A stretch of 64,000 bases of DNA from Paragordius varius (taxonomy: Eukaryota; Animalia; Nematomorpha). Shown piece by piece: positions 1-64,000 of this stretch; the stretch's first letter is position 1; each line of letters begins with the position of its first letter. The notes below the pieces were generated by a model, which worked only from the letters and a program-made list of their open reading frames with translations, searched no databases and was not told where the DNA came from. Where the stretch lies: assembly GCA_964247055.1 (NCBI GenBank), contig OZ176050.1, positions 2,356,001-2,420,000 of the forward strand, read 5' to 3'. The position numbers and the translations under genes were made by a program.

Positions 1-1530
1 TTGTAAATAAATTACACTTTCAAAAGTTAATTGTTCTCATGTATTGGAAAAAAAAATATTTTTTATAGTTTAGTAACTTCTAGAGTATAAATGTGGTACA
101 GCTCAAAAACACAAGTAAAACATTAGCTGATATGAAAAATTATCAAGTTTTTACTGTTAAATGTAGTCTAAGTCTTTATGAAGTTAATTTACATTTTCCA
201 TAATATACATTTAATTGCCCGGTGCATTAACATTTGGATAGAACACATTCATTTCAATCCTCCGATTCAAATTGGTAGTTGGATATCCCAGAGCTATTTA
301 AAATAATATAATTCAAAAATACGGAATGATTTGAAACCATGGCAAGAATTTGCACTATATAACATTAATGAACCAAAATATATAAAAAGGTTCTATCAAA
401 AATACTTGATATAATTTTAAGCTAAAACCGCAAGGTAAAAATTTAGTCAACATGACATGTGTGCACTAGCTAAATATATAAAAAATACAAATCAAACCAC
501 ATTTTTTGTTTCTATAGATGTGATTTAAAGAATTAGCTTTAATTTTGGCTATAAAATCAACACTTGGATACACACATTCGTTTTAGTCCTTCGATTTAAA
601 TTGGGGTAATTAAATACGCCAGGCCTGTTCAAAATTAAATTCTTTAAAGTATATGGAAGGAATCGATACCACGGCAAAATTTTGCACATATAACATTAAT
701 AAACAAAAATATATAAAAAATTAAAAATACTTGATATTAATTATTTGCAGCTAAACCCAAAAAGTAAAAAATTAGTCCACGTGACACCTGTGCAATGTTT
801 AAATTGAAAAACAATACAAAATAAACCGCTTTTTATATTTCTACTAATGTTAAATGTAATATATATAAAAAATTACCTTTAAAATACCCTTAAAACTATA
901 AGACGATATTTTACAAAAAAAATTGTGAAATAAAAATTGCGTCGAAGTAGTTTGACATGAAACTTTTTTTTTCAAAACAAAATTTTATTTAGATATTTTG
1001 GAATATTTATATATGGAAGCATAAATTTAAATTAGGACAGTTTCCTTTAGTAGTTTTTTAAAAATCCTAACTCAAATAGTCTGGGGTATTTAGATACCCC
1101 AATTTGAATCGAAGTGTTATATAAACACGATATTTTGCAAATATGTAGCAAAAGAAAAATGGCGTCGAACCAGTTTGATATGAAACTTTTTTTTCAAAAT
1201 AAAATTTTATTTTGAATCGGCTTGTTTATATAATTTTTATTGAGATAGAAGCCTAAAATTAAAGTGTGACCGTTTCTTTCTGTAATTTTTGAAAAATATC
1301 AACTTAAATATTGTCTGGAGTAGTTAACTCAAATTCGAATCGAAGTGTTAACGATTAAAAAAAATGACGGCAAAAAAGTTTGACATGAGGATTTTTTACA
1401 ATTTTAAATTTTGAAAATGTATAATGTGCCTAAAAGGATAGCCTATTTTGATTTTTGGCTGAATACCCGATATCCTTAGATATTCAAATTGCAGTTGGCT
1501 GTTTAAAAATACCCATAAGATAATGCAGTG
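1..1530 (+). mobile_element. piggyBac-type MITE family F2, split by the F1 nest (1-226 + 1352-1530)
   Basis: 1-226 aligns by eye to 23140-23380. 1352-1530 continues that alignment and ends TACCCCA...GCAGTG|TTAA. Confidence 0.6.
231..1347 (+). mobile_element. piggyBac-type MITE family F1: outer copy (231-556 + 1121-1347) carrying a complete inner copy (561-1116)
   Basis: TTAA at 227-230 and 1348-1351. Termini CA(C/T)TTGGATA...CGAAGTG. The inner copy is flanked by degenerate TTAA (tcaa/ttat) and aligns by eye end to end with 43265-43819. Confidence 0.75.
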
Positions 1531-1649
1531 TTAAATCGCTATAGAAATAATCAATCGAATTATATACAAAAACCGTGTTTATCATATTTTAATGGGTCTT
1601 TATTATTTCATCATGGAATAAATAATTATTCACCAAAATTTTGCTAAAT

Positions 1650-2720
1650 CATCTAATACATTTTGGGGTAGTTTAATATCCTAGACCGATTTAAAATTTG
1701 AATATTTTAAAAAGAATTCAACCCATCGAATTTTACAAATTGTTTTTTAGTCTTTTAGGAGCATTAAAAAAAATTAACACTTCGATTCAAATTGGGGTAT
1801 CTAAATACCCCAGACTAAATTTAATTTAGGATTATTAAAAAACTACTGAGGGAAACACTCCCAATTTAAACTTATAGTTTTATCCTAATAAAAATTATAT
1901 ATATACAAAATATCTAAATAAAATTTTGTTAAATAGAATTTCTATGTCATACTATTTAGACGCCATTTTTATTTTACAAATTTGCAAAATATCGTCGTCA
2001 TTTAGTGTTAAGGGTAAAATTAAAGTTAATTATTTATTTATATCACATCTAACACTGATAGAAATAGAAAAAACGGTTTATTTTGTATTATTTTTTGATT
2101 TTACCATTTCAAACATGTCACGTTGACGAAATTTTTACCTTTCGGTTTTAGCTCAAAATAATTAATGTTAGATATCTTCGGATAAAGTTTTATATATATT
2201 TCATTTTATTAATGTTATATAGGTGCAAAATCTTCCCATGTCTTACATTCTTTCCTTATTTTTTAAAAGAATTTAATTTTAAACAGGCCTAAGGTAACTA
2301 ACTACCCCAATTTGAATTGAAGTACTGAATTGAATTTGTTGTATCCAATTGTTAAACAAAAGTATAAAAATGTACAAAAATTCTCATTTCAAATTTTTTG
2401 CCGCCGTTTTTTCCATATTTTTTTAAAAAATTGCTGCATGTTTTTAATATATGTATTATGGTTAGAAAAGCTATGCGACATCTTACCAGCAAAAACATGA
2501 TATATTTTGCTTTTAATAACACTTATTCGTTTCTATAATGTTTTGGTTTCCCAATTTTAGACTCTAGAAGTCACAAAACTATAAAAAATATAAGCTTTTT
2601 AGCTAATACATTTTGATAAATCAAAATTAATGAAAATATTCAAACCTGTAGTTTATTTACACCTTTCTGATACAAATACCCCAAAAGGTTTTCTGGGACA
2701 AAAAAGTAAAAAGGTAATCA
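1650..2720 (-). mobile_element. piggyBac-type MITE family F2, split by F1 (about 1650-1773 + 2356-2720)
   Basis: Starts TTTTGGGGTAGTTTAATATCC and ends ACAAAAAAGTAAAAAGGTAAT. Aligns to 12467-12938 and 40496-40968. Confidence 0.6.
1778..2351 (-). mobile_element. piggyBac-type MITE family F1, complete copy
   Basis: TTAA|CACTTCGATTCAAATTGGGGTATCTAAATACCCCAG ... GTATCCAATTG|TTAA; reverse complement of 561-1116. Confidence 0.8.
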
Positions 2721-4978
2721 ATCAAGCAAAATTCCAATTTTTGCATCAAACACTTTTGATATCAAGATTTACCATATATATATAATTCTTATCGCGCAAA
2801 AAACCTGCTCATTTTAGATGTCCAAAGATTTTAGATAGAGGCCTCATCGGATTTCACCAATTTTATATAAACATTGTTTTGCCTTATATGTGAAAAAATG
2901 ATATCTTTTTGAGATAATTAATGGAATAAAGCTTTGGCTTTCACCAAATTTTACTTAGCAAGATGTGTTCAAATTTACCATTTCCTGATTATAAACAGTT
3001 GCCATAAAAGAGTAAAAAACTATTTAAAATCGCTCATAAGGGCCAAAACCAAAATTACCATCATCATTTTCTCATTATATCAGGATATTTATTTATAATC
3101 CCAATTTATACTCACTGCTATGTCTGCCAAATTAACAATTTTATATAACTTCTAAGCGTTAGTAATTCGTAAAATTAAACACCGTGAGAATCCAGATATA
3201 CATCACAATGTTTACAGTTCATGAGATTAATTTTATATTTCCACACTTCGTTTACTGTTAGATTTCGAACATTCTAGTCCTACTATACGTAATTTAATCT
3301 TAGAAAGGTTGTTTCATAATGGTAATGTGACCAGATAGGCTGTTTTTCGCAGTGCAGTACTGGGTTTTCAGAAAAAAACTGCGCCTGTACTGCGCCCACT
3401 TTTGTACTGCTTTTTGAAGTTACAAAAATAATATATTTTATATATATATATTAACTACCTTTTATTTATTCAACGAAATTATTTTAGAATATTAAATATA
3501 AAACCCTCTATAAAATTAACCCCATAATTTGTAAAGGTTTCTTTTGCGGTAAAAAAAACTATTGGCCTATTTTTAATTGGTTAATATTTCATTTTGCTCG
3601 AATTATATATAAAATTTAGGATATCAGCCTTTCGTGCAGTGGCGAAACTATAAATCTCGGACCTTACATTGTAAGATTCAGGCTAATGGCTCTTTCACTC
3701 AGAGCTTCCACAAAAAGAGGTGCCTCAAAATTTAAAATTACCAAAATTAATTTATGATATATTAATAAATGTTTGATCAGGTTTAAGTTCATTTTTTGTT
3801 ATAATTATCAAACGGAAAATTATATAGAATATTCCCGTAAAATATTTTATAAAATTTATTATATATGGCATATGATTTCGAAATAACTATCTTTCGTATT
3901 TAAAAATTAAAAGTTTTTTACGTTTTTTATACTAATTAGGTAGCTATGATATTTCCTAAATTTTTTCCTAACTTAAATTTTTGTTTTCTTATTATTTTGC
4001 ATAAACAAATTTGAGATATTTTGTTGACACTTCAAACTATTTTGAAGCATCATGTAAACGGTATAACTAATTAAGATATAATAAAACCCTTTTTCTGAAT
4101 AATCGAACATTCTATAGGTTGAGCATCTTAATTTAAAGGTTTGTTTGCTTGCGAATTTTTGCAAAGAAAACATTTTTATTTAACATAAATTTGAAAACGA
4201 ACGAATATTTTAATCGAGATTCTGAGTGAGAAAAATATATATTATCGAAATATAAATTTTAAGTGTTATTATAACATCTCAACCGTTTATATAGTTTCCA
4301 TCATGCTGAAAATAGTATGAAGTACGCTTCAACATTATTTTTTCCAAAAATTAAATTTTTGCAAGTATGCATTTTTTTAAATGTATTTATTTGATATCAA
4401 AATTTAGTATATACTCAAAAATACTCCACAAAGTCGGAATTTTTGCGTTTATTTTAAGAGATTAGAAAGAGCCAAAAAATATGGGACCTTCAAAGCCCAC
4501 ATCTAAAAATTTAAAATTTTTAAAAATGTTGTTTTGGTTTATATATGTAGTTAATGTTATATTTTAGTGATATTTTTTAAAATACAGCATTTAGCTTCCA
4601 CCAAAAAATATATTTGAAAATATTGCGCACCTTTTGCAATTTTATACGGAGCAATTACCACGTGTAAATAACTTTCTTTAATAACTCGTAAAGGTTAAAA
4701 CCAAAAGCATTACGATAATCCAGATATTTTCCTATCAGAATATATATATTTCATCAGGATATTTTTTTATGAAAACTGTGTAATATACCACACCGATGGT
4801 GTGAAAACAGGCAAAGTGAGTTTTAATTTTGTACTGCGCCCAAGTTCAAAATATTTGGTCACATTACATAATGGAGCAATATGCTTGACAAAATCGTGAT
4901 GGGTTTTAGAAATTAAAATTTTTTGCAACGAAATTACACCATATAAAGACACCATTAACAAACACTACTTTTTTTGAA

Positions 4979-7479
4979 ATGTCAAACGAAAATTATCCCC
5001 CTGTTGTAATCGAGCAAAAGGAGTTAAAAAACGGAGATAATGATACTAAAATTAAGTTTATTCAAGGAAACGATGATTCTAAATTGGATGAAAAGGCAAG
5101 AGAAGGTTTTACCGGCTTAACAAAAGAAGAACTGATGGAATATGCCAATGATCCTTTTTGGGTCAGATTGCGCTGGTTTTTGTTCATATTGTTTTGGTTG
5201 GTGTGGATTGCAATGTTGGTAGCCGCAATTGTTTTGATAATAAGAGCTCCTCGCTGTCCAAAGAAAGCCGTGCAAACTTGGGCCCATGATTCAGCTTTAT
5301 ATCAATTATATCCCAAATCATTCAAGGACAATAATGGGGATGGCGTTGGTGATTTGAATGGTATATCCTCAAAAATAGATTATTTATCTGGTAAAAGCAT
5401 AAAGAACGTATTGTTATATTCTCCGTTCAATACAAACCCTGATTATGAGGACGAAGCTGTGGTTAACTTTACTCGAATAAATCCCAAACTCGGAACTAAT
5501 GAAGAGTTTCAAGATTTAATAACTAAACTCCATAATAATGGCATGAAAGTTATTGTGGAATTGGACATCCATCATACCTATACCACTCATCCATGGTTCC
5601 AAAAATCTTTACAAAACAACACTCGCCACCGAGATTTTTATGTTTGGGCCGATGGCATAGGAAACAATCCTCCATCAAATGATGTATAAATTTATTATTC
5701 TTTTAATTTCTTGAATAAAATTTACTTTATTTTATTTGAAATAGAAAAGTTTATGGACTGGACCTGCTTGGAATTATTCTCCCGATCGCCGTCAATATTA
5801 TCTAAGTGATTACAGTTTGAATCATCCAAATTTAAATTTGGCCAACAGTGTGGTCCAGTCCGAAATTAAGGACGTTATTGATTTTTGGTCCCAAAAGGGT
5901 GTTGATGGATTTTATTTACCAAATGCTGATATTTGGTTTAGGAGTATTCCTTCTTCCTATTTCAATAACTCCAGTCCTACAGGCAATTTGACTTTGCCCC
6001 AATCTAAAACTGTAGAATTGATAAACTACCTCAAGAAGGCTGCACCCAACAAGTAATAACACTTTCTATTATATTCCATGGTTTTTTCATTGCTTTCAAC
6101 CCTTTCTAATATGTTTGTTTTATGTGTATGTACAATAGAGTTTTCTTAGTATCGGCGTATGACGATAACAGTCATGTACCACTCCTTGCCTCAAACGCCG
6201 ATTTAGTTTCCAACAAAGCGCTCACCAAAATTGATGCAAATTGTGATTCGACTTGCATTAAAAATATTGTGTCTTCCCAAATCAAAAATCCACAAAGGGA
6301 AGCTTTTATGGTAATATTTTATATCTTTTTTTTCACGTAGCGTTTATTACATAGTTCCTAAAATTTTTATTTTTCCCTATTATCTAACATTTTTTCCCTC
6401 TTATATATAATAATAAACATGCCAACTCTTTACCGAATTCCGTCTTTTAAAAATTTATGTATTGTCATTTCCTAATACTATTACGTGATGATAGCTTGGT
6501 GATAAAGATATTAGTCGTATCGCTACACGCCTAAGTAGAGGGGCTGGAAGTCCCACACCGCCCAACACATATCTCACGGCTTTGAATGCTCTGATGCTCC
6601 TTTTACCAGGAACTTCTATGCCTTACTATGGGGATGAAATAGGAATTCATGATAATCCTTTAACCATTCCCAACGCTAATCAACCGTCTTTGGCTCCGGT
6701 TCCGAATCCTCCTACCACCTATGACATGTTGTGTAAAATGGCCTTTATGGTATATAAATATATAATTTTGAGCTTTTTTAATAATCTTTATTTACAAATT
6801 TTGCCTGTTTATTAACCTTTTTAAAAAATAAATGTCCGTTAAAATAGGGTAAATGCCGTGATTCTTATCGTTCACCGATGCAATGGACATCTGGACTGAA
6901 TGCAGGATTTTCCAACTTTTCTGGTCCCTTGTGGTTACCACCTAATACGGATTACGTACAAAATAATGTTCAAGTATAATGCATAATTTAAATATATTCG
7001 GTATAATTTTATATGGTAAAATTCTAATATTTTACGTATTTGCTTACACAGGATGCAAAATATCTCCCAGCATTTTCCAAATTTTTGGAGCTTAAGCTAA
7101 AAGAACCATTTTCTTCCTCCGTTTCAAGCAATTTTGAGATGTTGGATGGAAATCCATCTATACTTGCTTTCACCCGTTCGAACAAAGCCGACAAATATTT
7201 GGTCCTCATCAACTTTGGCAAGGTACAAAAATAATTTTGCTAAATCATTTCGATTTGTTATTTTTCCAATATTTTTTTCCACAGAATCCAGCCACATTTT
7301 TAAATCGCAATTCCAAAGGTGATGCTCTAGCCTCCAAGGCTCAACTCGTAGTTAATTCATTTGAAAAATCTACGCTAGAACCTTCGACTGATTCAAAAAC
7401 TATTAAAGTTGGTGAGGAGTCACCTTTTGGAGATCAGTTACTGGCGCCTGGTCAAGTCTTGATCTACAAATTGAAATAA
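4979..7479 (+). CDS. SLC3-family heteromeric amino-acid transporter heavy chain (CD98hc/4F2hc/rBAT-like; GH13 alpha-amylase fold), 7 exons
   Basis: Exons 4979-5683, 5745-6052, 6139-6310, 6495-6749, 6848-6973, 7052-7222 and 7285-7479 join in frame through GT-AG introns of 61-184 nt. The N-terminus has the SLC3 signature LTKEELMEYANDPFWVRLRW, then a TM helix, then APRC (the Cys that bonds to the light chain). GH13 motifs follow: YQLYPKSFKDNNGDGVGDLNGI, FWSQKGVDGF, LLLPGTSMPYYGDEIG, RDSYRSPMQW. Confidence 0.93.
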
Positions 7480-8199
7480 ATTTTATGAAATATATTAATA
7501 TTATATATATAACATTATGGTTTTTTAAACTTTACATTTGATCAGCATTAAACTTGTATTTTTTATTTTTCTTGCACGCATTCAAAGCTTAAATTTTAAT
7601 TTTAAGGACCATATTTTTGCCGCAAACTTTATTTTATTTCAAATTTTAATATTGCTTTTATAGCTTGCACAACTATACATATCAAATAAATTATTTGATA
7701 TTTTTTGATCCTTTTTTTTCAAATAGTACGTACACATATTGCAATAAGTGAGGTGAAGGTAATACAAATATTACATAAATTTTAATCATTACAAAACGCC
7801 TTAGGTTAATTACATCATTTTTAAGTGATTATACTAATACGTTGTTTAATATTAAATTAATACATATATGTGTAAAATGCCCTTTGGACAAGCTTATATA
7901 AAACTATCATTATTTTATAAATAAATTAATTATTCAAAATAGGATAAATGAAAGCAATAATTATGTGTTTAAAAGTATGACAAAGCCTAATTATATGTTA
8001 AAAAATTATATTTAAGTACCTTTATCCTCAACCAATTATATCTTTCATAATGTCACAAAAAGAATAGTTGGTTACCTTTTTTATGATATATTTTGTCCAT
8101 CTACGAAGCTTTTATGGGAATTGAATTTCTTGGATATTTAAAAATATTAAAAAAAATGACCGATAATTAGAAGCTAATAATACATTTTTTACATGAGAG

Positions 8200-8850
8200 T
8201 GTATTTAACAGAGTCTGGAGCTCTACCTAACGGCTAAAAAATGTAAAAAATATCCAAAACTATGAATGATATATGGCTTATCTGAGAAGTTGCTTTAATG
8301 CCACGTTTATTTTATGGTAGCGTATTTAACATAGGGTGAGAGACTCTGCATGGATGTTTATAAAAAGTGCTTAACTAAAATTTTTGCTTTTGTCATGGAC
8401 ATAGGTAAAACCCTATTCAATCTTTATGGTCTCATAGGTCGAATTCGTTTAAAAGCCACGTTATTTTTGTAGAGTAGCGCATTTTACAGAGGATGTGGAT
8501 CCCTATACAGCGGCTGATTAAAAAGAATCTGTACGCTTAAAATTTTGCCTATCTCAAACCCACTATTATATAGTCTAATAAGGGCAAAAATTTGCTTCAA
8601 ATTTTCAATTTTATGAACTTAATTTTTTGATAATCTCAAACATGGGGACTCGTATGGAGAAGCAAAAGTAGACTGACCATGTTCGGCGCTTTCTATAAAA
8701 CACGATTAGGGACTTCGCATTTTTAAACCTCTTTCTACCAATTGGGGCTTAACTGAGAATGGGAAAAAGAGGTCGACTATGTCAGCGCATTAATAAATGA
8801 CAATCCACCTATGAACATCCTACAAGTTTCCGAAAATTTCAATGCCACAT
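8200..8850 (+). repeat. Diverged relative of the 50.8-51.9 kb element with ~165-bp degenerate tandem units
   Basis: Shares ACACGATTAGGGACTT, GAC(C/T)ATGTTCGGCGC and GGTCTCATA with 51.0-51.9 kb. GCCACGTT...GTAGCG.ATTT.ACA recurs at about 8300 and 8455. Confidence 0.5.
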
Positions 8851-9179
8851 TCATTTTTATTAAATTTATTCGGAATAAAAAATAATATTTTTCAAATTCA
8901 TATACACTAGCCGATTATATGTTTTTGCATTCGGCACATTTATTGTTAAAATCCTTAATTCCTATATAATTACTTAAGGGCTCGGAGTAAATTGATTTTT
9001 ATCATTCCTAATCACGAATTAAACAATCATTTAAATCAGCGGCATATAAAATGCTGTCCGCGGAGAAATTTTGAGGGATCTATAATTACCAAATAAATCT
9101 TAACACTTAATATATTTTATTATGATTCATTTGTTTAAGAGTTAATAAAATAAAAAATAAGTTTATTTAATACTAATTT

Positions 9180-9800
9180 ATGTTATCCACAGCAAAACAT
9201 ACTGCGGCCTAAAAAATTTAGGAAACAAGTATTAATGCCCAAGTTATCCAATACAATGTTTGAATCACAATATTGGCCAAATTTAACACAAATAAAAGCT
9301 CTCCGTGTTAGAAATACATTTTGGATTTTTTAAATTTCTCCTCACCTAAAAGTTTCAAATTCAAAACCACAGCCTTATAGTTTTGATGTTACTTTCATAA
9401 AGTATGGAGTGAGCTTTATAATGAGATTCATTATCCCCATACAAACACATTTAATACAATCAGACTAATAATTTACCGTTCAAATGAGGTGTAATATATT
9501 ATGAAGAGTTTTTTACCCTGTTTTATTCAATCGAAACAATATTTAAATGAGTTTTCCAAAAATAGGCCGAACGTAAATAGCTTTTAAAAAATTCCAATCA
9601 GGCTTTACCATTGCCTTTATATTACTGCTAGCGATTTTTTATGGCCTCTATCCAGGGTCTTTACGAAAGGCTTCATAAAATAAAGACCTTGGTCCATTCC
9701 GAAATTTATATTATCAGCCAAGAAATCACTTTATTATTATTTTCGGATATCCATTTTTAAAATACCATGTTTACACGGGATCAAAACAGAGTGAAAACCA
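9180..9800 (-). pseudogene. Highly decayed non-LTR (LINE) reverse-transcriptase relic
   Basis: Minus strand gives, in the correct order but with frameshifts and stops: KTLDRGHKK (cf. KAFDTxDH), LEFFKSYL (cf. WFKSYL), KQG..LFIIY (cf. PQGS..LFxxY), LYGDN (cf. LYADD), IRLWF and FLG. Confidence 0.5.
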
Positions 9801-12210
9801 AAAAAATTGTTTTAATAGGCTATTTATAAAAAAAATAATTAAAATTTTATGTAGTTTTGCTGAATATTTAATCAATGTATGGATTAATGTCAAGGTGTTC
9901 GAGCGCTTGTAATGTTAAATTTCTGTTTATGAGTCGAGTCAAACATTTCGTATTTATATAATGCTAGTTAAATTAGTTTTTCCCCACACCTTTAGAAGCT
10001 TTAGTAAGATACGTCGAAAAGATGCATTTATGAATTGGTGTGTGGTGCAAGTCTATAAAAATATCAATTAGCTTTCAAAACCTTTTTTTCACTATTCCTA
10101 GTTATAATTACATATTTATAAGAAGATTCTATATTTCTTTTTAAAATAATGTCCAACAAAAAGAACAGCTTTCGCTTGTCTTCTATGTTGACAACTCAAA
10201 CCTTTAGTGTGAGGTACAGACTGATTAAAGTTCTGTTCTAAAACCCAAAACATTTTACGCGAACGAATCGTTCCATATTCAAACAACTAGATTATATCAA
10301 ATCATTTAACTATAAGTGTTTCTTACGTTGTTGATGTCATAAATAACCTAATATTCATAAATTAAGATAGTTAAAAAGCATTTTTGCATAGCATAGAGGC
10401 TTATAAATATCATACGCTTGCATATTGTAGCCATCAAAAGTTTTAAACGTTTTGACCATGCAATACATTACATATATGGTCATTATCTGGTTGTGGGATA
10501 TTGCCTTTTTATTTTTTTTAAAAAACGATAATAAGTGTTTTGTTCTGTTTTATATGCTCACTCATACATTCCAAACTACAATTCCTTCAAAGTGCAATAA
10601 GTCATAAAAATGTCAAAAATTTCTCTAACATGAAATAAATAAGTCCTTTCTCTCAATCTGACACTCTGTTAATGCAAAATAAAAAAACGATACTTGTTAT
10701 GCTTGTTTAATTTTAATTGTTCCTATAACAATAAATTATAAATTACTACAATGTATCCATCTATCTATCTATTTAGTTTTAGCTGGAAAGTGAATGTAAA
10801 AAACTAAAGTTGAATTAAATATTTCTTGTTTTATATGTGAATCATCAAAAAATCTCAAGAATTTAGTTTTGTAATCTTCTCTGTGTGGTGTGTTGCGTAA
10901 AAACACAGTATTTTTTTAATTAATTAATTTATTAGATTTTTTAGTTTTTTTTATTTTTAATTATCTGTCAGTATTGTCTTTTTTGGTAAGGACTAATGTG
11001 AAGTAAAGACTTGCTTTTCACGTAATACAAATATATCGTAAAGATGTAAATAATTTGGACAGTTTTATTGTCACGTTAAAGTTAAATAAATATCAAAAAT
11101 ACGCATTAATTTAGTTTTTTTCGTTAAAATTGTGTAAAAGTATGAATAAAATTATTATGTTTTATGTGTTATGATTGTTCCTCTAATATATAATACGAAA
11201 TTAAAGTCATCAATAAATTTTAATCTAGATAAAAGAGTTTACACCAAAATCCTTCAAATATAATTTGATAATCTCAAAGCTGTCACATGCATACAAGGAA
11301 ATATTTATGATAATTTAAGTTTTTTTAGCAAATTTGAGACGTTAGAGCCTCAAAATTGACAAATAAATTCAGTATTTTGATAAAATTAAAATTTTTTATC
11401 TAAATAAGTAATAAGTATAGTTAAATTGTTAAATGGCAGTTAGTTAGTTAGAGAGTTAGTTAATCTTTTTAAATTAAATTAGCATCATTCACTTAAACAA
11501 AATTAATCCATTTAAAATTAATTTTTGAAGATTTTCATAAACGTTATTTGAATAATTGATGGCAATAGCATAGAAATTAAATTAAAATGTTTGTCAATAG
11601 TTTTTTCCCAAAATTAAAATAATTTTAAGGGATTAATATTTTTACACTATGCACATTGCTTTCCTTAAATCAAAATTGGGAAAATTGAAAATTTCAAATA
11701 ATTAAGAGATTTAAATCATTGATTTCGATTTTAATATTGAGGTGCGTAAAAAGTATTAGATTTTCCCAGAATCAAAGATTAGATACGAATATAAAGTTAC
11801 TTTAGTAAATTATCATTGTGTGTTTGAAGAGGAGTTTTAAACGGATAAAAAATAAAAACCTATTTGTTTAACAATTCTCGTGGGTGTTACTTAATGTGAT
11901 AATGTATATATATTATAAAAAGATGCTCTTTTTGATTGCTGATGTTAATGTTATGGTGTCTAAATGTCTAAAGTATCAGTAAATAGATATTTTGGAATGC
12001 GGTTTTATTTTTATTATATAAAATTGACTAAAAAAGAGGATATTTTAATATAATGTATAACAAACCTCCATGATATTACTGATTTCAGAGATGCTATGCA
12101 CATGGGCACCACAAATATTTGATAGGCCAGTATTTTATATTTGATGATTAGCAAAGATATCATTTAAATGCTTGAGCATTTCCTAATATGGTTTTGTATT
12201 ATTTCTCAAC

Positions 12211-12427
12211 CAGTGGCTTAGCTATAAGGGGGAAGGGGAGTTAATAGACTGGGCCCGCTGAAGGGGCGCCGGATTTCAAAATTTTAAAAATGGGTATTAA
12301 AAGGGTTATTATTTTAAATAATACATAAAAAAATCGCCCTTTATGAGTGGTGACCACGGTTAGAATTTGATTATTTTTTTAAATGCATGTAGGGGGAGGG
12401 GCGCCAGAAATCCAAGCTACGCCTCTA
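12211..12427. mobile_element. hAT-type MITE
   Basis: CAGTGGCTTAGCT ... AGCTACGCCTCTA termini, with a degenerate 8-bp target duplication ttctcaac/ttgacaac. Confidence 0.65.
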
Positions 12428-12466
12428 TTGACAACACATTAATTTTAAAAAAGTAAAAACTATCAA

Positions 12467-12938
12467 CACATGACCTTTTGGGGTAGTTTTATATCCCAAA
12501 GCGATCTAAAATTTGACTATCCTAAAAAGCATTTAAGGTATTAGGCCGAATTTAATATGGTTTCTTTAGCCTTTTAGGCGCCTATTTTTAAAAAAAATTG
12601 TAACCTTGGAAAAAAATCCTCAACTGCCCCCTTTTTTAAATCTTTTAAAGGTTATATTATGGTTAGAAAATGTAAATAATTACCTTTAGCAAGCTTGCAA
12701 TATTTTACCAGCAAAACTTTATATATATGGATTTTAACGCCTGTTTATTTTAATCGTGTTTTGGGGCTGTCCCAATTTCAGGCTATACAAGTTCCAAAAC
12801 TAAAAAAAAGCTTTTAACCTATAACAGACCTATGTTTGTATTTAATTTTTAACTAAAATAACTTTCAAAACATTAGTTTATTTAAATGATTAAGCTTGGG
12901 GATATACCGCGGACATAAAAATGAAAAGTCATTTAGTG
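12467..12938 (-). mobile_element. piggyBac-type MITE family F2
   Basis: tcaa|CACATGACCTTTTGGGGTAGTTTTATATCCC ... AAAAGTCATTTAGTG; colinear with 40496-40968. Confidence 0.7.
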
Positions 12939-13101
12939 TAAGATTTAGTCTGAAACCGATTTGCAATCAAGACTATGACTTCTTATTAAAATAAAACAGT
13001 CAACATATGTTCATCACATGTAATAATATATAATAATTGGTATCCATTTAATATATAAAATAGCATATAAAATCCATTCTTTTTGTTTTAAAGGCAATTT
13101 A

Positions 13102-13263
13102 CAGTCATGTATGTTTAAAGTTAATCATACGTTTTAATTGATTTTACTTTGTTTTGAATTGTTATGATGTTTGATATGTCAATTTTCAACATGCGCATTT
13201 TTAAGCCTTAAGAAGTAAATCAATTAAAAACGTATGTTTGACATTCATAAACCTGCATGACTG
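13102..13263. mobile_element. 162-bp TA-flanked MITE
   Basis: TA|CAGTCATGTATG ... CTGCATGACTG|TA with ~50-bp imperfect TIRs (CATACGTTTTAATTGATTTTACTT / AAGTAAATCAATTAAAAACGTATG). Confidence 0.75.
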
Positions 13264-15666
13264 TAATTGGTAAATCCTCTTTTAGTCACAACTCTTCCTG
13301 ATTACGGTATTAATTATGAAAGACAGAAACCAGATCGGTATTGTGACCGTTAAATACTCAACTATATATGGTACCCAAAATTTTTGAAAGAAATCGGATA
13401 AAAATCAGTAAAGGTACTTTTTTAATTGAGGCTAAATTTTTTTAAAATATTAGACAATGCATAACTTAAATGGACACACAGCATCTTTACATCATTTATA
13501 ACATTTTTTAAACAAAAATTAAACTCCAAAAGAAGCATGAAAAAAACTGGCCATAACTCATTCAAAGGAAAGATGATTAGTTATAAAAAATTGTCCAGTC
13601 TATATTTTTGCGTGTCGTTTTTCTAGTTTACAAGCTATATGTAGAGAAACGTGATGTGATGTCGCACTTGACACTTGTGACAATTTTGACAACTTTGACA
13701 GAATAAATGAGTAAAAAATTGTGTAAGCCTTTCTTATTCCAATTATTATTAAAACACAACACACACATATATGTGTACATTTGTGTTACAACAGTAAAAT
13801 TTATTTTTTTAATTTTTTTATCCATCTATCTATGTAATTTATATTTATTTAGGTAGAGCCTACATTATTTCAGCATCATAACAACAAAACATTTATCACA
13901 ACGGTTGTGAGTGTCTCTGAGAAATGGACAAAAATGTAATTTATGTAAAAGAAAACTTGTTTTTACCACACAAAGAAAATATGTTAAACAGAAAATAATT
14001 AATTCCGTAATTTTAATAAATTTAATTTAACCGTTTTTTAACGAATTTTAGAAACTAAATATAACAAACCCCCAAAAATTACTAATATTTTTGCTTGCTA
14101 CTTTCAAGGGTTTTTCTCTTTAAACTAAATTTAACTTAAAAACAATAACATATGCTAGGACGTAAATAATCACTTTTTGAACGTCATCAAATATGGATTG
14201 ATAATCCCACAAACATAAAATACATTCAAAAATTTAGGTACTCTGCCCACCAATCCACACTGTAGGTGTGTATGTAAAAAAGAATACGTACCTAAAAAGC
14301 ATATTTTTTTCTGTTAAAGATGGGATGATATAAATATAAAGCTTTAGTAAAATTAGGTCGTTGTTCTGTCATACATCATCTATCATTCAACTCTATAGTA
14401 CATATTTGCTTATACAACCATTCTACGTATATTATGTTTTTTAGTTTCTCTAAACTAAAAAAAACTCATCTTTTTTCACATTGTGTGTTACACATATTTT
14501 ACACATGGACTTTCTTACATTTTATGCGATACGTTCAGAATAAAATGTCTTCTCTAAAAACAGAAACTCTGATATGGTTGATAGATGAGGTGTCTACTTT
14601 GTATATATCTCAAAGCACATTTACTAATAACTCTACTTCAATATATCATTCATTCATTGTCTTTTTGTCACATCTATTTCTACTTTAAGCCAAAATTATG
14701 TGTACGGACCAAACTGTAAAATATAGAGCTTGTTTAATAATACCAATGAACAAAAAACTTGAATTGACCAATTACAAGAAAAAAATTGATATAAATAATA
14801 AGAATAGAATTTATGCATAATATGTAATTACTGCAAGTGTCAAAACAATGTTGCTGATAAGAATTTATTAATAATTATCATAGTAAAAAAATAATTAGAG
14901 TAATAAATTAGCAAATAATTATTTAAAAACATTGGATATTGGTAGAAAATGTATAACATAAAATTTTATTGCATATAAATAGGTTATAATGACATGGGTA
15001 TAATTAACACTAAAAAATTACTTTTTTTCGACAGGAAACCTATAATATGGAAATAACTGGTTTCAGTTCACCATTAGCAAGTCAGACCGAACTCAAGGAT
15101 ATGAAACGGTTAATAACTGCTAGTCAATGTGAATGTTATAAACATTCAGAATAAAATAGTTTAATGCTTAAGATTGAAAATTTTAACCATACCTATAACG
15201 ATAACCTTTTTCCAAAAATTTCAACAAGCAGGTATATCCATTTGTAAATCCACAATTGGGTTTAAAAATTTGACGATCAACCATATATTTTAAATTTTTA
15301 TAAAATAGTTTAAAAACAGGAATATGATTGTTGGGGTTTTGACCGTATAAAATAAAACAGCCTGGATGATAAATGTAATCATTCACGGTAATAAATAGTC
15401 ATTAAAATATAAATGTGCAAATATTTAACTAATTAAAACAAGAGTTTTTAATATTTTAACGGAGTGTAAATTTTATTAAATTAAAAATGTTTAAATTTTG
15501 TTTTAGCATATGAGTTTCATTTTAGACATAATCATATGTTTAAATGTTTTAGACTGGTTCATTTTCAGCAGTAACAGCAGGGTCATGATTTTCTCATAAC
15601 TAAAAGCACCATGTTCCATTTTCTATCAAAATACACCTATATATTATATATATATATATATATATA

Positions 15667-15986
15667 CCATTTACAATTCAAATTCACCCTTGAAAGATTC
15701 AAATTCACCCTCGAACATTTCAAATTCCCCTTAACAATTTAAATTCACCCTAAAAATAAATTATGTTTCGGGCTAATATAACTCATTATTAATATGAAAT
15801 ATAGCTTTATGGCATAGTTTATTATTTTTTCAGTATTATATTAATTTTTAACGAAATTTCATTTTACAAAAATATAAAAAAATATAGGTAAATTAAAATC
15901 TTAAAAACATATAATTTATTTTAGGGTGAATTTTATTGTTTAAAATAAAATTGAAACATTTAAAGGGGATTTTGAATTGTAAATGG
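15667..15986. mobile_element. 320-bp TA-flanked MITE inserted at a (TA)n run
   Basis: TA|CCATTTACAATTCAAA ... TTTGAATTGTAAATGG|TA; subterminal AAATTCACCCT subrepeats on the left and AGGGTGAATTT on the right. Confidence 0.75.
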
Positions 15987-18900
15987 TAATAAACTATTGC
16001 ATCTCATCTAATTAGAACACTTTGGAAATTTGACCTTCGCTTTTACAATAAGAAATTTACATCAAATTACAATAACAAATATGCCCGTAGATGATTATCA
16101 TTGCAAAATATTTATTATAATGTAAATATTTTTTATCTTCACACCATATGACCTGTATAATTTATTAGAGCAGTGGTATTCAAACCGCAGCGTGCTTTTT
16201 ATGGCTCTGCATTTTTATTTTTTTTTCCGAATTTAGAGGTAAAATATCTGCATATGTGTCAAATTGTAATGCAGATTTGTCGGTATTATATGGTGCTCGG
16301 CACTTGATTTAAGAAAAAATATTTTTACTTTATTTTTATTGTAATATATTTTAAAATAAATATAGCATTTTATCACCTTTTTGGCTTAAATAAGTTAAAG
16401 AATTCTTAAGCACTGTGACTTAGTTTAAATTTGCATACGTTCCTAAGTTTTCAGTACAAAAGTCAAATAAAACTTTCAACTGTTTATTAACTATAACTTC
16501 TTATTTCGACAAAAAATTATAAAGTAGATTATCAATGATAGTCCACATTAATTTTAAACATGAGGCTATTTTGAAAAATCTAAAATATCATTCCGCGGTA
16601 ACCATTTAGTCCATACTTACTTTTTCTAATCAAAATTTTTAATGATATTTATAATATTTTACGCCAAAATTTTTTAATAAATCATTCCATGGGTTAAAAT
16701 TATATCAACATTTTGCATAATTGTCAAATTGTTTGGTCAAGTTAATTCTCTTTTAGTGTAAAATTTGTGTCTAACATATTAAAGTAATATAATGTATTTA
16801 GTTTTAGTGACTTGTCTTTTGAAGGCTTGTGTATAATTGAAAATCGTAGTTACGCCACTGATTAAGAAAGGATGTTTTACCATACATTGTTACAAATCTT
16901 ATGCAACTTTCAAAACGTACCCATAGATTGTGCTGAATGCTGATAAATTTGTGACAAGATTATTTGATGCCATAACAAATGTTTTAACCTCTAACTCATT
17001 TTCCAAATCCTTAGATTTAAGACTTGAAAAAAATCATCTCTACAGTTTTTCGATACAAATTGAATTAGTTGACAATTCCAGGCTTGTTTATCAAATATTT
17101 TAAAATATGGAATGTATTGAAATTTCAAAAGTTTGCACTTATCTAACATTGATGCATCGAAATACAAGGATTATTTATTCAAAATTACTTGATATTTCTC
17201 ATATAAACTAGAAGCAAATATTTAGACAGCATGACATGTAAACTTTAGCTAAATTTTAAAAAATAATACGAAACTATTTCTTTAAAACTTTTTTTAGCGT
17301 TATAAAACACCCTAATAGATGTTTAAAAATGGCCCCGTAGTTTAATATGGCAATTTCTTAAACTCAATTCCTCTAATAATTTTGACTTTTTAAATTATTT
17401 TTATCAAGATAGGTGCATAAAATTAATATGGAACCAGGAGTATATACAAATTATTTATTTAAAATTAGCCGTTAACATGTATCGAAGTTTAATTAAAAAT
17501 TCAATTCTTGGCATTGTGTTGGATTTTAATATAACTTAGGTGCGTTGTTTTTTTCAAAGCTCACAATTTAGGATCAAAGTCTACTAATATATTTTATTAT
17601 TAACTAATATACTTTTTTATGTAAAATCATGGTCCGTTTTCTCGTTTCCCATAATGGCATTTAAGATACCAGCTGTTATAATAAATTTTGATTAGTTATT
17701 AGTATACGCGGTCCCAGTCACTATCATATAAGCTTTCCTTATGCATCAAGCCCACCGATTTATAGCACAATCTGACAATTTTTTTAACAAATTCAGAATT
17801 TGTCGAACATTCTGCTTTTTAATAGAAATGTAATCAATTATAATATAACATGACATTAATGAAATGCGATGCCAAAAAGTGTATGGTTTAAAATAATTTA
17901 TAAACCATAATTATATAATGATTTATTAATATTAGATTTTACAGTGTACCAAAATAAATTATTTTATAATTTTTTGGACGATGGATGTAGAAGGCAGGCA
18001 ATCAGGATAAATCATTAAATGTAATTACTATATAAAATATTTTAACGATTACATGATACGTATATATATGTAATAATTATACTGATTGTATTTATTTATA
18101 AAGCTGTTTCGGTATTATTACTTATTATTACTTTTTGCCTATGTGAACTTTAAATGCTCCATTTTTTCGGAATTCGTTTTGCCATCATAAATACATATAT
18201 ATCATAATATTTATCATACATGTAGACAGAATTAATATTTTGTAATGTAAAGAGCTAGTTACATATCTATAAAAATAGCTATATATTTTGATTTAATGCA
18301 TTATCCATCATCCAATTTCCTATTTTTCCCATATTTAATAGATCAATCAATCAATCATTTATTTCAGATGTGCCTAGCAATAAACATCACATTTTCTTCC
18401 TAAAATAAGGCTGGCTATTTTTTTTCACTAATAAAATTTGGCCCATAGTTAACGAGGTAACTATTAAAGGAGAAGCACTCTTCCTCTCTCTCTTTTTCGA
18501 GTTTAAAAAGATAATAATCTTAAAAAATATATATATAATTTATATATTTCATATAATCCAAATTTTTACGTTTACGATGATTTATTAACATTGATATTTA
18601 TTTTTTATTACAAGTTTACGCATTGAATGGTTATCTACTAACTTCATATTACGTTCACACTGAGTGCTTAAATACACAACCATGATGTGCTTTGGATTTG
18701 ACTGTCCAATTATATTATTATATATGTACTTAAATCTTATTCACGCAATCACATATTTATTTCTCTGGACATTTACGATTTCTTCCTAAAAGCATTAATC
18801 TAACACATCAGAGCAGCTTAGCCTAAGAAGCATATTGCCATATAAAATTGGATATTTATTATAATTATATTTAAATTTTGTCGATATCTAAACGTTATAT

Positions 18901-19616
18901 AGAACTTGGCTTATAAATTTCCTCTCAATCTATTCAATATTCACCCTATCATTCCATAAAATAGTCAATAAAATGTCAAAGATGAAAGAGGTATATTGTT
19001 TTTAAATATTACTTATGCATTTAACATTTTTTTAAACAATTTTTAGTTTTAAGCAGGGGTGTTCAACACAAATGGCTTCGCGGCCGCATTAATGGGTATA
19101 CCATTTTAAGGTTAACATGGGTATATATATAAATATACATATTTTACGATCCTAAAATAACCCTATCAAACAAAATTGATATAATTTTGAATTATGGTGA
19201 AAAATAATATTTTAACATAAATGATATTAATTTTACTAAGATATTTAATTAAATACCTAAAATATGTTGTTTTATATAGTTTTTTTTAAATTTTTTCGCC
19301 CGTATAATTTTTTGTGGATGAGGGTCATAAGAATGAATTATGCATTTTAATTGGTAAAATTAGAGTTTAAAATTTTTTTATGAAAAATTTAGTAGTGGCT
19401 GAAATTATGAGGTTTATCTAACAAAAAATTAATTTTAGTTAAAAGTTCAATCTTTTTTATTTAATTTAACAATATATTTAAAAGATGATTTATGCGTTAT
19501 AATCAGAAAAATTATGTGTTTTTCAAAATTTAAATTAAATTCTTGGAATTTCGTCGAAAAATATTATTTGAAATAAAATGTTTTTCTGACAATTTCCTAT
19601 GTTTATATTTAAATTA

Positions 19617-21560
19617 CAGTCATGTAGACTTTAATTTATCAAAATTATACTTTTTTTCGTTAAATGGGTATTAATATTTGGTAAAGAATATAAAAACAAG
19701 AGCTATATGGTATTACCATATCATATTCTTTAAAAAAGTAAAAGAAGTGTGGGGGAAGGGCGTCGGAAATCTTTAGTAAAAAATGAAAATCTTAAAATTG
19801 TTATAGGGGAATGGTAATATTTTTGTTAATTTTTTGCAAAACTTTATAGATTAATTTTTTTGATAAAAATTTATTTCGCAGTACACATATGAAAGAGAAT
19901 TTACGTGAAAATTAACATAATAAATTTGATGAATATTTTGTATGTTAATGAGAATATTACAATGTTAACATTTAAAATATTGTTGTTACGTATTTAGATG
20001 TGGAATTTTGTGGGTTTTTATTCTTAATAATTTTATAAATAGTAAAATGGGTATTTTAATATTATTTATGATTTATAATTAAATTCAATAATTACTATTT
20101 TTCAACATAATAAATACCTTTATTAATCAAAATTGGTATTATTATTTTAAATAGTTGTTATTAGTAATTAAAATACAGGTTATATATTTGTGAAAATTTA
20201 ATTAGATTATAGATTGGTTTTGTTTTTATGTTTTTCATGGTTAATTTTTATGTGTTTACATTTTAATCAGGTAAAAATTGCGGTTTTAAATTTAGTCAAA
20301 TTTAATTTTTTTTTGTTTTTTAGGATTTGCATTGCAAATTGTAATAAATTACTACATATTGGAAATTTTAAAATACAATGGCGGTTAATTTCAAATTTAC
20401 TTTTTTTCATTGGTAATTGTAATTAATTACATATTGTGGATATTTTAATAACTACAGGTAAAAAATGCAGTTTTTAATAAATTTAATAAAAATTGAGATT
20501 TTGTTTTTTAGAATTTGCATTGTTATTTGTAATTATTTTATTTGGTCATTTTAATAAATACAGGTAAAAATGCCAGTTTTTTAGAATTTAACATGTTTTG
20601 TATCATTGTTATTTGTTTTTAATTAATAAATATTTTGGACATAAAAACAGGTGAAAATTGCCGTTTTTAATAAATTAGTTAAATTTTTTAATTACTATAT
20701 ATTTTTGATACATTGATATATACAGGTAAAAATTACTATCATTAGAATAAATTAGGGTTGAACAAAATATAAAAAATTTATTAATTTTATTAAAACCGCA
20801 ATTTTTACCTGTATTTTTTAAAATTTCCAAATATATAGTATTTAATTACAATTAACAATGATAAATAAAAAAACAAAAAAATTAAATTTGACTAAATTTA
20901 AAACCGCAATTTTTACCTGATTAAAATGTAAAGATTAACCATGAAAAACATAAAAACAAAACCAATCTATAATCTAATTAAATTTTCACAAGTATATAAC
21001 CTGTATTTTAATTACTAATAACAACTTTTAAAATAATAATACCAATTTTGATTAATAAAGGTATTTATTATGTTGAAAAATAGTAATTATTGAATTTAAT
21101 TATGAATCATAAATAATATTAAAATACCCATTTTACTATTTATAAAATTATTAAGAATAAAAACCCACAAAATTCCGCATCTAAATACCTAACAACAATA
21201 TTTTAAATGTTAACATTGTTATATTCTCATTAACATACAAAATATTCATCAAATTTATTATGTTAATTTTCACGCCAATCCTCTTTATATGTGTACTGCG
21301 AAATAAATTTTTATCAAAAAAATTAATATATAAAGTTTTGCAAAAAATTAACAAAAATATTACCATTCCCCTATAACAATTTTAAGATTTTCATTTTTTA
21401 CTAAAGATTTCCGACGCCCTTCCCCCACACTTCTTTTACTTTTTTAAAGAATATGATATGGTAATACCATGTAGCTCTTGTTTTTATATTCTTTACCAAA
21501 TATTAATACACAATTAACGAAAAAAAGTATAATTTTGATAAATTAAAGTCTACATGACTG
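19617..21560. mobile_element. 1.94-kb foldback element (TA-flanked, CAGT...ACTG termini, Tc1/mariner-type ends) with ~700-bp near-identical arms and internal subrepeats
   Basis: TA|CAGTCATGTAGACTTTAATT ... AATTAAAGTCTACATGACTG|TA. 19617-~20315 is the reverse complement of ~20865-21560 with few differences. The motif CAGGTAAAAAT(TGCGG) recurs at 20268, 20455, 20561, 20648 and 20723, and inverted near 20800 and 20910. Confidence 0.9.
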
Positions 21561-23039
21561 TAATAATAATGAGAACAAGGATCTATTTAAAATGTTAACA
21601 TGTAATAATGATTAATATATAAAAAATGTTAAATATTTCAGGCATTATTTAACTTTAAGTATGAAAAATTAATAGTATATAAACTATTCAAATATTTAAT
21701 TAATTTTATTCATAAAAACTTTTTCTAAATTATTTTAAACTAACTTCAGATCTGCATTTAAAAATTCACACCAAAATTATGATTTATGGCTTGAAATGTT
21801 TAATTAAACCCCGAGAGAGTGTTATGTCAAAAATATAAAGTATACGAATAAATTAAACCTTTTAATAAAAATTTTATCTAATTACCTATCAATTCAAAAT
21901 ATTTTTTAAGTATCGTGACGTGATTACATATTTTTGATATCTTACAAAGCAGTATGTTGCGCATTAGAAACTGTTTTTAAGTTATTGTATATACACTTTT
22001 TACCGTTAAAAACAACTAATATATCTGGGCATTAAAATAGGATTATTTTGATTTATTTTTAATTTTAGCATTTACAATAATGTTTACTTAAATAACGCTA
22101 ATGAGAAGGTGGTATGTATGTTAAAAACTGTATTTAATTTTTGATCCAATTTATATATTTGTATATAATTAATAGTCAAGGCTCGAAACTACAGTTTATT
22201 AAAGCAGTGGTACAACACAAATAACTTTGCGGGTGGCATTTTTGAATCAAAAAATCTGATGGGCAGAATTTGAAATATATACGAGCAATAAATATTTTAT
22301 TGAATATCAAACGTAACACGGTAAAATTCAAACACAGTATAATAATTATTTCTAGTTCGTTGCCAATTTAAACCAAAATATTGTTTAAAAAATTTAATTT
22401 TACCAAGATTTTGTGAGCATATTTTGCATTATGCATTTCCAAATATTTAGCGGGCTGAACCCAATGTCTCGGCAGGACGCATGATGGAAACCCCTGTATT
22501 AAAGGGTAAAACCACCACAAAAGAAATATTAACTCATTATCAATAGTTTCAAATTGTAAACATTCTTTCAGCACGTATTTTTGAATAGACCATAACAACT
22601 CCAATTTTATTTATATTAAAAAACAGTTTGGGTTGCTGCCGATTATATTAAAATCTGCGGCCATAAAATAGATAACATGTTAAATTAAACAATAGTTATG
22701 GCTTGTGTTCAAACAAGGAATAGTTACGCTGCTCATTATTAAAGGGCATTCCACAAATTAAAGAAAAAAATTAATTTAAAATTTTGATTGTACAAGGCAA
22801 AATTTCATACCTTATTTTATTTTAGCAATAGTTTCAAAATAATTCTCTCATAATTTCTACTGTATATCTTTCTTTTTAGATACCTTAATTAGATCTTTAG
22901 CATTTAATTGATACTGATACTGATTTACGGAACTTTGTGATAAATTTTAACATGTGAAATATAGCAAGAGCGTCTGAAAATCCAAAAATATAATAATTTA
23001 GAGCCTTATGACTGATTATGTGTTTACTTTTTTTGCTGA

Positions 23040-23572
23040 CACCTTATTACCTTTTGACATTTTTACCCTAATTTCCCTTTTGGGGTAGTTTTAGCGAAGA
23101 GCTAAATTTTGCAACTACAATTTTGAAAATTATTTATAAAATTTGAATTATCAAACATTGTTCTCATGTATAAGTTAAAAAAGCTTATATCTGTTACATT
23201 TTTATGACTTCTAGAATCTAAAATTGGGACAGCTCTAAAACACGATTTAAACGAACAGCTGATATGAAATAAAATATATCAAGTTTTTGATGGTAAAATG
23301 TAGCCAGAAAGCTTCTTAAAGTTAATTTTACATTTTCTAACAATAATATACATTTATTTGGCTGTTGCATTAGTGAAAAAAAAAAGTTATAGTGTCGCAA
23401 AAAAGAGATGAGGATATTTTGACATTTTTACATATTTTAAAAAAATAATTTGTATAATGCGCCTAAAAAACTAAAGAAAGCATTTTTATATTCGGCTTAA
23501 TTTAATTAGTTCTTAAGATTCGAAATTTAAATCACTCTGGGATATAAAACTACCCCAAAAGGTAATGGAGTA
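23040..23572 (+). mobile_element. piggyBac-type MITE family F2, uninterrupted copy
   Basis: CACCTTATTACCTTTT ... GGGATATAAAACTACCCCAAAAGGTAATGGAGTA|TTAA; reverse complement of the 12.5-kb and 40.5-kb copies. Confidence 0.7.
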
Positions 23573-26500
23573 TTAAGTTTTTGAACCGTATTTATTGGAA
23601 GTTATGCAACTTCTAACCCTTTAAAATAAAATAAATGTTCGCATTAACAAATTGGGTTGTGAAATAATTTTCCAAAAACATATTATTTCAAATTTTCTTG
23701 TTTTTTGATTCATAAAATATTAAAGTTAAAATCAAAATTTTGCTAATTTATATATAACAATATACAATTATAATTTATTATGGAAATGGCAATGATCATA
23801 CAAACCATTATGAAATGTCAGCCAAAAAATGGCTCATAAATTATATTTATAAAATAATTTTTTTAAAAAAAATTTTTTTATTATTTTTTACAATAATAAT
23901 AAAAATGATAATAAATTATTGCTAATTTATGTTTATTTTTCCCTCTGATAAAAATAATATTTTTTTTCCAAAAAACATAGATAGATAGATATAAATTATC
24001 AATTTCAGCCTAATATGATGCGTGTGGAATTTTTGTTTTAATTTTATAAAACATAAAAAGCTAAAATACTAATAAAATAATTGATGATTTATTCGTTGAC
24101 CAACATTAGGCTTATAAATTTTCAATTTTTTTTAGTTCAATATTTTTTAAAGATCTGAGAGAATAAAAGTTAATTATTTAATTTTTAAACTTAATCAACA
24201 ATTGATTGATTAAAATTAATTTAATAGATTTTGGAGAGAAAAGATACGCATCGATATGTTAATTATATTTGTTATTAGTAATATTTAAAAAAGAATTTTG
24301 TTTTTATTTTGTTTAGAATGGATTCAGTTAAAACCCATCAATTTAATTTATGGCTGTGCGGTTCTAAATTTAGCCTAATACAATTCAAGACAATCAAATT
24401 ATTTGTTACTTAAATTTTAATTTAAAATGCTCTCATACAGGTTGTTTTCAATATAATTACATCGTTAAATATGGTAAAAACTATGCAATAAGTCTAAAAA
24501 AACCAAAATAATTATTTGGTAGAAATCCCATTATAATATCCGAATCGCTGTGTAATTTATGTGATTCATACATCATTGGTGTGCAAAATAAGTCTTAAAT
24601 CGATGTGAAATTTGTATTTATTGTCACAAAAATGTAATATAATATATTGGACACTAGATATACATATATCATGTAGAAGAATTTATTTTTTTGTCATCTT
24701 TCTAAATTGAGAATCCTGAACATGAAGGTGGCTCGCTAATTTATTTCGAAAGCCATAATTTTTTTGCACAATAAATTATATCCATTATGATTTTTGTTTG
24801 GAAACAATTTTACATTGCTATAATTTTAGGATTCAGAGTTTTTACTTTAGAAATTCGTTATAAAAATTATTTAATGGCTTGAAATAGAATTTTTTAACCA
24901 TTTTGATCTTATTATTAGTAGATATTAAATAATAAACGATTTCATAATATTTTAATCTATTAAAATTTGTACAAATTTAGATAAAAATTTTCTACATCCG
25001 TATAAAAATAAATGTTTATTATTATTTTTCCCGCTCCTTTTTGTCCAAAAATTAGGTTATTAAATTAAAAATTTTAACCACTTTCCAAACGTAATCAATT
25101 TTATAAATCCTATTCGTATATAATTTACTTTTATAGGAATTTTCCGATTCCGTTCAAATCTATAGTCACTCACACGCGTTTTGTCTTTAAGGTCTTTAGA
25201 TTAAAACTTCAAACTTAATTAGCGGCATATCATTCAATATTTCGTTGATGAAAATTAATTTTTCACAATTCTACCATATATGTCCACCAGTTACAGTTTT
25301 TTCCCTAACTATAACATATTTTTGCAACACATTTTTTAAATTATGTATGTAAAGAATTAGCTATGATGAATTATTTGAATTCTGTTTTATGTTTGTGCCA
25401 TGGCTTTTTGGTTATTTGTTATACAATTATGACAGAACGTAGATAATTTAGATTTACACTTTAGTATTTTTGTCAAGTTTTTGATAAAAAAAAATAAATT
25501 TTGACATGTATGGCATTTAAATGATCATAATGCTGTTTTTGGTTGATTTAAGAGTGAAAAATAAACTAAATTTTTAATATATGCTTGTTTGCTTGCTTGG
25601 TTTCCTAACAAACGAGGACCACAATTTATTTTTGCGTGATAAATTAAATATATAAATAATGGATTTATTTATACAGCAATATATGTTTGACATTATGACA
25701 GATATATTTTACACAAACTTTGCATATGTGCAGAGCTAGCTAATATATTTTAAATCAATCAACCAAATTTTAAACATATCTATTATTCCTATGAGTTTTG
25801 GACAATGTTATATATACTAGGAATAGCATTTTTATAACATAATTTATTATATAAATGATTAATAGGTTGAAATTTTATCAAATTCTCACAAATTTTTTTA
25901 ACAATTTTTGAAGAGTTGTATAAAACAAAAAGATTAATTATTGGCTCAAATTTATATTGGTGTACACGTTAATTAATCTTATAGTCCATAAATTTTTCGA
26001 TTGCTCGTTTTCAGCCATAACAATAAGTAACAAAAAGTGGAAAATCTACCTACTCTGCAAACAAATTTTTCTCTTTCACCAATTGAAGAACCATTTAATC
26101 CAATCAATATCTCTCTAGTATATTATGAAAATTATCTGATTGTAACTCATTAAAATAATTTGCTTAGTTTAAGAAATTAAATAAGGCTGGGTGTATGATG
26201 GACATTACGATTTTATTACGGTTTATTGGTATTAAGCAAAGTATTTGACCAAAAACACCAATTTTAAAATACGAAAAATATTTTGGGTTCACGTTGCATT
26301 TTCGGGAATAAACTAATTTTTAAAAGGCAGCATTTTTAACATTTGTGTCTTAAAATAAAGGTGTGATAATTATAAAATGTAAAAATCAAGCTTTTTATAC
26401 TATCTAAAAACAGTTATATGTCTGTGGGGTTTTCGATTCAAAAAAATATATATCATAATTCACCGCATGTTCAAGAATTCTCGCATGAGATTAAAAATTT

Positions 26501-28194
26501 TAAAAACTTTATAGTTTGTAAATTTTACAGCAAATTTAATTTTTGATGAACCTTTTGAAAAAAATTGTATTTATGTTCGCATTCTTAAATATTGAGATAC
26601 TTAATCATCTGTTTTTTTAAAAGATGCTAGTGTATAAAAATATTATAATAAATTTACAAAATTTTCAAATAAAAATATGTATGAAAATATATTTTAGCCT
26701 AGGCAATCTCTCTTTAAAAATATGATTCCTAGTATAAATTAAGTAAGATACTTTTTGCTTGTATTATTATATAATTGTCTTTACTAAGTTGAAGCTAAAT
26801 AAAATTTTGGACTATAACTCCAAAAATGTCCCATGACCTTTTTCGCATTTAAAAGCTTGTTGCGGTTTTAGCTATTTAAAAATACCAAGAACACTAAACA
26901 CTATATCTTTAATAAATCAAATGGTTTTGTTTTAAATTATTATCTTGGAAGTAAAATTAATTTTGTTATATTTGGAAGGGGGGTACATAATAAAGAGAAT
27001 AATACCTTATATATTAAATTATTCCATGGGCAAACCTTACAGATGTGGAAACTGATTTTAGATAAAATAAAAATTTTTAGGTACCTATGTTAATTAATGA
27101 CTATAAATGATGGAATTGAAAAATTTAAAACATTCAAATATTAAATTTTTAATTTGACATGCATCCCACCTAAATTAATTTTACCTATTCTTCCTTGTTG
27201 TAAAATGTAATTTTGAAATAAAGACTATGTAATCTATATAATAAGTCTACAACAAGTTCGTTTGCGTTTTTAAGTATTTGCACACAAAGTAAAAAATAAT
27301 TGATTCACACTCTAATTGCTTTGTTTTTTTCATGGCTAAAAACATTTTTATATAAAATTATTTATCTAAATAAAACCATATGTTTTATTCTTCATTGGTA
27401 AATTAAATATACCCTCCCTATTTCCAGTTCGCATAAAACGAAAACGATAGTTAAAATTGCTACTATAGGAAATAAATACTTGAGACTTTTATTTATTATG
27501 TTTTGTCTTTATAATAATTAATTGTTTTACTGTAATTCAAAAATATTTCCCAGATATATTAGCCAAAAAACGGGTAAATTCCACGACCAAAATTTTTATG
27601 TATTTACTTTTACCGATTGAAGCCATCAAACTAGCATATTTATGAGCAAGGCTAATTTTATTACATTCAATTATGATACAAAAATGGCGTATAAGGTGTA
27701 TTTTCTAAAATGGTTATAAATTAAAACAAATATTGTTTACAAAAATAATACAGGGACAGAAATCAGGATCATTAAAAACGTATTGACTAAAAAGGTTGTC
27801 GGTAAATATAATTATAAAATCTTCTTATACGAATTTATTGTTTAGATCAATTAATATAGATAACCATCCACATAATTAGGATACCAGTAAATTAATCAAA
27901 ATAGATAGGTATTTTTAAACTGCAATAGGACGAAATCAGAAAAATTTTAAAATTTATTTTAAAAACTAAAAATTGTTCTGCGGTTTTAATTTCTCCTTAC
28001 TATTTCAGAAATTTATGAATTTTCTTATTATTTAAGCTAGTTAATGATTAATTTTATTTAAAAAAAATTACTATTGTTGTTTTTACAAAAGGGGGCATAT
28101 GATTTATTACGAAGATTAACAATATGTATTTTTTGCTATAAGTCAATTTGTTACTTTAAAAATTCTATCTGTATAAAATAAATATATCATCATT

Positions 28195-28198
<4 letters not shown>

Positions 28199-28235
<37 letters not shown>

Positions 28236-28302
28236 GCGAAAATGTCAAAAAATTACAATAAAAAATTGGCTTTTTAAGGGGAACCTATATTTAATCAGAA
28301 AC

Positions 28303-28370
<68 letters not shown>
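28199..28370. repeat. Two (TA)n microsatellites separated by ~70 bp of unique sequence
   Basis: (TA)n at about 28199-28232 and 28304-28370. Confidence 0.9.
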
Positions 28371-28373
<3 letters not shown>

Positions 28374-29618
28374 TCAAATTATTTATAACTCTTATTGTGT
28401 AATAGCATCATATACATATTCTGTAATTTAAACCTTTTCCGCGATAAATCATTAGTTTGACAGTTTATATCATTGTGTAACATGTCCGTGTGTGACCTAA
28501 AATAAATAAATCCTCTTTCATAATAAAATTTTTGGCTTCTTAAATTTTGGTTTACAAATTTTGAAATTCGTTTTTTTTTTCAATTTTGTTATTGTCAAAT
28601 ATGATATGATGATTGTTTTAGAATGATAAATTTAACTAGATTTAAGTATTAAGCTTGTCTCTCTTTTAGACTTAAGCAATATAAAATGTAAGGACAACTT
28701 TATTATGACGCTAACTGTCAAAAATGTTTACTGGGAAAAAACATTAAAAATTTTATTCTACATATAATAGCTGGAAAAGCTATGGATGACAAAATATTTT
28801 GTTTGATATGTGAAATTGAAACAATGTCCATTATATGCAAATATAATTTAAGTAAGATTCCTATTATAAAGAGATTAGGTTTTATAAATAACGTTTTTAA
28901 AGTGATTTCAATGACAAACGTTATGAAATTAACGGCATTTTTGACCCAAAGCTTATTGTAAACAAAGTATCAAAATATTTATGTTTCATATATCTCTCAT
29001 CTTATAAATTGAAATTATTTTTAAAATGATTTGGAATTTTATTGGTAATCTTGCATTAATATTTTATATAGGATTCTTCTAAAGTTTTTGCGATAAATTT
29101 TTTCTTAGCACGAGACTAGTACAATGTCCAATAAAATTATTACAAATCTTGTTTCTTTCTAAAAGCTTTAATAATTTTATTTAATTAAATTTTGCAAGTG
29201 GACAACTGTATTATTGGTTTTATGGCTATTTTAATTGGTCAATAGAGAAAATTATAAACATACGTAGGATACAAGTTTAAATCTTTTTGTTTTCCAAGAT
29301 GAATAATGTGCATAATTTTTTTTGAAAATTTTTTTTAATAGTTTACATAAATATAAATTGAGACGAGCCTGTTTTTGTGCGGATTACCTTTAAAGATTTT
29401 TTGTTTAAATTATTTTTTATTAGTTAAAAACATTTTTATAACAAATTTTTGATATCAGGATTACTATCGTTATTTTAAATATTTTGTCGCGTGTAATGCG
29501 CAAACAAGAAACTACCTGTATTTTTAATTAAAACTCATATAAAATATTTACTGTGTGACTTATTTTTCGCATTAAGTATTAAACTTTTAACTTAACATGT
29601 GCTGAATAGATTCGATAC

Positions 29619-29795
29619 CAGGAGTGTCCAACGCAAATATCTTTGCGGTTGCTTTGATAATTTTTGGTTTTTTATTTATTTTCAATTTTGGATAAAATAT
29701 CATCGAAAATTTTTGATTGAATTTCAATTTTTTGATGATTTTAACATTTTTTAGAGCACTTTAGTATACCACAAAAAGCGCGTTGGACAGCCCGG
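29619..29795. mobile_element. hAT (Buster/Charlie-like) MITE; related left ends at 19054 and 22205
   Basis: CAGGAGTGTCCAAC ... GTTGGACAGCCCGG. The same CAG(G/T)GG..TCAACACAAAT..CTTYGCGG start occurs at 19054 and 22205. Confidence 0.6.
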
Positions 29796-30151
29796 TCCTA
29801 TTCCTAACAATATTTTGCTTCCAATCAACACCATTGTGACAAATAAAAATTAAAATTGACAACTGGCTAATAAATTATTTCCCCATAATGAATTCGCATT
29901 TTATATTTTATAGAAAAAGAAATTGACATATAGCTAAAAACGTTTTTTATTTAACCATCCACAATAAAGAATCAATCTTAATTAGGGATGTTGTAAATTT
30001 GCTAGATGTGTAATAATTTTTAGGCACAAACTCAAATTATTATTTTGTCCCATTTAAAAGCTAAACGATTAGACCAACGCCACATTGTTTTGATGATTTA
30101 GATTATGCTGGGAAGCAGTCATATAGATATATTTTTTACTGATAAAGATTA

Positions 30152-30339
30152 CAGTATTAGTAAGTATACATTAGAAAGTTATTAATTATTGCCAAAAGCA
30201 TATACAACAAAGGGCAGTATTATTGGCTTATAGTTATTACTATTATTTGCCAATAATATTTTTCTTTGACGCATTTTCTATTTGGCAATAATTAATAACT
30301 TTCTAGCAATATATATATATATATACTTAATTCATACTG
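30152..30339. mobile_element. 188-bp TA-flanked hairpin MITE
   Basis: TA|CAGTATTAG...AGAAAGTTATTAATTATTGCCAAA / TTTGGCAATAATTAATAACTTTCT...ATACTG|TA; a (TA)n expansion sits inside the right TIR. Confidence 0.7.
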
Positions 30340-30400
30340 TATATTACTCTGCTGTGTGCAAAAATTTTTTTAACAAAATATTTTTTTTTCATTAGATGGC

Positions 30401-31321
30401 TTATGGCCAGCGTATTCATTAGTCGTAAAAATTTTTATTTGTTAATGACCTAGTTTTTGAACTATTGGAAGAAAACCGAAATCAGGCAAAAAGTGAAAAT
30501 CAAGAATAATTGAGGATAATTAAAAAATTAATAATAAAACTTGATATATTATGGTTTATTATCATTTTAGGAGATATTTTCAATACATATATAGCCTAAA
30601 ATGCCGTTAGGGTTTTTATAAAATCTCAGTTTAAAAGATGGCGTTTTTCTTTTAACTCACTTAAAAGAGCAAAATTTTTTATGAAACTATATTAATTTAT
30701 TCTTCTCAATTTTTTACTAGCTAAACTTACTATTAAAATCTTAACATTCATATTTTATTCAGTAAAAAAACTTATATATCAAAATAAAACCAAAAAATAC
30801 TGTTTTTATTTTTTTCATTTTTTTGCTGGTTTGTGAGTGTTCAAATAATTTATACTGTTTTATCTTGGAATCTTACTGGGAATTATAGAGTATATAATTC
30901 ATGCAAAATAGGATTTACATGTAATGGAAAATCACCCAAAAATCAGTTCATATCCAATAAAATTATTAATTTGTGAAACAAACCTGAGGGATTTATACGG
31001 ATTGTTGGTTGATATTCCACTACTATAAATTATATACTTTATAATGCCAAAAAAAATTTGTATTTTAAATATGTTTAAAGAAAAACGCTTTTTGAACTGA
31101 GATTTTATACAAACCAACCCTAACTATATTATTTGGGGCTATTTATATATTAAAAAAATCTCCTAAAATGATAATAAACCATAATATCTCAACTTTTATT
31201 AATATTTCTTGAATAATAACCTTAATTTTCACTTTTTCCCCAATTTTGATTTTTTCTTAATATTTCAAAAACTAAGTCGTCAACAAATTATTTTTGCGAC
31301 AAATGAATTCGCTGTTCATAA
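30401..31321. mobile_element. ~920-bp element with ~250-bp imperfect terminal inverted repeats (superfamily unresolved)
   Basis: 30401-30655 aligns by eye with the reverse complement of 31075-31321 (e.g. TATTATGGTTTATTATCATTTTAGGAGAT / ATCTCCTAAAATGATAATAAACCATAATA). No clear target-site duplication. Confidence 0.7.
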
Positions 31322-33029
31322 GATAACTCATGAAATTAACCTTTTTTATTGAACACAGTTTTATATATTCATTTTGGCGTTTTAAAATCAATGATATGAA
31401 TTAGCTTAAAAGATAATCCATCTTATTTATAAAAGAATGGTTATATAAATCCAACTTTTTAAAATTTATGAAACTTAAAAGATTATATTTTGGTTTTTTT
31501 CGAACACGCAGAATAATCAAGTATTATATATTTTGCTGGGCACATAGTTTAGAGTTTAGACCACATTATCCAAATTCTAATTTTTTTTTAAATTTTATAT
31601 TTTATATATTAGATGTGCTATTTTATTATCAAATTACTTTTCATATATTTTAAACTAGATCATTTTTCATGATATATAATAAATAATTTGTGCTGTTTTG
31701 TCAAATCTAAATTATTCAATAAATAAAATAAATGGAATTCAAAAAAAACTAAAAATGATTAATTGGATGACGTCTAACTATTTATCCCTTGATATATCAT
31801 ACTATTATTAAAATAAAATGATAGATGTGAAATCTTTAAAAGCTAAGAAAATGATTTTATAGAATTTGGCATGCTTGTTATTTTGTAAAAACATATCATT
31901 CAATTTTTTAACTAACATAATAAATCATAATGATAATTCTGTAATAATGATAATGGCTCAACTGTATTTTAAAAAGATCCATCCATCCATTTATTTTAGA
32001 GGAACAAGATAATATATTTTCAACTTATACTTCCTTTTCAAAAAAAATATTATGTTTTTTTTTCTGTAAAAAATATATTAAGAATCCAGAAAAAAATCCC
32101 ATATGTAATAATTTTATCCTTCTTCCACGTATGATAATAATTGTTTATAATTAATTAATAGATATTCATCCGTCAAATGTTTTAAACTATTCTCTATTTA
32201 TAAAAGCTTTAGTTTTGTAAAAAAAATTATCATAAAATACACAACAAACTTACAATTATATATGTTTTATAATTTAAAATTTGAGATTGTTTATGCTAAC
32301 CGGAATAACGGTTATGTGAAAATACATGAAAATACAGTTGGTTTAAGAATTTTATTACTTTTATATAAATTAATTTAAGAAGAATTTAAATTTCATTCTA
32401 TAAAAAAATATTAATAAAATTGCTACTCAATGAGAACCACCTTAAACTTTGGATAAATATATTAAAATTAATAATTGTTCCTGTAATTTGGTATTAACAA
32501 GTCTACTTACACTCAAAATATGGCTTAAGTTAAGACACAAATAGAAAAAAATTGTTTCTGTATACTATAAATCAACTAACTCATTTTTTATAAATTTTAC
32601 CGTATTTTGCATTCCGTTCATATTTAAATTTATCTATGACCATCAGCGTAACTTATATTAGCGTGCTATATTTTTAAGTTCTAAGTAAGCTATTTGCAGA
32701 CTTTGTATTCATATATCTGTTTGTGATCGCATGTAAAAAACTAATTGAAAAAGTCAGAGATTATTCTTACTATTGACTAGATAACCTATAACTATCAAAC
32801 TGTATAGTGTTTAAGCCTTTCCAAAACGCTAAAATTTTTCTTATACCCCTTGTTAGGATTGCTATGTTATGAAACTGTGATAGTCTAAAATAATCAGTCG
32901 AAATCCTGAATGTACATAGTTTTCTACAAATTTCGCTCATCTCTCACGTATATAAATACCGGCCCAGAAAAACTGTTTGACCTTTGCGTAATACCTCAGG
33001 GCAATTAACACTTCGAAATTAACCAAGTC

Positions 33030-33952
33030 CCGATCTGCGAGGGTATGCCCTATTGGCAGACAGCGCCATGTCAGGACTGTTTAGTGGCGAAAATTCCTAT
33101 CAGAGTGATTTTAAGGTGGCTTTCACTGATTTTGCTATGGGAGACGAATTATGTAGCAAAATTGTTTTTTCCTATTTTCTGGTTCATTCCGGTTGTTTAC
33201 ATAATTTTTGTTATCGATGTGTTATGAGTTTAAAATTTCACGGAATTTAAAAAAGGTATAATCCACAATATCGCTGTGGTTCCTCCGACACTCATGATTT
33301 TCTATCCGATGCAATTTAGCCTTATTATGGATGCACTGGGTATGATATAAACCACGATTCATCCTCTTAGGATCTACAAAATAAGGCCAATACTTATCAT
33401 CTATCTAAATTCGATGTAAAAATGTCTTCTTTGTCGTTGAAGCAGTATTTTTCTAGTCACTTTGCGATTTTCGCTTTGGACATTCGAATTTGGAATCATA
33501 GTTTGTTGGTCATTCCCATCGCTCGCATACATCTATTGAATAGTTTTATGATACCTACAATGCTTCTGCCAATTGTAGGTAGGAGTTGGGTTATCATCCA
33601 ATAACTCATGATAGCGTTTTCGCAGATGCGTGGCCTACAAGATTGCCCACACTCTTTTACATGCAATCACAATAATAAATATTTCGAAACCATATTTGAA
33701 ATTTATAGATAGAACATGTTCATCATATGTTTCTGCAGTTAAACGTTTAACATGCTGCAAACGTTTCTTTTTGGGAATAAAATTTGAATTGATTACTGAA
33801 GATAAAAATAAGTCGCTAGTTTTTGAAGTCAACTTGTGTGTGTTTATCGTTAAATGTAAGATGAATAAAATAGGATATGTATCAAATTTATCGTCTGCGT
33901 ACTTTTTTCTGACGTCTTTTCTCTTAGTTAATTTAATAACTATCGCCTGGTA
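33030..33952 (-). pseudogene. Decayed Mos1-like mariner transposase, 3'-truncated
   Basis: Minus-strand translation with frameshifts gives SNFIPKKKRLQHV, ENRKVTRKILLQR, FLHRI, YFVDPKR and KSVKATLKSL**EFSPLNSPDMAL (cf. YSPDLAP). The 5' end TA|CCAGGCG is at 33952. Confidence 0.8.
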
Positions 33953-36855
33953 AATTTATTAGTAATAATATATTAATTGACATTTAAATGTAGGAAACTA
34001 TTATAATCAATCTTAACGGTTGACATGATTTCGTTTGGTTAAAAATGGCTTCTAGGCATGAATGGCTGTGTTCATAAGCGATCAGGCTTGTATTACTTTT
34101 GAACCGGTCAAAAACCTAACTTTATTAGTGTACTGTTACCAATTTACATCAAAACAATTGAGTTAATTTTTAATATTAATTCAAGAAAATATCCAGTTTT
34201 CTTATAAACCATAAGTTATAATTCAATAAAACATATCAGAACCATAGCTTTTTTTAAACTAGGAGAAACCAGACCTAAATCAAATTATATAAAGAGAGGG
34301 GTGGGAGTCTACACTAATAAGTTTGAACCATCGCAGTTTTTTTCTTTCTGGTAATTTGTACAACACCAAACGTAATTTTAAATGTTAAAAATAATTAACT
34401 ATGACATGTATAAAATTGTATTTAATGATGTCTCCGTTCTTCTATTTAAAGAAAAGGACTGTGTGTGTGACAATCCTTTTTTATTATGTTAAGCTGGCCG
34501 TCATTGTTCTTATATGAAATATTTTTATGGACCAAATTTTTTTGGTACAATTTATGTCACATACATAAATACATGGATAGATTTGAAACAAAAATATTTC
34601 AACAACCAACTTACTTGACATTTTGCATTAAATACATACTATACTCTGTTATATCTCATTATTTATAATAATATGACTATTATAATAATATTTTATTTTA
34701 ATAAGGAGGATGTGATGATATTAATAAGATAAATTACATGAACACACAAGTTTTATTCTCCATAAATGATGTTTAAAAAAATAATTTTTTTTCAAAATCT
34801 AAAATAAAATAAATGATGAATGGACGTTAGATGGCTTGCTCTTTTTTTGTAGAATAAATGACTTTACTTGTTATTATATATATGAACTCTGTAATATTTA
34901 AACTTACTTAACAATATTGAGTGTGGAATAATTTTGTCAGCTCCTCTTAATATTATAACCTCTTAGTAGATATTTTATAAGGCTGGTTGAGTACTTTAGG
35001 TTTAATGGCTGGTCAGATAATTTTTAAAAAATTTTTCTCGTGTGTAAAGCATTAAACTATATAATGCATACAATTTAATAGTTTATGGCTTTTTTTCGTT
35101 TTTAATATTTGTCAAGTCTGCATTTTCCAGTTTTCGTATTTAATTCAAACTAAATGATTTATATTGCGACATTCCGTGATGACAGCAGCACATATAGCTT
35201 TTTGCATCTTGTGAATTATGCTATTTATATATATATATATATATACTATGCCTGTACCTGTTTATTAACTTTTGGGGTAGTTTAAACTCAGAGAACGATT
35301 TCAAATTTAATTGTCATATGTATTGGGAATTACAAATATCACATTCATTAATATATTTTAAAAATGTAATTTGTATAAAAACAAAATCTCAATACTTTTA
35401 TCTGGAATTTTGCTAATCACTAAAAATATTGGGTATTAAAAATATGGTAAAAATTCAAATTTTATAAACCCAAGTGTATTTTTGGTTGAAAAGTTGTTAT
35501 TCCCACTGATAAGATACAAATAAACGATATGTCATTTCTTTTCGTGGATGTTTAACCAGGATATACGGTTGCCAAATATTATTGTTTGTCGTCATTAAAA
35601 TGTGATTTACGAATTTGACACTTTGTGCTTTGAGATACCAAAAAACAAAAATTAAACGTTTATTTCATCATAAACGCAGCTTTTTTGGCACATTAAGTGC
35701 CTTATTTTAGTATAAATTATAATTATTTTGATAAAATTTATAATACAACACGACAACCAAATCAAAATAACCAACCAACCAGCCAACATATTAGGGAAAC
35801 ACCGTGTGACAAATATACCATTAAGCTAAATTTTCAGCTAAAGTTATTGGTTGTCAATGTATGCGATGGCCAAATTTAAAAAAAAATGTTCTGTGAATGA
35901 AAAAAAAGTTAAAAAGTTTCTTTATTTTTTCAATAATAAACATTTAAATATATAATTTATATGTATCAATATAATATCCAAAAAATATATCTATCTCTCT
36001 CGTGTGTTGCGTTATGATTTATGATTGTTTTCACATTTTTAAAGTTGTTTTGACCATCTATCTATCTATCTATTAATCAGTAAGTCATTCAATTATTTTT
36101 ATCTATTTTTTTCGTATTGACTAAAAATCTAAATTAAAAAGTTTAAGCGTATAATCTGTCATAAATTAGAAATGTTTTGGACCTCAACTCAGCTCAATTC
36201 ATTTTTGCTTCATATTTTGTTTTTGCAAAAATCAAACTTTTTTGAAATAAAAAAAATGTATAAATAATTTCATTGTTTTTGGTAATTATGGTGTATGATG
36301 ATGAGATTATATTTTCCCATAAATTATTTTGCCAAAAGATACTTTTATAAAATATGTGTTTTTGTCCGTCCGCCAATCGCCATTTTCGCCTTTTATGAAA
36401 TGCAAAATTTTTTATGGCTTTATAGCGGCAGAATAGTTATAACTAACGACCATATTATTGCATATTTTTTTTAACCATAAAAAAATATTTTGAGAAAAAA
36501 TATAATTTATTTTATTTTACACAATAATTTAGCTGGCTATATAAGTTTGAAATTTGATACCAAGATAAAAATAAAATAAAATGAAAGTTATATCTATATG
36601 ATTTATTTTCTTGCAAATATATTTTTCTATCTCTCATGATAATGAAATCCAAGGTAGAAATATCTATTACATTAATATTTCATTTCTTAAACTTTTCTAA
36701 ATCTCAAATTATCACTTCCCCGTTATAATTCATATTCATTTATTAAAATTTATTCTTCTGGATAGAAATGGTTTGTTTTTATATATACAGCTATTTTTTG
36801 ATTTTATTATGATATATTCTATATCTAGGATGATGTAATAAATTCAAATAATTCC

Positions 36856-38664
36856 ATGATGATAGAAAGTAGCCCTCTATCTCAACTAGTAAATGTATGC
36901 AACAACTTTAATCAACAATTCAATATAGTCGAACAAAATAAACGGAAAAAAACGCTCGCTAATATACTTGATGAGGGTGGAATTGAAAATATGCATTCTA
37001 TTACAATGTCATCAGTATACTCAACCGGTGGAGACCTAAACCAATCACCGCCCAAAAAAGTGTGTTTTCAAAGTGGAAATATTCTGACAACTGCTAATAA
37101 TTCTTTAAATTCAAGAATCAGATTAAAGGATAAAAGCACATCCGGTGGATCAAATAAAAGCACCTCTACCATTTTACATCACACAAATTATCATAATAGT
37201 AATAATCAAAATAACATAAAAAACCAAAGCAATGATAGGGCTACTGCAAAGGAAAGATTTGGTATTGGTTTTACGACTGAAGCTTTTGGTAACAATGATA
37301 AACCACACAAGATGAAAAATTTGAAACCGACTAACGATATGTTTGATAAATCAATGTTTAACGGGGTTGATATGGGAGAATTTTGGAAGCGATTTCAGAT
37401 GACATCTACTTTTAACTACTGGGCACCTCCCATGTTTTTAAATCATAGTAATAATGGTTTATCATTTTCGCAACAACATGTCTCCAACAGCACCAATTGT
37501 AAAGATTTAAGCTCCAATAAATGTCCATGCGTCTTTTGTAATCAAAACCTTGAGTTAGAAAAATTCTTACCATCCTACAATGTAGCACATCCATTTTCGT
37601 CAACGATTTGTGATAACAAGATTTTAGATATGAATTTTATGAATAATTACAATTTTATGTCTCCAAATTATCCATCACTCGCCGCACCTCCACACCAAGC
37701 TAATTCGTTTCAAATGTTTTATCAACAAATGTTTCAAAATCATCTTCTTACTCAATACTGGATCCTATTTGGTTTATTGAATTCACCCAACAACAGTCAA
37801 AATATTAAGGGTTCAAATTTTATAAATCCACTCTCATTTAATAATAATAATAATGTAATAAACAATATTGTTGCTAGTCAAACCTCTTCCCAAGGACTAA
37901 TTTGCTCAAATGACAAAAAAGTTTCCCCCGAATCAATATCGCCGCTAAAACCTATAAAATTAGTCGATGATACTAATCATGCCAAAAGGAATTATTGCAA
38001 AATTTCAAATTTCACTCCACAACATCATAATTTTAACTTTTTGAGTAAAAATTATAAATATTCAAACAATTCGCAAAACGTTTCCGGGAAAAGTACAGGT
38101 ATAAATAACTACAGTCTAAAAAAGAGAAATAAAAGTTCCCCCATTTATTGTCAATCTAATATGATGCAAACTGAATATCCAGATCGAAGTACCCAAAATA
38201 TTGAAACAGCACATTTTAACTTGTATAATCGGAGAAATACAGAAACACCCACATTAACTTATGGTTTAAACCCACAAATTAATAAAACAAATTTTAACAT
38301 GAGTAAGGATAATAAAAATTTTAGCAACAATATATCCTCTTATTCAAGACAAAATTTAAAAGATAACTACCCCATTTCATTCCCTTTGTTTCCACCATCC
38401 AGGCAGAATAATTTAACAGATCCCAATATAAACCATAGATTGTTTTTAGAGGCGGCTTATAAAACGTATTTCCTGAATACGTTGTGTGGGCCGTCCGGTC
38501 AGACATATGAAAACCTAACCAATCCATTGTTTAACTCAACAAATTTATCATTTTCGATGCCTAATAAAGATTTAGAATTTTTGCATCCGCCTTTGGGTAA
38601 ACTTTTCCCATTCATTACCAATGGCAGTGGTGAATTTAATTTTCCACATCAACAAAGTATATAA
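36856..38664 (+). CDS. 602-aa Asn/Ser/Gln-rich, probably disordered protein of unknown function (single long coding exon; may be a terminal exon)
   Basis: A 1.8-kb stop-free frame in DNA where other frames close quickly. An in-frame splice acceptor (tctag|gat, exon start 36829) lies 27 nt upstream of the ATG, and AATAAA at 38765 lies ~100 nt after the stop. No domain recognised. Confidence 0.75.
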   Translation: MMIESSPLSQLVNVCNNFNQQFNIVEQNKRKKTLANILDEGGIENMHSITMSSVYSTGGDLNQSPPKKVCFQSGNILTTANNSLNSRIRLKDKSTSGGSNKSTSTILHHTNYHNSNNQNNIKNQSNDRATAKERFGIGFTTEAFGNNDKPHKMKNLKPTNDMFDKSMFNGVDMGEFWKRFQMTSTFNYWAPPMFLNHSNNGLSFSQQHVSNSTNCKDLSSNKCPCVFCNQNLELEKFLPSYNVAHPFSSTICDNKILDMNFMNNYNFMSPNYPSLAAPPHQANSFQMFYQQMFQNHLLTQYWILFGLLNSPNNSQNIKGSNFINPLSFNNNNNVINNIVASQTSSQGLICSNDKKVSPESISPLKPIKLVDDTNHAKRNYCKISNFTPQHHNFNFLSKNYKYSNNSQNVSGKSTGINNYSLKKRNKSSPIYCQSNMMQTEYPDRSTQNIETAHFNLYNRRNTETPTLTYGLNPQINKTNFNMSKDNKNFSNNISSYSRQNLKDNYPISFPLFPPSRQNNLTDPNINHRLFLEAAYKTYFLNTLCGPSGQTYENLTNPLFNSTNLSFSMPNKDLEFLHPPLGKLFPFITNGSGEFNFPHQQSI

Positions 38665-39699
38665 ATAATAGTAAAATGTATTTTATGATATGATCAATTA
38701 TCTGTTTATTCATGCATATTGTTTCATTAACAGTTAAATTTATGTGATTTGTTATAATAATTTTAATAAACAAACCAACTTTCTTGGATACGTTCTTTTA
38801 ACCAAATACACTATCAAAAAAGGTGCAGTAACTAAAAACAAGCCTGAAAATTGTCAAAATCTTTTTAAAATAAAACAACTTATGTCATAACCAATCTGTG
38901 TCTTAAAAATTAATTAGATTGGTTATTAGCGCCTAAAATTTGGAACCGAATCTTGAAATGTTATAACTCTAAAAAAGTTTAGTACCAGAAGAGCCGCCTC
39001 AAATTTGGAAACGAACTAAACAGTTTCATAATATTGATGCAATTAATGCATTTATAATTATTTTTATAATAAATTATAAATCCAAAAAATACTTATTTAT
39101 AAGTATGATTGGAATTAATGTGCGTTTTCATAATAATGTTACATAATCGGATTTGAAATCAATGATTTTAGAACTTTCAGGGTTTTAAATTGGGTCCTAT
39201 TATAGAGTTTCTCTAGTCCAACATTAAATAGACCAGAAGAGTTTGAGGCCGCTTTTTAGTTCCCTCTCAAATGTTTATTTAGTGCACATGTTAATATAGA
39301 ATTATATAAATTTTACCGGATGCATTTTTATTGGATATGTGGTGGCTTTATTAAAATTAACAAGGTGTATCCATTGTCAATGATTAGATTATTTTTATTG
39401 CAACTAATGCTCAGCCGCATAATGGTATAAAATATCAATTAATTATAAAAATAGTTTAAATACATTACTGTGCTTATTTAATTCTATTCTGATTCTATGA
39501 TATATGGCATCCATTTCAAATTAATTTAAAGAAATGGCTTTTAATTTAAGATATTACCAGCAAAAACATCAAATAGTAAATCCTTTGTGCAGGAAGATAA
39601 AAAAGTCGGATTTGAAATGACAAATATAAAAAATTAAACGGTAATGTTTCAATTTAGCAATATTTAACTGAGGTAAATTTGAAAACGGTTTTGGAACCG

Positions 39700-40230
39700 T
39701 TAAAATATAATATATTATCTTTATAACTGTTGCAGCTCTTTTGGTCTTACTTTCGATTCATAAAGATGGCTTAACTTTAATTATTGATAATAAATTTTAG
39801 AGTTGTTTTAATTTAATAGGGCACCATTTCTTTCCTTCCCCTACAACCGTTTGCCTCATTGATGCGAAGAGGTAATGGTTAGAGATGACGGAAAAAATTT
39901 CTTATCGGGGCGATTTTAAGGTGTCTTTTTTGGTTTTGCTGTGGGAGGCGGAACAGTGTCATTTGTTATCTCTTCAGACCTTCCGGTCGTTTTCAATTAG
40001 CGTAATTGTTGGCAATAAAGATGACTATCAACGGTTCGGCTTTCGGCGGGCTTCAAAAGTTTATAATACACAAAACCGCTCTGATCTTACAGACAGAGAG
40101 AATGATCTTGCTAAGTGTTGATTGATCGGCTTGGCAAGATAAAAAAAAGTGTTTTTTCCACTTTGAATTTACAAAATAAAGCCATTTCTTCCGTCGATCG
40201 GTGCAAAAATAATTTCTCCTGTATCATAAT
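39700..40230 (-). pseudogene. Decayed mariner transposase fragment (catalytic-domain part)
   Basis: DNA blocks shared with 53.0-53.3 kb (AAAAGTT.ATAATACACAAAACCGCTCTG, TTGGCAAGAT). Minus translation gives HYLFASMRQT (cf. Mos1 YHLFASMGHA). Confidence 0.7.
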
Positions 40231-40495
40231 ATGTAGTAATATTTTTTAATGAGCGTTTGGAGTTCACCAAAAAATTTTATATAATAAAATGTGCACAAAT
40301 TTCGCCATTTTCTGATATGAAGCAGTTACCACAAAAGTGGTAATGAATTTACATCAGTCATAAAATCCAATCTATCAGAATATATCACAATATTTATAAA
40401 CCCGTGTGCACTGTGTTTTGTGGTATAAAAAAGTAAATATGACCATCAAAAAGCTATTCTAATATTTCTTATATTTATGTTATCGATGTATTTAG

Positions 40496-40968
40496 CACTT
40501 CATCACCTTTGGTAGTTTTATATCTAGGAGCGATCTGAAATTTAAAATCTTTAAAAGTATTTAACGTATTAAGCCGAATACAAAAAGATATTTTCCTTAG
40601 CTTTTAAGGCGCAAGTTATTGGCGTCTTTTTTCTTTAATTTTTTAAATCTCTGATACAGCAGGCAAATAAATGTATTATAGTTATATGTAAATAATTAAC
40701 TTTAAAAATCTTTCAGGTTGCATTGTACCAGAAAATACTTGTATTGATTCTAAAATCAGGTGTTAATTTTAATCGTGTTTGGGAGCTGTCCCAATTACTG
40801 TAGATACAAAGCTGTAAAAATATAAGCATTTTTATCTAATACAGGAGAACGATATTTTATAATTATTTCTACAATAACTTTCAAAATAGTTGTTTATTAC
40901 TAGGATTGAGCTATAAAAACTACCCGAATATGTCATCGCGGACCAAAAAGTGAAAAGGTCATGAAGTG
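40496..40968 (-). mobile_element. piggyBac-type MITE family F2
   Basis: ttag|CACTTCATCACC ... GGTCATGAAGTG|TTAA terminal inverted repeats. Confidence 0.75.
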
Positions 40969-41056
40969 TTAATATAATTTAGATTTTAGCTGAGGATTTA
41001 AAAAGTTTAGATGACAAACTTTTCCTTATTTTTTTATAAGTATTTTACCTTGTTTA

Positions 41057-42060
41057 CACTTCATTACCTTTTTAACTTTTGTGGCTTTGTAAATAAACTG
41101 CAGTTTTAATTATTCTATTTAAATCAAACATTGTTTGTGGTAGCTTATATTTTTCATATTGTGCTTCTTGAGTATAAAATCAAGCTCCAAAACACGCTTG
41201 AAACGAACATCTGTTATTGAAATCAATATGTATCAAGTTTTTCTGGTAAAATGTTGCCTAAAAGCTTTTTAATTTGTAAAATTGTTTTAAGCATAATATA
41301 TTATAGCTGTTGCATCAGCGATTTAACACTTCGATGCGAATTAGTGTATCTAAATACCCCATATAATATTTAAGTTAATATTTAAAAAAAATAGTCAATG
41401 AAACAATTCCAATTTAAATTTATGCTGCTTTTCTAATATAAAATATATAAATGAGCCAAAACATCTAAAATTTAGTTTTAAAAAAAATTCGTATCAAACT
41501 ACTTGGATGATTTTTATTTTACACTATTTTTGCAAAATATCGTGTTTATTTGATTCAAAGCTTAATATCAAGTTTATTCTTTTTATTAAAATCGCATTCA
41601 ACATTTATAAAAGCAGAAAGTGCTATATTTTGCATTTAATTAGCTAATGCTCACGTGTCATGTTGGCTAACTTTTTACCTTTAGCTTTTACCTCTAAATA
41701 AGTAATATCAAGTATTTTTGTATGAATTTTTTTTTATATTTCGGTTGTTATGTAGGTAACTATTGCATGGTTTCCATGTTTTTTGAAATATATTATTTTA
41801 TACAAGCCTTGGGTACCTATCTACCCCAATTCGAATCTAACTGAAATGAATGTGTTGTATCAAAGTGTTAAAAAATTATAGAAAAAAATGGCATCAAAAA
41901 AGTTTGAGATTAGGATTTGTTTATTTAACATTTTTTTAAAAAAAGGTATATCGCCTGAAAGGCGAAAGAAAGCATATTTTTAATAACAGCTTAATGGCTT
42001 AAATATTTTTTAAATTTAAAATCGTTCTGGGATATAAAACTACCCCAAATAGTTATTATA
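41057..42060 (+). mobile_element. F2 MITE (41057-41322 + 41872-42060) with an inserted F1 MITE (41327-41867, minus orientation)
   Basis: The F1 copy is bounded by perfect TTAA at 41323-41326 and 41868-41871. The flanks rejoin into an F2 copy matching 23040-23572. Confidence 0.75.
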
Positions 42061-42356
42061 ATAAGTTTTTTAAGATGGTAGCATATAGACAAGATTTACA
42101 AACAAAATTATCTTGATAAAATGTATCAGGATTATCATAGTGCTTTTGATTTTGACGCTTCGGGTGATTTAAGAAAGTTATTTACACTTTTGTGGTTAGT
42201 GCTCCCATTTTTTGAATAAAATATTTATGGTGAAAGATTAATGATTTATTACAAAAATGTCAATACCAACTACATATAAAAGCAAAGCAAAAATTCCAAA
42301 AATTATTTTTAGAAAACAAATTTTCATGCCCTTTAGAATCGGGCTAGGTGTCTTAA

Positions 42357-42838
42357 CAATTCCCATTAGGTATCGAGGGACCCCAGACTAAATTGTTGAT
42401 ATTTTTAATAAACTGCCAAAAGAAACGGTTCCAATTTTCATTTATGCTTCTATTCTAATAAAATTATATAAAAAGGCCAAAATATTAAATATCTTTTTTA
42501 AAAAAAAGTTCCAACATTTTAGCAAAATATCCTTTTATATGATTTTAATGCTAAAGTTAAGCTAATTATTAATTTAAATCACATTTAATATTTATATAAA
42601 TAGAAAAAGTGGTTTATTAAAATTTTATTCTATTTAACTAATGCGCACATGCCATGTTAACTAAATTTTTACATTGAGGTTTATCCTTAAAATATTAATT
42701 TTTTTAATATTCGCTGCATCAATGTTATATAAATGCAACCTTTGCAATAGTTTTTGTTACATATTCTTACAAAAAAAGACCTAGGCTCCTCAACCCCATT
42801 AGAATCAGACGACTAAAATGAATGTGTTGTCCCAAGTG
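42357..42838 (-). mobile_element. piggyBac-type MITE family F1 (diverged copy)
   Basis: Ends AATGAATGTGTTGTCCCAAGTG|TTAA; internal blocks match 1778-2351. Confidence 0.65.
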
Positions 42839-43264
42839 TTAAAAAAAACCTAAAAATGCCCGATAAAAATTTTAATATTTGCTATTTAAAATCCACTAAA
42901 AATATTTTTTAAAAATGCCTACATTTTTATAAATTAAGCCTTTAGCATGAATTTGTTGAAGAATACTTCATACTATATTGAGACATGAGAAGTGGAATAA
43001 AAACGCGCTAAAATGTTATAAATACTCTTCTTCTAATTTAGGAAGCTGAGCATTAACCCCTCAGAAATTTAATATATTGGTTTGATTTTAATTTATATAT
43101 TAAATATAAATTGTATCTCTTGTTAGCACCAAAATTTTAAACCAAACGCCTCAAACCATAGTTCCGAAGCGGGAAACTAACCCATATTAGAAGAGTGAAA
43201 GAAGACTTTCGGAGCCAACATCTAAAAATTAATATATTTTAATAATATTGTTTTGCTCTTTCAA

Positions 43265-43819
43265 CACTTGGATACAACACATTCATTTTAGTCCTTCGAT
43301 TCAAATTGGGGTAGTTAAATACCCCAGGCCTGTTTAAAATTAAATTCTTTAGAAAATATGGAAGGAATCGAAACCATGGCAAAATTTTGCACTTATATGA
43401 CATTAATAAACCGAAATAGATAAAAAACTTTATTCAAAAATACTTGAGATAAAACCGAAAGGTAAAAATTTACTCAACCTGACATGTGTGCAATGGTAAA
43501 ATTGAAAAATAAAACAAAATAAACCACTTTTTATATTTCTATCAATGTTAGATTAAATTATATAAAAAATAGAATTAATTCGACCCTTAAAATTAAATGA
43601 AAACGATATTTTGCAATTTTGTTAAGTAAAAATGGCGCCGAAGTAGTTTGACATGGATTTTTTTCAAAGCAATATTTCATTTGGATTTAACATATTTATA
43701 TAATATTTAATAGGATAAAAGCATAAATTTAAATTAGGACTGTTTTCTTCAGTAGTTTTTTAAAAATCCTAACTCAAATTTAGTCTAGGGTTTTAGATAC
43801 CCCAATTTGAATCTAAATG
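43265..43819 (+). mobile_element. piggyBac-type MITE family F1, complete copy
   Basis: tcaa|CACTTGGATACAACACATTCATTTTAGTCCTTCGATTCAAATTGGGGTAG ... GATACCCCAATTTGAATCTAAATG|TTAA. Confidence 0.8.
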
Positions 43820-45218
43820 TTAAAAATATTTGGCTCCATGCGCACTAATTTGCAATTATTTTGATGTGGAGCCATCACGGGAGCGTAAGTTTTAAGCCTC
43901 AAAGAAAGTATCTAAAAAATTAATATAAAGTTTATTTTCATGTGTACTCTGTAAATAAAAAAAGAACATAGATAAAATTTAATATTTAACATTTAAAAAC
44001 TTTAGCTTATTAGGATATTCATATGATCGCGAAGGTAAAATTTGAAATTATTTTTTTACTTAAAAGTAAATGTAAGAGCTATTTAAAACTTATTTAACAA
44101 ATTTTAAATCTTATTATGTAAAAATCAAAACTTGTACTTAAGTGGGAAGTACATTTTTAATCAAATTCGTGCGACTACTGACTGCTTTTGCATATTTCGA
44201 CAATATTAAACTAATTCACTTGTTTTAGGCATATGTTGTATATCAAAATTAACAGATTAGTATCTCATTTAAAACCGAATTTTTAAGATTAATACAAAAT
44301 TTATATTAAAAACTATAATTATAGGTTTTTATAGCAATGTTTTACTATCTATAAAAATTAATTTATAAATGAAACTTATCGAGTATTATTATAGGACCAT
44401 ATTAATTTTGATTTTTAAACTGGGACTTGAAGATATTATCCTGTTTTATAAGGGTATTAATTTAAATGAAAATTTCAAATAAAATGATTATCAAAAATTC
44501 AAATCTCAAAGTCAATTTAACATTCAATAAGCTTTTGTTGTCAATAGTATATATATATCATTGTTAATAACTTCCTGACTTTTATCATTTTAGCCGGAAA
44601 AAGCCAAACCTCTATCAAACGGATGTTATTTCTGATATTCTTACCATTAATAATTTGATTAGTGCTATTCTGTTTTTTCTTTCCTCTTCATGTGACACCA
44701 TACGCACACACGTTTTTCTACAAAAAAAAACTAACTAAAAGTCCACAAAAGCGAAAGAGTTTGTCACCTCTGCCAAAGACAAAAGTACAAATAATCAATA
44801 AAACAACAGGCCAGTCTTTTTTCATCTGCCTTTTTTCTCAAAAAATACTTGCGCCATCATTCCTAAATTTTTCAGCAAAGGTCCGTCAAAAAAACATTTT
44901 TATTTTTTTTGATATTTAATTCGTTATAATTATTGTATTTCAAACCTCTATCCTACAATAATAATTTGTATGGCTTCAACAACAGCATATTTTATAATAC
45001 CACGCTTCGCCCTAAATTAAAAAAGCATATATATAAATCCTGTTTTAATTAATTTTTCTTTTTACATTTTTTTCCAATTTTCATACATTTTTTCCCAATA
45101 CTAAAAATTGAAAAACATCCCTACATTCCGGAAATGCCATTTTAATACCCGATAGGAATTCGCTAAAAATATAATTTTTATATTGATTTAAAATAAAAAA
45201 ACAAAAATACACTAACAA

Positions 45219-48200
45219 ATGGGTAACAAATTTTCCAAGAAAAATAAATTGACGGCGGATGAGATTGCTTTTTTGAAGTCAAACACAACCTTCACCGAAG
45301 AACAAATCAAGGAATGGCACAAAGGATTTTATGTAAGTGGACTTTGAAAAAAAAGATTTTAAAAAATAGATTGATTAATTGATTTCAAATTGAAAAATAA
45401 TTTTTATTCTTTGACTGTAATTGCATTTTTGAGATTTAATTTTAATAATGATTGCTTTCATATATGCAATACATATTTATATATATATAATTAATATTTT
45501 TTGCATTTTCCTATTATCATATATTATATTAATGGTGTGGTATGTTTTAAGGTCTGTTTTGTGTGCATATGAACAATACAATAAATTTTAACTAAAATTT
45601 AAAAATAGGAGAAAAATGCTCTTTTTTTGTGTGTGCTCTGTTAAATAAAAATCAATAAAACATAATTTATTTCTATACATTTACTATTTTTAACAATTTA
45701 TTAAACAAATTATTTTTTGAACCAAAAAAAGCAACCTAAGAGAGCTTAATTTTGCTAATAATATCCTATTATATATAACTCATTAATACTACTATTTTTA
45801 ATTTTTAACGTAGATTTTTAAAAATAACTTTTAAAATTTTTTTGCCTCTTTCTAACATTAAATAATAAATTCAAGGATGCAAGAGAAAAATTATTGCAGC
45901 ATATATTGTATTAATACAGAGATATGACAAATATAATTTAATTTATATGAATTCCCAAATGACCAATGTAGAACAGAAAAATATATTACTTTTGATATCC
46001 ATGTATAGTAGTTTTTTTTGTTCCTGTATAAAAAGTTTTATTTTATTGTCGTTCCCATAATTATTATTTTTTCGAATCATATTGTTTGTGAGGAATATAG
46101 AGGAACTTTAGCTGATAAAATATCTCGAGATTTAATTTTAAATTTGAATTTAAGTTGGTTTTTATTGTCTCATGCAATGGAAAAGCCTTAAAACATTACA
46201 TATCAATGTTAAGTCCCCCAAATCTACCTATTATATTGTTAATTTTTTGTAGAGTTTCAAATTCATAAATTTTGTTTTTCAGTTATAATTAAAAAATGAT
46301 GGTGTACTTCTGGTTTTTGTCAATATATAAGCATAATTATCTTTTTATTGAAATGTCTCTCAGCTGATCTTAATTTCCAATTCTCACCTCTGTTTTACAA
46401 AATACTAAGTTAATTATATAACGGAAGGAATATATTGAAATGTGTTACATAACATATAATTATTTTTTGATTTCGGCATATTTTTTTGCAATTACCATAG
46501 GATTATGTAATCAACGACTGAATACTATATATTTATTTCTAATTTTGACTAATTACTAGCCTGTTTTATAATTATGTAGTATATTTAATTAATTTGCAAA
46601 CACAGAGATTTCACAGGCAGGTAAAAGAGAAATCTAAAAACACATTATATTAGTTCAAATGTCAAAATATTATTGAATAGATATATTGGCTAAATTGGTA
46701 TTTAAAAAAGCAAAAACTGCGATTAAAAAAAGTTGGAAATTATTATTAACTGCGATATTCGCTTTTAAGATTATTTTAAAATTTCTCTAACTTAATAGTT
46801 TATTCATTGTTTTATTATAGCAAGATTGTCCCAAAGGTTGCTTGAGTCGCGAAAAATTTATTGAAGTGTACAAACAATTCTTCCCTTCAGGCCACGCTGA
46901 AGAGTTTTGTGATCACGTTTTCCGAACCTTTGACACAGATAACAGTGGAACCATTGATTTCCAGGAGTTTCTGTTAGCCATCAATGTTACGTCTTCAGGC
47001 AGTCCGGAGCAAAAACTTAAATGGGCCTTTCGAATGTACGATATTGATTCAAATGGTACCATTGAATTGTTTGAAATGGTCAAAATTATTGAGGTTTGTT
47101 CCATTTTTTGATTTTAAATTATAGTTAGGAATCTGAAAAGATAAAAAATTGACTTTATACGTTTCAAAATTATACCCTCTATTTTTATCTTTACATTCAC
47201 TAAAAATATGGTTAGCAATTTGACAAGATGTAATATTGAATTCATACGTTTAATATGTATAATTATTAATTCCACTCTATTTTTATTTTTAATTAAACGC
47301 TAAATGAATTATATATAGGTTATTATGTTGCGCGCTATCTAATGCTTTATAATTAAATATTAGAAAATTTTATTGACATTTTTGTTTCTTCATAGAACGG
47401 CGTATAAAAAGGCAGCCTAAAAAATATTAATAAATATTTTAAGGACCCTTTCTGATCTCAGTTGAAATTTGTATAACATTTTGTGTTTTATGAAAAAAAT
47501 TGCGTCAAAGGTCAGAATTGTATTTAAATTATTCTTTTGAGCGTAAATTAGACATGGAATGTTTTCAATTAGTGTTAGCTAATTAGTTTTATTAATGAGT
47601 GATTTATGGTAGTTTGTGGAAAATAATTAATAATGATTAATTTTGAGCAAACAAATTACCAAAGTATTTGGCTGTTTGCTTATAAGTCTTTATGAAGGCT
47701 AACTAATATGTTAAAGATTACCTAATCTATAATCTTGCTTCAAGGTTATTTCTGATTATATATATGAGATGGCGAACAAAATGTTGTTTTGCGACAATTA
47801 ATTACATATTTTGAGCCTAGTTTAGCCATAATATATTGACTTTTTACATGCTAAGCCTAGGTAATATGTAGCAAAGCAGCAATTAACTGGTAATTTTGTA
47901 TTATTATTAAACAAAATTTTACAAACAAAAAACTTAGTTTTAACCTTAATGTTAGCATAAGAACTAGGATTTCATATTGAATAATTTAAACAACTATGTT
48001 AAAATTTAAATAAAAGGATAATCCTCCCTTTATACACAAACGGGCCGGATAATTGATATATTTTCACTTTTTAACTGCACCCTTGTATACTTTAAAGAAC
48101 CGCTAATTACAGCAAGCTTTTGTATGTTTCGTAGTTTGGAGTGTTTATTCTTTAATAAAAAATTTAATCGGTATATATATATATAATTACATATTTTATA

Positions 48201-48509
48201 AATTGATTGAGTTTAATGAAATTTTATTTTACACATAATAAAGTGTTTTTGTTTAGTTATTATACTATTGTAGAATATATATAAACATAGTTATTAAATT
48301 AATTCAATCTCTATCAATCTATCTTTCTATAGGCAATATACGAAATGTTGGGACCAGAAATGGACAAAACCACGGAAAGCCCCGAGGAGAGAGCCAAAAA
48401 AATATTCTCTAAAATGGATGCAAACAATGACGGTTTATTAACTGAAGAGGAATTTATCAAGGGATGTTTACAGGATGAGGAGTTATTCAAGATACTAGCT
48501 CATGAATAA
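45219..48509 (+). CDS. ncs-2: Neuronal calcium sensor 2-like EF-hand protein (recoverin/NCS family), 187 aa, 3 exons
   Basis: Exons 45219-45332 (MGNKFSKK...EWHKGFY), 46821-47093 (QDCPKG...[14 protein letters not shown]...[13 protein letters not shown]) and 48333-48509 (AIYEMLGP...[14 protein letters not shown]...ILAHE*), all phase-0 GT-AG joins. N-myristoylation Gly2 and a CPxG motif in EF1 are present. Closely resembles C. elegans NCS-2 as I remember it. Confidence 0.93.
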
Positions 48510-50501
48510 AGTTAACTAAAAAACGCCTCAAAAATATTTTGATTGTCAAGAAAGTTACAAAATTTTTATTTAAAACTGTCTTAAAGGCACTGAAAATCTC
48601 TGTTTTTTTCATGCATTCCCAACCTTTTTAATAGCAAGCAAATGTCCGTTCAAATTTAATTATATTCAAACAACTGATACCTTTAATATATTGTTTTATA
48701 GACGAACCCAAATCTCATTTAGACACCAAAAAATAACTATAAAGATTAAACATAAACCTGAATGTACATGTATTTATAACATTTTAAAATCTCTTAACTT
48801 AAATCATAGATATTTCCCTATTTATTGTGTAATTTTGCTACATCAACTAATAGACCAAACATATTAATGTATTTCTTATCGAGCTTACCAAAATAGATTA
48901 ACTTTATATAAAAAATCAAACGATTGACCTTTGCTATATATCTATTTATGTATAATAAAGAAATATTCAAGCAAAATTTTGTAGAAACTTTATTGATTTC
49001 TTAATCCTATGGTAACACATATATTTTGGTTGACAATAAAACGTGAAAATTTACTTATTTATCTGTGTTTATGTTAACAACTAGCAAAAATCCATTTTTT
49101 AATTATGCTATTATTATCTCTTTTTGGAATTATGTGGTCGCTCCTATATTAACATATTAATGAGGATTTAGCCTTTTTACGTCTAGGTTATGAATCAATA
49201 TCCCAAATTTTTTTAATTTTGCGACAACTTTAGGTCTATAAAAACTTTTAAATTGTATTAACATGTAAAAATAAGTCACACATCTACTTTATAGAAGGGA
49301 TATCATGTTTTTCGCACAAAACCTAAACACACTGTATCAAAATTGGTGTTTCTTATTATATAATTTATGTATTTATATTTACATCTCCACATAATGTTTT
49401 TCTATAGTACATATCTTTCATATATTCTGAATTTATTAAAGGACTTAAACGCTATAAACATAAAATTTTGATTTTGAATGATATGTCTATCTTACTCCAT
49501 ATATTATATCATTCATTATTTTGGATATAATCTCATGTAAAAGAATTGTTTAATACATATATTTATTTTATTTTTTAATATATATATATATTCCTATTGA
49601 ATATGATTGTGATACACATTATAAAATTTGAATAAATCTTATAAAAATGTAATTGGCTCTATAAATGTTGGTATTGTTTTTGCATAATATTGTTGAGACA
49701 AATAAATTTGGTGATGTCACTTTTTTAAAAACAGAATAAACTTTACTTTTGATGGTAATTGGAGTTTTCTATAAACAATGATCTAGAAAATTCATATAAT
49801 TTCTCTAGATTACCGGTTTTTAGCATTATTTATCATATTTACGGCTTTAAAATCAATTTTTGGGATACCACCACACATTTCATTTATTTATATTTGTTAC
49901 ATACGTTTTTTAAGTTTGTTATATGAAAAATTTGGGGTGTAGACGGCAACAAAATAGCTAACCAACCCAAATTTTGCTTATTAAGACATTTTTAAATTAT
50001 TCAATAGAGCGACAGGCATTTTTCGGTCCGAAAAATGATTATTCTTTTATTAGAACTCTCTTTTTAGATTATTCATGAGAAATTTCGTAACATATCTCTA
50101 GCACGAAATAATAATCATGGCATCTATTAAATTTGTACAAAATTTTGCTTGGTCGAGAATTTTTTTCTTAAAATAATCCATTTTTTAAGATTTTATGTTT
50201 CTGCTATCATTATATGATTTTTCTGATTCCCTTATGATATTAATGGGCCTTTACACAAAGGGAATCTTAATTTAAAGTAAAAGTGTATGCTCTATAAATA
50301 TTAATTTTAAGTTATTCAATTTATTGTATATTAAATAAAATATAAAATATAAAAATATAGCATAGTTCACACGGATAACATTATTTGCGGAATTGGAGGG
50401 TGACTAAGTTAGGCCATTGAGGTGTATAATAATATCATGTGGCATAAAAAATCATTTTTAGAATTTATATTTAAAAAAAATATTTTTTAAAAAAAAGAAT
50501 C

Positions 50502-53500
50502 CTATTTTTTCCATTTTCGAAACCATTTTTCATTCTTGGCATAATTGGAACTGAATTGACGCGATTGTGAGGAACTTTGCTGGTTTGAAGAAAATTTTTC
50601 TGTTCCGTCTTTTATCTTACGTTGACCTGATCTTGATTGAGAATCTGCATTTTTGTGTCCTATTTTTGGATTTACAGTAAAAATTGAAATTATACAAATA
50701 AAACGTAAAAACTAAAAGACAAATATTCTTTTAAAAAACAACCATACTTTTTTTAACCTTGATGTTTCCTACATAAACAGTATGAAAACTTTTTTAAAAC
50801 ATATAAATAAATGAGTGTGTTACCGAACATCTTTATTCCTTACTAGCGTAAATCTCGTGCTGCTACGCAGCCCGAGGACTTCGGAATTCTGGGGGGGGAG
50901 GCTATTTGAAAAAAGGGACACTAAAATGATCCACATATGTGAATTATTTCGAAACATAAATAGCTATGATCTCATAGGAATTTCAAAACGGTGCATTCAT
51001 ACTAATATATTGTTTACTTGGGCGAAAAATAGATTCAAAAAATTATTTTTGTGGACTTTGTTTTTTTAAAAAATGGCATTTTACGGGGGGAGCGGGTAAA
51101 AAGAGGGCGGCCTAAATTAAAAAAGCGAGCCGACTATGTTCGGCGCAATCGAAAATAAATAAACAAAAATCATATTTGAAACTGAATGGTCCAACACATT
51201 CTCCGGGAAATTGTCTCAAAGACACGATTAGGGACTTATGTTTTCGAAAAAAACCCATTTTTTACACGGGGTGGACCCGAACTGGGGACCTATATCAAAA
51301 AAAAGGGCGATACTGTCGGGGCATTCATTAATGATTATATTTTTTCAATATTTGGATTTGATTGGGTCCACCGGTTTTCCGGAAACAGATCACAAAGTTA
51401 CATGACAAATCAGTTTTTAGCGGCTAGCTCCCTACCCAGCAGCTATCATCAAAGATACGCTTGACTAATATTTTTGCCTTTTAACAGGGAATACATAGAA
51501 TTCTTAATGAATTTTTACGGTCTCATACCTAGCGAAAAATAGATTTAAAAAAAATATTTTTGTCGAGTTTGTTTTTTGAAAAAAATGGCATTTTACAGGG
51601 GAACAGGTAAAAAGAGGACCTAAATTAAAAAAGCGAGCCGACTATGTTCGGCGCAATCAAAAATAATTAAACAAAAATCATATTTGAAAATAAATGGTCC
51701 AACACGTTCTTCGGTAAATTGTCTCAAAGACACGATTAGGGACTTCTGTTTTCGAAAAAAAACCGTTTTTTACACGGGTTGGGCCCGAACTGGGCCTATT
51801 TCAAAAAACGAGCGAAGCTATTGTCGGGGCATTCATTAATCTATTTTTTCGATATTTGAATTTGAATGGGTCTACCGGTTTTCTGGTACCAGTTCACAAA
51901 GCCAGCATTTTCCATTTTTATAAATATATAGATTAGGCAAGCAACACAAACGATTATATGTTTATCTTTTTGAAAAAATATTTGTCTTTTAATTTTTACG
52001 TTATGACCGTATATTTCCAATTTTTAGTGTTAATTTTTGGATCTTTAAGCTATCCATCAAAAATTTTTATTAAAAAGGATTTTGTATTAAGTATATTTCA
52101 TAAAAACTGCACCATTGATTAATTAACTACCAAAAGCTTCATAAGTTTGATTCTTATAAATCAATTTTGTGAGTTTAATTCACTTGTAATACAAAATTTA
52201 ATCAACGAAGCACAAATTATTTAATAAATTTACTACTAACTTGTGCGAAATATTGGTTATGTGCCTTACGACTGCCATATTTTAAACGCAGAGACAGATT
52301 TATTAAATATAATTTATCTTTTTTTTGCTCCTATATTAGTTTTGCGTGACACTTTTATAAATATGACACAAATGTTTGCGGATTTTGACGCAATATAAAA
52401 TAAAAATCGATATATGTTTTTTGAGTCTAATCAACACTTAAATTAATTTACTGGGGGTAGGAAAGCGTTACAATTGTCAAACAAATAAGTATAGTTCGAA
52501 TAGCCATAACTACCAAAGGTTAATCTGTTAAGTATAAAAATATAACAAGATACAGGGACACTCTACCAAGATAAAATTTAAGGCAAGTCATCAACTTGTT
52601 ATGTAATATGTAATTAAATAAAGACTTAAATGATTATTGTTTAGCTTCACATAGTTTATGGAATGAAAAGATACAGCAAAATATTCGTTAAAAAAATGCA
52701 CAATAATTTTAATGTTGAATTTTGGGAAAAATTGATAAATCGCAAAATTTCCATATATAGTAGTATCAGGTATAAAAAATATGTTTTTTATAATATATAA
52801 AAAAATATTATTCATCGGCTTCTACACGTTTGGCCCATCTCCCAGGTAAATGAATGCTTTGCCAGAAAAACTAATTGTTTTACCAATGTCTTCGATATTG
52901 CGAAAAAATATTTCAATTTGCTTTTCACTGATTTTGCTGGATGCAGATCATTGTCATGTAGCAAAATCACTTTGCCATCTTTTCTGGCCCATTTGTTTAT
53001 TTAGATTGATGCATGGTTTAAATATTATTATTGGTCGGTGATAGCGTTGTGTGTTAAAACTTTCACACGGTTGTTTCAAAAGTTCATAATACACAAAACC
53101 GCTCTGCTCCTACCAGGCACAGAGCATGGTATTCTTGCAGAAGCGAGATGGCCAGTTGATGGACTGGTTTGGCAAGATGAAAGCTACTATTTTTTCCGCT
53201 TTGGGTTTAACAAAGCCACTTCTCATAACCCGCCATATTTCGATACAAAAATGGTCCTTCGTGACGTTAAAGCAGGACTTTACATGTCACTCTGCGATTT
53301 TCGATTTGACATTTATTCGAATTAAGTGATACCGAGTTTGTTGGTCCTATAGCTGGTACTGATTGTTTTTTGTTATACATGTGATTCTTCCGTCAATTGC
53401 TGTTGAATTTGAGTTGAGTCATCATCCAATAAATCTTGCACTTGATCTTCGCAGTTATGTTTACCAGAGCGCCTACTGTCTCTCATATTGGAAGACTTTT

Positions 53501-56074
53501 AAATTTTTGCAACCATGCATCACATGTTTCAACCGATTGAGTATTCTTCGATATATTTCCACAAGCAAACGATGACTCAACAGCCTTTTTCTGATAAAAT
53601 TAGAATAACCATTCACCGCAAATGTTTTTTGGCACAATATTCGACACTACCTTTAAACACAAATTTGGGTGTTTGTAGTTTAATAACAGATGAAATAGAT
53701 GAGTTGTTTCAAATTGATCATCTGCATCCTTTTCGCTGACTTCTCTAATTCAAACCGAATGACTTCTGTACCAGGTATATAGTTGTATCAAACCAAAAAA
53801 GGAGTTAGCTATTCGAATCGATTTAAATTGTTCTTAATATAGAATGCGTGCCAAATTTAGGGTCAAAAATGTATTTTTAAGTTTTCGTGTTTTAGCGAGA
53901 GGAGCTTACTATTTCAGAATCTGAAAAAAAAATTAAAAGTGCACAATGCCAAATCGATTTTTGTCGAATACTAACCGAAAATAATTCTTATTCTTTAAGT
54001 ATTAAAATGACCACGCTATATACCATCCAAACTCTTTACGGTGTGCTGAATCTAAATTGAACATACATGAAAGCTGTTTTATTTGTAACATCAAGAAAGT
54101 TAGCGCCTAACTTAGGTGTAAAACAACATTTTCTTTATAGGATGAGGAAACGAGATTAAAGCTCCTATTAGGCTTTGTTAAAACCGAATGGTAACTAAAA
54201 AATCCAAGTTCAAAAACTGTTTTAAAAACCGGAACTGAGATCCCGGATCTAAAAAACGATTTTATAGATTATTTTTTATTTTTTATAAAATTTGAACCTA
54301 ATTTTTATTATCTCCGTTTAAATCATTATATTTTTGACATTTTCGAAACCAATTTCGGAAAAGCATGAAAACGGAACAAGAATTTTTTGGCATAAAATTT
54401 TATCCAAACTCGAACAATTAAATCTTTTTGTTTCAAATATTTCAAAATTTGATTTTAATTTATAATACGAATAACGGTAAAGTCAAATTGTAGCATAATA
54501 AATTCATAAATAAAAATCTAAGTGGACTGATATGTTTTTTATATCGTGTTAGCAAATAGTTTTACTTTTTCAAAATGATGGTTTTTGAAAAAAAATAAAG
54601 CATTGTTACCTATATCATATCCATTTTGTGATTCATTTTGTCGTCTGCGACCATGAGCGCCTTCCTTAACATCCCAACTTCGTTGTCTTTGATACTGTCT
54701 CCGATATTTTTGTTCGTTTCTGTCTTGTGGATTTCTATTTCTTTGCGAAGCATGATGGTTTTGAACATGTTTATTGCCATTGGCATTTCGAGTGCGTGCA
54801 CGTAATTCACGCTGTATCCTTAAGTTTCGTTTAGCCATCCGTTTTATGAGTTTATTAATTTCTGTGGGTGAAACTATAATATTTTCTGTCATATATGAGG
54901 GTAGTTCTAAGTTTTTATTATCATCATTGTCATCAGCATTCACATGAACTTCGATTCCAACTGGTTCTACTTTGTCAACGCGATTTTTATTATGATGGAT
55001 TTGAGTAAATACTAGATTGCTACTATGTGAATTAATATTTGACACCGGTAGGCGTATAAATGGATTATTTATAAAATTATGGGTTTGATTATTTGTTGGT
55101 GAGGCAGGAGCTTGGTAAATGTCAAATCCTCGGCTAATATCCAATAATGCTTCGGCTCGATTTGAAACATCCCCGTCATTCATGGTTAAAAACTTGGATT
55201 TTTGAAACAGATTGGTAACTTCTTTTGGTCGATAGCTAAATTTCTTCTTATCATAATCGGAACGGTAATTGGATCTTAACGGTTTGTCGCGTATTCGGAA
55301 TTTAGCCATCTTTAGGGCGGATAACATTTTTTTCTGTTCATCATTATTGGTAGTGGCAACTTTACCGTGTAGCTGTTCATTAACATCACCACCATTTTTG
55401 TATAATGAATGAGATGAGGTAAGAGATAAACCCTTACGGGCTGCTGCCTTGAATCGCGTTAAAGGGTCCTTCTTCAAGTTCCACAAGTAATAATCCTTTT
55501 TGGCCACGTCAGTTTCATCATAAAATTTGGAACTGTGGCCTTCGGACAGCGCTCTTTGCTTGTAGTATCGTGCAAGTTCCTTGTAACTTTTTCTAAAAGC
55601 AAAATCTGGTGTCGGAGCTTTCCATGACGTGGTTGGTGTACTAAAATGCCGAGATTGATCCGTACTCGTTGGCATTGTACTTGACCATTCTTGTGTTGTT
55701 GATGTTTTTGTTGCGATATGCGTCTGATCATTTAAATCTTTCTTATTATCTTTTCGTTCCTTTTTACGCTGACGTTTAGATTTTGATTTCGATTTCTTCC
55801 TATTATTGTTATTACGTCCCTTTTTCCGGTCTTTTTTGTTTCGATTAGAAGCTGTGGTGGTTTGAGGATTGGTTGTCGAAGCAAGTCTTGTAGAAACCGG
55901 TGTAGAAGATTTATGGAGAAAAGTAAAAACCCAAGTGGTATAAGCCGAAGTAACTGTCGATAATTCCGATTTCTTAGTGACGGCTTTCAAGTCTTGTACG
56001 TTAATGGTTAAAAAGTAAAAAATTGCAAAAATAAGCGGGATATAGATTGAACTAATTGAAATTGTTTTGAACAT
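50502..56074 (-). CDS. Uncharacterised secreted basic protein (~540 aa): signal peptide, Thr/Ser-rich and polybasic segments; 2 coding exons inferred
   Basis: Long exon 56074-54610 (ATG at 56074, hydrophobic leader MFKTISISSIYIPLIFAIFYFLTINVQDLKA). Phase-1 donor ATAG|GTAAC at 54609 joins a phase-matched acceptor AAATAG|GA at 50660; exon 50659-50502 is open to TAG. The large exon is well supported; the 50.6-kb exon is inferred. Confidence 0.7.
50842..51933 (+). mobile_element. Helitron/HINE-like non-autonomous element with an internal ~510-bp tandem duplication
   Basis: Begins ACTAG followed by the hairpin CTCGtGCTGC-TAC-GCAGCcCGAG (50854-50876) and ends TTTTATAAATATATAGAT. 51020-51385 repeats at 51530-51900 (e.g. 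AAAAAAGCGAGCCGACTATGTTCGGCGCAATC twice). Confidence 0.55.
52764..53777 (-). pseudogene. Decayed, internally deleted Mos1-like mariner element with both ends
   Basis: Minus translation with frameshifts: SNIVPKKHLR, HRLLVEIY, ETCDAWLQKFKS, RRSGK..EDQVQDLLDDDSTQIQQQL, YEKWL, NPKRKK, KNTMLCAW*EQSGFVYYELLK, KVILLHDN, FFWQSIHLPGRWAKRVEADE*YF. Degenerate TA|(C/T)CAGGT-type ends at 52764 and 53777. The YSPDLAP region is missing. Confidence 0.85.
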
Positions 56075-57370
56075 TGGGACAAGCAAAGTATTTTTCACTG
56101 GGTAAAAAAAAACCGGAATTAATAAAATATATGCAATAAATTATGTATGCGCGTGGTAAGTTAAGCAGAAATGATTTAAAGAGTTATATCTATATGTCTA
56201 CAAATGTCAAAATATCAACTACATCATATACGCATGCAATAAATTTGAAAATTTGTAAATTTTACAGGTATTAATTAAAATATTTAATGTATTAAGAGAT
56301 ATATATTATTATATATTAAGGATTAAATATTTTCATATCTTAAGACATTTATAATATATATTATAAGGTGCAGGTACAAATAAATTTTTATTATATTAGT
56401 GAGTGGATTATCAGAAAATCTCTGTTTTGCTAATAAAAAAATTAATCCCTTAAAAAATTCTTAGCTTATTTAATGAAAATGATAGATGCATAGTTGTAGA
56501 GACGAGAATATAACTAATTTGCTATAGTACAATTTTTTTATTTTTATTTAATTTTACTTAAAAATAATTTTTTTTATAGTTCATTAAGTAACAACTACTA
56601 TTAAAACATTTATATTTTATATATTAAAATTAATTTAATTAGAAGAAATATCTGTCCAACAAGCATTAACCTTTGAACTCCCTATCATATATATAATTAT
56701 CAAATATGCACTGAAAAAATATGATTGTGGAATTAAAACTGGTAAAATGCGCGTCTCATAAAATACATTATTTTATTGTTCAATAAAACGTTAAATGATA
56801 TATAGAGATTTTAGGTGACACTTTTTTTATCAGTTAAAAGTATTATATAAAAAGTTATCAATTAATGTTTCCTCCGATCATATAATTTTTGTATTTTTAT
56901 TTGAATCAGAAAGTTAACAAAAATATACATATTGACTGTGTTTGTCCAACCACAAACGGTCACATGTTATATTTAAAACTTAAATGACCCTAAATCTCTA
57001 AAAAATTAATAAGATTTATTTTCAATAATAAGTAAGTAAAGGTGCAAAAGGTTAAGGAATGAATAAATTATTCACTTAATTATTATTATTATTGTTGTAA
57101 TTGTAAATCGGGGGAGAATGGTTGTTAACGCCCTCTCTACCATTCAACTTTCAAATGGGTTTTTAATTTTATTATAATGAATTTTTTTTGATTAAATGTC
57201 AACTGAAAAGATCATAAGAGTGGAAAATAGGTCAGCTCACCTGCCAAATAAATAATCTCGATTGCAAAAGAGTGGTACGGATATAATTCAACATGAACTA
57301 AAAAATTAACGTGTTAGCCTTCAACTCTAATTGTGTTAGCTGTTAGGAGAGAATGATCCATTTCGAAGGG

Positions 57371-57377
57371 TATAAAA
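57371..57377 (+). promoter_or_regulatory. TATA box of the His/Gly-rich secreted protein gene
   Basis: gggTATAAAAggg is flanked by G-runs in otherwise AT-rich DNA, about 185 nt upstream of the ATG at 57556. Confidence 0.55.
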
Positions 57378-57555
57378 GGGCCAACATTTTTTCACACATT
57401 CAAAATTTTATCAATATTGTTTTTACAATATAATTATTTATATTTGACCCTTTAACCTCTTTACGTGAGATTAATCATTGTTTCTGCGAATTTCACGAAG
57501 AACCCAAAACCAAGATTATATTTGGACGCACATCATTGAAAACCATTAAATTATT

Positions 57556-59083
57556 ATGGCAACCTTGCGAATTCTACCAATTACACTGCTCGCTACCTTA
57601 GTAATTGTATTGATTCACATCTCTTGGTTTCCCTGTTCTGCTCACGATTATTCAAAAGCCAGACCAATTTTTGGCTCACCAGTGGTTCATGGGGGTAAAG
57701 GAGTTGCTATTATAAGTGGAATTGGAAAGGGGAAAGGCAAAGGCATTCGACCCATATATCCCATATTTAATGGACCCTTCAATTATCACAAAAAGAAGGG
57801 AAAAATAAGTCATCACCATCACCACGGGCACGGACATAAAGGAAAGTATGGAGCTGTTAAGAAATATTATTACAGCTCTACGAGTTCAACAACAAGCAGT
57901 TCCACCACAACGGATAAAGTTAAAGTCAAGTATATCATTGTCAAGAAATTACATGGACACCATGATAAACATGGACACGGACATGGTCACAGCAGTATAA
58001 TTGGCGGAAAGCATGGAAAAGGCGGAGCTATAATAATCAATGGACTAGGATACCAGAAAGGTATAAATTGTTTAACTCATTTTTGTTGTAATTAGTTAAT
58101 ATTTTAGTTTGGCTGTTGGATTAGATTGATATTTTTTAAGGAACGTAACATGTATTGCGGTAAATCTAATTAATAAGAAAATTAAATGATAAATTGCCGA
58201 TTAATATGTTTCAAATCAAGCATATGCAAGGATTATTATAAAACAGAGAAAAACACATGACATATTTTTGATTAATTGTCAGATAGTTATGTATATTTGG
58301 GAAACGAAATTTTGTCCTTTAAAAAGTTTTTTTTTAATTTATCATAGCATGTTCCTTATTTTGGAGTGAATTATGGCAACAGTTTATAAATGGCTTAAGA
58401 AACCTTTGTACCCGTTATAACACGGCCACCATAAATTAACACCTATATAAAATTGAATAAATTCTGACAAACATATGAAACGCTTTTCTCAATTTTTGTT
58501 AAATTCAAATGGGCAAACAATTTAATTATATTAGGAAATCTCGATTGAAATTTGAAATTCTATAATGGTGTATAACTGGTATGAATGCGTTAATAGCTTA
58601 ATTAAATTAATTGTTTCTGGAATAAAAATAATCAAAGGTTCTATTTTAATGTTAAAACTTTTTTGTTCATTTCAAAATTGATTGATTGATTTATTCGACT
58701 TATAAAATTATATTCCATAACGATTGAATTTGTATTGAAAGTGTATTATTACTTTGTTGAATGTCGCGAAGAAATCGGATATCCTCATATTCAGATATTT
58801 TAATTTATTTTCAATTTGTGTAATGCAAGCATGCACATACAACGAAGTCAAATCTAAAAAACTTTTTACGAATACCATTATTGATTTCATTTCGAATTAA
58901 AAAATACATTGACAATTTTTATATGTTATTGATTAGCTATAATAGGCGCTAAAATTATCAAACTATAAAATATTTAATGTTGCAATCTTATAAAAAAATC
59001 AATATTTAGCATATACTATATATGGACCAGTCTATGTTGATGAAAAACTTAAAATATTACAAAATTAAGTCAATATACTCGAA

Positions 59084-59114
<31 letters not shown>

Positions 59115-59958
59115 TCATCACACAGGTAAAGATCTTTTGATAAATGATGATAAAAAGAGCAGTGGTGTTGGTTCTGATGCGGCCGTCAAAGATTTGCTGT
59201 CCTCTTTGTTGGTTCAGGACAAACAAAAAAATCAAATTGTTAAACGTGACATTTATCCCACTCTAAATAAACTTATAAAGCACAAAAAGAGCAAGGATGT
59301 CCGGGAGGCCGTTAAGCGCCATGAAAATTCACTTAAATCCAAAACTAACAGAAATTATAAAAGTGGTCGATTACTAATAAACGCAAATAGGGTCAATGAT
59401 GACACTAAAGACCACAAAAATGTAGTTTTATCTCCCAGTGGCAAAGATAAAGGCCCAAAATTCAACAATAGAAGATATAGTTATACGAATACGCGAAAAG
59501 TGGTAAACCCCGAACAACTTGGGTACAATGATGACAAAAATTTAGAGAATCGTATAAAAGCACGCGAGGAAGAACAGCTTAGAGCTTTAAGCGGGCCTAG
59601 GAAACCTTTATGGGCCGGAGCTAAAAACTCTGACTTAGGGTATGGCTCAGCCATTGAAAAGTTACCGTTTGGCAGTAACGTCAAGGGCGATTCAGGCCTC
59701 GAAAATAATCATGTGTTTGGTAAAAAGAATTATCCAAATTTGGATATCATTAAACCCGAAGAGTCTTTAGAAGAGCACCAAGACAATGAACAACGCAAAA
59801 AAAGTGGAGAAGATGGTGTTAAATCCATTCATAAAGGCGAAGATCAAGATTTGAAATCTGCCAATAACAAGGGAGACTCAGGAAACTATAATGGCCACCA
59901 TCATGGAGAACATTTACATGATATTTTAGATGATTTACCATTCCCTATATTCATTTAA
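57556..59958 (+). CDS. Uncharacterised secreted His/Gly/Lys-rich protein (445 aa), 2 exons
   Basis: Exon 1 57556-58060 (signal peptide ending about PCSA, then HGHG/GKG-rich domain) ends at donor AAAG|GTATAA. Exon 2 59126-59958 starts after acceptor CACACAG and is in frame with the 273-aa ORF. Total 1338 nt = 445 codons + stop. TATA box upstream. Confidence 0.82.
59091..59114. repeat. (TA)n microsatellite next to the 3' splice site of the His-rich gene
   Basis: Uninterrupted TA run ending ~10 nt before the acceptor AG at 59124-59125. Confidence 0.8.
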
Positions 59959-61708
59959 TTGCAACCATTGACATGTGCATTTCGATGTTTTAGTCACCAA
60001 ATATTACCTCAATATTATATATTAAATAAATGAATAATATGTAAAGAAAATAATATTTTTACAGAAAATATTGTTTGGGATTATTTTGGAAAGGTTAGGA
60101 AAAAGTATTGGATAAAAGTAGAAATATTTATACAAACACATTTTATCAGCTAGTTAAAATTTGTCTTTGGATATAAAGTGGTACCCGTTTAGGATTGAGC
60201 TTAATTCAAATAATTTATTTATCCATATAAAATATTATTCTGTATCAATAATAAATCGCCCAAATTCATTTGCGCGCCATTTTTTGTTTATTAGACGGTT
60301 TTAATTATATTGTATAGCCAATATTTATGGTTCAACCCTAAATATCAGATTATTATGCCTTAAAATGGTGTATAGCCATAATTTTTTGGGAGGGTGGTGT
60401 GCCCATTTAAAGATATCCGAGTTTTTCTTATAGATAAAATAAATTTAAACTTTGAAAGTTTATATTTTGGATATTGCTTCCATATTATTTAAGTAATGGG
60501 CCTACTGCCAACACACGAAAATACATAGTTTACTTTAGGTGTCAGTATAGATAAAATAATTATTAAATAAGCTATCCTATTTAATACCGAATAATTGGTT
60601 ATATGGAGCATATGAAAATCTATTTTATATATTATATGGTTGGAATATTTTTATTATTCACAATACTCGTATCCTCCAAAAAATCAACTCATTATTAATA
60701 TTTATCTCTAAGAGTCCCAACCTTTGTTTCTAAGAATCCACTCATTCTGCATTTTCATTTATGCGACTTTAAAACTCTATCATCCAAATTTTAGCACCTG
60801 TGGAAATTATACCCTATGTATGGTGCCTTAAATCAAACCCATGCTCTAATTTTTGACTCAATATATTTTACTTGCGAACAAAAATATATATTTCAGCAAT
60901 GGCATAATCTAGGCTGTTAGTTATACTATATGTTAATTACCATTCTTGCTTTCCACCCAAGTATCAACAGTTTAATCTAATCTCAATATGCATATTCAAC
61001 CCTTGCTATCTTTAAACAATTCTATCCGTATTTTGTTTCCAGACTGCACAATATATGGGTATAAACAGCAAAAAGTCCAATATTTTCCACCGCAAATTAT
61101 TCTAAAAAATTAAAAGCTGATATGGTTTCTGTCAAATTCTCTTTGTTTTAAAATCCGAAAAACGCTCTTTTTTCACACGTCCATACATAAGTTCGATCTT
61201 TTTCAAACAAACAAATTGACTTTTAGGCAAATCAATCAATCAGATCCTATGCAAAAATTTGTTATTACTGCATGATTCATTTTTTTTCAATAACTTTCTA
61301 AATAACTGGCCAAAGTTTTATATCCATGGAGTTATAAGCGTTTTTTTAGGTTTATCATTACAGGCTAAATTTATTTATCTTTAGCTAATAAGTGCGGTAT
61401 AGGAAACTTTGAAATGAGGAGACTATATATAAATTGCATTCTTTAAAATAAATTATAAAAAAAAGTTAGCAGTTATAAACATGATTGTAATGCAAGTATT
61501 GGTATATTTGGTATGGCTATTATATATGAACATATTGCGTAACAAATATAAAATTACATGAGAATCTGTAATACCATTTCATTCTTTTTGAACTTTTATT
61601 TTAGTTGAGAAGATAAAAATGCCTGGACCTCAGTAATAAAGGAATGTTTCAATGAATTATATTGCAGTATTGAGTCTATCTGGCCCCAACATTTATATAA
61701 TAAATTAA

Positions 61709-63866
61709 TTACATGATTGAACATCGGGAATTTTGGTTGTTATTACTGATTGAACTATCCTTGTAAGAATATTTGACTTTTGGTTTAAGTACGGCTATTA
61801 TAGCTTGTTCAAACACCTTTAACACAATATATTTTGCAAATGAAAATATAAAACTTAAGTATGATATCTAATTAATAATGAAATGTAACACATAAAGTTA
61901 AGTTGAAAAAAGCGTATAAAACAGATGAATCCAAAGGTTAAATTTAAAGGATTAATATAAATTAAAAGATGACCATATTAATGTTTAATGTCATCGACAT
62001 ATCCAGTATTAATTTTTATACTGGCTGGTAAAATATGGGGTCGAGGGTTCTTTAACCCCAAATTTAGGAAAAAATGCTTGCGCTAGAACTTATTAAAAAC
62101 ATTATCTTTTTAAATGCTTATTACAAAAGAAATATTAATAATTATAAAAAAGCTAAAAGATGGAAAAATAAAATATAATTTACTTGCGGCAATCCTTTTT
62201 GCGTAAGTGCCGAACATTCCATATAATTTATGGCATGTAATCGTTGGGCCAACTTAAGCCCTTGTTCTTTCCTTACGGGTTCTTTCCCTTGGTGTGACAA
62301 ATTTTCCAATATTTCAGCGTTTTCACGTAAATCTGTTTTAGTTCCTACATGCATATATAATAGCATAAAGGTTAAAAGTTAATTATTTCAATACAACATT
62401 TTTAAATTAAGGCGTATTCGATTAAACTTAGCAAAACTTTTATAATTCTCATTAAATATTCTTGAAAATGAACGTGTTTTAAACATACCAGAATACATCA
62501 TACATTTATTACGAAAAAAACCAATATTTATTTTTCTCTTGTATATATAATCGATATTTGCAAAAATATAAAATTCATATATGGGCGTATGCACTGTAAA
62601 AATTATTAGAAAATTTAAAATATAATAAAATGACATCCAATAACTTTTATAGATATTAGCATAATTAATCCAAAATTATGGATTATGTATGTAGTGATTT
62701 TCTTTTTTGCCTGTTTCTAAACGTTGAAAATGACTAAAGGCAATTCGAATTAATTATAAAAGTTAATAAAATGCGCTGTATATTAATCAAAAAAAATGTT
62801 AACTTTAAAACATTTATATTAATTTATTCATTCTAAAATATATATAATAATTTATTTAAAATGAAAAAACTTTAAAAGAAAATAAAATCTAAATTATACC
62901 GACAATAAGTATTGGTACATGCGGACAATGGTGACGGATTTCAGGGACCCATTTGGTGGAAACATTGTCGAACGAGGAAGGACTCACAACGCTAAAGCAC
63001 ACGATAAACACATCCGTCTAACAATCATATATATATATATAAATTTTAAGAATTGATTTTTAAATAGTAATATATATTATATAAAATTGTAAGAAAGCGA
63101 ACAAATGCCGCAAAATTTTTGGATATATCTGTATATCATTGATGTAAATCTTAGAAATCGCCTTTACACTTTTTGTGAGGTAATTAAATAAAAAATTGTC
63201 CCTCATAATTTAAAATTAGCGGACTAACGCCATATAATAAATAAATGCAATTATTCGATATGCAAAATTTTAATTTTATAACTAAATTTTCAAAACATAT
63301 TTTCAAAAATATGGAGGTGTATAATTAATAATTGAGATACTTTAACAAGCATTTATTGTGATGCTAAATTTGGCAGGTAACAGAATATCTGACAAGTATT
63401 TTAAAATAAATTTAAGTGATATTGCTAATCAAACTGTATATAAGCTTATACAAAGAGTCAGCAGGATTTTTATGCATATATCTAGAAATTTATATTGGTT
63501 TACAAAATTGCCAGGAATACGATCCCTTACCCATAATCGACTTATAGTTATAAAAAATAAAATAAAAAAATAAGTGTATTTAGTTTTTTATTTCCTTTTT
63601 AGAGAGTCTGACCCCGAATATTTCAGGTTTCAAAAACTAGTATTTACATACTTTATCTAAATATATGAGTCACTCAAAACATATAAACAAAGAAGTCATA
63701 AATTAGACACAACATGATTAAAAATTAAAACAAACTTCTTTTTCAACTTACTTGAGGATAAGAGAGTGGTCTCAATCTATCATAATCCTCTTGTCCAGCC
63801 GTGTCCCAAAGCCCAAGATTAATCGGTATATCGTCAACAATCATGGCTGCAGTGTAATTATCAAAT
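61709..63866 (-). CDS. Mtl: Rac/RhoG-like small GTPase, Mtl/MIG-2 type; last four exons (5' exons lie beyond the window end)
   Basis: Exons 63866-63752 (FDNYTA...[22 protein letters not shown]), 63017-62900 ([32 protein letters not shown]), 62344-62184 (GTKTDLRE...[14 protein letters not shown]) and 61816-61709 ([12 protein letters not shown]...RCSIM*) join in phase. A CAAX box ending in Met and the EQGLKLAQ insert resemble Mtl/MIG-2 as I remember them. Confidence 0.88.
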
Positions 63867-64000
63867 CTAAATTCCATAAAATTGAAATTATTCACAAATT
63901 GAAGTTTCAAAATATTTTATTCACAAACAGAAAAAACCAGGTATTATTCTTATTTTTTAAAATGTAATTCTTTCGTTTTAATATATATCAAAATTAAAAA

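Follow-up and report, generated by a model that had tools for sequence, protein, structure and literature searches.

Invertebrate coat and glue proteins of the mucin-like or disordered kind, such as those of insect salivary glue and the surface-coat mucins of nematodes, are generally known to have in common a signal peptide, Ser/Thr-rich stretches and low complexity, and to show rapid sequence turnover with conserved composition; most of these families carry Cys-rich end domains. Also described are the Nereis jaw protein Nvjp-1 and the Gly/His-rich peptides of plants and arthropods, and the precursors of hormones and neuropeptides, which have a signal peptide, no disulfides and many basic pairs. 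Few animal phyla are as little studied as Nematomorpha, and we know of no molecular data on the cuticle, the glue of the egg strings, the wall of the cyst or the secretions aimed at the host.

The window analysed is a stretch of 64,000 nucleotides of DNA from the hairworm Paragordius varius. Two adjoining genes diverge in it from a common interval and are named here minus and plus after their strands, with the following parts:

56074..54610, minus strand: exon 1 of the minus gene, 488 codons plus 1 base
50660..54609, minus strand: phase-1 intron of the minus gene, 3950 bp long, with GT donor at 54609-8 and AG acceptor at 50661-0
50659..50502, minus strand: exon 2 of the minus gene, 51 codons plus stop, an open frame
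55226..55729, minus strand: conserved core of the minus protein, residues 116-283, RALSEG..S.FY.E.D..K.DYYLWNLK plus SNYRSDYDKKKF.YRP
54839..54871, minus strand: SPTEINKLIKR motif, residues 402-412 of the minus protein
50670-52034, inside the minus-gene intron: 1365-bp element with 68-nt inverted ends (inverted repeat I1; direct repeats D1, D2 and D7 were recorded in the same repeat analysis)
about 52812-53640, inside the minus-gene intron: decayed mariner-like transposase, ORF pieces with LLHDN...HPA
56075..57555, no strand: divergent intergenic interval, 1481 bp between the start codons
57556..58060, plus strand: exon 1 of the plus gene, 168 codons plus 1 base
58061..59125, plus strand: phase-1 intron of the plus gene, 1065 bp long; a run of TA dinucleotides lies immediately 5′ of the acceptor
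59126..59958, plus strand: exon 2 of the plus gene, 276 codons plus stop, within an open frame of 301 codons
59254..59283, plus strand: YPTLNKLIKH motif, residues 43-52 of the exon-2 piece

It appears, with a confidence a little above even, that these are two real genes with no detectable relatedness to each other, whose predicted products are lineage-restricted, disordered, cationic and Cys-depleted secreted proteins, probably of a coat or matrix. Compared to the described systems, the proteins are like the mucin-like coat and glue proteins in their Ser/Thr-rich stretches, low complexity and putative signal peptides, and the minus family shows the same rapid turnover of sequence with conserved composition. 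No sequence similarity to these families came out of the Pfam, word-based and phmmer searches; the hairworm proteins lack long tandem PTS repeats (by inspection) and the Cys-rich end domains. The His/Gly/Lys-rich domain encoded by exon 1 of the plus gene is like Nvjp-1 and the Gly/His-rich peptides in its composition and its HGHGH runs, which could bind metals or membranes, but it has no detectable homology to them and spans only 139 residues before an unrelated disordered region of 276 residues. Concerning the prohormone and neuropeptide precursors, the likeness to both proteins ends where the basic pairs are found unenriched, repeated peptides are none, and the pattern of conservation does not fit.

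The spliced product of the minus gene has 540 aa, no internal stop, a pI of 10.3 and no Cys. Its exon 1, part of a 519-codon open frame where the GC content is about 27%, encodes in this order a signal-like leader, a Ser/Thr-rich stretch, a 39-residue Lys/Arg/Asn cluster (residues 77-115, NRNKKDRKKGRNNNNRKKSKSKSKRQRKKERKDNKKDLN), a Tyr-rich core and a basic disordered tail, and exon 2 encodes a basic, Ser/Gln-rich tail with the C-terminus KWFRKWKK. The AlphaFold2 model of exon 1 is disordered for the most part (mean pLDDT 44), the best-predicted helix being 403-445, with pLDDT of 72-83 over 411-440 and SPTEINKLIKR at the helix start.

The plus gene, when spliced at a canonical GT-AG intron, yields a product of 445 aa with no internal stop and a pI of 9.8. 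This splice is predicted from the sequence; exon 2 cannot stand alone because there is no Met in it. Exon 1 encodes a 29-residue leader followed by the His/Gly/Lys-rich domain, in which the order of blocks is mirror-like about a Ser/Thr run: when the domain is aligned with its reversed copy, the score is 152, while shuffles give 79.5 ± 14.3. The region downstream, encoded by exon 2, is Lys/Asp/Asn-rich, and its AlphaFold2 model has a mean pLDDT of 50, being disordered for the most part, with a short helix at 42-52 that coincides with the motif.

The first-pass annotation of this locus had described a divergent pair about 1.48 kb apart, each gene split by one phase-1 intron, that encodes basic proteins with hydrophobic leaders and no Cys in the mature chain, and this anatomy was confirmed, as was the presence of both motif strings. 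In each protein the only strongly hydrophobic segment is the N-terminus. Each mature chain contains 0 Cys versus about 10 per protein expected from base composition, the single Cys of the plus protein being residue 27, in the leader, ahead of the cleavage-like site CSA/HD. When the leaders were examined by eye, by hydropathy and the −3/−1 rule, that of the plus protein showed this canonical site, while that of the minus protein, whose hydrophobic stretch is about 20 residues long, showed no clear small-residue site and could be either a signal peptide or a signal anchor. The intergenic interval contains TATAAAAG at 57371-57378, about 180 bp 5′ of the plus-gene ATG; a scan of the interval for promoters and terminators of the bacterial type was uninformative for a eukaryotic promoter.

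Database searches and structure predictions were run exon by exon, the joined proteins entering only the composition and shuffle statistics. One relative of the minus protein was found, an unnamed protein product of 523 aa from Gordionus sp. m RMFG-2023 (CAK9296316.1, here P0001), which was the single relative among 1.84 billion representatives searched with phmmer (E = 2.4e-13). Pairwise BLASTP gave 38% identity over 191 aa (E = 1e-23). The alignment begins at Met1 of both proteins and is colinear up to the C-terminal W..W tail, where minus exon 2 and the final 46 residues of P0001 match in an ungapped alignment (E = 0.002); as the alignment extends through exon 2, it supports the spliced model of the minus gene. 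The best match of P0001 in the P. varius genome is in turn the minus gene, a reciprocal best match based on the one Gordionus protein found. As a separate observation, the GC content of the P. varius DNA matches the 26.9% reported for Gordionus.

P0001, itself uncharacterised, is like the minus protein in its leader, Ser/Thr-rich stretch, Tyr-rich core, W..W tail, charge and near-absence of Cys (1 versus 0). The agreement in composition is close, with K+R of 19.6% in the minus protein and 19.7% in P0001, D+E of 9.4% in both, and net charges of +55 and +54, respectively. The best-conserved parts are the 170-residue core, in which many Tyr are invariant, and the C-terminal tail. On the other hand, P0001 lacks PTEINKLIK and the 39-residue Lys/Arg cluster, which falls in a gap, and its C-terminal half is barely alignable. 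Its leader is shorter and is followed by a typical SLS/SKK site. Judged from its sequence, the minus gene belongs with CAK9296316.1 to a still unnamed family, known to date from hairworms alone. The earlier description of the genes as unrecognised holds in that neither matches a Pfam family above threshold, but it fails for the minus gene, which has this relative; likewise, the claim of lineage specificity stands for the minus gene at the level of hairworms and not at that of the species.

Pfam returned for the three exon pieces only sub-threshold noise, none above the gathering threshold, and nothing for P0001; a PDB profile search gave no match, and neither did a word-based protein search, for which exon 1 of the minus gene and exon 2 of the plus gene served as queries. 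The collection used in the latter lacks P. varius proteins, since a neighbouring 602-aa ORF matched nothing in it, not even itself, and for this reason, and because P0001 was also missed, its blanks are weak. The plus gene is a putative orphan, as judged from that search. Within the P. varius genome, queries with the individual exons, P0001 and a two-sequence profile recovered only the genes themselves, in both cases; a weak match of P0001 at C1:2876984-2877391 was discarded as noise, being antisense to a 913-aa ORF. The ESM Atlas gave no usable match for the minus protein; the plus protein drew only Med26/TFIIS-N clusters, at 0.86-0.88 and sharing fewer than 170 features, and these were treated as chance. 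Neither the arthropod R&R cuticle domain nor the nematode Col_cuticle_N domain was matched, and as 0/14 control genomes matched either of them, this does not show their absence.

Considering all these data, secretion and an extracellular structural role are probable for both proteins on the features of their sequences. The minus family may be laid out as a signal peptide, a Ser/Thr-rich stretch that would probably be O-glycosylated, a conserved basic core rich in Tyr, a quickly diverging basic region that keeps its bulk charge, and a short C-terminal tail with Trp, and the plus protein as a His/Gly/Lys-rich low-complexity domain followed by the Lys/Asp/Asn-rich disordered region. Outside the cell, both would form part of a polycationic matrix, coat or adhesive of the cuticle, the egg string or the larval cyst wall, where their bulk charge would bind polyanionic partners, and they could be cross-linked via Tyr, Lys or His in place of disulfides.

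Hairworms grow inside insects and alter the behaviour of the host, and the minus protein could accordingly be imagined as an effector secreted into the arthropod host, with the Lys/Arg cluster at 77-115 as its signal for nuclear localisation inside host cells. The putative signal peptide together with a basic cluster of this length would suit such a role. However, the cluster falls in a gap of P0001 and so is not kept across the family, and no similarity to host proteins or known effectors came out of the Pfam, word-based and phmmer searches, so that we regard this interpretation as rather unlikely.

To a similar degree unlikely is that neither protein is secreted, the N-termini being membrane anchors, or the gene models being incomplete and their basic disordered products intracellular, for instance nuclear. 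The absence of a clear cleavage site after the hydrophobic residues of the minus leader would agree with this, as would the composition of both proteins, like that of nucleic-acid-binding disordered proteins; a highly basic and disordered composition is typical of nuclear proteins too. Nevertheless, the start Met and the leader of the minus protein are conserved with P0001, whose cleavage site is typical, the plus leader has a canonical one, and a Ser/Thr-rich stretch right after the leader is typical of extracellular mucin-like regions.

The first-pass annotation had also suggested that the proteins might be processed into bioactive peptides, and in this line one or both of them could be precursors of hormones or of antimicrobial peptides, cut at dibasic sites. 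KK, KR and RR pairs are numerous (26 in the minus protein and 14 in the plus protein), signal peptides are predicted, and the His/Gly/Lys-rich domain is compositionally like the cationic Gly/His-rich defence peptides, as far as general knowledge goes. The counts are not above those expected from composition, though, these being 20.6 ± 3.7 for the minus protein (p = 0.09, or 0.34 when the basic cluster is left out) and 12.8 ± 3.1 for the plus protein (p = 0.42), and with this lack of enrichment the basis for the suggestion is gone. Moreover, there is one amidation-type site G[KR][KR] per protein, there are no repeated peptide units flanked by dibasic sites, and what is conserved in the minus family is a long core plus a tail not delimited by basic pairs. 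A role of both proteins as prohormones is unlikely, and precursors of either kind, even for one of them, are distinctly improbable.

The remaining claim was that a shared motif, PT(E)[IL]NKLIK, links the pair. The best BLASTP alignment of the motif between the two proteins has E = 0.78, and an exact 5-mer in common occurred in 62/400 global shuffles (15%) and 99/400 local shuffles (25%), so the match is within chance. The Smith-Waterman score of the minus versus the plus protein was 47, compared to 45.4 ± 6.3 for shuffles. The intron positions are not equivalent either, that of the minus gene falling after residue 488/540, about 77 residues past the motif, and that of the plus gene after residue 168/445, about 42 residues ahead of it. 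No paralogy of the two genes was thus detected, by similarity above chance (BLASTP and Smith-Waterman shuffles) or by intron position. The annotation had staked the idea on conservation of the motif in orthologues, and the motif is missing from P0001, the sole relative found, which counts against the idea on the annotation's own terms. That NKLIK occurs in both is best read as coincidental, arising from a composition rich in Lys, Asn, Ile and Leu where two amphipathic helices begin. The idea that the genes are diverged paralogues, or a functionally coupled pair under common regulation, with the motif serving an undescribed secretory system, would agree with the head-to-head arrangement, with the common leaders, basic character, lack of Cys and single phase-1 introns, and with the location of the motif at a predicted helix start in both proteins, but chance-level similarity, non-equivalent introns and a relative without the motif make it very improbable.

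So, the specific claim of a two-gene system defined by a motif fails on testing, and what is left at this locus, as read from its sequence, is uncharacterised genes for putative secreted proteins. A family kept across two hairworm genera, in which charge and Tyr content are retained while the rest of the sequence runs free, is a reasonable candidate for a material, and it would be a small example of selection acting on bulk composition. A bolder proposal, which we consider improbable, is that the minus gene founds a group of hairworm-specific secreted polycations, whose Tyr-rich core would be cross-linked by enzymes, via dityrosine or through Lys, into a material peculiar to the phylum, such as the egg-string glue, the larval cyst wall or the fibrous cuticle of the adult, with its His/Gly/Lys-rich neighbour as a co-secreted partner in hardening mediated by metal or charge. 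If this were true, the cross-linked core and its hardening partner would make up a biomaterial system free of disulfides and found in Nematomorpha alone.

At the place reported by the first-pass annotation, two long open frames run in opposite, outward directions from a 1481-bp interval, each belonging to a gene of two exons (the minus gene and the plus gene):

56074 (ATG) to GT donor at 54609-8, minus strand: minus gene exon 1, open frame of 488 codons
after AG at 50661-0 to TAG at 50504-2, minus strand: minus gene exon 2, open frame
57371-57378, within the 1481-bp interval: TATAAAAG, canonical, for the plus gene, read directly
57556 (start) to GT at 58061-2, plus strand: plus gene exon 1, open frame of 168 codons
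57643-58059, plus strand: His/Gly/Lys-rich domain of the plus protein
after AG at 59124-5 to 59958, plus strand: plus gene exon 2, open frame

Beyond TATAAAAG, direct reading of the interval revealed nothing else distinctive. Exon 2 of the plus gene contains no Met in 276 codons, which rules it out as a gene in its own right. The introns of both genes are in phase 1. The joined models were translated by script only, while database searches and folds were run per exon piece. Both are stop-free, the minus model giving 540 aa (pI 10.3, no Cys) and the plus model 445 aa (pI 9.8) with one Cys, which is residue 27, within the leader, ahead of CSA|HD. Strongly hydrophobic windows are confined to the first 25-30 residues of each protein. 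The depletion of Cys is real, about 10 residues per protein being expected from base composition (P about 3e-5 and 5e-4). The anatomy claimed earlier for both genes, i.e., exon frames, phase-1 introns, N-terminal hydrophobic leaders, Cys-free mature chains and basic pI, was thus correct.

When minus exon 1 was the query in an exhaustive HMMER search, exactly one protein was returned, P0001 (523 aa; E = 2.4e-13), whose cluster consists solely of CAK9296316.1, 'unnamed protein product [Gordionus sp. m RMFG-2023]', from a 64-Mb contig. In BLASTP, the two were 38% identical over 191 residues (query 116-283), with two strongly conserved blocks, RALSEG..S.FY.E.D..K.DYYLWNLK and SNYRSDYDKKKF.YRP. The alignment starts at Met1 in both proteins and spans both hydrophobic leaders, and the translation of minus exon 2 matches the C-terminal 46 residues of P0001 in an ungapped alignment (E = 0.002) and shares with them a terminal Trp-x-x-Trp tail; this gives independent support to the start codon and the 3.95-kb intron of the minus gene. 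In the reverse search, the minus gene was the top match of P0001 in this genome. Another weak match, antisense to a large ORF, was discarded as noise. The bulk compositions are near-identical (minus protein and P0001, respectively: K+R, 19.6% and 19.7%; D+E, 9.4% and 9.4%; net charge, +55 and +54; Cys, 0 and 1) and outside the core the sequences are hardly alignable, as would be expected if a disordered protein were under selection for its bulk properties. These comparisons place the minus gene, as a new member, in an unnamed family that to date is known from hairworms only.

Concerning the intron of the minus gene, it contains a 1365-bp element (50670-52034), with inverted repeats of 68 nt at its ends (82% complementary) and a tandem duplication of ~510 bp inside (51022-51332 and 51532-51840, 78-95% identical). 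Only 9 bases separate the element from the exon-2 acceptor, which places the branch site and the pyrimidine tract within the element. Decayed mariner-like transposase fragments (about 52812-53640, minus strand, e.g. LLHDNDLHPAKS) have the same orientation as the gene. A 27-base near-copy (25/27) of the 3′ end of exon 2, which encodes KWFRKWKK and the stop, occurs ~255 bp into the intron without a usable frame (54320-54355 vs 50494-50529); it could be due to chance or be the relic of an earlier nearby terminal exon. In the plus gene, a TA dinucleotide run (59088-59115) directly precedes the exon-2 acceptor, and the frame through it stays open into exon 2.

Both genes had been described as unrecognised. 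This holds for Pfam, where the exon pieces of neither gene found a match, and fails for the minus gene in view of its Gordionus relative. Neither minus exon 1 nor plus exon 2 had a match in the word-indexed protein search, which demonstrably misses true relatives, P0001 being one, so the plus gene is an apparent orphan on a search of that kind. The window is AT-rich (GC about 23-34%, in agreement with the 26.93% of the published Gordionus montsenyensis assembly), with animal-type, intron-split genes, other members being a CD98hc-like gene, a neurocalcin-like exon and a Rho-GTPase exon. Given this GC content and the hairworm origin of P0001, the genome is taken to be that of a nematomorph; searches of it found neither the arthropod R&R cuticle domain nor the nematode Col_cuticle_N domain, such blanks being weak. 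A 602-codon Asn/Ser-rich open frame (36856-38664, plus strand) could represent one large exon of a regulatory protein that evolves fast; the word-based search gave no match to it, not even to itself, which indicates a collection without this genome's own proteins.

The motif PT(E)[IL]NKLIK had been taken to define a two-gene secretory system, as SPTEINKLIKR in the minus gene and YPTLNKLIKH in the plus gene. This link is not supported. When minus exon 1 was compared with plus exon 2 in BLASTP, the motif was the sole match (E = 0.78), and the longest exact word common to both proteins is NKLIK. Common words of at least five residues arose in 62 of 400 composition-preserving and 99 of 400 local-window shuffles, and the best Smith-Waterman score was 47 (shuffles, 45.4 ± 6.3). 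The introns are not equivalent, falling ~77 residues after the motif in the minus gene and ~42 residues before it in the plus gene, and the PTEINKLIK string is missing from P0001. Both motifs lie at helix starts in AlphaFold2 models, which would fit a helix capped by Pro-Thr and continuing as amphipathic sequence rich in Lys, Ile, Leu and Asn, of a kind common under AT-rich codon bias; the two sites are alike at the DNA level because they encode the same residues with that bias.

The minus protein consists of leader, Ser/Thr-rich stretch, basic cluster, conserved Tyr-rich core, basic Gln/Asn/Arg-rich tail and Trp tail; the plus protein, of leader, the His/Gly/Lys-rich domain (139 residues) and a Lys/Asp/Asn-rich disordered region. 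Both are predicted to be mostly disordered, with a few isolated helices and mean pLDDT of 44 (minus exon 1) and 50 (plus exon 2) in AlphaFold2. The His/Gly/Lys-rich domain is arranged mirror-wise (GGKG..II, HHHHHGHGH, Ser/Thr run, HGHGHGH, II..GGK) and scored 152 against its own reverse (shuffles, 79.5 ± 14.3, about 5 sd). Another signal-peptide gene, with small exons, GKGKGQQQ(S)W/Y repeats and an acidic tail, lies ~19.7 kb past the window end (L004, a further stretch of the same contig, G000:C1; 2727-4072, minus strand). It has the low-complexity string GKGKGKG in common with the plus gene, and several genes for Gly/Lys-rich secreted proteins may thus lie in this region.

It seems most likely, by inference, that both proteins are extracellular, polycationic parts of a coat, glue or matrix. 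Lower odds are given to processed peptides as the products; the 'many dibasic sites' of the first-pass annotation reflect composition only, with counts near expectation in the minus protein (26 vs 20.6 ± 3.7; 16 vs 14.3 without the basic cluster) and the plus protein (14 vs 12.8 ± 3.1). A host-directed effector, for which the basic cluster would be NLS-like, is also less probable; P0001 has a gap where the minus protein has this 39-residue Lys/Arg/Asn cluster. The same applies to a membrane-anchored or intracellular protein. As parts of a coat, glue or matrix, these proteins would use charge, Tyr, Lys and His, in place of disulfides, for association or cross-linking.
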